Below, one piece after another: positions 1-64,000 of a stretch of 64,000 nt of DNA. Position numbers and translations under genes: made by a program. The notes under the pieces are model-generated. The model did not search any database, was not told where the DNA came from, and saw only the letters and a program-made list of their open reading frames with translations. The first letter of the stretch is position 1; every line of letters starts with the position of its first letter. The stretch is from Eledone cirrhosa (Eukaryota), in NCBI GenBank assembly GCA_964016885.1, contig OZ024740.1:396800001-396864000 (forward strand), in the 5' to 3' direction.

Positions 1-3000
1 GTAATGAAAGTGGAGTGGTGGTGTCAGATAATAGTATATAGCCAGTAATGAAAGTGGAGTGGTGGTACCAGATAATAGTATATAGCCAGTAATGAAAGTG
101 GAGTGGTGGTGTCAGATAATAGTATATAGCCAGCAATGAAACTGGAGTGGTGGAGTCAGATAATAGTATATAGCCAGTAATGAAAGTGGAGTGGTGGTAC
201 CAGATAATAGTATATAGCCAGCAATGAAAGTGGAGTGGTGGTACCAGATAATAGTATATAGCCAGTAATGAAAGTGGAGTGGTGGTGTCAGATAATAGTA
301 TATAGCCAGTAATGAAAGTGGAGTGGTGGTGTCAGATAATAGTATATAGCCAGTAATGAATGTGGAGTGGTGGTACCAGATAATAGTATATAGCCAGTAA
401 TGAAAGTGGAGTGGTGGTGTCAGATAATAGTATATAGCCAGTAATGAAAGTGGAGTGGTGGTAACAGATAATAGTATATAGCCAGTAATGAAAGTGGAGT
501 GGTGGTGTCAGATAATAGTATATAGCCAGTAATGAAGTGGAGTGGTGGTGTCAGATAATAGTATATAGCCAGTAATGAAAGTGGAGTGGTGGTGTCAAAT
601 AATAGTATATAGCCAGTAATGAAAGTGGGGTGGTGGTGTCAGATAATAGTATATAGCCAGTAATGAAAGTGGGGTGGTGGTGTCAGATAATAGTATATAG
701 CCAGTAATGAAAGTGGGGTGGTGGTGTCAGATAATAGTATATAGCCAGTAATGAAAGTGGAGTGGTGGTGTCAGATAATAGTATATAGCCAGTGAAAGTG
801 GAGTGGTGTTGTCAGATAATAGTATATAGCCAGTGAAAGTGGAGTGGTGGTACCAGATAATAGTATATAGCCAGTAATGAAAGTAGAGTGCGGGTGTCAG
901 ATAATAGTATATAGCCAGTAATGAAAGTGGAGTGGTGGTGTCAGATAATAGTATATAGCCAGTAAGGAAAGTGAGGTGGTGGTGTCAGATAATAGTATAT
1001 AGCCAGTAATGAAAGTGGGGTGGTGGTGTCAGATAATAGTATATAGCCAGTAATGAAAGTGGAGTGGTGGTGTCAGATAATAGTATATAGCCAGTAATGA
1101 AAGTGGAGTGGTGTTGTCAGATAATAGTATATAGCCAGTAATGAATGTGGAGTGGTGGTACCAGATAATAGTATATAGCCAGTAATGAAAGTGGAGTGGT
1201 GGTGTCAGATAATAGTATATAGCCAGTAATGAAAGTGGAGTGGTGGTGTCAGATAATAGTATATAGCCAGTAATGAATGTGGAGTGGTGGTACCAGATAA
1301 TAGTATATAGCCAGTAATGAAAGTGGAGTGGTGGTGTCAGATAATAGTATATAGCCAGTAATGAAAGTGGAGTGGTGGGTCAGATAATAGTATATAGCCA
1401 GTAATGAAAGTGGAGTGGTGGTAACAGATAATAGTATATAGCCAGTAATGAAAGTGGAGTGGTGGTGTCAGATAATAGTATATAGCCAGTAACGAAGTGG
1501 AGTGGTGGTGTCAGATAATAGTATATAGCCAGTAATGAAAGTGGAGTGGTGGTGTCAGATAATAGTATATAGCCAGTAATGAAAGTGGGGTGGTGGTGTC
1601 AGATAATAGTATGTAGCCAGTAATGAAAGTGGAGTGGTGGTGTCATATAATAGTATATAGCCAGTAATGAAAGTGGGGTGCGGGTGTCAGATAATAGTAT
1701 ATAGCCAGTAATGAAAGTGGAGTGGTGGTATCAGATAATAGTATATAGCCAGTAAGGAAAGTGAGGTGGTGGTGTCAGATAATAGTATATAGCCAGTAAT
1801 GAAAGTGGGGTGGTGGTGTCAGATAATAGTATATAGCCAGTAATGAAAGTGGAGTGGTGGTGTCAGATAATAGTATATAGCCAGTAATGAAAGTGGGGTG
1901 GTGGTGTCAGATAATAGTATATAGCCAGTAATGAAAGTGGGGGGGGGGGGTGTCAGATAATAGTATATAGCCAGTAATGAAAGTGGAGTGGTGGTGTCAG
2001 ATAATAGTATATAGCCAGTGAAAGTGGAGTGGTGGTGTCAGATAATAGTATATAGCCAGTGAAAGTGGAGTGGTGGTACCAGATAATAGTATATAGCCAG
2101 TGAAAGTGGAGTGGTGGTACCAGATAATAGTATATAGCCAGTGAAAGTGGGGTGGTGGTGTCAGATAATAGTATATAGCCAGTGAAAGTGGAGTGGTGGT
2201 ACCAGATAATAGTATATAGCCAGTGAAAGTGGAGTGGTGGTACCAGATAATAGTATATAGCCAGTAATGAAAGTGGAGTGGTGGTGTCAGATAATAGTAT
2301 ATAGCCAGTAATGAAAGTGGAGTGGTGGTACCAGATAATAGTATATAGCTAGTAATGAAAGTGGAGTGGTGGTGTCAGATAATATTATATAGCCAGTAAT
2401 GAAAGTGGAGTGGTGGTGTCAGATAATAGTATATAGCCAGTAACGAAAGTGGTGTGGTGGTGTCAGATAATAGTATATAGCCAGTAATGAAAGTGGGGTG
2501 GTGGTGTCAGATAATAGTATATAGCCAGTAATGAAAGTGGAGTGGTGGTGTCAGATAATAGTATATAGCCAGTAATGAAAGTGGAGTGGTGGTGTCAGAT
2601 AATACTATATAGCCAGTAATGAAAGTGGGGTGGTGGTGTCAGATAATAGTATATAGCCAGTAATGAAAGTGGAGTGGTGGTGTCAAATAATAGTATAGAG
2701 GCAGTAATGAAAGTGGAGTGGTGGTGTCAGATAATAGTATATAGCCAGTAATGAAAGTGGAGTGGTGGTACCAGATAATAGTATATAGCCAGTAATGAAA
2801 GTGGAGTGGTGGTGTCAGATAATAGTATATAGCCAGCAATGAAACTGGAGTGGTGGAGTCAGATAATAGTATATAGCCAGTAATGAAAGTGGAGTGGTGG
2901 TACCAGATAATAGTATATAGCCAGTAATGAAAGTGGAGTGGTGGTGTCAGATAATAGTATATAGCCAGCAATGAAAGTGGAGTGGTGGTACCAGATAATA

Positions 3001-6000
3001 GTATATAGCCAGTAATGAAAGTGGAGTGGTGGTGTCAGATAATAGTATATAGCCAGTAATGAAAGTGGAGTGGTGGTGTCAGATAATAGTATATAGCCAG
3101 TAATGAATGTGGAGTGGTGGTACCAGATAATAGTATATAGCCAGTAATGAAAGTGGAGTGGTGGTGTCAGATAATAGTATATAGCCAGTAATGAAAGTGG
3201 AGTGGTGGTAACAGATAATAGTATATAGCCAGTAATGAAAGTGGAGTGGTGGTGTCAGATAATAGTATATAGCCAGTAATGAAGTGGAGTGGTGGTGTCA
3301 GATAATAGTATATAGCCAGTAATGAAAGTGGAGTGGTGGTGTCAAATAATAGTATATAGCCAGTAATGAAAGTGGGGTGGTGGTGTCAGATAATAGTATA
3401 TAGCCAGTAATGAAAGTGGGGTGGTGGTGTCAGATAATAGTATATAGCCAGTAATGAAAGTGGGGTGGTGGTGTCAGATAATAGTATATAGCCAGTAATG
3501 AAAGTGGAGTGGTGGTGTCAGATAATAGTATATAGCCAGTGAAAGTGGAGTGGTGTTGTCAGATAATAGTATATAGCCAGTGAAAGTGGAGTGGTGGTAC
3601 CAGATAATAGTATATAGCCAGTAATGAAAGTGGAGTGCGGGTGTCAGATAATAGTATATAGCCAGTAATGAATGTGGAGTGGTGGTACCAGATAATAGTA
3701 TATAGCTAGTAATGAAAGTGGAGTGGTGGTGTCAGATAATATTATATAGCCAGTAATGAAAGTGGAGTGGTGGTGTCAGATAATAGTATATAGCCAGTAA
3801 CGAAAGTGGGGTGGTGGTGTCAGATAATAGTATATAGCCAGTAATGAAAGTGGGGTGGTGGTGTCAGATAATAGTATATAGCCAGTAATGAAAGTGGAGT
3901 GGTGGTGTCAGATAATAGTATATAGCCAGTAATGAAAGTGGAGTGGTGGTGTCAGATAATAGTATATAGCCAGTGAAAGTGGAGTGGTGGTACCAGATAA
4001 TAGTATATAGCCAGTAATGAAAGTGGAGTGGTGGTGTCAGATAATAGTATGTAGCCAGTAATGAAAGTGGAGTGGTGGTGTCAGATAATCGTATATAGCC
4101 ATTAATGAAAGTGGAGTGGTGGTGTCAGATAATAGTATATAGCCAGTAATGAAAGTGGGGTGGTGGTGTCAGATAATAGTATATAGCCAGTAATGAAAGT
4201 GGAGTGGTGGTGTCAGATAATACTATATAACCAGTAATGAAAGTGGAGTGGTGGTGTCAGATAATAGTATATAGCCAGTAATGAAAGTGGAGTGGTGGTG
4301 TCAGATAATAATATATAGCCAGTAATGAAAGTGGAGTGGTGGGGTCAGATAATAATATATAGCCAGTAATGAAAGTGGAGTGGTGGTGTCAGATAATAGT
4401 ATATAGCCAGTAATGAAAGTGGAGTGGTGGTGTCAGATAATAGTATATAGCCAGTAATGAAAGTGGAGTGGTGGTGTCATATGACAGTATATAGCCAGTA
4501 ATGAAAGTGGGGATGGTGCTGTCAGATAATAGTATATAGCCAGTAATGAAAGTGGAGTGGTGGTGTCAGATAATAGTATATAGCCAGTAATGAAAGTGGG
4601 GTGGTGGTGTCAGATAATAGTATATAGCCAGTAATGAAAGTGAAGTGGTGGTGTCAGATAATAGTATATAGCCAGTAATGAAAGTGGGGTGGTGGTGTCA
4701 GATAATAGTATATAGCCAGTAATGAAAGTGGGGTGGTGGTGTCAGATAATAGTATATAGCCAGTAATGAAAGTGGGGTGGTGGTGTCAGATAATAGTATA
4801 TAGCTAGTGAAAGTGGAGTGGTGGTGTCAGATAATAGTATATAGCCAGTGAAAGTGGAGTGGTGGTACCAGATAATAGTATATAGCCAGTAATGAAAGTG
4901 GAGTGGTGGTGTCAGATAATAGTATATAGCCAGTGAAAGTGGAGTGGTGGTGTCAGATAATAGAATATAGCCAGTAATGAAAGTGAGGTGGTGGTGTCAG
5001 GTAATAGTATATGGCCAGTAATGAAAGTGAGGTGGTGGTGTCAGATAATAGTATATAGCCAGTGAAAGTGGAGTGGTGTTGTCAGATAATAGTATATAGC
5101 CAGTGAAAGTGGAGTGGTGGTACCAGATAATAGTATATAGCCAGTAATGAAAGTGGAGTGCGGGTGTCAGATAATAGTATATAGCCAGTAATGAATGTGG
5201 AGTGGTGGTACCAGATAATAGTATATAGCTAGTAATGAAAGTGGAGTGGTGGTGTCAGATAATATTATATAGCCAGTAATGAAAGTGGAGTGGTGGTCTC
5301 AGATAATAGTATATAGCCAGTAACGAAAGTGGGGTGGTGGTGTCAGATAATAGTATATAGCCAGTAATGAAAGTGGAGTGGTGGTGTCAGATAATAGTAT
5401 ATAGCCAGTAATGAAAGTGGAGTGGTGGTGTCAGATAATAGTATATAGCCAGTAATGAAAGTGGAGTGGTGGTGTCAGATAATAGTATATTGCCAGTAAT
5501 GAAAGTGGAGTGGTGGTGTCAGATAATAGTATATAGCCAGTGAAAGTGGAGTGGTGGTACCAGATAATAGTATATAGCCAGTAATGAAAGTGGAGTGGTG
5601 GTGTCAGATAATAGTATATAGCCAGTAATGAAAGTGGGGTGGTGGTGTCAGATAATAGTATATAGCCAGTAATGAAAGTGGAGTGGTGGTGTCAGATAAT
5701 ACTATATAACCAGTAATGAAAGTGGAGTGGTGGTGTCAGATAATAGTATATAGCCAGTAATGAAAGTGGAGTGGTGGTGTCAGATAATAATATATAGCCA
5801 GTAATGAAAGTGGAGTGGTGGGGTCAGATAATAATATATAGCCAGTAATGAAAGTGGAGTGGTGGTGTCAGATAATAGTATATAGCCAGTAATGAAAGTG
5901 GAGTGGTGGTGTCAGATAATAGTATATAGCCAGTAATGAAAGTGGAGTGGTGGTGTCATACAATAGTATATAGCCAGTAATGAAAGTGGGGTGGTGCTGT

Positions 6001-9000
6001 CAGATAATAGTATATAGCCAGTAATGAAAGTGGAGTGGTGGTGTCAGATAATAGTATATAGCCAGTAATGAAAGTGGGGTGGTGGTGTCAGATAATAGTA
6101 TATAGCCAGTAATGAAAGTGGAGTGGTCATGTCAGATAATAGTATATAGACTGTAATGAAAGTGAAGTGGTGGTGTCAGATAATAGTATATAACCAGTAA
6201 TGAAAGTGGAGTGGTGGTGTCAGATAATAGTATATAGCCAGTAATGAAAGTGGAGTGGTGGTGTCAGATAATACTATATAACCAGTAATGAAAGTGGAGT
6301 GGTGGTGTCAGATAATAGTATATAGCAAGTAATGAAAGTGGAGTGGTGGTGTCAGATAATACTATATAACCAGTAATGAAAGTGGAGTGGTGGTGTCAGA
6401 TAATAGTATATAGCCAGTAATGAAAGTGGAGTGGTGGTGTCAGATAATAATATATAGCCAGTAATGAAAGTGGAGTGGTGGGGTCAGATAATAATATATA
6501 GCCAGTAATGAAAGTGGAGTGGTGGTGTCAGATAATAGTATATAGCCAGTAATGAAAGTGGAGTGGTGGTGTCAGATAATAGTATATAGCCAGTAATGAA
6601 AGTGGAGTGGTGGTGTCATATGATAGTATATAGCCAGTAATGAAAGTGGGGATGGTGCTGTCAGATAATAGTATATAGCCAGTAATGAAAGTGGAGTGGT
6701 GGTGTCAGATAATAGTATATAGCCAGTAATGAAAGTGGGGTGGTGGTGTCAGATAATAGTATATAGCCAGTAATGAAAGTGAAGTGGTGGTGTCAGATAA
6801 TAGTATATAGCCAGTAATGAAAGTGGGGTGGTGGTGTCAGATAATAGTATATAGCCAGTAATGAAAGTGGGGTGGTGGTGTCAGATAATAGTATATAGCC
6901 AGTAATGAAAGTGGGGTGGTGGTGTCAGATAATAGTATATAGCTAGTGAAAGTGGAGTGGTGGTGTCAGATAATAGTATATAGCCAGTGAAAGTGGAGTG
7001 GTGGTACCAGATAATAGTATATAGCCAGTAATGAAAGTGGAGTGGTGGTGTCAGATAATAGTATATAGCCAGTGAAAGTGGAGTGGTGGTGTCAGATAAT
7101 AGAATATAGCCAGTAATGAAAGTGAGGTGGTGGTGTCAGGTAATAGTATATGGCCAGTAATGAAAGTGAGGTGGTGGTGTCAGATAATAGTATATAGCCA
7201 GTGAAAGTGGAGTGGTGTTGTCAGATAATAGTATATAGCCAGTGAAAGTGGAGTGGTGGTACCAGATAATAGTATATAGCCAGTAATGAAAGTGGAGTGC
7301 GGGTGTCAGATAATAGTATATAGCCAGTAATGAATGTGGAGTGGTGGTACCAGATAATAGTATATAGCTAGTAATGAAAGTGGAGTGGTGGTGTCAGATA
7401 ATATTATATAGCCAGTAATGAAAGTGGAGTGGTGGTCTCAGATAATAGTATATAGCCAGTAACGAAAGTGGGGTGGTGGTGTCAGATAATAGTATATAGC
7501 CAGTAATGAAAGTGGGGTGGTGGTGTCAGATAATAGTATATAGCCAGTAATGAAAGTGGAGTGGTGGTGTCAGATAATAGTATATAGCCAGTAATGAAAG
7601 TGGAGTGGTGGTGTCAGATAATAGTATATTGCCAGTAATGAAAGTGGAGTGGTGGTGTCAGATAATAGTATATAGCCAGTGAAAGTGGAGTGGTGGTACC
7701 AGATAATAGTATATAGCCAGTAATGAAAGTGGAGTGGTGGTGTCAGATAATAGTATATAGCCAGTAATGAAAGTGGGGTGGTGGTGTCAGATAATAGTAT
7801 ATAGCCAGTAATGAAAGTGGAGTGGTGGTGTCAGATAATAATATATAGCCAGTAATGAAAGTGGAGTGGTGGGGTCAGATAATAATATATAGCCAGTAAT
7901 GAAAGTGGAGTGGTGGTGTCAGATAATAGTATATAGCCAGTAATGAAAGTGGAGTGGTGGTGTCAGATAATAGTATATAGCCAGTAATGAAAGTGGAGTG
8001 GTGGTGTCATATAATAGTATATAGCCAGTAATGAAAGTGGGGTGGTGCTGTCAGATAATAGTATATAGCCAGTAATGAAAGTGGAGTGGTGGTGTCAGAT
8101 AATAGTATATAGCCAGTAATGAAAGTGGGGTGGTGGTGTCAGATAATAGTATATAGCCAGTAATGAAAGTGGAGTGGTGGTGTCAGATAATAGTATATAG
8201 CCAGTAATGAAAGTGGGGTGGTGGTGTCAGATAATAGTATATAGCCAGTAATGAAAGTGGGGTGGTGGTGTCAGATAATAGTATATAGCCAGTAATGAAA
8301 GTGGGGTGGTGGTGTCAGATAATAGTATATAGCTAGTGAAAGTGGAGTAGTGGTGTCAGATAATAGTATATAGCCAGTGAAAGTGGAGTGGTGGTACCAG
8401 ATAATAGTATATAGCCAGTAATGAAAGTGGAGTGGTGGTGTCAGATAATAGTATATAGCCAGTGAAAGTGGAGTGGTGGTGTCAGATAGTAGAATATAGC
8501 CAGTAATGAAAGTGAGGTGGTGGTGTCAGGTAATAGTATATGGCCAGTAATGAAAGTGGGGTGGTGGTGTCAGATAATAGTATATAGCCAGTGAAAGTGG
8601 AGTGGTGTTGTCAGATAATAGTATATAGCCAGTGAAAGTGGAGTGGTGGTACCAGATAATAGTATATAGCCAGTAATGAAAGTGGAGTGCGGGTGTCAGA
8701 TAATAGTATATAGCCAGTAATGAATGTGGAGTGGTGGTACCAGATAATAGTATATAGCTAGTAATGAAAGTGGAGTGGTGGTGTCAGATAATATTATATA
8801 GCCAGTAATGAAAGTGGAGTGGTGGTCTCAGATAATAGTATATAGCCAGTAACGAAAGTGGGGTGGTGGTGTCAGATAATAGTATATAGCCAGTAATGAA
8901 AGTGGAGTGGTGGTGTCAGATAATAGTATATAGCCAGTGAAAGTGGAGTGGTGGTACCAGATAATAGTATATAGCCAGTAATGAAAGTGGAGTGGTGGTG

Positions 9001-12000
9001 TCAGATAATAGTATATAGCCAGTAATGAAAGTGGGGTGGTGGTGTCAGATAATAGTATATAGCCAGTAATGAAAGTGGAGTGGTGGTGTCAGATAATAAT
9101 ATATAGCCAGTAATGAAAGTGGAGTGGTGGGGTCAGATAATAATATATAGCCAGTAATGAAAGTGGAGTGGTGGTGTCAGATAATAGTATATAGCCAGTA
9201 ATGAAAGTGGAGTGGTGGTGTCAGATAATAGTATATAGCCAGTAATGAAAGTGGAGTGGTGGTGTCATATAATAGTATATAGCCAGTAATGAAAGTGGGG
9301 TGGTGCTGTCAGATAATAGTATATAGCCAGTAATGAAAGTGGAGTGGTGGTGTCAGATAATAGTATATAGCCAGTAATGAAAGTGGGGTGGTGGTGTCAG
9401 ATAATAGTATATAGCCAGTAATGAAAGTGGAGTGGTGGTGTCAGATAATAGTATATAGCCAGTAATGAAAGTGGGGTGGTGGTGTCAGATAATAGTATAT
9501 AGCCAGTAATGAAAGTGGGGTGGTGGTGTCAGATAATAGTATATAGCCAGTAATGAAAGTGGGGTGGTGGTGTCAGATAATAGTATATAGCTAGTGAAAG
9601 TGGAGTAGTGGTGTCAGATAATAGTATATAGCCAGTGAAAGTGGAGTGGTGGTACCAGATAATAGTATATAGCCAGTAATGAAAGTGGAGTGGTGGTGTC
9701 AGATAATAGTATATAGCCAGTGAAAGTGGAGTGGTGGTGTCAGATAATAGAATATAGCCAGTAATGAAAGTGAGGTGGTGGTGTCAGGTAATAGTATATG
9801 GCCAGTAATGAAAGTGGGGTGGTGGTGTCAGATAATAGTATATAGCCAGTGAAAGTGGAGTGGTGTTGTCAGATAATAGTATATAGCCAGTGAAAGTGGA
9901 GTGGTGGTACCAGATAATAGTATATAGCCAGTAATGAAAGTGGAGTGCGGGTGTCAGATAATAGTATATAGCCAGTAATGAATGTGGAGTGGTGGTACCA
10001 GATAATAGTATATAGCTAGTAATGAAAGTGGAGTGGTGGTGTCAGATAATACTATATAACCAGTAATGAAAGTGGAGTGGTGGTGTAAGATAATAGTATA
10101 TAGCCAGTAATGAAAGTGGAGTGGTGGTGTCAGATAATACTATATAACCAGTAATGAAAGTGGAGTGGTGGTGTCAGATAATAGTATATAGCCAGTAATG
10201 AAATTGGAGTGGTGGTGTCAGATAATAATATATAGCCAGTAATGAAAGTGGAGTGGTGGGGTCAGATAATAATATATAGCCAGTAATGAAAGTGGAGTGG
10301 TGGTGTCAGATAATAGTATATAGCCAGTAATGAAAGTGGAGTGGTGGTGTCAGATAATAATATATAGCCAGTAATGAAAGTGGAGTGGTGGTGTCATATA
10401 ATAGTATATAGCCAGTAATGAAAGTGGGGTGGTGCTGTCAGATAATAGTATATAGCCAGTAATGAAAGTGGAGTGGTGGTGTCAGATAATAGTATATAGC
10501 CAGTAATGAAAGTGGGGTGGTGGTGTCAGATAATAGTATATAGCCAGTAATGAAAGTGGAGTGGTGGTGTCAGATAATAGTATATAGCCAGTAATGAAAG
10601 TGGGGTGGTGGTGTCAGATAATAGTATATAGCCAGTAATGAAAGTGGGGTGGTGGTGTCAGATAATAGTATATAGCCAGTAATGAAAGTGGGGTGGTGGT
10701 GTCAGATAATAGTATATAGCTAGTGAAAGTGGAGTGGTGGTGTCAGATAATAGTATATAGCCAGTGAAAGTGGAGTGGTGGTACCAGATAATAGTATATA
10801 GCCAGTAATGAAAGTGGAGTGGTGGTGTCAGATAATAGTATATAGCCAGTGAAAGTGGAGTGGTGGTGTCAGATAATAGAATATAGCCAGTAATGAAAGT
10901 GAGGTGGTGGTGTCAGGTAATAGTATATGGCCAGTAATGAAAGTGGGGTGGTGGTGTCAGTTAATAGTATATAGCCAGTGAAAGTGGAGTGGTGTTGTCA
11001 GATAATAGTATATAGCCAGTGAAAGTGGAGTGGTGGTACCAGATAATAGTATATAGCCAGTAATGAAAGTGGAGTGCGGGTGTCAGATAATAGTATATAG
11101 CCAGTAATGAATGTGGAGTGGTGGTACCAGATAATAGTATATAGCTAGTAATGAAAGTGGAGTGGTGGTGTCAGATAATATTATATAGCCAGTAATGAAA
11201 GTGGAGTGGTGGTGTCAGATAATAGTATATAGCCAGTAACGAAAGTGGGGTGGTGGTGTCAGATAATAGTATATAGCCAGTAATGAAAGTGGGGTGGTGG
11301 TGTCAGATAATAGTATATAGCCAGTAATGAAAGTGGAGTGGTGGTGTCAGATAATAGTATATAGCCAGTAATGAAAGTGGAGTGGTGGTGTGAGATAATA
11401 GTATATTGCCAGTAATGAAAGTGGAGTGGTGGTGTCAGATAATAGTATATAGCCAGTGAAAGTGGAGTGGTGGTACCAGATAATAGTATATAGCCAGTAA
11501 TGAAAGTGGAGTGGTGGTGTCAGATAATAGTATATAGCCAGTAATGAAAGTGGGGTGGTGGTGTCAGATAATAGTATACAGCCAGTAATGAAAGTGGAGT
11601 GGTGGTGTCAGATAATAGTATATAGCCAGTAATGAAAGTGGAGTGGTGGTGTCAGATAATACTATATAACCAGTAATGAAAGTGGAGTGGTGGTGTCAGA
11701 TAATAGTATATAGCCAGTAATGAAAGTGGAGTGGTGGTGTCAGATAATAATATATAGCCAGTAATGAAAGTGGAGTGGTGGGGTCAGATAATAATATATA
11801 GCCAGTAATGAAAGTGGAGTGGTGGTGTCAGATAATAGTATATAGCCAGTAATGAAAGTGGAGTGGTGGTGTCATATAATAGTATATAGCCAGTAATGAA
11901 AGTGGGGTGGTGGTGTCAGATAATAGTATATAGCCAGTAATGAAAGTGCTGTGGTGGTGTCAAATAATAGTATATAGCCAGTAATGAAAGTGGGGTGGTG

Positions 12001-15000
12001 GTGTCAGATAATAGTATATAGCCAGTAATGAAAGTGGAGTGGTGGTGTCAGATAATAGTATGTAGCCAGTAATGAAAGTGGAGTGGTGGTGTCAGATAAT
12101 AGTATATTGCCAGTAATGAAAGTGGAGTGGTGGTGTCAGATAATAGTATATAGCCAGTGAAAGTGGAGTGGTGGTACCAGATAATAGTATATAGCCAGTA
12201 ATGAAAGTGGAGTGGTGGTGTCAGATAATAGTATGTAGCCAGTAATGAAAGTGGAGTGGTGGTGTCAGATAATCGTATATAGCCATTAATGAAAGTGGAG
12301 TGGTGGTGTCAGATAATAGTATATAGCCAGTAATGAAAGTGGGGTGGTGGTGTCAGATAATAGTATATAGCCAGTAATGAAAGTGGAGTGGTGGTGTCAG
12401 ATAATCGTATATAGCCATTAATGAAAGTGGAGTGGTGGTGTCAGATAATAGTATATAGACTGTAATGAAAGTGAAGTAGTGGTGTCAGATAATAGTATAT
12501 AGCCAGTAATGAAAGTGGAGTGGTGGTGTCAGATAATAGTATATAGCCAGTAATGAAAGTGGAGTGGTGGTACCAGATAATAGTATATAGCCAGTAATGA
12601 AAGTGGAGTGGTGGTGTCAGATAATAGTATATAACCAGTAATGAAAGTGGAGTGGTGGTGTCAGATAATAGTATATAACCAGTAATGAAAGTGGAGTGGT
12701 GGTGTCAGATAATAGTATATAGCCAGTGAAAGTGGAGTGGTGGTACCAGATAATAGTATATAGCCAGTAATGAAAGTGGAGTGGTGGTGTCAGATAATAG
12801 TATATAACCAGTAATGAAAGTGGAGTGGTGGTGTCAGATAATAGTATATAGCCAGTAATGAAAGTGGAGTGGTGGTGTCAGATAATAATATATAGCCAGT
12901 AATGAAAGTGGAGTGGTGGGGTCAGATAATAATATATAGCCAGTAATGAAAGTGGAGTGGTGGTGTCAGATAATAGTATATAGCCAGTAATGAAAGTGGA
13001 GTGGTGGTGTCAGATAATAGTATATAGCCAGTAATGAAAGTGGAGTGGTGGTGTCATATAATAGTATATAGCCAGTAATGAAAGTGGGGTGGTGGTGTCA
13101 GATAATAGTATATAGCCAGTAATGAAAGTGGAGTGGTGGTGTCAGATAATAGTATATAGCCAGTAATGAAAGTGGGGTGGTGGTGTCAGATAATAGTATA
13201 TAGCCAGTAATGAAAGTGGGGTGGTGGTGCCAGATAATAGTATATAGCCAGTAATGAAAGTGGAGTGGTGGTGTCAGATAATAGTATATAGCCAGTAATG
13301 AAAGTGGAGTGGTGGTGTCAGATAATAGTATATAGCCAGTAATGAAAGTGGAGTGGTGGTGTCAGATAATAGTATATAGCCAGTAATGAAAGTGGAGTGG
13401 TGGTGTCAGATAATAGTATATAGCCAGTAATGAAAGTGGGGTGGTGGTGTCAGATAATAGTATATAGCCAGTAATGAAAGTGGGGTGGTGGTGTCAGATA
13501 ATAGTATATAGCCAGTAATGAAAGTGGGGTGGTGGTGTCAGATAATAGTATATAGCCAGTAATGAAAGTGGAGTGGTGGTGTCAGATAATAGTATATAGC
13601 CAGTAATGAAAGTGGAGTGGTGGTGTCAGATAATAGTATATAGCCAGTAATGAAAGTGGAGTGGTGGTGTCATACAATAGAATATAGCCAGTAATGAAAG
13701 TGAGGTGGTGGTGTCAGGTAATAGTATATGGCCAGTAATGAAAGTGGGGTGGTGGTGTCAGATAATAGTATATAGCCAGTGAAAGTGGAGTGGTGTTGTC
13801 AGATAATAGTATATAGCCAGTGAAAGTGGAGTGGTAGTACCAGATAATAGTATATAGCCAGTAATGAAAGTGGAGTGGTGGTGTCAGATAATAGTATATA
13901 GCCAGTAATGAATGTGGAGTGGTGGTACCAGATAATAGTATATAGCTAGTAATGAAAGTGGAGTGGTGGTGTCAGATAATATTATATAGCCAGTAATGAA
14001 AGTGGAGTGGTGGTGTCAGATAATAGTATATAGCCAGTAACGAAAGTGGGGTGGTGGTGTCAGATAATAGTATATAGCCAGTAATGAAAGTGGGGTGGTG
14101 GTGTCAGATAATAGTATATAGCCAGTAATGAAAGTGGAGTGGTGGTGTCAGATAATAGTATATAGCCAGTAATGAAAGTGGAGTGGTGGTGTCAGATAAT
14201 AGTATATTGCCAGTAATGAAAGTGGAGTGGTGGTGTCAGATAATAGTATATAGCCAGTAATGAAAGTGGAGTGGTGGTGTCAGATAATAGTATATAGCCA
14301 GTAATGAAAGTGGAGTGGTGGTGTCAGATAATCGTATATTGCCAGTAATGAAAGTGGAGTGGTGGGGTCAGATAATAGTATATAGCCAGTAATGAAATTG
14401 GGGTGGTGGTCTCAGATAATACTATATAGCCAGTAATGAAAGTGGAGTGGTGGTACCAGATAATAGTATATAGCCAGTAATGAAAGTGGAGTGGTGGTGT
14501 CAGATAATAGTATATAGCCAGTAATGAAAGTGGAGTGGTGGTGTCAGATCATAGTATATAGACTGTAATGAAAGTGAAGTGGTGGTGTCAGATAATAGTA
14601 TATAGCCAGTAATGAAAGTGGAGTGGTGGTGTCAGACAATACTATATAACCAGTAATGAAAGTGGAGTGGTGGTGTCAGATAATAGTATATAGCCAGTAA
14701 TGAAAGTGGAGTGGTGGTGTCAGATAATAATATATAGCCAGTAATGAAAGTGGAGTGGTGGGGTCAGATAATAATATATAGCCAGTAATGAAAGTGGAGT
14801 GGTGGTGTCAGATAATAGTATATAGCCAGTAATGAAAGTGGAGTGGTGGTGTCATATAATAGTATATAGCCAGTAATGAAAGTGGGGTGGTGGTGTCAGA
14901 TAATAGTATATAGCCAGTAATGAAAGTGGTGTGGTGGTGTCAAATAATAGTATATAGCCAGTAATGAAAGTTGGGTGGTGGTGTCAGATAATAGTATATA

Positions 15001-18000
15001 GCCAGTAATGAAAGTGGAGTGGTGGTGTCAGATAATAGTATATAGCCAGTAATGAAAGTGGGGTGGTGGTGTCAGATAATAGTATATAGCCAGTAATGAA
15101 AGTGGAGTGGTGGTGTCAGATAATAGTATATAGCCAGTAATGAAAGTGGAGTGGTGGTGTCAGATAATAGTATATAGCCAGTAATGAAAGTGGGGTGGTG
15201 GTGTCAGATAATAGTATATTGCCAGTAATGAAAGTGGAGTGGTGGTGTCAGATAATAGTATATAGCCAGTGAAAGTGGAGTGGTGGTACCAGATAATAGT
15301 ATATAGCCAGTAATGAAAGTGGAGTGGTGGTGTCAGATAATAGTATGTAGCCAGTAACGAAAGTGGAGTGGTGGTGTCAGATAATCGTATATAGCCATTA
15401 ATGAAAGTGGAGTGGTGGTGTCAGATAATAGTATATAGCCAGTAATGAAAGTGGGGTGGTGGTGTCAGATAATAGTATATAGCCAGTAATGAAAGTGGAG
15501 TGGTGGTGTCAGATAATAGTATATAGCCAGTAATGAAATTGGGGTGGTGGTCTCAGATAATACTATATAGCCAGTAATGAAAGTGGAGTGGTGGTACCAG
15601 ATAATAGTATATAGCCAGTAATGAAAGTGGAGTGGTGGTGTCAGATAATAGTATATAGCCAGTAATGAAAGTGGAGTGGTGGTGTCAGATAATAGTATAT
15701 AGACTGTAATGAAAGTGAAGTAGTGGTGTCAGATAATAGTATATAGCCAGTAATGAAAGTGGAGTGGTGGTGTCAGATAATAGTATATAGCCAGTGAAAG
15801 TGGAGTGGTGGTACCAGATAATAGTATATAGCCAGTAATGAAAGTGGAGTGGTGGTGTCAGATAATAGTATATAACCAGTAATGAAAGTGGAGTGGTGGT
15901 GTCAGATAATAGTATATAGCCAGTAATGAAAGTGGAGTGGTGGTGTCAGATAATAATATATAGCCAGTAATGAAAGTGGAGTGGTGGGGTCAGATAATAA
16001 TATATAGCCAGTAATGAAAGTGGAGTGGTGGTGTCAGATAATAGTATATAGCCAGTAATGAAAGTGGAGTGGTGGTGTCAGATAATAGTATATAGCCAGT
16101 AATGAAAGTGGAGTGGTGGTGTCATATAATAGTATATAGCCAGTAATGAAAGTGGGGTGGTGGTGTCAGATAATAGTATATAGCCAGTAATGAAAGTGGG
16201 GTGGTGGTGTCAGATAATAGTATATAGCCAGTAATGAAAGTGGGGTGGTGGTGTCAGATAATAGTATATAGCCAGTAATGAAAGTGGAGTGGTGGTGTCA
16301 GATAATAGTATATAGCCAGTAATGAACGTGGAGTGGTGGTGTCAGATAATAGTATATAGCCAGTAATGAAAGTGGAGTGGTGGTGTCAGATAATAGTATA
16401 TAGCCAGTAATGAAAGTGGAGTGGTGGTGTCAGATAATAGTATATAGCCAGTAATGAAAGTGGGGTGGTGGTGTCAGATAATAGTATATAGCCAGTAATG
16501 AAAGTGGGGTGGTGGTGTCAGATAATAGTATATAGCCAGTAATGAAAGTGGGGTGGTGGTGTCAGATAATAGTATATAGCCAGTAATGAAAGTGGAGTGG
16601 TGGTGTCAGATAATAGTATATAGCCAGTAATGAAAGTGGAGTGGTGGTGTCAGATAATAGTATATAGCCAGTAATGAAAGTGGAGTGGTGGTGTCATATA
16701 ATAGTATATAGCCAGTAATGAAAGTGGGGTGGTGGTGTCAGATAATAGTATATAGCCAGTAATGAAAGTGGAGTGGTGGTGTCAGATAATACTATATAGC
16801 CAGTAATGAAAGTGGGGTGGTGGTGTTAGATAATAGTATATAGCCAGTAATGAAAGTGGAGTGGTGGTGTCAGATAATAGTATATAGCCAGTAATGAAAG
16901 TGGAGTGGTGGTGTCATATAATAGTATATAGCCAGTAATGAAAGTGGGGTGGTGGTGTCAGATAATAGTATATAGCCAGTAATGAAAGTGGAGTGGTGGT
17001 GTCAGATAATAGTATATAGCCAGTAATGAAAGTGGGGTGGTGGTGTTAGATAATAGTATATAGCCAGTAATGAAAGTGGAGTGGTGGTGTCAGATAATAG
17101 TATATAGCCAGTAATGAAAGTGGGGTGGTGGTGTTAGATAATAGTATATAGCCAGTAATGAAAGTGAGGTGGTGGTGTCAGATAATAGTATATAGCCAGT
17201 AATGAAAGTGGAGTGGTGGTGTCAGATAATAGTATATAGCCAGTAATGAAATTGGGGTGGTGGTCTCAGATAATACTATATAGCCAGTAATGAAAGTGGA
17301 GTGGTGGTACCAGATAATAGTATATAGCCAGTAATGAAAGTGGAGTGGTGGTGTCAGATAATAGTATATAGCCAGTAATGAAAGTGGAGTGGTGGTGTCA
17401 GATAATAGTATATAGACTGTAATGAAAGTGAAGTAGTGGTGTCAGATAATAGTATATAGCCAGTAATGAAAGTGGAGTGGTGGTGTCAGATAATAGTATA
17501 TAGCCAGTAATGAAAGTGGAGTGGTGGTACCAGATAATAGTATATAGCCAGTAATGAAAGTGGAGTGGTGGTGTCAGATAATAGTATATAACCAGTAATG
17601 AAAGTGGAGTGGTGGTGTCAGATAATAGTATATAACCAGTAATGAAAGTGGAGTGGTGGTGTCAGATAATAGTATATAGCCAGTGAAAGTGGAGTGGTGG
17701 TACCAGATAATAGTATATAGCCAGTAATGAAAGTGGAGTGGTGGTGTCAGATAATAGTATATAACCAGTAATGAAAGTGGAGTGGTGGTGTCAGATAATA
17801 GTATATAGCCAGTAATGAAAGTGGAGTGGTGGTGTCAGATAATAATATATAGCCAGTAATGAAAGTGGAGTGGTGGGGTCAGATAATAATATATAGCCAG
17901 TAATGAAAGTGGAGTGGTGGTGTCAGATAATAGTATATAGCCAGTAATGAAAGTGGAGTGGTGGTGTCAGATAATAGTATATAGCCAGTAATGAAAGTGG

Positions 18001-21000
18001 AGTGGTGGTGTCATATAATAGTATATAGCCAGTAATGAAAGTGGGGTGGTGGTGTCAGATAATAGTATATAGCCAGTAATGAAAGTGGGGTGGTGGTGTC
18101 AGATAATAGTATATAGCCAGTAATGAAAGTGGGGTGGTGGTGTCAGATAATAGTATATAGCCAGTAATGAAAGTGGAGTGGTGGTGTCAGATAATAGTAT
18201 ATAGCCAGTAATGAAAGTGGAGTGGTGGTGTCAGATAATAGTATATAGCCAGTAATGAAAGTGGAGTGGTGGTGTCAGATAATAGTATATAGCCAGTAAT
18301 GAAAGTGGAGTGGTGGTGTCAGATAATAGTATATAGCCAGTAATGAAAGTGGGGTGGTGGTGTCAGATAATAGTATATAGCCAGTAATGAAAGTGGGGTG
18401 GTGGTGTCAGATAATAGTATATAGCCAGTAATGAAAGTGGGGTGGTGGTGTCAGATAATAGTATATAGCCAGTAATGAAAGTGGAGTGGTGGTGTCAGAT
18501 AATAGTATATAGCCAGTAATGAAAGTGGAGTGGTGGTGTCAGATAATAGTATATAGCCAGTAATGAAAGTGGAGTGGTGGTGTCATATAATAGTATATAG
18601 CCAGTAATGAAAGTGGGGTGGTGGTGTCAGATAATAGTATATAGCCAGTAATGAAAGTGGAGTGGTGGTGTCAGATAATAGTATATAGCCAGTAATGAAA
18701 GTGGGGTGGTGGTGTTAGATAATAGTATATAGCCAGTAATGAAAGTGGAGTGGTGGTGTCAGATAATAGTATATAGCCAGTAATGAAAGTGGAGTGGTGG
18801 TGTCATATAATAGTATATAGCCAGTAATGAAAGTGGGGTGGTGGTGTCAGATAATAGTATATAGCCAGTAATGAAAGTGGAGTGGTGGTGTCAGATAATA
18901 GTATATAGCCAGTAATGAAAGTGGGGTGGTGGTGTTAGATAATAGTATATAGCCAGTAATGAAAGTGGAGTGGTGGTGTCAGATAATAGTATATAGCCAG
19001 TAATGAAAGTGGGGTGGTGGTGTTAGATAATAGTATATAGCCAGTAATGAAAGTGAGGTGGTGGTGTCAGATAATAGTATATAGCCAGTAATGAAAGTGG
19101 AGTGGTGGTGTCAGATAATAGTATATAGCCAGTTATGAAAGTGGGGTGGTGGTGTCAGATAATAGTATATAGCCAGTAATGAAAGTGGGGTGGTGGTGTC
19201 AGATAATAGTATATAGCCAGTAATGAAAGTGGGGTGGTGGTGTCAGATAATAGTATATAGCTAGTGAAAGTGGAGTGGTGGTGTCAGATAATAGTATATA
19301 GCCAGTGAAAGTGGAGTGGTGGTACCAGATAATAGTATATAGCCAGTAATGAAAGTGGAGTGGTGGTGTCAGATAATAGTATATAGCCAGTGAAAGTGGA
19401 GTGGTGGTGTCAGATAATAGAATATAGCCAGTAATGAAAGTGAGGTGGTGGTGTCAGGTAATAGTATATGGCCAGTAATGAAAGTGGGGTGGTGGTGTCA
19501 GATAATAGTATATAGCCAGTGAAAGTGGAGTGGTGTTGTCAGATAATAGTATATAGCCAGTGAAAGTGGAGTGGTAGTACCAGATAATAGTATATAGCCA
19601 GTAATGAAAGTGGAGTGGTGGTGTCAGATAATAGTATATAGCCAGTAATGAATGTGGAGTGGTGGTGTCAGATAATATTATATAGCCAGTAATGAAAGTG
19701 GAGTCGTGGTGTCAGATAATAGTATATAGCCAGTAACGAAAGTGGGGTGGTGGTGTCAGATAATAGTATATAGCCAGTAATGAAAGTGGGGTGGTGGTGT
19801 CAGATAATAGTATATAGCCAGTAATGAAAGTGGAGTGGTGGTGTCAGATAATAGTATATAGCCAGTAATGAAAGTGGAGTGGTGGTGTCAGATAATAGTA
19901 TATTGCCAGTAATGAAGGTGGAGTGGTGGTGTCAGATAATAGTATATAGCCAGTGAAAGTGGAGTGGTGGTACCAGATAATAGTATATAGCCAGTAATGA
20001 AAGTGGAGTGGTGGTGTCAGATAATAGTATATAGCCAGTAATGAAAGTGGAGTGGTGGTGTCAGATAATACTATATAACCAGTAATGAAAGTGGAGTGGT
20101 GGTGTCAGATAATAGTATATAGCCAGTAATGAAAGTGGAGTGGTGGTGTCAGATAATAATATATAGCCAGTAATGAAAGTGGAGTGGTGGGGTCAGATAA
20201 TAATATATAGCCAGTAATGAAAGTGGAGTGGTGGGGTCAGATAATAGTATATAGCCAGTAATGAAAGTGGAGTGGTGGTGTCAGATAATAGTATATAGCC
20301 AGTAATGAAAGTGGAGTGGTGGTGTCATATAATAGTATATAGCCAGTAATGAAAGTGGGGTGGTGGTGTCAGATAATAGTATATAGCCAGTAATGAAAGT
20401 GGAGTGGTGGTGTCAGATAATAGTATATAGCCAGTAATGAAAGTGGGGTGGTGGTGTCAGATAATAGTATATAGCCAGTAATGAAAGTGGGGTGGTGGTG
20501 TCAGATAATAGTATATAGCCAGCAATGAAAGTGGAGTGGTGGTGTCAGATAATAGTATATAGCCAGTAATGAAAGTGGGGTGGTGGTGTCAGATAATAGT
20601 ATATAGCCAGTAATGAAAGTGGGGTGGTGGTGTCAGATAATAGTATATAGCCAGTAATGAAAGTGGAGTGGTGGTGTCAGATAATAGTATATAGCCAGTA
20701 ATGAAAGTGGGGTGGTGGTGTCAGATAATAGTATATAGCCAGTAATGAAAGTGGAGTGGTGGTGTCAGATAATAGTATATAGCCAGTAATGAAAATGGGG
20801 GGGGGGGGGGTGTCAGATAATAGTATATAGCCAGTAATGAAAGTGGAGTGGTGGTGTCAGATAATAGTATATAGCCAGTGAAAGTAGAGTGGTGGTTTCA
20901 GATAATAGAATATAGCCAGTAATGAAAGTGAGGTGGTGGTGGTGTCAGATAATAGTATATGGCCAGTAATGAAAGTGGGGTGGTGGTGCCAGATAATAGT

Positions 21001-24000
21001 ATATAGCCAGTGAAAGTGGAGTGGTGTTGTCAGATAATAGTATATAGCCAGTGAAAATGGAGTGGTGGTACCAGATAATAGTATATAGCCAGTAATGAAA
21101 GTGGAGTGCGGGTGTCAGATAATAGTATATAGCCAATAATGAATGTGGAGTGGTGGTACCAGATAATAGTATATAGCTAGTAATGAAAGTGGAGTGGTGG
21201 TGTCAGATAATATTATATAGCCAGTAATGAAAGTGGAGTGGTGGTGTCAGATAATAGTATATAGCCAGTAACGAAAGTGGAGTGGTGGTGTCAGATAATA
21301 GTATATAGCCAGTAATGAAAGTGGGGTGGTGGTGTCAGATAATAGTATATAGCCAGTAATGAAAGTGGGGTGGTGGTGTCAGATAATAGTATATAGCCAG
21401 TAATGAAAGTGGAGTGGTGGTGTCAGATAATAGTATATTGCCAGTAATGAAAGTGGAGTGGTGGTGTCAGATAATAGTATATAGCCAGTGAAAGTGGAGT
21501 GGTGGTACCAGATAATAGTATATAGCCAGTAATGAAAGTGGAGTGGTGGTGTCAGATAATAGTATATAGCCAGTAATGAAAGTGGAGTGGTGGTGTCAGA
21601 TAATCGTATATAGCCATTAATGAAAGTGGAGTGGTGGTGTCAGATAATAGTATATAGCCAGTATTGAAAGTGGGGTGGTGGTGTCAGATAATAGTATATA
21701 GCCAGTAATGAAAGTGGAGTGGTGTTGTCAGATAATAGTATATAGCCAGTAATGAAATTGGGGTGGTGGTCTCAGATAATACTATATAGCCAGTAATGAA
21801 AGTGGAGTGGTCGTGTCAGATAATAGTATATAGCCAGTAATGAAATTGGGGTGGTGGTCTCAGATAATACTATATAGCCAGTAATGAAAGTGGAGTGGTG
21901 GTGTCAGATAATAGTATATAACCAGTAATGAAAGTGGAGTGGTGGTGTCAGATAATAGTATATAGCCAGTAATGAAAGTGGAGTGGTGGTGTCAGATAAT
22001 AATATATAGCTAGTAATGAAAGTGGAGTGGTGGGGTCAGATAATAATATATAGCCAGTAATGAAAGTGGAGTGGTGGTGTCAGATAATAGTATATAGCCA
22101 GTAATGAAAGTGGAGTGGTGGTGTCAGATAATAGTATATAGCCAGTAATGAAAGTGGGGTGGTGGTGTCAGATAATAGTATATAGCCAGTGAAAGTGGAG
22201 TGGTGGTGTCAGATAATAGTATATAGCCAGTAATGAAAGTGGAGTGGTGGTGTCAGATAATAGTATATAGCCAGTAATGAAAGTGGGGTGGTGGTGTCAG
22301 ATAATAGTATATAGCCAGTAATGAAGGTGGAGTGGTTGTGTCAGATAACACTATATAGCCAGTAATGAAAGTGGGGTGGTGGTGTCAGATAATAGTATAT
22401 AGCCAGTAATGAAAGTGGGGTGGTGGTGTCAGATAATAGTATATAGCCAGTAATGAAAGTGGGGTGGTGGTGTCAGATAATAGTATATAGCTAGTGAAAG
22501 TGGAGTGGTGGTACCAGATAATAGTATATAGCCAGTAATGAAAGTGGAGTGGTGGTACCAGATAATAGTATATAGCTAGTGAAAGTGGAGTGGTGGTGTC
22601 AGATAATAGTATATAGCCAGTAATGAAAGTGGGGTGGTGTTGTCAGATAATAGTATATAGCTAGTGAAAGTGGAGTGGTGGTACCAGATAATAGTATATA
22701 GCCAGTAATGAAAGTGGAGTGGTGGTACCAGATAATAGTATATAGCCAGTAATGAAAGTGGGGTGGTGGTGTCATATAATAGAATATAGCCAGTAATGAA
22801 AGTGGGGTGGTGGTGTCAGATAATAGTATATAGCCAGTAATGAAAGTGGGGTGGTGGTGTCAGATAATAGTATATAGCCAGTAAGGAAAGTGAGGTGGTG
22901 GTGTCAGATAATAGTATATAGCCAGTAATGAAAGTGGGGTGGTGGTGTCAGATAATAGTATATAGCCAGTAATGAAAGTGGAGTGGTGGTGTCAGATAAT
23001 AGTATATAGCCAGTAATGAAAGTGGGGTGGTGGTGTCAGATAATAGTATATAGCCAGTAATGAAAGTGGAGTAGTGGTGTCAGATAATAGTATATAGCCA
23101 GTAATGAAAGTGGGGGGGGGGGGTCAGATGATAGTATATAGCCAGTAATGAAAGTGGAGTAGTGGTGTCAGATAATAGTATATAGCCAGTGAAAGTAGAG
23201 TGGTGGTGTCAGATAATAGAATATAGCCAGTAATGAAAGTGAGGTGGTGGTGGTGTCAGATAATAGTATATGGCCAGTAATGAAAGTGGGGTGGTGGTGC
23301 CAGATAATAGTATATAGCCAGTGAAAGTGGAGTGGTGTTGTCAGATAATAGTATATAGCCAGTGAAAGTGGAGTGGTGGTACCAGATAATAGTATATAGC
23401 CAGTAATGAAAGTGGAGTGCGGGTGTCAGATAATAGTATATAGCCAATAATGAATGTGGAGTGGTGGTACCAGATAATAGTATATAGCTAGTAATGAAAG
23501 TGGAGTGGTGGTGTCAGATAATATTATATAGCCAGTAATGAAAGTGGAGTGGTGGTGTCAGATAATAGTATATAGCCAGTAATGAAAGTGGAGTGGTGGT
23601 GTCAGATAATAGTATATAGCCAGTAATGAAAGTGGGGTGGTGGTGTCAGATAATAGTATATAGCCAGTAATGAAAGTGGGGTGGTGGTGTCAGATAATAG
23701 TATATAGCCAGTAATGAAAGTGGTGTGGTGGTGTCAGATAATAGTATATTGCCAGTAATGAAAGTGGAGTGGTGGTGTCAGATAATAGTATATAGCCAGT
23801 GAAAGTGGAGTGGTGGTACCAGATAATAGTATATAGCCAGTAATGAAAGTGGAGTGGTGGTGTCAGATAATAGTATATAGCCAGTAATGAAAGTGGAGTG
23901 GTGGTGTCAGATAATCGTATATAGCCATTAATGAAAGTGGAGTGGTGGTGTCAGATAATAGTATATAGCCAGTAATGAAAGTGGGGTGGTGGTGTCAGAT

Positions 24001-27000
24001 AATAGTATATAGCCAGTAATGAAAGTGGAGTGGTGGTGTCAGATAATAGTATATAGCCAGTAATGAAATTGGGGTGGTGGTCTCAGATAATACTATATAG
24101 CCAGTAATGAAAGTGGAGTGGTGGTGTCAGATAATAGTATATAGCCAGTAATGAAAGTGGAGTGGTGGTGTCAGATAATCGTATATAGCCATTAATGAAA
24201 GTGGAGTGGTGGTGTCAGATAATAGTATATAGCCAGTAATGAAAGTGGGGTGGTGGTGTCAGATAATAGTATATAGCCAGTAATGAAAGTGGAGTGGTGG
24301 TGTCAGATAATAGTATATAGCCAGTAATGAAATTGGGGTGGTGGTCTCAGATAATACTATATAGCCAGTAATGAAAGTGGAGTGGTGGTGTCAGATAATA
24401 GTATATAGCCAGTAATGAAATTGGGGTGGTGGTCTCAGATAATACTATATAGCCAGTAATGAAAGTGGAGTGGTGGTGTCAGATAATAGTATATAACCAG
24501 TAATGAAAGTGGAGTGGTGGTGTCAGATAATAGTATATAGCCAGTAATGAAAGTGGAGTGGTGGTGTCAGATAATAATATATAGCCAGTAATGAAAGTGG
24601 AGTGGTGGGGTCAGATAATAATATATAGCCAGTAATGAAAGTGGAGTGGTGGTGTCAGATAATAGTATATAGCCAGTAATGAAAGTGGAGTGGTGGTGTC
24701 AGATAATAGTATATAGCCAGTAATGAAAGTGGAGTGGTGGTGTCATATAATAGTATATAGCCAGTAATGAAAGTGGGGTGGTGGTGTCAGATAATAGTAT
24801 ATAGCCAGTGAAAGTGGAGTGGTGGTGTCAGATAATAGTATATAGCCAGTAATGAAAGTGGAGTGGTGGTGTCAGATAATAGTATATAGCCAGTAATGAA
24901 AGTGGGGTGGTGGTGTCAGATAATAGTATATAGCCAGTAATGAAGGTGGAGTGGTTGTGTCAGATAATACTATATAGCCAGTAATGAAAGTGGGGTGGTG
25001 GTGTCAGATAATAGTATATAGCCAGTAATGAAAGTGGGGTGGTGCTGTCAGATAATAGTATATAGCTAGTGAAAGTGGAGTGGTGGTACCAGATAATAGT
25101 ATATAGCCAGTAATGAAAGTGGAGTGGTGGTACCAGATAATAGTATATAGCTAGTGAAAGTGGAGTGGTGGTGTCAGATAATAGTATATAGCCAGTAATG
25201 AAAGTGGGGTGGTGTTGTCAGATAATAGTATATAGCTAGTGAAAGTGGAGTGGTGGTACCAGATAATAGTATATAGCCAGTAATGAAAGTGGAGTGGTGG
25301 TACCAGATAATAGTATATAGCCAGTAATGAAAGTGGGGTGGTGGTGTCATATAATAGTATATAGCCAGTAATGAAAGTGGGGTGGTGGTGTCAGATAATA
25401 GTATATAGCCAGTAATGAAAGTGGGGTGGTGGTGTCAAATAATAGTATATAGCCAGTGAAAGTGGAGTGGTGGTGTCAGATAATAATATATAGCCAGTAA
25501 TGAAAGTGGGGTGGTGGTGTCAGATAATAGTATATAGCCAGTAAGGAAAGTGAGGTGGTGGTGTCAGATAATAGTATATAGCCAGTAATGAAAGTGGAGT
25601 GGTGGTGTCAGATAATAATATATAGCCAGTAATGAAAGTGGGGTGGTGGTGTCAGATAATAGTATATAGCCAGTAATGAAAGTGGGGGGGGGGGTGTCAG
25701 ATAATAGTATATAGCCAGTAATGAAAGTGGAGTGGTGGTGTCAGATAATAGTATATAGCCAGTAAGGAAAGTGAGGTGGTGGTGTCAGATAATAGTATAT
25801 AGCCAGTAATGAAAGTGGAGTGGTGGTGTCAGATAATAGTATATAGCCAGTAAGGAAAGTGAGGTGGTGGTGTCAGATAATATTATATAGCCAGTAATGA
25901 AAGTGGAGTGGTGGTACCAGATAATAGTATATAGCCAGTAATGAAAGTGGAGTGGTGGTGTCAGATAATAGTATATAGCCAGTGAAAGTGGAGTGGTGGT
26001 GTCAGATAATAGTATATAGCCAGTAATGAAAGTGGAGTGGTGGTGTCATATAATAGTATATAGCCAGTAATGAAAGTGGGGTGGTGGTGTCAGATAATAG
26101 TATATAGCCAGTAATGAAAGTGGAGTGGTGGTGTCAGATAATAGTATATAGCCAGTAATGAAAGTGGGGTGGTGGTGTCAGATAATAGTATATAGCCAGT
26201 GAAAGTGGAGTGGTGGTGTCAGATAATAGTATATAGCTAGTGAAAGTGGAGTGGTGGTGTCAGATAATAGTACATAGCCAGTGAAAGTGGAGTGGTGGTG
26301 TCAGATAATAGTATATAGCCAGTGAAAGTGGAGTGGTGGTACCAGATAATAGTATATAGCCAGTAATGAAAGTGGAGTGGTGGTGTCAGATAATAGTATA
26401 TAGCCAGTGAATGTGGAGTGGTGGTGTCAGATAATAGAATATAGCCAGTAATGAAAGTGAGGTGGTGGTGTCAGGTAATAGTATATGGCCAGTAATGAAA
26501 GTGGGGTGGTGGTGTCAGATAATAGTATATAGCCAGTGAAAGTGGAGTGGTGTTGTCAGATAATAGTATATAGCCAGTGAAAGTGGAGTGGTAGTACCAG
26601 ATAATAGTATATAGCCAGTAATGAAAGTGGAGTGCGGGTGTCAGATAATAGTATATAGCCAGTAATGAATGTGGAGTGGTGGTACCAGATAATAGTATAT
26701 AGCTAGTAATGAAAGTGGAGTGGTGGTGTCAGATAATATTATATAGCCAGTAATGAAAGTGGAGTGGTGGTGTCAGATAATAGTATATAGCCAGTAACGA
26801 AAGTGGGGTGGTGGTGTCAGATAATAGTATATAGCCAGTAATGAAAGTGGGGTGGTGGTGTCAGATAATAGTATATAGCCAGTAATGAAAGTGGAGTGGT
26901 GGTGTCAGATAATAGTATATAGCCAGTAATGAAAGTGGAGTGGTGGTGTCAGATAATAGTATATTGCCAGTAATGAAAGTGGAGTGGTGGTGTCAGATAA

Positions 27001-27840
27001 TAGTATATAGCCAGTGAAAGTGGAGTGGTGGTACCAGATAATAGCATATAGCCAGTAATGAAAGTGGAGTGGTGGTGTCAGATAATAGTATATAGCCAGT
27101 AATGAAAGTGGAGTGGTGGTGTCAGATAATCGTATATAGCCATTAATGAAAGTGGAGTGGTGGTGTCAGATAATAGTATATAGCCAGTAATGAAAGTGGG
27201 GTGGTGGTGTCAGATAATAGTATATAGCCAGTAATGAAAGTGGAGTGGTGGTGTCAGATAATAGTATATAGCCAGTAATGAAAGTGGAGTGGTGGTGTCA
27301 GATAATACTATATAACCAGTAATGAAAGTGGAGTGGTGGTGTCAGATAATAGTATATAGCCAGTAATGAAAGTGGAGTGGTGGTGTCAGATAATAATATA
27401 TAGCCAGTAATGAAAGTGGAGTGGTGGTGTCAGATAATAGTATATAGACTGTAATGAAAGTGAAGTGGTGGTACCAGATAATAGTATATAGCCAGTAATG
27501 AAATTGGGGTGGTGGTCTCAGATAATACTATATAGCTAGTAATGAAAGTGGAGTGGTGGTACCAGATAATAGTATATAGCCAGTAATGAAAGTGGAGTGG
27601 TGGTGTCAGATAATAGTATATAGCCAGTAATGAAAGTGGAGTGGTGGTGTCAGATAATACTATATAACCAGTAATGAAAGTGGAGTGGTGGTGTCAGATA
27701 ATAGTATATAGCCAGTAATGAAAGTGGAGTGGTGGTGTCAGATAATAATATATAGCCAGTAATGAAAGTGGAGTGGTGGTGTCAGATAATAGTATATAGC
27801 CAGTAATGAAAGTGGAGTGGTGGGTTCAGATAATAGTATA
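1..27840. repeat. 44-bp tandem satellite array, about 630-640 units, running off the left edge of the window
   Basis: Consensus GTAATGAAAGTGGAGTGGTGGTGTCAGATAATAGTATATAGCCA; unit 2 starts at 45. Common variants are a 41-bp unit (TAA lost), GGAG>GGGG and GTGTCA>GTACCA. Stops occur in all frames, so it is non-coding. The array ends abruptly at 27840. Confidence 0.99.
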
Positions 27841-28580
27841 ATATGATCAATGTTGACAATAAATCATCCACTAAGTAGGAATTTTTAGGGAAAAAAAAAA
27901 GAATTCCAAACTTTTTCCAATGTGCTACTTTTTGTGATTAATGGAGATTAGATCTAACAAATCAATAGGGAAGTTCTGATAGTGAGGTAAGCACACCCAG
28001 ACATTTATCATACATACACATAGATATTCATATACCTGAATCAATAACAATAGAATGGTCAATTACTTTAATTTAAAAAAATAAATTACTCCATGATTAT
28101 AATCTGAATAATATTAATAATATATAATGGTTTCTTGTATTAATAATAATAATAATAGTTGATCAAAATCCAATAGTTTTCCAATGAACACCTATTGTCC
28201 GTAAACACTTGTATCACTTTGTATTTCTGACAGTTTCCTTTATCTTTCCAATTGATTAAACCATATTCCAACAGAAGCAATCTCTCTAGAGTGTGTTTAG
28301 GTTATTTACTTCACACCACTGTGACAATGGTGGTGCTGTGCCTTCAGATTGAAGCTTTTGTGTAACATGTATAGGATAGATACATATACATTTGTAAAGA
28401 GTGAGCAGCTGAGGATTGCTGATGTAGTCTTTAGACTATTTGAGTTTTCAGTTTTTTCTTTCTTTATTACTTGTCTCACTACCTCTTTGATTTTCTACCT
28501 CTTTTTCTACCTCTTTGATTTTCAACTGTAAGGAGTACTCGATACTTCCCCTAATCTGTCAGGTCTTACTAGCTCTATAC

Positions 28581-28859
28581 CAGTGTTTTCCAACGTGGGT
28601 GCTGTTGTGTCGAAAGGGGACACTGGGAGTTTTTCTTTAATCGGGGGGGGGGGGGGGGGTGAATATACTCAGGTGGGCGGTAGGCATTTATCCATTTTTT
28701 TCTTTCAAATTTTCAAAAATTTAAAAAACATTTTTTCCACTTTAGCGACACCAGTGTCACTAAAGTGGAAAAAGTGTTTCTTAAATTTGACAGGGGGGTG
28801 TTGACCAAAATGTTTGCACCCAAAGGGGGTGCTGGCTGGAAAAAGGTTGGGAAACCCTG
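28581..28859. mobile_element. Non-autonomous hAT-type MITE, 279 bp
   Basis: Left end CAGTGTTTTCCAAC versus reverse complement of right end CAGGGTTTCCCAAC (12/14). Perfect 8-bp TSD CTCTATAC at 28573-28580 and 28860-28867; 8-bp TSDs are typical of hAT. Confidence 0.9.
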
Positions 28860-29689
28860 CTCTATACGGATGTTTAAATTGAATGAATAAATAAATAAAT
28901 AGATGGAAAAGAAAACCTAGTCTATTTGATGCAATTTTTAGCTGAGTGAAAAGTTTGCAATGTTTATGAAATGTTACTAAAGATTATAAAACTTAGCATT
29001 TTAAACAAATGCAACATTTTGAGTAATTAATATATTGTTCATGACTAGAAGGAATATGTTAAATTGGAGTTAAATATGAAATACATATCAGAAATTATTT
29101 AGGCAACTATCTAAAATGCTATTTTACATCAAGGATTGATAAAGCTATATAAAATTATGGCAATGTTTCAAGTAATGTACATGTTTCTAGAATAGAAGTG
29201 AGATTAAATATATATATATATATATGCACATACGTGACAATAAAACATACTGGTGGATCATTCTGGTCAAATATTTTATGAAATGCAGTTATAACAAATC
29301 AGATATTGTTCTTTGAGGCAGAAAACAAAATCTGTGTATGGAGAGGTCGGTTGGCTAGCTGGTGTGGAAAAAATAATATCCATATTTGGCTAATGCAGAA
29401 AGATTATTGTAAAAAATGTAAACATTTTAATTACTAAGAAGCTTTTTATAGCTGATACTTAGCTCTAGTTTTATGACAGGAAGTGGGTGAGAGATGAATA
29501 TCTTTAGATAGGATTACAATTAATATTACCATATAGTTTGGCACCTCATCTTGAAAGGTTGGTGGTCAGAGGAAATTTAAATTAAATAGTGATGCTCATA
29601 AATACATTGAAACAAATTGCAGTGGAACTGATACCCAACCTTCAGTGGCTAGCATGTTTCTCCAGAAACTATCAGAAAGTGAGAAAGAG

Positions 29690-29856
29690 ATACAATTGAC
29701 CCCAATACCAGATTGGTATTAATTTATCAACCCTGAAAAGATGAAAGGTAGAGTTAATCTTGATAGAATTTGAACTTGAATCAGTCAGTAATGCAAGAGG
29801 CCAGAGTGAATATTGCAAAGCATTCTATCTTATATTCTAACAATTCCTGCCAATTG
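29690..29856 (-). mobile_element. Degraded tRNA-derived SINE (family A, octopus OK-like)
   Basis: ATTTATCAACCCTGAAAAGATGAAAGGTAGAGTTAATCT...ATTTGAACT aligns by eye with the TSD-flanked copy at 48856-49036. The family name is from recall. Confidence 0.65.
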
Positions 29857-29893
29857 CACCCCTTTATAGATATAACACACACACATATGAATG

Positions 29894-29895
<2 letters not shown>

Positions 29896-29982
<87 letters not shown>
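29896..29982. repeat. (GT)n microsatellite
   Basis: Uninterrupted TG/GT run of about 87 bp. Confidence 0.98.
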
Positions 29983-29985
<3 letters not shown>

Positions 29986-30689
29986 AGTATATGACTGTTG
30001 AGTATATTTATGTTGTCATGCTTAAATAGATATTTTAACACATGAGTGAATAGCTATTAAAAATAGAGAATCAAATAAGACACTGACATGGACCTAGATC
30101 TGTATGTAAACAAATTAATATGCACACATACATATACACACACAGATACATATAAACACATATGCAGACAAACACACATACACATATAGTTATGTCAGTA
30201 AATAATGCATAATGAGTATTTTGGGAATGATTTCCTATATGGTTGGAAAAATCTTCAATTTGATCTGTGATAGTTAAAATTATAGATGAAGCTATCTTTA
30301 GAAGATTTAACTTGAACAGATGCTAATGGCATTGGGATATCAGGATGTTTATAGAGACAAGAGAATTCATCAAAATGATTGAGAAATAACATTGGTAGAA
30401 GAGAGGGTGAAAATAAATAGTCTTTATATAACTAAGAAAATTAGAACACATAGACGCACATACATTGACACAAAAGCAGACAAATATAAGTCAAGTACGT
30501 AGTACCCAAATATATATGCATATATAAATATATACACACATATATAGTCAAATAAACACATATATACATAAAGTCACACACACACATGCAGACATACATG
30601 TATACAAAAACAAATATTTAGACATATTACAAAGAGAAATTCATTCAAACAAACAAAACCATGTGTAAATATATATTTATATATATATC

Positions 30690-30946
30690 GATAGTCGATC
30701 GACAAGATCACAGACCTCATTCACTTAATGAGTGGGGTGGAGCTCATCAAATCAGACTGAGGAAACAATGTTTCCATTGATCTTTCCAATTACTAATACT
30801 ATCTGTCGGTCGCAACCCCAGGCAGAAGGAGTAATGTGAAATAAAATGTCTTGCCCAAGGACATAACGCATCACCTGGTCTGGGAATCAAAATAACAATC
30901 TCACAATTGCGAATCCGATTCTCTAACCACTCATGCACGTGCCTTC
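30690..30946 (-). mobile_element. tRNA-head SINE with CORE-like central motif (family B head, different 3' part)
   Basis: Reverse strand reads GAAGGCACGTGCATGAGTGGTTAGAG...GTCCTTGGGCAAGACATTTTATTTCACATT, matching the head and core of the SINE at 57967-58310. The left boundary is approximate. Confidence 0.7.
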
Positions 30947-31061
30947 ACACACACACACGCACACATATATATGGGGTGCGGGTACAGAGAGTTCGTTAGT
31001 TGGGTCAACAGTTGACAACTTCTCTAGTGTTGGTGATCTATATGATAAACAGTCATGATAT

Positions 31062-32175
31062 CCCGGCCTGCACATGTCAATCCTATTCATGTAAATAATG
31101 AACAGGAGAGGTAACAGTATGCACCTTTGGTGGCGTACAACTCCCACATTGAATGGTTTTGATTTAACACCGTTTATCTGAACACTTGGGAATTTGTATA
31201 GCGATATCTGCGCAGCAATATAGAGGCAGCAGGTCTTGAGGAACGCAGTCATATGCCTTATCAAGGTCGACAAAATAAGAATATACCTCTTGGCAATACT
31301 CCCACGATTTCTCAAAGATCTGCCACAATGTGAATATTTAGTCGGTTGTGCAGTGTCTGGGGGTGAAAACAGCACTGTTCATCAGCTAGCTTGATGAGAC
31401 AGCCAGAGAATACCTACTCTATTTAAGGCTTTTAACATCTCGGACTGGATTTCATCTTCCCTTGTGGCTTTGTCCCATTTGAGCTCTTTAACTGCTCTTG
31501 TGACCGCAGCCTCTGAGAGATTAGTCACTGCTCCCAGATGCACCTTGTATACATCAGAAGATGCTGTTGTGGTCGGGTTTAGGAGATCAACAAAGTATTT
31601 TCTCCACCTCACCTGAATGCACCTCTCTGAAGAGAGGAGAACCCCAGACATGTTCTTGATGGCAGGTGTGGAGGAGTGCTTCTTATTACGAAGTTGGTAG
31701 ATAGTCTGCCAGAACACTTTATTTGCTGATCTGAAGTTGGATTCCAGCTTAACTCCAAAGTCCTCCCATGTCTTAACTTTGGACGCCTTTACTATTGCTG
31801 CTGCAATTCTTCATACCTGCTTGTCCTGCAAGTGCAAGAAGGAGGATTTATTTCCAAGCCAAGCTTTTTAAGCCTGCTCCTTTGCCCGGATGGCATCTTT
31901 GACCTCTTGATTGAACCAAGGAGTCTTCCTCCATCCGGCACCACACCAACCCTTTTTTGCCCGCAGCATTAAATAGCTGAAGCAGAAACTGCTGAACTGA
32001 ACAATCTCCAGTCTGTTTCAACGTCCTCAGTTTGCTCAGGGAGTTTTCTGAATTTGGATGCAATAGTATCTGCATACCTGGTCCTGACTTCCTTATCCAC
32101 CAATGCTTCCCACTTTATTTTGTAGGTCTCCAGTGAAATCGACTGTATTGCAACCCTCTCAGCCCCACAACTGCA
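31062..32175 (-). mobile_element. Decayed RTE-clade (Expander/REX3-like) LINE fragment, linker plus part of RT
   Basis: Minus-strand peptides TPWFNQEVKDAIRAK, RWRKYFVDLLNP, KATREDEIQSEMLKAL and SKPFNVGVVRHQRCILLPLLFIIYM (RT QG..LSP motif, degenerate). Contains stops, frameshifts and an internal deletion. Confidence 0.8.
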
Positions 32176-32220
32176 TAGTTCCTACATAGTTCCTTCCCTT
32201 CCTCTCCTAGGATTCCACCC

Positions 32221-32631
32221 GGCTCTGGTCCCTGTTCTCATCCCTGCTGTAATATCTGGCCCTTCATTTCTAACCTCACCACTCTCACAGGCACCAATGG
32301 TTCATTCCATATCCACTACTCCTTCACCTGCACCTCCATCCCTGTTCTCTATGCTCGCCAGTGTTTCCTTTGCAGTTCCTTATACATCAGACAAACAGGG
32401 TGCCATTTGGCAGACCGTTTTGCTGAACATTTGAGGGACATATGACTTGGTATGAATACCCCCATCGCACATCATTTTCATTCCCCAGGCCACTCTTCCA
32501 TACATGTCACAGTCCTTGATGTCTTTTTACATCATGGATCACAGGCCTCGTGCTCCAGAACTGAGCAGAGTCTGATTTTTCGCCTTGTGACCAGTTTCCC
32601 CAATCTCAACAACCCTCCCCAATTTCTTTAA
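32221..32631 (+). mobile_element. Penelope-like element GIY-YIG endonuclease remnant (Neptune-like)
   Basis: Frame from 32221 reads GPCSHPCCNIWP...FTCTSIPVLYARQCFLCSSLYIRQTGCHLADRFAEHLRDI*...PIAHHFHSPGHS...EQSLIFRL, with one stop at 32443-32445. It is absent from the ORF track. Confidence 0.85.
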
Positions 32632-33160
32632 TCTTACTGACATATGCTCATGCTTACTTCTCAACCCCCTTGCCACTTTCACCTTTACCCTGTCTGTTGT
32701 CATACATGCGCGCATACATTCACCCCTCTGTTCCTATAGCTCTATTATGGTCAGAAACATACACCCTTACAGCTTATCCAGACCAACAAAAAATGCATAA
32801 ACATCTCTACACACATACACACCCTTATATACACACATTTGCTCACAGCTTTGTACTTACAAACACACACAGACACTCCTTTATTTACATATACACAAAC
32901 ATCCTCTTCGTTCAGGTGTATAAAAACACACACACACACGTACAGCTCTATATACAAAGTGTTTTTTTTCCCCTTTCAAATAGACACGATCGATCACCAC
33001 CTTTTCAAATAAGTATATCATACACAAAACGTCAGCATTAGCAGTTTTCCAAGAGAAAGCAACACGAATGGACCTGTTATTTTTCTCTAAATTTTTTTTT
33101 TGGATTCTGCCGTGCCCATCTCCTCAATCTTTCTATTTCTTCTTTAATTTTTCATTCTAT

Positions 33161-33195
33161 TTTCTGATGAAGGACTAGCATCGGAAACGTTAATA
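33161..33195 (+). ncRNA. Degenerate minimal hammerhead ribozyme motif of a Penelope terminal repeat
   Basis: CTGATGA (33164-33170), A-GGA-CTAGCA-TCG, GAAAC (33184-33188), GTTA. Helix II has a mismatch. Lies about 530 bp downstream of the GIY-YIG remnant. Confidence 0.55.
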
Positions 33196-33261
33196 CTCTT
33201 TTCCTATTATATCAAGCATAAAACTAATAATATATTTCTTTATTGTTCTCTCTCTCTCTCT

Positions 33262-33311
<50 letters not shown>

Positions 33312-33314
<3 letters not shown>

Positions 33315-34206
33315 GTTATATAGTAAGGTGCATTATTGGTTGTGTAAAATGGTCCAATAAATTTATGTTAGCAATATTAAGTTTTCCACGCTTTTGTATA
33401 TCTCCAATTCCATTCAAGGCATACCCAGACATACCCTTTTTTGAACGATTCGGATGTGTATATACCATAACATACACTTGAAGATATGGATGTTACAATT
33501 CCATCTATACACGTATAGCAGAACACTGACTGAACTGAACTTACTTGCGTGTGTGTGTGTGTGTGTATGGGGCGTTGGTTAACCCAATATTTCCAATTTA
33601 CATCGTCAAATTGAGATTTGATCAATGTAGCAGCTGTTGTTTTGTGAACTAACTTTTGGTGAATGCTGTGTTGGTACCTTCTTATATTTGTTTTCTTATA
33701 TTTGTTTTTTTCTCCGACATCGCTTCGGTGTGTGTGACAGTGTGTGTGTACCCACCCACTCAAACTGACCTTTAATAATTCTACAGGTTTGATACTGTGT
33801 TGATGTGTGATAGTTAAAATATGTATATGTTTTTTTCTTTGACCTCGAACCGGTATGTGTGGGTGTGGAGTGTGTGTGTACCCACTCACATTAACTATAT
33901 CCCTACAGATTTGATTGATGTCCAGCGTCTTTTGCAGCGATAGAAATCCGACAACTTTTATGACTTCAACTGAAGCTAATAGCAGTCGCCGTGTCTCTGA
34001 CTGGTGTGTCTTCATATGAGGGAATGAATTCTGTGAGAGAACATCGTTATTTTTCTCCCTCATATCAAGAATTTGAAGACAATTCATTTTCACCTGATGA
34101 GATCAGTGATAATCGATCATGGCTTCACAATCGATCTATCTCTTATTGAAACATGTGTCGTGATTAAATGATTGGAATTTTACCTTGCCTTCGGATTTTC
34201 ATTTTG
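33312..34206 (+). mobile_element. About 0.9-kb hammerhead-bearing, probably non-coding insert between (TA)n tracts (non-autonomous Penelope or retrozyme-like)
   Basis: Flanked by (TA)n at 33264-33311 and 34207-34222. Contains hairpin ATATGAGGGA/TCCCTCATAT (34014-34023/34056-34065) and a hammerhead near its 3' end. Confidence 0.55.
34084..34171 (+). ncRNA. Type I hammerhead ribozyme with extended helix II
   Basis: Helix I TCATTT+TCAC pairs with GTGA+AAATGA (2-nt bulge). Core CTGATGA 34094-34100; GAAA 34148-34151; short helix III with palindromic ACATGT; GTC cleavage triplet 34157-34159. Confidence 0.8.
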
Positions 34207-34249
34207 ATATATATATATATATAGAGAGAGAGAGAGGAGTGTAGAGGGC

Positions 34250-34439
34250 CCCTGAGTCCAGTAATACAACCTCTCTAGTGTTGGTGGCATGAATAAAAGC
34301 ACCCAGTCCATGTTGTAAAGTGCTGCTGGTGTTAGGAAGGGCATCCAACCAGTATATATTAATACCAAAAATTATGAGCACAACAAATGCTTGTCCCACC
34401 CTTGCAAGCAGGGAAAACTGGAGGTATGATGATGATGAT
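34250..34439 (+). mobile_element. Bipartite non-autonomous RTE derivative (5'-UTR module plus 3' tail)
   Basis: The 5' part matches the RTE leader at 48260-48347. The 3' part GTCCCACCCTTGCAAGCAGGGAAAACTGGAGGTA(TGA)n matches the RTE end at 60790-60848. Confidence 0.75.
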
Positions 34440-34844
34440 AATATATATATATATATATATTTACATACACACACGCATATATAAATATAAAAGAAAACAT
34501 TACTACTTATATTAATACATATATAATATACAATAGAATGGAATTATTAAAACATGTTCTATCCATGATATTCTTGAAAGTCTTCTCTATAAACACTTTT
34601 CAAAGGTTTCTAATCTATTTGCCAACACTTTTAGATAATTTAATATTTGTGTCTTGATGTTAGTAGGTTTGACAATTTTTAAAATGACTTTCTAGTCATT
34701 CCATTCCTTCACATTTCCCATCATCTGATTGCATTTATTATAGGTATATTATATTTAATATCTGTTTGATTGTATAATATTCAACTATTCAATTATGGAG
34801 GATTATACCACTAGGCTGTGCATCTTCCCATACCCACATTACAT

Positions 34845-34881
<37 letters not shown>

Positions 34882-34937
34882 ATGTCTGTCCTCCACTCCC
34901 CCACACACCCTCGGAACACTCTTCCCACCCACCTTTC

Positions 34938-34969
34938 GCCTAAAGAAGGGCTTATGCCCGAAACGTCGC
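34938..34969 (+). ncRNA. Minimal Penelope-type hammerhead, core mutated
   Basis: GC-CTAAAGA-A-GGGC-TTAT-GCCC-GAAA-C-GTC-GC; the core reads CTAAAGA instead of CTGANGA. It lies in a 170-bp piece between (TA)n runs, followed by GAGCGTGAAACTAATAA, similar to AAGCATAAAACTAATAA after the 33164 motif. Confidence 0.65.
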
Positions 34970-35314
34970 CCCCCCCCACTCTCAAGAGCGTGAAACTAAT
35001 AAACCTTTGTTTGTACTGCCTCTCTGTTTTGTTCCCGTTCCATTTTTCACTATATATATATAATATATATATAGGAAAAGAGTCAGGACCTTGACGGCTG
35101 AGCTCCGGTCGTTTCAACACACACACGCGTGCACACACACACACATAAATACATTATCGTTGATTTTATGTTCATTTTTCCATGCTAGCAGGTGTGTTGG
35201 ATAAGAGTTTTGAAGCAGTGTTTCTACAACCAGATGCTGTCTTTGTGCTGTCAACCCTAACTTTGTTTTATAAGATTAATATAAATTGCAAATCTTTCCC
35301 AAAATGCTATGCTG

Positions 35315-35412
35315 CAAAATACAGGTTGTAAAACAAAATACAGGTTGTAAAACAAAATACAGGTTGTAAAACAAAATACAGGTTGTAAAACAAAATACAG
35401 GTTGTAAAACAA
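35315..35412. repeat. 19-bp minisatellite, 5 perfect copies
   Basis: Unit CAAAATACAGGTTGTAAAA x5 plus CAA. Confidence 0.97.
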
Positions 35413-36135
35413 GCCCTCACTACTCGAAATGTTGCCAATATAAATAGGTAATCAGTAAACACATACACATGCACACGCACACACATATATAGGGGTCTAA
35501 TCTGCATCTAAATTGTAAGTTAAACTTTTTCATTTTGTTTATTCTAGTTCAATCTATTTATTTATTCTTTGCAACTCTGTCTTTGTTTTCTCTATGAAAA
35601 CACTCTGGTCGGGTGCTTTGAGCATGTTCATTTTTTCAATTTGAATCAATGCCAGTATGTGTTCCCTGTAAATAGTCAGGTCTGACTTATCTCCTCTTTC
35701 ATGTGAAGTCACGTGTCACTAAAAGTTGAGGTTTACCACTACACTTGCTGGTATCCACCAGCATGTCGTACTAGCTGGCTAAATGGACCTTTCCATTCTG
35801 GGGAGTCAAACGTCTGCTGAAAATGTGATTCCTGCTAACTTACGTAATGTATACTAACATTACCTAATTTCTGCACATGGTAGTTTCATTCAGACTACTG
35901 CTGGCAGATTGGAATCATAGAAACTGATGCATTGGTCCAAGTAATTCCAATTTCCTACCCACACAAAGTCTTTTTCTTCACTGATTAACATATAAGTATA
36001 CACTCTAATTGGTTGGGTTTGTATTTTAATAATACAGACATAATTACATTATTGGTTGAGTGAAAAAATGACCGAAGTTGTGTCCATTCTATTCGATAAG
36101 CTTCATATATAAGCTTCATATATATATATATAGAG

Positions 36136-36348
36136 AGAGAATTAAAAAGAACAGAAAGATGCAGTAAAAGAGATTTATTCGGTTCTTACGTACGTTTCAA
36201 TAGACATCTATTTGCCTAGATCTCGCTACATCTATAATATATAATATTATAGATGTAGCGAGATCTAGGCAAATAGATGTCTATTGAAACATACGTAAGA
36301 ACCGAATAAATCTCTTTTACTGCATCTTTCTGTTCTTTTTAATTCTCT
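36136..36348. repeat. Near-perfect palindrome, 105-bp arms, 3-nt loop
   Basis: Arms 36136-36240 and 36244-36348 are reverse complements, with one mismatch seen. Confidence 0.95.
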
Positions 36349-36491
36349 ATACACGCCCCGGAATATAGCTAAACTGGAATATACACCTTTTTTCTGCATT
36401 TTATTGAGCACCACTCTGTTGTAAGCTGACATTCCACTACACGGTACATAACACTGTGTCCTGGAAAACATTAATGCACTCGTGCATAACC

Positions 36492-36544
<53 letters not shown>

Positions 36545-36753
36545 CAGTATATAAAAGTTAGAACTATATTATCAATTCTCAAAGGAGAGTAGAGAATTTA
36601 AGTTCTGGAATGTAATTGCCAGCTTTTCAGAGAAAGGAATAGCTCAATGCTTTATATGATATATGATATATATATATATATAAAATAATATAAAATTTGG
36701 AGAAGAACAGATAATAACATGGAAGAGTAGTTATACATATAAAAATGCAGAGC

Positions 36754-37824
36754 CTATATAGACAAAAGTGTTAATGGTAAAACTAATCCTCTTTCATCAA
36801 AGAATGGTTTATTCTCTTACAATTGTTACGCATGAGATGTAACCTCGAATTAATTATTCAAATGTTGTTTCAGAGCTCTTTTTACAACGTCCATCCATAG
36901 AATAGATGTGTTTATATGATCACAGTTCATTCTCATCTGAGAGAAAAAAATAGTCAATGGTAAAGATTTATCACTGAACATCTTGTTTGCCTTTAGCATG
37001 GGATATGTTACCTGCTCCCTCATCTCAAAGATGAAGACTACACAGACCAAATAAGATTTTTGGGGTTTTTGTTATTTTTATGAATATTTGATGTTGACAT
37101 GTTGGCATAAAATATACTGCGGAAAAAAACGTCTAAGGGAGATAATTTATGGAAGGTTAACCCCAGAAATTGTTTCCCAAGATTAAATAAACTAGTTTTG
37201 GATAAGATTATATTCAACTCCATAAATAACAATTAATTGATGGTGGTACTATTACATACATCTAGAAGTGGACATAGTCATGTTTGTATTAATATTCCCC
37301 TAGAAAACTTTCACACTCTCATTTGCTCAAGTATATTCACAGACTCATATATCTATATTGTGTGGGGAAAAAGTATCTAAATATGTGCTGAGATATAAAA
37401 ACACTAGTATTCCTGAATCTACAGACCATAAAGTAGTTATTTACACATGCCAAGGGGCACAAATATACATTTTATGTTAAATTCCTATAAGTGCATATTT
37501 CTAAGTATGCATATCCTAGGATTAAACTAACTAATTCAGGATAAGCTCACACTTGACTTCCTTAATCACAATTAATTAATAGGAACCCTATTCAACAGAA
37601 CCAGAAATGGACATAGTTATGTTTGTATATCAATATTCTGTATAGTTCTTTGACACTTCTGTGATCATATAAACATCTATTTAATGGATGAACATTGTAA
37701 AACTCTGAAACAACATTTGAATAATAAATTCGAGGTCACATCTTATTCGAAACAATTGTAAGAGAATAAACCATTCTTTGATGAAAGAAGATTAATTTTT
37801 CCATTAACACTTTTGTCTATATAG
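36754..37824. repeat. Diverged inverted repeat, about 170-bp arms with about 730-bp spacer
   Basis: 36754-36925 is the approximate reverse complement of 37659-37824, sharing CCATTAACACTTTTGTCTATATAG and ACAATTGTAAGAGAATAAACCATTCTTTGATGAAAGA. Confidence 0.85.
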
Positions 37825-38182
37825 TTGCTATGCAGATACCCTTCATCCATCTCTCTCTTTCATTACTATCTCGAAAGAAATACAATGAAGTAAAGAAATA
37901 AAGAAAAAACGCTGGAACCTATAAAAACATGCTAGTAACTAATTTTCAACAGTTGCAGTGGAATTATGTCAGTGACTTGGTTGCAGATGTGTGATGAAAA
38001 TATTTACCTCTCAAGAAACGAAAAGTGAATACGAGGGACCTTATGGGTTCATTAATAGCTAAAATGGCTCTTCTATAATATAATTGTTTTAGAACAGAAA
38101 ATACTTCAGAATTTTTCCAATTTATCAATTTGAAGAAGAAACTGCTCATTAATAAATATATAATTCATGCTTATATGTTTAA

Positions 38183-38395
38183 CCCTTTAGCATTTACATT
38201 ACACTATATATATACTACTGTATTTTTGTGGTAAAGGCTTTATCTTACATAATTATCTCACACAACATCGAATCTACGAGAATTTGATATTATTTATTTT
38301 GAGAACAATACCTTAATGTCAATATGAGTACCTAGTTTGAACAGAAAGAGGTGAGAGAATTCTGGCCAGATACAGCGGGTTTAAATGCTAAAGGG
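38183..38395. mobile_element. piggyBac-type MITE, 213 bp
   Basis: Perfect 14-bp TIR CCCTTTAGCATTTA/TAAATGCTAAAGGG, flanked by TTAA at 38179-38182 and 38396-38399. Confidence 0.9.
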
Positions 38396-38404
38396 TTAAG
38401 TATG

Positions 38405-39185
38405 ATAAGAAGTCCTCTTGTGAACGTGACCTGGGCATTACTGTCAGCAGCGATTTGCGTTGGACAAAGCATATCTCTAAGATTGTCAAGAAGGCCGAGG
38501 GTGTCTTGGCATCACTCAGCAAGACCTTTGTTAGCCGCTCTCCAGCCATCTATTTAAAACTGTATACAGCTATGGTACGACCACACTTGGAATTCGCATC
38601 ATCAGTCTGGAACCCCTATCTTGCTCAGAACATTGACCTCCTGGAAACTGTTCAGAGACGTGCAACCAAGCGCATACCCTCTATCAGACACCTACCATAC
38701 TCTGAACGCCTTGCTTCCCTGGGCCTGGATTCATTGAAGCTCCGACATCTGGCAATGGACTTGGTGAATACCCACAAAGTTATTAACCATCTCGCCAATT
38801 GCAACCCTGAGCACCTTTTTGATCTCCATATGTCTAACACACGTGGACATGCCTACAAAATCAGAAAACAGCACAGCTCCCATGACTTTCGTAGACATTT
38901 TTTCACGCTCAGAGTTGCTGAAGCATGGAACAAACTGCCTGCATCAGTTGTTAACTGCCGAGACACTGCATCCTTTAAGACACTCATGCTTCCCAAAATA
39001 CGCCAAAACTACACCTGATGTACCCCTTCCATACACATGCACACATGTGTGTATCATGACTCGTGCACTGTTCATTTTACTGATGTTTGTGCATTGCCCT
39101 ATGTACTGTACATGCACTCTTTGATGAGTTGTGGTGCACCTGGGCACTGTACACAATATTTCATTATTATTATTATTATTATTAT
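38405..39185 (+). mobile_element. 5'-truncated CR1-clade LINE (RT C-terminus, 3' UTR, (ATT)n tail)
   Basis: ERDLGITVSSDLRWTKHI...LYTAMVRPHLEFASSVWNPY...VQRRATK...TRGH...FFTLRVAEAWNKLP (ORF 38455-39018), then a stem-loop GTGC-ACCTGG-GCAC and (ATT)n. Confidence 0.9.
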
Positions 39186-39189
39186 ATCT

Positions 39190-39293
39190 TGACTCATACA
39201 CTGTTCATTTTCCTGACATTTGTACATTATTCTATGTACTATACATGCACCTTTGATGAGTTGTAGTGCACCTGAGCACTGTACACAATAATT

Positions 39294-39323
<30 letters not shown>
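39190..39323 (+). mobile_element. Second, diverged CR1 3'-UTR copy with (ATT)n tail
   Basis: Repeats 39057-39185 with multiple substitutions; keeps AGTGC-ACCTGA-GCACT. Confidence 0.85.
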
Positions 39324-39324
<1 letters not shown>

Positions 39325-39739
39325 AAATAATCTGCTAGAAATTGATGTACCAACACCTATCATCTCACAATCCTATTACTACTGCTAAGATTCTTACAGT
39401 TTTAAAAATTCTTCTAAAATGAGAGCATTAAATCACAATGTTAAGATTCTAACAGCTTCAAACATTACCATGATAACACAAAGGGTTAAAGAACATTTGT
39501 TTACAATGAATACTATCAGCTTGGAAAGAGTGAAAACTGGACATATAACAATCTGTATTCAATATTTGATATTATTATAAACTGTGAATTATAAATGGTA
39601 TTTATAATATAAACTGTATTGAACAATAAACTGTATTTAATATTTAATGTTATTATAATCAATATAATATTGGAAATATTCTGTGTCCATTTTTATTTTT
39701 GTTGTATATATAGAAGCAGGTGAAACTCCAGAGTAACAA

Positions 39740-39850
39740 TTCAAATCCCGCTGAGGTTAACTTTACCTTTCATCCTTACGGGGTCGATAAAATAAAGTAC
39801 CAGTAATATAGTGGGATAATTGCTGGCCTTGTGCCAAAAGTAGAAACAAT
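39740..39850 (+). mobile_element. SINE family A, 5'-truncated
   Basis: TTCAAATCCCGCTGAGGTTAACTTTACCTTTCATCC...GCTGGCCTTGTGCC is near-identical to the reverse complement of 48856-48965. Confidence 0.8.
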
Positions 39851-40125
39851 TATTTAGCCTTAATAAAATGAATATTTAAACTTTACTTTGGTATTGAGTA
39901 CTCATTTCCCTCAGCCACCAACTACATACGGATATATATTTATATATATAAACAGTAATAACAACTACGATTTTACCTCACTGTATTTTGTGCTAGGTTC
40001 AATACAATTTGTATCAAAAAGCGCTAACGTGAAACTCTGAGTAACACAAGTGGAAAAATCATCACAATTTTAATTGTTGAGAGGTCAGTAAAGGAATCAT
40101 AATCATTATTGTTTGGGTCCTTCAT

Positions 40126-40270
40126 GTTCTGAGTTCGAATTCCACTGAAGTCAACTTTATCTTTCATCTATCCAGAGAGGATAAAATATGTACCAGTTAC
40201 ATACTGGTGTTGATATAATAGACTATCCCCTCTTCTCAAATTGCTGGCTTTGTGTCTAGATTAGAAACCA
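40126..40270 (+). mobile_element. SINE family A, diverged copy
   Basis: B-box-like GAGTTCGAATTCC followed by GTCAACTTTATCTTTCATC...GTACCAGT...TTGCTGGCTTTGTG. Confidence 0.7.
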
Positions 40271-41275
40271 TTATCAGATCTAACTTATATATTGAATAAC
40301 TTTTCCTTATGAATGAGAAGTTGTTGAAAATCAAATATGTATTTTAACAAGCTCTACGTTGTTTTGGTAATTTATTTATCAAAGGCATGTTGAATATTTG
40401 TGCATATGAGTAGGCTTGACCACCCTACATTTTTCATGGTTCTCAGTATTCTATGCAATACTGATTTATGTTGCTTCAGTAATTGTTCTGTTTTCAAGTG
40501 TTCCCTGTCAGAAAAATCAGAATGAAGCAATTTCACACGTAATTTATGTTTAGCAACTAGAAGCTTAGATATTTTTGAATTATTTTCCCCAGATCAATCT
40601 TTGTCTTTACATGTTCTAAAGACCAAAATATCAGTTGATGGGGTGAAAAAGTCTGTCCATGAACCAAGTAGAGAATATACAAGAGTTTCACAAAATGATG
40701 CAGAAATTATAGTATCTTGGTTTTTGATAACAATCAACTGTTTCTGAACTTTTGTGCTATATTTTTGTAAACTTTTCTCTAATAACCAGTTTTAGCTTTA
40801 CTTGCCTGAGGTAGCTGATTCCTCCAACATGTAAAAGACTTTAACACTATTGACATTGTCAATCAAGGAATTTTAGGCTTATGTTTGTTAACTATTAGTG
40901 TATTATTTATTATGAGACAAGTAGCATAGCTAGAGTGTATTTGTGGCAACCATAAAAGTGTTGAATGGGTCGGACTGCCCCTTCCCTCCATTTGCCAGCT
41001 AGGCTACTTCATAAGACCCAATTCAGAATATAGCTGTCACAAGCATTTTACCAATACCTCGTTCAGGAGGATTCTCACAACATGCCCTAAATATATCTTT
41101 TATTTGTTTATGTTGTTAGATGTATTGCTTCCACTGAAGTAAACAGCCATCAATTGTGGCAAACTGACCAGTTATAAGGCAGGCAATGTTTGGGACACCT
41201 TTTCTGCCCCCTACTCTATAAATATTCTTAGGATCCATCCTGCTAGCCATTTACAAAATGTTTCATTTTAGTTAT

Positions 41276-41496
41276 CCCTTTAGCAATTACATTACTGTAT
41301 ATATACTGTTGTATTTTTGTTGCAAAGGCTTTATCTTACATAATTATCTCACAAAATATCAAATCTACGAGGTTTTGATAATATTCATTTTAAGAACAAT
41401 ACCTTAACGTCAGTATGAACAGCCGGCTATGACCAGTTTGAACAGAAAGAGGTGAGAGAAATTTGGCTGGATATGGCTGGTTCAAATGCTAAAGGG
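41276..41496. mobile_element. piggyBac-type MITE, second copy
   Basis: Same TIRs (CCCTTTAGCA/TGCTAAAGGG) and internal sequence as 38183-38395; flanked by TTAT on both sides. Confidence 0.88.
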
Positions 41497-42150
41497 TTAT
41501 AGTCGTATGCAATCATGAATAAATCATAGCTTGAATGCCTTTGAGTATAGGTCTACTCAATAATGGCTAACCCAGGGTTAAAAAACAGAGGGATGGCCAC
41601 TTTGCTTGATCAGAGTTAAACAACAAGACAAGCAGTTTCATTTTCACCTATCTCCACATACACTCAGTTACTTGTAAATTTGATATTTTTACTGATTTGT
41701 GGAGAGTTTGTTGAAATATTCACGTTTTTTTTAGGAATATATTTGATTAATTTTAATTTTATCTATTGTCAGAATTTAACAAAATTGTGTATGATGCACA
41801 TGTGTATGGTTGGTGATAATGTTTGAGTTTGGTGTGGTAGTGTCTGTATGCAAATATATGGTGCATATGTATGTACATCTGTGTGTGTGTTAGTGTGTAC
41901 AAAAAGGTTGTTATGTGTGGTAACAGCTAAGAGGTTAGGGAAAATATAGTGAAGAAGAAGAAGAAATATAAAATGTAAAAAGGAGTGAATAAATAAAAGG
42001 AAATGGTGAAAATAAGTTAAAAGAAGACAGAAAAAAGGGAAGAGGTGAAAGGATGAAGTCAAAAGAAGAGAAAAATAAAGAGAATTTCTTCTGGTGAGGT
42101 GATTGTATTGATTTTTCCTTCTTTCAGTGCATCTACACCTTTCTGACACC

Positions 42151-42153
<3 letters not shown>

Positions 42154-42203
<50 letters not shown>
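42154..42203. repeat. (GA)n microsatellite
   Basis: Pure GA run of 50 bp. Confidence 0.97.
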
Positions 42204-42207
<4 letters not shown>

Positions 42208-45200
42208 CGTGGTATAGACTCACACAGTTATACATTTATGGACACTCATGGACACACATACACTACCGTATATTTACAGACATAGATGTAGAACACACAA
42301 TACTAAACAGAGTCATGGATACTGGTAAATATACATACATACAGTTTCAAATACAAACACATACAGGCTGCGAGATAGACAGAATCAAACACACACAAAC
42401 ACGCACCACTCAGAAGTATTTTCACATATAGACACACACACACACAAACAAACACAAAACCATTCAGCAATATCCCTAAATAACCACTAGACCACATACA
42501 TAGATACCACACTACACCACACTTAACTATATCAGAGCATAAAAGCTAACAAGGGAGTGTTGCATGGTTATTTGACCTGCTGGAAATAGCAATTGAATCT
42601 CTTTCAATTTAAATCCTAACATCTTAAAACAAGAAAGGGCACATTAGATAATGTAGTCTTGAATGCATTTTTTTAATCATAGGGTTTTGGTTCATTAGAA
42701 TTGACCTGAAGCTAAACAACATCATAGTACAGTATTTCACCCACAACCATATTTCGCCAAGTTATACTACAACATCATACCACATTATTCCACTCTACAC
42801 CACACATTATCATACAAAATGATATCCTACAACAGTACACCACACTAAAAGTCACATGCCTGCAAAGGAACATAGTCACTTGTCCTTCTCATTGTAGCAT
42901 CTAAATCTCTCTTGAGAAGTTCCAGACTGCCAGTAAAATGTAGATTTGTTTAATAACATTACAATTTAGGACATTAGCATATCATGTAATAAAGACATTG
43001 TTGTTGTTACAGCTCACATTTGTGTAGGTTTAGCTATTATCCTATGAAGCTGCATCTCATAAGAGGTTGCTTAGGTGTTTTAATGCAGGTGTCCCAGTCC
43101 TATCATTTTTCTGGTGACAGAAAGCAAGATTTGAACTAGAATACACAGAGCCAAAACAGATACTGAAAGGCATCTTGTCTAAGGTTCTAGCTATAGTACC
43201 AATCCACTGCCCAGGACTGATTTTTTTTTATTCATTGACCCCAAAAAGATAAAAGGGATTTGCATTCAGATCACCAAAAGACATGATTTGAGACTCAAAT
43301 GATTGCAAATTCTATGCCCTTTTTTTGTAATAAAAATGGTATGGTTAGAATTCCATACTAATTCTTCATTTTATCAACCACCCTCTATACACAGAATGGT
43401 ATATAATTCTAAACCACATGGGAGTATCAGGAGGATCTGTTTATTGACTATATTTTATCATTATATGCATGACTACCTTTCCTTATTTCATATCATGCAC
43501 ATATTCTATGCATTTGATATTTCAGTCACCGTCTCCCACAGCTCTGTAGACACACTGACTGAACCATAACCATACATACACACCAAATCATCACATTCAT
43601 TATCAATGCTGTATAGTTTTATCTTAGTCACTCATACAGAAGACTCAAATCCTAGCAATCACAAACATCTCACTTCTTACATAGAGGACACAGACCAAAA
43701 CAACCAATAAAGGAACCTTTACATGATCACTTGATATGTTAAAAACAGGAACAAAATTTCCTTTAAATCATGTCTTACTCTGAAAAATTATATCTAAGAC
43801 TACATTGGATTATGTAGAATTAGATACATGATACCTGAAAAATAAAATGGATGACCAATGCTGAAATCCTTTAAAAAAAATTATATGTCTGATCAATCAG
43901 GGCCAAGCTAGGGCTAAAAACAACACCAACAACAATAGATAATACACTGCAAGCACTTACTAATAAAACATTTGAGTGAAAATAAGAAAACGACAACATT
44001 AATATATGAACAATACTTTTTGGGTGCCAAATTTAATCCTTCAGCAATGTAAAAACAATCTGTAAATCATTATCCCAGTTCTGGTGTACTGTGTTGTTGT
44101 TGCTGGCATTAAACAACAGAAGCAATTGTTTAATGCCAGATCAGTCTTGACAGAGGAATTCAAAGGAATTTCAGCCTGCGGGAGCCTCTACATGGTTGCT
44201 CAACCTGTTAGAATTTGCAACCAAATACGTCTCAAATTACATCCTATTACATGCAATACTCAAGAGAAAGATGGAATATTCATAGGTCTACTAGATCAGA
44301 GTTGATCTAGGGTTAACCAACAACAATACACTTAAACACCGAACAACTATACCGAAGTAAATTAATACTGAACTAGATGTGAAAGAAACACTATTATCCA
44401 CTCTAACCCACACAGCCACTTTAACTATATGTTCAAATAGTCACAAACATTTAGACACCATACAATACTAAGTTAAAATGATTATATCTTTCATCTGCTC
44501 AGAATTAACACAAAACATATTCCCCTCAACATAACTGAAATATCAAGAGACACATTGTGCCAATAATTTCAGTGAATTTCTCTTTTCTCATCTGTTTGTG
44601 ACTACACCCCAGATTTTCATAGAAAATCATGGTCAACTAATATATGGCAGAGAGTAGGTCTTTAGCTCAATAGCGAGAAGTACATATCTGGGGAGCAAAA
44701 CATTATATACTAAATATTTGACTACAGATGACTGGCACTACTCATTTCCAACACATCCATATTTATCACACCTTAATAAGCCATAATAAATAATAACATA
44801 TCACAGTAGCACCAAATAGATTTACCAACACCCAGCTCATAAGTAACACTAGAAACCACCACCATCTATCTCAATAAAATCAACATCCAACATACATGAA
44901 AGACCAAGACCCTAATTAGGCTGAAAACAAAGAGAACATTTTCCCTTGGTAGTGGTAGTTTTCATGGTGATGTTGGAAGTTGTTACTTAACCCCAGAGCA
45001 GCTTTTAAGAACCATTCCATCTTTATCTCACACTAATTACCAAAATGTCCTTTTTTCTGAAAGAGATATATGGTTGTTGGTTGCAGCAGGTGGAACATAA
45101 AGGCTCCCTCATTAACTTGTGATGCTTATGGTATATATGGCGGTAGTTGTGGTCATGGTAGTAGTGAAGGGGGTGGTAATACTCTTAATTGTCAGAAACA

Positions 45201-45209
45201 TGGTAGAAG

Positions 45210-45370
45210 GTATACAGGATTGGCTGAGTGGTAAAGAAGTTTGCTTTGCTGACATGAGATCCTTGATTCAAACTGAATCTGTACAATCTCAGGCATATCT
45301 CTTGCCTTTCACCATAGTTTTGGATTGATTCCAGCTTTGTGAAGGCCGACAGAAGTTGTGTAAAATCCCA
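45210..45370 (+). mobile_element. Old tRNA-derived SINE remnant
   Basis: A-box-like TGGCTGAGTGG and B-box-like GATTCAAAC at tRNA-like spacing; the remainder is highly diverged. Confidence 0.4.
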
Positions 45371-45559
45371 TTGGATGGACTGTACAGGTATTTTAGAGGA
45401 CCAGCCATATCATACACTGTCATGCTGATTTTACCTGGGAATTACATTAAAGGTGCATAATATAGTAGTTCATTGATTAAACAGTTAGAATATTCCTTGT
45501 TCCAAACGATGGGGGATCCATTTACTATTTTAATGTGTCTGTGTATGTATGCATTTATG

Positions 45560-45770
45560 TGCCTGTGCATATGTGTGCATGTATGCATGTGTTTGTGTAT
45601 GTGCATGAATGTGTGCATACCTGTGCATATGTGAGCATGTGTGCATACCTGTGCATATGTGAGCATGTGTGTGTGCATACCTGTGCATATGTGAGCATGA
45701 GTGTGTATGTGTGTGTGTGTGTGTGCAATCCTGTGCATATGTGAGCATGAATGTGTGTGTGTGCATGTCT
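45560..45770. repeat. TG-rich minisatellite, about 28-32-bp unit
   Basis: CCTGTGCATATGTGAGCATG recurs four times with variable (TG)n spacers. Confidence 0.85.
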
Positions 45771-46859
45771 TGACAGCACCAAGTGCGACGCATTGCTCTA
45801 TATTTCATTATAAATGGTTATAGGGGATCAGCCTATGTTTATGCAGCAGTATTTCAATACACATATATGTACAGGTGATCTTATCTGCATGGCTATTTAT
45901 ATTTTTATCTCTGTATTTATCTATGTGCATTTGCTTGGTGCTTGTTGTTGGCCCCAAGTCAACTTTGATTAAGCAGACTTATGAACAAAAGTGTTCAAGC
46001 TATGACCATCCTGCTTTTGTTTTTCAAATATAGCATCAATATGTCCTTCATTTCTTTAAGATGGCAGGGTGTGATTTGACAGATTATCATTATTGTACAG
46101 ATACTCTACCATGGACTATTATATTGGAATTGGAAGGATACAGATGACGTTGAGTGCTTGAACCTAATTATATTATTGCTTAGTGATTGGTGCGTTGCAA
46201 AGGCAACCCCAGTTAGTCAAGAATTTATAACATTGATAAAAAAAGAATATATATTTCTAAAAGTTTGTGTATGTCTCGTTTATTCTCCTCTCTCACTTTT
46301 GTGTAACAATTTTTTGTTCCTCCCTCTCCTCCTGTCTCATTTCAAACTGTGTATGTTTTACCTCTCTTCCCACTACTCATTTGCTCTTCTCTATTGCTAT
46401 CTATTCTCTTTTATAAACCCCCTCCACACTTTAACTCTCTTCCTTTTCCCCAGGTGCTCAGTTGTTCTCATAATGAACACTCTCTATAGTTATGTATTTA
46501 TTGTACCCTTTTTTATAACTCTTCCTTTTTTCTTTCTCCATACTTTGGAACATTTTCTTTAGTTGCCATTTAACCAATTTATCATATGTATTAAGTTTTT
46601 TCATTAAAAAGAAAAAAGACAATATGTATGACCGATGAGACTGATATTGTTGATGTTGTTGTGGTAGTGGTAGTAATGTTGGGGTGTTGTAGTGGTGTGT
46701 TTTGATGGGTTGTTGGTGCAGTGGTGGTGGTGTGGTAGAGGTGGTGTTGTGGTGGTGTGTAATTTGTTGTGTATTGATATGCTAGGTGGTGCTGTGTTAT
46801 GTATCTTTTAATTATTATTTGCTCCGTCATAAGTGGAGGAAGCGTCTCTGCCCAAGACT

Positions 46860-47165
46860 TTTGCAGTTCTCCTGCGACTGATGAAATGGAAGCTGTTGAT
46901 GTTCAGTTTAAATTGTTGCAAGTTGACTCCAGCATGAAAGACATATGCAGAGAAAGAATTACAAAGGAGTGAATGTCTGGTGAGGAAGAACTGTGTGTAA
47001 TGGTTATTGCATGATATGGAGAGTTGGTCCCAATATGGGTGATGAAAGTAGAAGAGGTGAGAGAAAGGAGCACCTGAACGAAAGTGGCCTGAGGTTAGTC
47101 TGTTCTGAGGAGCAGATGCCATTGAAGTAGCAATAGAAATGTATGTCAGAGGCTGGAGCATATTT
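46860..47165 (-). mobile_element. Decayed CR1/Jockey-group LINE C-terminal fragment
   Basis: HPY...NHYTQFFLTRHSLLCNSFSAYVF...NLQQFKLNIN resembles the FF.RT..LWNSLP..VFP...NL..FK C-terminal motif. Confidence 0.55.
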
Positions 47166-47956
47166 GTCAATTATGCCAATCATAAATTAATATAATTAAT
47201 ATAATTAGTTCAGGGCCAGAGAATCAAACTCTCTACCCACACACAATTGTTTTTCTCACTATTTAACGTATTAGTGTACATTCTATTTTCCTTTGGTTGG
47301 TATCTTAATGATACTGGCTTAATTAAAGCATTGAATAAATGGGAAAATGATCGAAGGTATATCGGTCATATCCAATGACTTTGTTTCAGTATTACTATAT
47401 ATATATATATAACATGTATATATATCTGTGTTTATGTATATATATATGTGTGTGTATATATTTATATATATCTTCCCTCTGCCTTCTAGTCAGGGCCGCC
47501 ATCATACAGTGCAAGCAATCTGGCTTTCCTTTTCTCCTCTAGCATCACTTTCTCAACCTTTAGCATCCAGTCATGCTGCAATCACACTGCACAAATGAGC
47601 TGGCTTTCTCCTCTTATCTCCTAACCTTTAGCTTGGTAGAACCAAAATCGAAGCAGATAAGCTGATTTTCTCTAGTCCTTTCCATTTTTCTGAATTAACC
47701 AAACCTCATTTTTGACATTTCTATTAATTTGTTTTTATTACAATGTTTACCAGTCATTTTCTTGCTCTAACCTTTTGCTATAGCATTTCCGCATCCCTTC
47801 CCCCCTCCTCTGTCCACCACTGTTTGTCAGACATGGACTTGCAACCCTCCTCTCCACCACATTCCCACCTGCTGCTTTTCACACCTTCACAATCACTCTC
47901 CTACATCAATAATGCCAATTTGCTCCTGAGCTTTGTAAGCTCTTGAGACAGCAGAT

Positions 47957-48216
47957 CATCTAAGATGGGAGGGAATCTAAATTACAAATGACCTCCTGGG
48001 GCAGATGTGGATCTCAAACCTGAAATGAAAGTAGCCCATCTAAGAGAGCAGTAACTTTGATTAAAAATGACTGCACAGGGCTGATGTGAACTCTGCAAGC
48101 CATGGTGGCAGCAACCCATCTAGGAGGGCAGTAACTCCAATTAAAAACGACTGCATGGGGCAGACATGTGCTCCATAAACCATAGTGAAGGGAACCCATC
48201 TAGGAAAGTAGATACT
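47957..48216 (+). repeat. Four diverged 80-bp tandem units with conserved predicted RNA structure
   Basis: CATCTA(A/G)G at 47957, 48037, 48117 and 48197 (exact 80-bp period); see findings. Confidence 0.85.
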
Positions 48217-48855
48217 CAAAATAAAACCAGAGACAGGGTGGAGAGGAATTTTAAGCTTGGTAAGACAACATCTCTAGTACCGGTGGCATGAATAATACAC
48301 CCAGTCAACACTATAAAGTGGTTGGTGATAGGAAGGGCATCCAGCCAGAATAACCCTGCCATAAACATGAAAAATAAGACAAGTATGATTCTCAATAATT
48401 GTATATACAGGACTAACACTAGTCATGTTAATGCTGCACATGGTAGTGGGTGGCTAGAGTAGCCATGTGTGAGAACCTCTCGACCGTCATCAACCAATCG
48501 CATAACCCTTTTCCCTTTCAGATACATATAACTTCTACCCAAGGAAGTAACACCTGGCAAGGTACAATCTCAGGACTGCCACCCTCAATGTTGGTACACT
48601 GAAAGGTAAATTGGGTGAAATTGTGGAGCTGCTAGAGACAGGAGAAGTGGATATATGCTGTGTACAGGAGGTGAGATGGATGGCTGACTCAGCGAGACTT
48701 ATGACAGGCAAACAGCATATATACAAGCTTTACTGGATAGGAAATAACGATGGGGTAGGAGGTGTAGGCATCTTACTAGCTGAGATAAAGTGATAGAAGT
48801 AGTTAGAGTAAGTGGCAGTATTATCAAGCTTAGATTAGCAGTAGAAAATAATTGT

Positions 48856-49036
48856 TTCTACAATAGGCACAAGGCCAGCAATTATCCCAGTGTATTACTG
48901 GTACTTTATTTTATCGACCCCCGTTAGGATGAAAGGCAAAGTTAACCTCGACGGGATTTGAACTCAGAATGGCAAGAGCCATACCTCTATGCGTCAAAGC
49001 ATGGCATCCGACCCTCTACCGATACTGCCAATTCAC
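48856..49036 (-). mobile_element. SINE family A inserted in the RTE endonuclease region
   Basis: 13-bp TSD AGAAAATAATTGT at 48843-48855 and 49037-49049; reverse-strand B-box-like GAGTTCAAATCC. Confidence 0.9.
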
Positions 49037-49737
49037 AGAAAATAATTGTGACAATTACATCTACCTATGCCCCACAGGTAGGACTGAGTAAAGAACAAAA
49101 AGAGAGGTTCTATGAGGAACTTTTACAGACAACTTCAGGTACCAATGAAGGTGATCTTATCATTATGGCAGGCGAATTCAATGGACATGTGGCACAATAC
49201 CAGGATGGATTCAGCGGAGTTCCTGGTGACTATGTTTATGGCTCAAGAAATGAATATGAATTGAGGCTCCTGGAGTTCTGTGACACAAATGAACTAATCA
49301 TAGGCAACACATATTTCAGGAAACCAGCCAGTCAGCCACTTGATCTCATATCAATCATGCAAATACAAAAAGCTAATTGATTACTTACGCATAAGACAAG
49401 ATAAACGGACTAATAAATACTAAGGCCTTCCCTGGGGAAGAATACTGAGTTTGCATGGAGTTGAGGGAAAAGCTGGGTTTAAGAGGAATCCAAGGTGGTG
49501 TGCAGGAGAGAAGACTGCGTTGGTAAGGACATATGATGCGCATAGACAATGAGTGCTGGGTGAAGAAGTGCCAGGAAATCCCAGTGGAAGGAAGTTGCAG
49601 TCAAGGTAGACCAAGAAAGACCTGATCAGCGGTGGTGTGAGCTGACCTCAAATTGCCGAGACTCACAGAGGAGATAATAGCATACATTACATACATATAT
49701 AAACATGTATATGTGCCTCTCTTTATATGTATGTGTT

Positions 49738-49806
<69 letters not shown>

Positions 49807-49839
49807 ATGTTATCTATCTATCTATATATATATATATGA

Positions 49840-50370
49840 GGGTCATGGGGGAAAAGTTGTCCGACACTCCTTCCAGTGGGTCCTATCAGAAGGGGCCATT
49901 TCCAACTGATCCAGCTGGATCCCCAAGTGATCTCCTGCCAGTTGGTTTTGCCCATAACATCTGTCCAGCAATTCTTTTCTGAAACATTCTAACCACATGC
50001 CCATAATATCGGGTCTGTGACCGCTCAATTTGGAGAAGTAGCAGCTCTACTTGCAGTAATTCTCTCAGCTATGAGCTATGCATTCTATCGAGGAATGTTA
50101 CTCCAAACACCCTTTGAAGGAACCCCATTTCAGCTGCTTGTATTCATGATCATATTCTTTCTGTCATTAACCAAGATTCCCGACCATAGGTAAGGGTTGG
50201 CACGAATACTGAATTGAAGATATCAAATTTGGCCTTTACACCTATGTCCCTTTTTCTGATGACAATGCTGAAGCTGCCGCATTACTGCATCAGCTCCTGC
50301 AATTCTTGCACCTAATTCAACTTTCTGCTTGTCATCACTCGTGAACACGACCCCAAAACTTCTCCATCTG
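49840..50370 (-). mobile_element. Decayed RTE (Expander/REX3-like) LINE 3' fragment
   Basis: Minus strand reads GVVFTSDD...VFVPTLTYGRESWLMTER...QAAEMGFLQRVFGVTFLDR...IERSQTRYYGHVVRM. Confidence 0.8.
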
Positions 50371-50559
50371 CTATGTTGTTAAAATAGGAACGCCCCTTGT
50401 GTTGTATGAAGCACTAATGGAGCTGGCTTCATGTGGGACAACCAACATTAAACACTGTCTCAAAAAGTTCAGCCAAACCCTTGCAGCATGAAACAGTGAC
50501 TGTAAAAATGATGATGGTGATGAAAATATATATACAGATATATACATGCATATATATCG

Positions 50560-50760
50560 TGGTGTGAGTAGGTTATGCCTGAAAGGAAGGTTGTCTGGTA
50601 AGAGAAGCAGAGGCTGGCAGCCAAAACAATGGCTTGACAACATCAACTTATGGACTGGACTTGATCTTTGCTCTTTGAACTCTGCTGCTGGTGATCAAAC
50701 TTTGTGGAGAGAGATATCACATGTTAATGCGCAGTCTGCAACTGGAGGAGTTTAGTGTCA
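50560..50760 (+). mobile_element. Short LINE 3' fragment
   Basis: LKGRLSGKRSRGWQPKQWLDNINLWTGL resembles the G.R.RGRP...W.D C-terminal motif of RTE-group LINEs. Confidence 0.55.
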
Positions 50761-50974
50761 CAAGAGATATATATAATATATGTATATATAATATATAATA
50801 TATGTATATATAATAGATAATATATGTATATATAATATATATAGATAATATATGTATATATAATATATATAGATAATATATGTATATATAATATATATAT
50901 ATATATTTTGTTTTTGAATTTGTTTTGCAAGATTTCTTATTTGAAAACATGTGTTGAAACAGATATTGTTATAC

Positions 50975-52163
50975 ATAGCTAACCTCTTTATGGTATGGTG
51001 GGACAGAAGACTTAAGGAACAATTAAATGACAATTTTATAACCCTGACTATGTACTCCCACTACGTAGATGATATAAACATAGTAGTAAAAACACCCCCA
51101 CAGGAGAACAGTTAGGAATTAGAGAAGAACACCATGGAAAGCATCCAGCAAATAGCTAACTCCATCCACCAAAGTATTAAAGTTACTATAGACTACCCAA
51201 CTAAACACCCCAACCATAGATTACCCATATTAGGCACAGAACTCTGGTTGGAAACTATTAGTAATAGAACGCAAATCCTCCATTCACATTATGCCAAACC
51301 AATGACCTCCAAACTCAGCTGTTTTGGATCACATAAACTCAGCTGTTTTGGATCACATAAAAATCAATATACTGATTGCGGACTTAGTAAGAGTGATGAG
51401 GAACATGTCCCGCATGTGCAACCCCAAAGAATTAGAGAGACACATACAACACTTCATCCACCACATGCAGTTCTCTGACTACAATCAGAGAGACAAGATC
51501 AGGGTATATAAACGAGCCAGGACCAAATGGGCAAAGATTGTAGAAAATTATGCAAATGGGATTTGCGCTATGTATGTCTATGAATAGAAAGGATTAGGAA
51601 TAAGGCAAATAAAATCAACTCATGGTATGATAGCAATAAATACCAGAGTGTAATGTTCGTCAATACAAACCCTAGAGGCGAACTAGCTTACAGATTTAGA
51701 AGGGCCCTAGACAAGCTGAAATTAAACATTAAGATAGTTGAAAGACCAGGTATTCCCATAAAAACCCTAATTAGTAAAACAGACCCATTTCAAAGAACCC
51801 CTTGCACAGATAGGAAATTCATAGTCTGCAAGCTAAGCCCACAAACTAACTGCAAAACTAGGAACGTAGTATATAGTATAAGATGCACTGAGAAACAGTG
51901 TAGGAATAAGAATATATCATACATAGGTCAACCAGCCCTTAGCATAGGAGAAAGGATAAGTGAACACTGGCGAGAACTCCATGATGAGAAAAACTCATCA
52001 GTACTCCACCAACAGGCCAAAGTAGAACATAGGGGCACATTAGAGAACATAGAAATAGAAATTATATCCACACACAGAAAAGATGCAAGGCTTAGACAAA
52101 TCACAGAGGTGACAAACATAAAAGAACAACTAAAATTAAACAGAAAACATGAGTGGAATACCA
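50975..52163 (+). mobile_element. Penelope-like element: RT C-half plus GIY-YIG endonuclease, frameshifted
   Basis: IANLFMVWWD...HYVDDINIV (RT catalytic motif), HYAKPM, DLVRVMRN, then CKTRNVVYSIRC...YIGQ...ERISEH...LNRKHEWN (ORF 51653-52213). A 24-bp tandem duplication sits at 51311-51358. Confidence 0.88.
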
Positions 52164-52547
52164 ACATCATCATCATCATCTCATCATCGTTTAACGTCCA
52201 TCTTCCACGCTAGCATGGGTTTGGACGGGAATTTTCCCACTTGGGATGGTTGTCTTGCTCGTATAGGACAGTCTGGCAGGTTTTCTACAGCTGGATGCCC
52301 TTCCTAACACCAACCACGTTTACAGTGTGGACTGGGAGGTTTTTACCGTGTTACCTACACGGCCACATTACAGTGTGGACTGTGTGTTTTTTTGTCATGA
52401 CACCTACACACCTCATTTGTTTTGGACTGGATGCTGTGGTACCAACATAACTTTACATTGGAAGGGGTGGTGTGGATGGGGTGGGAGTAGTGGGGCAGGG
52501 TGTATTTTTGTTAGAGGTGCCTACTAACTGTAGGTTTCGCTTTGTAC

Positions 52548-55500
52548 TTAGGCAAGGCGGGTCTTCTGTATTACCGTGTAGCACCAAAGATCTTGGTCCA
52601 GTGACATTGTCTTGGAGAGGTGTAAGTGTGTGAGGTCGGAATTTAGCAGGTCGTCCCAGGTTTTTCTGGGTCTGCCTACTCCGTGGCTACCGTCTATTTT
52701 TATCGTCCTGCACTTTTTTATACAGCTGTCGTCTTTCATGTGCATCACGTGACTGTACCAACGTAGTCTTCTCTCGAGTAAACAACATCTGATCCCTCTT
52801 ATTCCTAATTTCTCCCTTAGTACGTTTATGCTTTGCCGTTCACGTATATTACTATTACACATCCAGCGGAGCATGCAAGCTTCATTCCTCTCCAGTCTGC
52901 GTATATCCTCTGCACACAATGCCCAGGTCTCACTGCCATGCAACATTGCTATTCGTATGCAGGCATCATACAGCCTGCCTTTCATTTTTAGTGAGAACCC
53001 TTTAGCGGCCAATAGTGGTATAAGCTCTCTGAACTTTTTCCACCCCGTTCTGACTCTAGCTACTGTACTTTCAGAGCACCCTCCACCACTGCTGATTTAG
53101 TCACCCAGGTAACGGAAGGTGTCCACTATTTCTATAGAACCATCTGTGCAATGGAATGAGCTAGTATTCTGTGGGCACTTGCTGCTACTTATTGCACCAG
53201 AGCACTGGCCACATAAAATTTTTATATTCTTAGTAAGCTTACCTGTGATCCCACTACATCTTTTATGCACCCATACTTTGCATTTGGGTCATAAAATGGA
53301 GTTTCTGCCTACGCCTTTCCTACACACTGAGCATGGCCATTTCCCAGATGGGACTGGTGCCCTATTTTCCTTCCTACAAACTAGAACTTTAGTCTTAGAC
53401 AGGTTAATTTTAAGGCCTTTTGATTCTAGGCCATGCTTCCATATTTGGAATTTCTTCTCTAGTTCGGCCATTGATTCAGCTATGAGCATTAGATCATCTG
53501 CGTATAGGAGTTCCCATGGGCAGCCGCTCTTGAACTACTCTGTTATAGCCTGAAGGGCAATAATAAATAGGAGGGGGCTAAGGACGGAGCCCTGATGAAC
53601 ACTAACCTTTACGCTAAACTCTTCACTATATTCGTTGTTAATTCTAACCTTGCTGACTGTTTCTTTATACATGGCTTGTATAGCTCTCACAAGCCATTCA
53701 TCTACACCTAGTTTTCTAAGAGTCCACCAGATAATGGAGCGGAGGACTCTGTTAAAGGTTTTCTCCAAGTCAACAAAAGCTAAGTATAGGGGTTTACTTT
53801 TAGCTAGGTACTTCTCCTGTAGTTGTCGTACAATAAAAAGAGCGTCTGTGGTACTTTTACCTGACACAAACCCGAACTGCATTTTATCTAGATCAATTCG
53901 CTCTCTGATTAGTTGCGCTATTACTTTTTCTGTGACCTTCATGACCTGGTTGATTAATTTAATGCCTCTATAGTTACCCCTATCTAGAGCATCTCCTTTA
54001 CCTTTGTAGCAGTTAATGATGATGCTGCTACACCAGTCCTTCGGAACGACCCTATTCTGTATGACTTGGTTTACTATCCGGGTGACCATAGTGTGTCCCA
54101 CCATTCCAGAAGCTTTCAGCATTTCAGCAACTATTTCCGTCTTCATATCTTTGATTGCCTTACTTATTATACTACCTTCAACTAACACTGCTGGTCCCTC
54201 TATTGGATCGATGTGGGGGAGACTGTCTTTCTCCCATTTATTTTCCTCATTTAGTAGCCTTTCGTAGTGACACTTCCAAGCTACCTTCTTATCAGTGTCA
54301 GTGATGGCAAGTACACCATCATCATTAAGGACACACTTCTCCCCGACAATATCACTGTTTTCCTTGATACATTGCCTAGCAATCCTGAACACCTCACGTT
54401 TTTGGTCCTCGGGTTGTAGAACATGCTTGAACTTTCTTTCCTCTGCTTCCCTTCTTGCGAAGTACACTTGTCTCCGAGCTTCCCTCCTAGCCACTTGATA
54501 GTCTTCTCTACTTCCCCCATCCTGCCATACTTTCCAAGCCTGCTTTCTGGCCTTAATTGACTCCTCCACCTTACTGTTCCACCACCACGTTACTCTCCTC
54601 CTGCCTATAGGCCTGCTCCAGCCACAGACATCATCTGCTGCCTTCAGCAGGTTAGCTTTCAGGAATACCCACTGTTCCTCTATATTGTACGACTCTAATT
54701 GCTCTTCCTTACTGTCAAAAGCATCAAGTAATATGCTTTTGAATTTATTACTGGCTGTGGGATCCTTTAGATTCCATATTTTTCTTCTGAGGCTAGTCCT
54801 CCTCTGTTGTCGAGTACATCTTGTCCTGACTACGAGATCGCTGACTATGAGTCTATGTTGGGAGGTGCATTCTTCATGGGGGAGGGATTTAGTGTTTACG
54901 ACAGACACTCTATCATGTCTTCTGGTAAGGATATAATCTATCTGACTGGCGTGTTCCCCTGATCTATAGGTGATCAAGTGATTGTCTCGTTTTTTAAAGT
55001 TAGTGTTACAGATAGTTAGGTTTTTTGCGTCACAGAATTCCAGGATTCTGGCGCCTTCCTCATTTCTAGTACCAAACCCATAGCCTCCATGGATTCCATC
55101 ATAGCCGTCACAATATTGTCCAACGTGACCATTTAGGTCGCCAGCAATAATTATGTAGTCACTGTCGGTTATTTGGGAGGTCGTGAGCATCAATGTCTCA
55201 TAGAATCTGTCTTTTATAACGCCAGGCTGTCCGGATTGGGGTGCGTATGCAGATATTACTGTCACAGTAGTTCTATTTAGAACAAGTCTTATTTTAATTA
55301 TTCTGTCGTTCACTCTATTTACGTCTATTATCTTATCTACCCATTTTTCTGCTAACATGATTCCTACCGCACCCAGCCCATTGTCATTTCCCACCCAGAA
55401 AAGCTTATAGCATCGTTTTTTACCCCCAATGAATCTAGCAGATGCACCCCTCCACCTGGTCTCTTGGATACAGCAAAAATCAATCTCCTTACGTTCAAGC

Positions 55501-55793
55501 ATTTCTACAACCTCGCTAGAGCGACCTTTTAAGGTGCCTACATTCATGGGGTACCAACTCTGAAGTTTTGGATTGCGTTTGGTGGGTGGGAATGGTGGGG
55601 TGCGAGGAGAGGTGAGGGGGCTGGAGTTGGGGTTATGTTGGCCATCCGCGGCCGGAACAAAGAGGAGGAGTCCTTGCCTTTTCGTTCGGCAGCATGAGGT
55701 GAATTTGTCTTTATCTTTGGCATTGTCACTCAGTGTCCAGATTTTTTCAGACTCTCCAGAATTTCCTAGTCCATCCATCATATCGAAAGGCAA
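52548..55793 (-). pseudogene. APE endonuclease-reverse transcriptase ORF of the RTE LINE, with a PHD-like finger
   Basis: One reading frame of about 1080 codons broken by three stops (53535-37, 53289-91, 53097-99). Motifs NVGTL, CCIQETRW, SAYAPQ, GDLNGH, QIDYIL, NYRGI, FVDLEK, HQGSVLSP, YADDL, GRPRKTW. Confidence 0.95.
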
Positions 55794-55928
55794 CCGGAAG
55801 AAGTGATAGCATAGGCTATTGACTTATGATTGGTCGAAATAATAATAATGGTGGTGGGTGGGAGGGGTATGGGGGTAGTTAGCGAGAAGGTTTAAATAAA
55901 ATCCTCGAAATTTGGGCATAATTGGACA

Positions 55929-56275
55929 AGCATATAACAGTAATAAGCGAATAATATTTAGTACAACCTGACAGAATTATAGAATAGCATATAACAGTAA
56001 TAAGCGAATAATATTTAGAACAACCTGACAGAATTATAGAATAGCATATAACAGTAATAAGCGAATAATATTTAGTACAACCTGACAGAATTATAGAATA
56101 GCATATAACAGTAATAAGCGAATAATATTTAGAACAACCTGACAGAATTATAGAATAGCATATAACAGTAATAAGCGAATAATATTTAGTACAACCTGAC
56201 AGAATTATAGAATAGCATATAACAGTAATAAGCGAATAATATTTAGAACAACCTGACAGAATTATAGAATAGCAT
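55929..56275. repeat. 57-bp minisatellite, 6 copies with alternating variants
   Basis: AGCATATAACAGTAATAAGCGAATAATATTTAG(T/A)ACAACCTGACAGAATTATAGAAT with order T,A,T,A,T,A. A single-unit copy with the same left flank lies at 56588-56697. Confidence 0.97.
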
Positions 56276-57088
56276 TGAGATGGACCGGGAAATGGAGAGA
56301 ACGAAAGAAAATGGCATTTTACATTACATTTCACAGGAGAATGAACAGTGTGACCATTAATAAGATTTGACAAATTCTGAGATTTGTACCTCGTAACAGG
56401 TTTATTTTATATTTGGTGAGAGAAGGGAGGGGGTAGTAAAGATTAGGAGGGGCAAGGAGGCCATTTTATAAACCCTAGGATTTTCGGCCAAAATTAAATG
56501 AACGAGATCGAGGAAGAGAAGGTTGTAAAACATCAGAATTTTCAGCCAAAATTAAACAGCGAGATTGTTATTTTAGAAAAACAAACGAGGTTTAAATAAA
56601 ATCCTCGAAATTTGGTCATAATTGGACAAGCATATAACAGTAATAAGCGAATAATATTTAATACAACCCGACAGAATTATAGAATAGCATATAACACAAC
56701 TATTAATTAAGGACAAAATGAAGACATACAGACACACAAAAACCAAACTAACAAAAACAAATCAGACACTTACAGATAAAGCAAATAACCAACTAATGAC
56801 AAGTAAATAAACACACAAATAAATAAATAAAAACACACACACGGATGTAATGCATGCGGAAACTCAACACACAAAACACAAAAACAAGATGGTGTAGGAC
56901 AGAACAAAGGAGAGACACGAAATAAAAAACCCAGTCATTGAGGAGGTCACAGCATGTGTGACAAAAGAGCTTTGACAATATATAAACACCAACCAATATC
57001 AAACTAACCAACCAACCAACCGGAAATTTATAACAAATTAAAGTGAAAACCAACAAGTGCCTATGTTTTTATTGGCAGTTTGACCCTC

Positions 57089-57129
<41 letters not shown>

Positions 57130-57187
57130 TATATATATATATATATGTATGTATTATATATATATATGTATGTATTATACATATATA

Positions 57188-57254
57188 TCATTTCATTCAT
57201 TTCATTTCATTTTACATCCGCTTTTCCCTGCTTGCAAGGGTGGGACGGGAACTG
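57188..57254 (-). mobile_element. Isolated 3' tail of SINE family B
   Basis: TTTTACATCCGCTTTTCCCTGCTTGCAAGGGTGGGACGGGAACTG is the reverse complement of 58245-58290 (one mismatch). Confidence 0.85.
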
Positions 57255-57387
57255 TATTATATATATGTATGTATTATACATATATATATATATATGTATT
57301 ATATATATATATGTATGTATTATACATATATATATATATATATATATATGTATTATATATATATATGTATGTATTATACATACATAT

Positions 57388-57888
57388 ATCATCATCATCA
57401 TCATCATCATCATCAACGTTTAACGTCCGTGTTCCACGCTTGCATGGGTTTGGACGGGGGTAGTCCCACTTGAGGCAAGAGTGATTGTCTTGCTCGCATA
57501 GGACTGTCTGGCAGGTTTTCTACAGTTGGATGCCCTTCCTAACACCAACCACATTTACAGTGTGGGTCTGGGAGGTTTTTACCGTGTTGCCTACACGGCC
57601 ACATTACAGCGTGGACTGTGTGTTTTTTTGTCGTGACACCTACACGATCTCATTTGTTTCGGCCTGGATGGCGCGGCACCAACATAACTTTACATAGAAC
57701 GGGGTGGTGTGGATGGGGTGGGGGTGGTGGCGGGACGGGGTGTATTTTGTTAGAGATGCCTACTGGCAAGGCGGGTCTTCTCTGTTACTGAGTACCGCCA
57801 AAGGTCTCGGTCCAGTGACATTGTCTTGGAGAGGTGTAAGTGTGTGAGGTCGGAGTTTATCAGCTCGTCCCAGGTTTTTCTAGGTCTG
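57388..57888 (-). mobile_element. 5'-truncated copy of the 52165 RTE family (ORF end plus 3' UTR)
   Basis: Colinear with 52165-52675, including the (CAT)n tail. Confidence 0.9.
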
Positions 57889-57966
57889 TATATGTATTAT
57901 ATATATATATTTTTTATATATATATAATATATATATAATATATATATATATTTTTTATATATATAT

Positions 57967-58310
57967 GGAGGCACATGGCTTAGTGGTTAGAGCATTGGCC
58001 TTGCAATCGAAAGGTTGTGAGTTCTATTCTCAGACCGGGTGATGTGTTGTTTCCTTGAGCAAGACACTTTATTTCACATTGCTCCAGTTTACTCAGCTGT
58101 AGAAATGAGATGATAGGGACTGGGTTCCCTATCATTCCACTGCAAAGTGGACGTGTAGGCGCCACGGCAAAAAAGCACCCAGCACTCACTGTAAATGAGG
58201 TTGGTGTTAGGAAGGGCATCCAGCTCTAGAAATCAAGCCAGAATCAGTTCCCGTCCCACCCTTGCAAGCAGGGAAAAGCGGACGTAAAATGAAATGATGA
58301 AATGATGAAA
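57967..58310 (+). mobile_element. Full-length tRNA-derived SINE (family B): tRNA head, CORE-like body, RTE-derived modules
   Basis: A box TGGCTTAGTGG 57976-57986; B-box-like GTTCTATTC 58021-58029; TCCTTGAGCAAGACACTT core; GGTTGGTGTTAGGAAGGGCATCCAGC; RTE-type tail. Confidence 0.92.
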
Positions 58311-58481
58311 TTATATATATCTGATTATTGTATATTATATATATATATATGTATATTATATGTACATATATGTATATTATATGTGTATATATATATATAT
58401 ATGTATATTATATGTGTATATATATATATATATGTATATTATATGTGTATATATATATATATATGTATATTATATATGTAT

Positions 58482-58861
58482 ATCATCATCATCATCATCA
58501 TCATCGTTTAACGTCCATCTTCCACGCTAGCATGGGTTTGGATGGGAATTTTCCCACTTGAGGCAAGATTGGTTGTCTTGCTCATATAGGACTGTCTGGC
58601 GGGTTTTTTACAGCTGAATGCCCTTCCTAACACCAACCACGTTTGCAGTGTGGACTGGGAGGTTTTTACTGTGTTACCTACACGGCCACATTACAGCGTG
58701 GACTGTGTGTTTTTTTGTCGTGACACCTACACGCCCTCATTTGTTTCGGACTGGATGCTGTGGTACCAACATAAATTTACATTGGAAGGGGTGGTGTGGA
58801 TGGAGTGGGGCCGGGTGTATTTTTGTTAGAGGTGCCTACTGACTGTAGGTTTCGCTTTGTA
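58482..58861 (-). mobile_element. Third copy of the 52165 RTE family (3' UTR only)
   Basis: Colinear with 52165-52545. Confidence 0.9.
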
Positions 58862-58949
58862 TAATATATATAAAAAAAATATATATATAATACAAAACAA
58901 AAACATATATATATGTATATTATATATATATATATATATGTATTTTTTT

Positions 58950-59189
58950 TTTTTTACATCCGCTTTTCCCTGCTTGCAAGGGTGGGACGGGAACTGATTC
59001 TGGCTTGATTTCTACAGCTGGATGCCCTTCCTAACACCAACCTCATTTACAGTGAGTGCTGGGTGCTTACTTCGGTCCCTATCATTCCACTGCAAAGTAA
59101 GCACCCAGGGGTCCCTATCATCTCATTTCTACAGCTGAGTAAACTGGAGCAATGTGAAATAAAGTGTCTTGCTCAAGGAAACAACACAT
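58950..59189 (-). mobile_element. 5'-truncated SINE family B copy
   Basis: Reverse complement of 58043-58290 except for a rearranged centre. Confidence 0.9.
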
Positions 59190-59446
59190 ATATATGTATA
59201 TTATAAATATATATATGTATATGATGTATATATATATGTATATATACATATATGATGTATATATATATGTATATATATATATATATGTATATATATATGT
59301 ATATATATATATGTATATATATATGTATATATATATGTATATATATATGTATATTATATATATATGTGTATACTATATATATATATGTGTGTATATTAAA
59401 TATATATGTATACATATGTGTATATTATATATATATATATATATAT

Positions 59447-59548
59447 ATGACAAAGGACCGTGACAAGTGGAGAGATGATGTGCTGAATAGGATCCGTCAC
59501 ACCCTTGGAAGCAGGGAAAAGCGGACGTATGATGATGATGATGATGAT
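59447..59548 (+). mobile_element. About 100-bp RTE 3' end
   Basis: [15 protein letters not shown] plus tail, same family as 60741-60848. Confidence 0.85.
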
Positions 59549-59564
59549 ATATATATTATATATA

Positions 59565-60848
59565 TACTTAGCCTTTGTTGACCTAGAGAAGGCCTTTGAT
59601 AGGGTACCCCGATCTGTCATCTGGTTGTCCCTAAGGAAACTAGGTGTTGAGGAATGGTTTGTGAGGACAGTGCAAACTTTGTACAGAGGTACTGTCAGTA
59701 AATTCAGGGTAGGAATGGAGTTTAGTGAGGAATTCCAGATACAAGTAGGAGTACATCAGGGTTCGGTCCTCAGACCGCTCTTGTTCATTATAGTCCTCCA
59801 AGCCATAACAGAGGAGTTTAAGACTGGCTGTCCATGGGAACTTCTCTATGCTGACGATCTGGTTCTTGTAGCAGAATCAGTAGAGGAGCTAGAGAATAAA
59901 TTCTGGCTATGGAAAGAGCAGTTGGAAGCAAGAGGACTGAGAGTGAACCTAGCTAAGACAAAAGTGTTGATGAGTAGAAAAGAGGACAAAACTCTGATTC
60001 CATCAGGGAAATGGCCATGTTCGATATGCAGAAAAGGAACTGGCATAAATTCTATAAAATGCACACAATGCAGATCCTGGGTACACAAGAGATGTAATGG
60101 GATAGCAAGCAAACTAACAGATAGGGAGAAATATGTATGCAGTAGATGTACAGGGAAATTAGACAGTAGAAGTTGCATTGATAGACACATTTTTCAAATG
60201 CAGGCGGGTGCTATAGAAGTGGTTGATAGCTTCCGGTACCTAGGAGATCAGATTAGCATGGGAAGGAGGCTTTCCGAGGCCATAGTATCTAGAATAAGGA
60301 CGGGTTGGAAGAAGTTTAGGGAGCTGCTTCCTCTGCTGATGAAGAAGGGTTTCTCCCTGCATACGAAAGGCCGGTTATATGATGCCTGTGTGAGGAGCGC
60401 GATGCTGCATGGTAGTGAGACTTGGGCAGCAACTGCAGAGGATATGCGATGACTGGAGAGAAATGAGGCAAGCATGCTCCGTTGGATGTGCAGTGTAAAT
60501 GTGCGTGAACGACCCAGCATGAATGTGTTGAGAGAGAAACTGTGTCTGAGAGGGATAGAATGTAGTGTACAGGAGAGGAGATTGAGGTGGTATGGACATG
60601 TGATGCGCATGGAGAATGACCAATGAGTGAAGAAGTGCCAGGAAATGCCAATTGAAGGAAGACGTGGTAGAGGTAGACCACGAAAAATATGGGCGGAGGT
60701 GATGAGAACAGACCTCAGATCGCTGAAGCTCACGGTGGAGATGACGAAGGACCGTGACGAGTGGAGAGATGGTGTGCTGAATAAGACCCGTCCCATTCTT
60801 GCAAGCAGGGAAGAACGGACGTAAAATGATGATGATGATGATGATGAT
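59565..60848 (+). mobile_element. 5'-truncated RTE LINE (RT C-half with PHD-like finger, (ATG)n tail)
   Basis: YLAFVDLEKAFDRV...GVHQGSVL...YADDL...GSETW...GRPRKIW in one frame, with stops at 60450-52 and 60624-26; terminal stop 60822-24. Confidence 0.95.
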
Positions 60849-60902
60849 TATATATTATATATATGTATATATATATATACATATGTATATTATATATATA
60901 TA

Positions 60903-63380
60903 TCTTCACCGCCCTCCTTACTCAGATGTGCATTGAAGTCCCCCAACAAGTTCCATAACAACACCAACCGAAATGGAAGACTACTGAGAGACACCCTGCT
61001 GGAGGTGAACTTGATAGCGACCAACCTAAGGTTTAGGAAGAATCCGGGAAGATGTGGACCTACATCTCAGATATGCACCTGTCCAAGTCCCAGATTGATT
61101 TCATTCTGGTGAGGAAAAAGTGGCGGAATAGTGTTCTGAACACAGAACCATACAACTATTTCAGTACACTGGGTAGTGACCACCGGCTTGTTATGAGTGA
61201 GGTATGGTTGAGCTTAAGAAAGAGCAAGGCTCAGCCCCGGAGAGCAATCTATGACTGGGGAGCTTTCAAAGAAGATGATAAGCTACAGGAGAGGTTCACA
61301 GTGGAAGTGAGGAACAGGTTTAGTGCTCTGTGTGGAGAGACAGAGGAGAGAGAGATTGGATGGACTGAGGAGAGTGTGACGAGGAGGTATAGGCACTTCA
61401 CCAATGCAGTGGCGGAGGCAAGTGAAACCCTGGTACCGGGGAAAAAGAACAAAAGGAAGCACGTCAGCTCTGCAAACCCAAAAGTGTGTGCAGCCAGAGA
61501 ACACCTGAAAGCTGCCAAGGACCAATTCTATGCTGATCCTACGGAGGAGAGGATGTAGACTGTGGAGGTGATGAGGGAAGAACTCTGTACCGCTTACACT
61601 GAGGCCAGAGAGGAGGCACTGATAGAGAAGATCAGAAGTGTGGAGAGAGCGGTTGACAGATCTGGATGTAAGGAGAGCTGGATGGTCATCAACGAGATCA
61701 CAGGGAGGAAGAGAAGGTGTTCGAGTCAGATCCAGGGAATGGGGCCCAAGGATAGGAAGAGGAAATGGCTAGACCATTTTAGGACCCTACTAGGAGAGCC
61801 ACCCTCCACAGCCCAGAGCACTGGGGAGATCAGGCGGCTGTTTGAGGAACTGGATATTGAGACAGAGCCCTTCACCAGAAAGGAGCTTCAGAGAGCCAAC
61901 AAGAAGATCAAGGAGGACAAGGGTCATGGAGAAGATGGAGTGGAATCAGAGGTGATGAAGAGGTGTGATTTTGATGATATCATCCTGGGGTTCTGTAACC
62001 AGGTACTGGAGAAAGGAATTGCCCCGAATCAGTGGAGGATCAGTAACATCGTCCCAGTGCCAAAGAAGGGAGATCTCTCTAACACCAACAACTACAGGAG
62101 GATCTCACTGACGTCACTTGTGGCAAAGACCCTCAACAGGATGATTCTTAACAGGATTCAGCCTGAGATGGAGAAGAAGCTCAGGGACAACCAGAACGGC
62201 TTCAGAGAGGGAAGATCAACCACCAGTCACATCCTGATGCTGAGGAGGATATTAGAGGGAGCTAGAACAAAGTGTCTTCCTGCGGTCATGGTTTTCATTG
62301 ACTTTAGGAAGGCCTTTGATTCTGTGGACCGTCACTGCCTGATGAAGATCTTACAGGCTTATGGAATCCCCAAGAGGATAGTGGACCTGATATCACTGCT
62401 CTACACCAACACCAAAGCCCAAGTCATTACACCTGATGGGATGACAGAGTTCTTTGAGATACTGGCTGGAGTGCTCCAGGGAGATACATTGGCTCCCTAC
62501 CTGTTTATCATCGTAGTGGACTATTGTATGCGCCTTGCACTGGAGAAACACCAGGACTCTGGCTTTACTGTAGCACCGGCTCAGAGCAGGAGAGTTAAGG
62601 CGAAAAAGGTATCAGATGCTGAATTTGCCGACGACATAGTTTTGGTGACAAATACAGTGAAGGAGGCAGAGGATTTGATGCAGGAGGTTGAGACTCTGTC
62701 GATGAGTGTGGGGCTGAGAATGAATGAGACTAAAGCAAAATATCTGGTAGAGAATGTTGAGGAGCCGGAGGGGATCACTAATGTAGGCGGGAAGCTGCTA
62801 GAATTGGTTGAGGACTTCCTGTATTTGGGAGCAAAGATTGGGAATACGGAAGATGATGTGGTTGAGAAGAAGAGCAAAGCCTGGGCGGCGTACCACAGCT
62901 TGAGATCGGTGTGGAAGTCGGACCTTCGTAAAGACCTAAAAATCTGTCTCTTCATTGCTGTAGTGGAGTCTGTGCTGCTGTACGGGTCTGAGACTTGGAC
63001 ACTGACCAACAAACTCATTCAGATGGTGGATGGGTGCTACACAAGAATGCTGAGGATGGCTCTGAACATTAATCAGTATACACTGAGGATGAAAAACTCA
63101 GAGCTGTATGGGAGCCTCCCAAAAGTCAGCTCAAAAGTGACACAGAGGAGACTGGGGTTAGCTGGACATGCTCACCAACATCCAGAGTTGACATTGCACT
63201 CAGTACTCCTGTGGGAGCCCCTACATGGACACACTGGAAGGGGAAGACCAAGGTTAACGTATGTTCATGCCCTAAAGACAGACACTGGTCTGTTGGAGAC
63301 GCAGGACATGGCAGCGATAATGAGGGACAGAGACCGCTGGAGAAAAGTCGTCCATGGATCTCGGGAATTTTACCTGCCCT

Positions 63381-63382
<2 letters not shown>
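60903..63382 (+). mobile_element. 5'-truncated LINE of a second RTE-group family, RT largely intact
   Basis: QIDFIL...GSDHRLV (end of APE), VPVPKKGD, NYRRISL, FIDFRKAFDS, GVLQGDTLAP, FADDI, YGSETW, GRGRP. One frameshift near 61050 and one stop at 61556-58. Confidence 0.93.
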
Positions 63383-63872
<490 letters not shown>

Positions 63873-64000
63873 GTTATACTTGGGGAGGGTCATATTTGTG
63901 TAATATTGCCAGAATTAATAACAGAACACACTCACTGTTTGGTTGGTTTTCGCTTCTCGCTGTCTTTTATATCTGCGATCTAACTTACTCGGTCCTCAAT

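Follow-up and report, generated by a model that had tools for sequence, protein, structure and literature searches.

Tandem leader units of an RTE-type retrotransposon in Eledone cirrhosa are predicted to fold into a covariation-supported double pseudoknot

Introduction

The RTE 5′-UTR domain described by Kojima (2018; PMC5786205) corresponds to the Ceph-SINE domain’s 3′ half and is presented, in the available parts of that paper, as a conserved sequence without a structure: the words ‘pseudoknot’, ‘hairpin’ and ‘stem’ each occur 0 times in its main text. According to the same parts, the domain also occurs in Ingi-3_AC and in several SINEs, and AviRTE has two domain regions. The conservation of SINE ‘bodies’ and RTE leader blocks across phyla has so far been explained there by speculation that the domain binds a regulator.

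Small folded RNAs at comparable positions or of comparable shape are known from other systems. The R2 protein binds a pseudoknot in the 5′ UTR of its element (PMC6765202, available sections) and a pseudoknot in the 3′ UTR (PMC12222951, available sections). Exoribonuclease-resistant RNAs (xrRNAs) have so far been characterized only in viruses, as far as the available text of PMC8374639 goes. Here, we describe tandem 80-nt units in an octopus genome, how they compare with these systems and what their fold may be for.

Results and discussion

The tandem units lie in the leader of a decayed RTE-type LINE

The window (the whole stretch of 64 000 nucleotides analysed, positions 396 800 001 to 396 864 000 of contig OZ024740.1) contains an array in which the anchor CATCTA recurs at 47957, 48037, 48117 and 48197, a spacing of exactly 80. 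Offsetting indels lie inside unit 1, so that the S2 3′ strands of the first two units begin 78 apart (47992 and 48070). Ungapped identity is 37–58 of 80 positions between units and 17–28 between units and flanks, and TRF gives a period of 80, 2.5 copies and 72% for the array. The initial annotation had read each of three units as an H-type pseudoknot with stems S1 and S2, and all six stem pairs are found exactly as it gave them (Table 1). A knot of this type (S1 of at least 4 and S2 of at least 5 pairs) arises in 1.6–4.8% of 500 dinucleotide shuffles per unit, rates that are not independent of one another because the units are homologous.

The placement of the array in an RTE 5′ leader likewise stands, given the homologous copies and the APE frame downstream. 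The array is not at the 5′ end of the leader; the LINE is of the APE–RT kind, and the array occupies the middle of its 5′ UTR. APE begins about 290 nt past it, and the APE+RT ORF follows the leader directly, without an ORF1. Judged by this layout, the window element is an RTE-type LINE. The APE of one family copy (L214) matches single proteins of about 1000–1060 aa with APE and RT domains. The middle of the window LINE, RT core included, is deleted, and the window copy is an ordinary dead relic.

Other repeats share the window. A 44-bp satellite with a strong G skew occupies 1–27840 (some 638 copies at 93% matches), and a 57-bp tandem repeat (6.1 copies, 98% matches) lies at 55929–56275. A second, better kept APE–RT LINE at 52548–55823 on the reverse strand has a 762-aa open stretch (RVT_1, E = 1.8e-17); its APE is 53–57% identical to that of the array element, and no convincing module B (see below) lies upstream of it. 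Open frames at 51116–52213 on the forward strand, for which no Pfam match was found, resemble a Penelope-like element in what we take to be its RT end and GIY-YIG domain.

Table 1. Features of the array and its host element in the window
Feature	Position	Strand	Basis or remark
5′ leader of decayed RTE-type LINE copy	47601..48543	+	homology to L002 from 47601; 29/29 other loci over 48050–48350
Incomplete first module B, having lost its 5′ part in window copy	47925..47964	+	HMM matches; intact in other copies
Module A1, H-type pseudoknot: S1 47963–66/47975–78, S2 47968–72/47992–96	47963..47996	+	
Module B1: P1 47997–48001/48012–16; P2 48003–07 plus 48009–10 with 48035–41, 7/7 paired	47997..48042	+	
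P3 of module B1: 48018–20/48030–32, one private mismatch	within 47997..48042	+	window sequence
Module A2: S1 48043–46/48055–58, S2 48048–52/48070–74	48043..48074	+	
Module B2, decayed: pairs left P1 5/6, P2 5/7, P3 2/3	48075..48122	+	
Module A3: S1 48123–26/48135–38, S2 48128–32/48150–54	48123..48154	+	
Module B3, decayed: pairs left P1 6/6, P2 4/7, P3 2/3	48155..48202	+	
Module A, last variant: S1 retained across family, S2 down to about 3 pairs	48203..48232	+	57 ‘last’ modules parsed
Terminal module B: loop GGAGAGG 48240–46 with 48269–75, 6/7 paired in window	48233..48277	+	29 copies
Separate downstream RTE leader domain, common to SINEs of same genome	48297..48355	+	blastn to L391, L392
Broken APE endonuclease frame	48566..49445	+	Pfam PF03372, E = 3.8e-5
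SINE-like insertion interrupting APE frame	~48845–49040		blastn pattern
3′ end of RT reading frame	49461..49676	+	tblastn 44% identity, E = 1.6e-16

Each unit is predicted to hold two pseudoknots

The hairpin that had been noted after each H-type pseudoknot is present, but it is only half of a second, three-stem pseudoknot, the one that bears the significant covariation. Its loop is complementary to the 7-nt strand just before the next S1, past a 3-bp hairpin, and the array is therefore written as (B–A)n–B. Module A is the H-type pseudoknot already annotated; module B consists of P1, a loop of 7–8 nt fully paired as P2, and P3 between the two P2 strands. What had been called a partial, degenerate fourth unit consists instead of two parts: the variant of module A that comes last throughout the family and, behind it, a terminal module B, which in the family reads GGAGAGG/CCTCTCT with GTC/GAC as P3; first-type B has ACC/GGT (six copies). 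S2 of module A is GGAGA/YCTCC in first-type units versus GCAGT/ACTGC internally, where it is exact in 31/55 parsed units. A nested alternative, in which ACTGC would pair with GCAGT of the next unit, was rejected, since the first-type units show the 3′ strand altered in step with its upstream loop.

Module B resembles the xrRNA-LT of Tombusviridae/Luteoviridae in pairing an apical loop with a downstream strand (P2) and in having RNA ends near P1, and the tandem flaviviral xrRNAs in its tandem copies. It differs from xrRNA-LT in its extra P3 hairpin and in lacking the J1/2 internal loop, the J1/2 G and the invariant AGY, the linker before P2b being AA, AG, CA, CG or UA. With the HDV-like ribozymes of R2, RTE and L1Tc it shares a place in the 5′ leader of a non-LTR element, the order P1–P2–hairpin–short linker–P2 and copies that start at the first base of P1; it differs in lying internally, in surviving inside SINEs and in having no Rfam match. 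P2a is directly followed by P1b in 35/35 aligned units, which is at odds with the nested double pseudoknot of the HDV type. A C-N-R string before P2b would suit a novel ribozyme with self-cleavage immediately 5′ of P1 and HDV-like connectivity without P3/L3. The absence of P3, L3 and P1.1, the features of HDV-like ribozymes, speaks against one, as do the Rfam searches: cmscan returned nothing relevant and no ribozyme family, twister, hammerhead, pistol and hatchet included, either in 46000–50000 of the window (E ≤ 10) or in 20 better-kept loci (E ≤ 1). The initial annotation, which by eye had matched the fold to neither HDV-like nor twister ribozymes, was right in this.

Covariation is found between families and not within the window’s family

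A first search of the 3.0 Gb genome gave 1539 candidates, of which 40 were scored, and an exact 22-mer has 146 matches. The family set comprised 240 loci (222 after duplicate removal) with 427 unit matches; there are 1–5 units per copy in 24 full-leader copies and six in L020. The extra units would likely stem from slippage or unequal exchange and may be partly redundant. At two loci (L133, L146), pieces of the unit have formed local satellites (15 copies with a period near 44 nt, five copies with one of 177 nt).

Paired CpG positions in P1 and P2 vary independently across the family copies (odds ratios 1.0–1.3, p 0.39–0.91), and of 15 pairs tested for association within the family only 32/41 (p = 0.002) and 55/68 (p = 0.04) stand out. 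The differences among family copies are mostly CpG decay. We therefore discarded within-family covariation as evidence for the fold and, as facing CpG pairs decay independently, regard most apparent compensations in the window copy as noise. The compensatory changes first proposed thus hold at the family level for the S2 switch, whereas most of those in S1 and the hairpin are private transitions of the window copy.

Across families the picture is different. A 21-nt degenerate motif matched 29 sites, mostly of other families, in the same genome and at least 121 metagenome loci, at least two of them by chance (L297, L316); it had 0 matches in viral contigs, and APE frames lie downstream of it at four loci (L243, L307, L346, L348). 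In 35 representative units, hand-picked from clusters as well kept, 88.5% of the cells of the 21-pair structure are paired, compared with 25–44% for slid partners. Two-sided change occurs in 12/21 pairs, and the covariation score of this alignment was reached by 0/500 shuffles. Under a tree-aware null (32 rows, the three decayed window rows having been dropped), the top two of 2145 pairs both fall in P2, with a best E of 0.023 over all pairs and E values of 0.0002, 0.008 and, for the third, 0.07 over the 21 proposed pairs. In the same test P1, P3, S1 and S2 gave no significant covariation, in a setting limited by the scan motif, which had itself set some of the bases in P3, P2b, S1 and the A loop; for S1 and S2 this result is partly due to the fixing of their 5′ strands by the scan pattern. 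The larger alignment thus upholds covariation in P2 of module B but not in the two stems first proposed, and S2 outside the window’s family is only GG/CC.

The supplement of PMC5786205, in its available part, offers families that were picked neither by motif nor by structure. Tallied by eye, with AviRTE counted once, 19/20 named families pair all seven P2 positions, using 15 different loop heptamers, and RTE-5_PSi pairs 6/7; in four of the supplement families, S1 switches from GGAG/CUCU to GGGG/CCCU. The covariation between families is real, and the double pseudoknot modelled from it is, in our judgement, very probably real as well. The proposal of a multimerized structured RNA with an H-type pseudoknot is supported at the level of this predicted fold.

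The unit has diverged from the known RTE domain

By sequence, each 80-nt unit represents the conserved RTE 5′-UTR domain in a diverged copy. The window units align with the metagenome units, and these match the available supplement sequences by eye; an HMM built from metagenome units alone finds the window units (best E = 0.0044) and 43/222 family loci. At one locus (L351), the Ceph 5′ motif quoted in the available text of PMC5786205 stands directly before module B. Unit and domain, as far as the latter is described there, share the sequence pattern, a length of about 70 nt, a mid-UTR position and occasional duplication. The window’s family differs from it in a unit of 80 nt amplified to 1–6 copies, an 8-nt loop with a bulged U and an S2 of 5 bp versus GG/CC. 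The domain is used in tandem generally: among the matches listed, 35/146 other-family loci with a B match, mutual relatives included, have two or three. The word ‘uncharacterised’ in the initial annotation therefore suits the fold and not the sequence. The structure and its link to 5′ ends appear to be undescribed: a search of openly accessible papers found no description of the fold.

In a further family (L171, L193, L202), a tandem variant of module B accompanies the downstream RTE domain and has matched P1 and P2 changes of its own. A different multi-stem module, about 110 nt long, lies upstream of B–A arrays at seven loci (L280, L286, L293, L301, L354, L377, L383). It stands at the apparent 5′ end of several RTE families, has swapped GGCACU/AGUGCC and GGCUAU/AUAGCC arms and ends in module A; it has no Rfam match and is a candidate for a true 5′ ribozyme. 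The long leaders of six loci (L276, L283, L303, L307, L376, L386) hold one more small hairpin, the loop of which might pair with upstream sequence; it adjoins a CUGA..GAAA string that does not make up a full hammerhead.

The fold persists behind tRNA heads

In the available supplement, P1, P2 and P3 are all retained, with matched changes, in the consensuses of four Ceph-SINEs that have tRNA heads, where they lie some 150 nt past the head. These four have another small H-type knot ahead of B, so that the order of the initial annotation, an H-type knot followed by the hairpin, recurs. The domain is not found everywhere, being absent from the available IdioSINE2 and Sepioth-SINE2B sequences, and no tRNA-headed SINE with module B was met in the same genome among the 20 of 66 motif matches examined, all of which have another module. 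SINEs of this genome (L391–L412) carry other modules; in the SINE-like loci L393–L412, the Ceph 5′ motif, which is predicted to form a small H-type knot of its own (intact in 18/20), is followed by another module resembling the RTE-derived part of CoeSINE4. Leader modules look interchangeable.

The intact fold behind tRNA heads argues against efficient self-cleavage, against an IRES and against a promoter. A ribozyme cutting before P1 would behead the SINEs of these four families (a general argument made in the available text of PMC5786205). Efficient cleavage would also erase upstream units, but upstream leaders and multi-unit arrays are often transmitted, and the domain lies mid-UTR in most RTEs.

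The 5′-UTR position, together with the support of translation by HDV-like LINE leaders (PMC6765202, available sections), would suit pseudoknots that act like an IRES in bringing ribosomes to the single ORF, or that tether the RNA to them. We hold this to be improbable: the fold is kept with compensations in non-coding SINEs, as represented in the available supplement, and in a short ORF-less family. In the window, moreover, about 290 nt and another domain separate the array from the APE frame, and such a role leaves the 5′ ends of copies unexplained.

Mouse L1 has internal promoter monomers, and the units might likewise be promoter monomers acting at the DNA level, with copy 5′ ends marking transcription starts. 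The number of units varies, copy 5′ ends are in phase, a headless family spreads from G1 and, by eye, some families have loose A/B-box-like strings, all of which would agree with this, as would the regulator binding suggested in the available text of PMC5786205. The long-range matched substitutions nevertheless point to RNA, the B-box-like string is absent from the internal units of the window’s family, and a second promoter behind a tRNA promoter would be redundant, which leaves this explanation with as small a chance as ribosome recruitment. A Pol III or tRNA mimic was rejected: ARAGORN gave no match on seven loci, and the box-like strings are not conserved.

Copies tend to begin at P1

Among the metagenome matches listed, 71 loci belong to the short ORF-less family (about 285–340 nt), 64 of which remained once five that were too short and two duplicates had been dropped. 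Among these listed matches, 41/64 copies start exactly at the first G of P1 and 50/64 within 3 nt, TG repeats in 49/64 flanks blurring the junction by 0–3 nt. One long form (L283) has the upstream leader, and two short-family copies show snap-back duplications of exactly the P1-start end. TSDs were found in 6/11 complete short-family copies, three of them TG repeats, and in 0/3 window-family copies. These data come from one family, mostly from two record series, and a single truncated founder with its own promoter could be the source of the shared start. At three loci (L317, L378, L275), the first 12–20 nt of the element are duplicated at the 5′ junction in snap-back (inverted) and direct form.

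The element 5′ ends that coincide with the first base of P1 in HDV-like ribozymes are thus matched in the short family, and more weakly in the window’s family. There, 116 downstream-anchored loci comprised 24 full-leader and 66 truncated copies, 20 excluded for belonging to another family or for a low score, and six removed on inspection. Of 53 copies ending in the array, 17 end in unit columns 4–15, a range chosen after seeing the data, versus 14% simulated (p = 7e-4; scan-corrected 0.047). In a separate set from this family the figures are 22/36 versus 36% expected (p = 0.002, two rows removed), with 4/34 in earlier units. The pile-up is modest and is absent at terminal B (2/10) and at units two or more upstream (1/12). 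It could equally reflect RT stalling at the S2 helix that abuts P1; stalling at the 3′ edge of B was rejected, there being no peak at columns 49–60.

The exact starts in 41/64 of the short-family copies listed are what a ribozyme cutting at this point would leave, and RTE elements do carry 5′ ribozymes, the TSDs of Perere-3 abutting the cut site (PMC8501958, available sections). Weighed against the SINEs and the missing HDV features, self-cleavage by module B is nonetheless very unlikely, if a shade less so than a role as IRES or promoter. Copy 5′ ends at P1 could also mean that the main job of the fold is to block exoribonucleases independently of protein, as an xrRNA-like ring that stabilizes uncapped or read-through transcripts; templates nested from P1 would result, and the tandem copies would be redundant. 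The coexistence of full-leader (24) and trimmed copies agrees with this, as does the pairing of a hairpin loop with a downstream strand as in xrRNA-LT, viral xrRNAs being tandem too (PMC8374639, PMC7668246, available sections). Besides the xrRNA-LT hallmarks that module B does not keep, such a block alone gives no account of the matched changes in the tRNA-headed SINEs of the available supplement, where it could only yield headless dead ends, and as the main function we consider it unlikely. Somewhat less doubtful, though still speculative, is a broader proposal: module B as a self-sufficient RNA device defining the 5′ end of retrotransposon RNA in RTE LINEs from cnidarians to birds, either as the first cellular exoribonuclease-resistant RNA or as a new small self-cleaving fold, and enabling short elements without a promoter to spread from read-through transcripts.

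A protein-bound handle is the tentatively preferred function

Leaders of coding elements, ORF-less derivatives and elements with Pol III heads all retain the fold at the RNA level, which fits a signal addressed to the retrotransposition machinery on any template. We accordingly lean, with slightly less than even confidence, towards the unit acting in cis as an RNA handle for the RTE protein to grip and, through its first stem, also halting 5′-to-3′ trimming; folding in vivo, protein binding and the nuclease block are what we infer from the data above. The RTE leader domain would fold into the three-stem pseudoknot B and the H-type pseudoknot A, and the RTE protein would grip the folded domain in cis. 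The first stem of this folded and probably protein-bound domain would mark where 5′ trimming halts, so that many templates would begin there, and a halt at P1 would let headless elements spread from read-through transcripts. The R2 UTR pseudoknots are similar in being small pseudoknots in a retrotransposon UTR, with a protein handle as the proposed role here; they differ in that sequence and clade are unrelated, and binding, which we propose for the RTE unit, has been demonstrated for R2. Among the four functions first suggested for the array, an RT-binding site and a nuclease block fit best; the presence of the intact fold in non-coding SINEs with tRNA heads leaves ribozyme and IRES a poor fit.

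With the covariation-backed double pseudoknot, the Ceph/RTE domain acquires a concrete structure of 70–80 nt, and the pile-up of 5′ ends ties this domain to the making or recognition of templates. Such a structure would matter for the question why RTEs so readily give rise to bipartite elements and SINEs, and for UTR design in RTE-based gene writing (PMC13708176, available sections).
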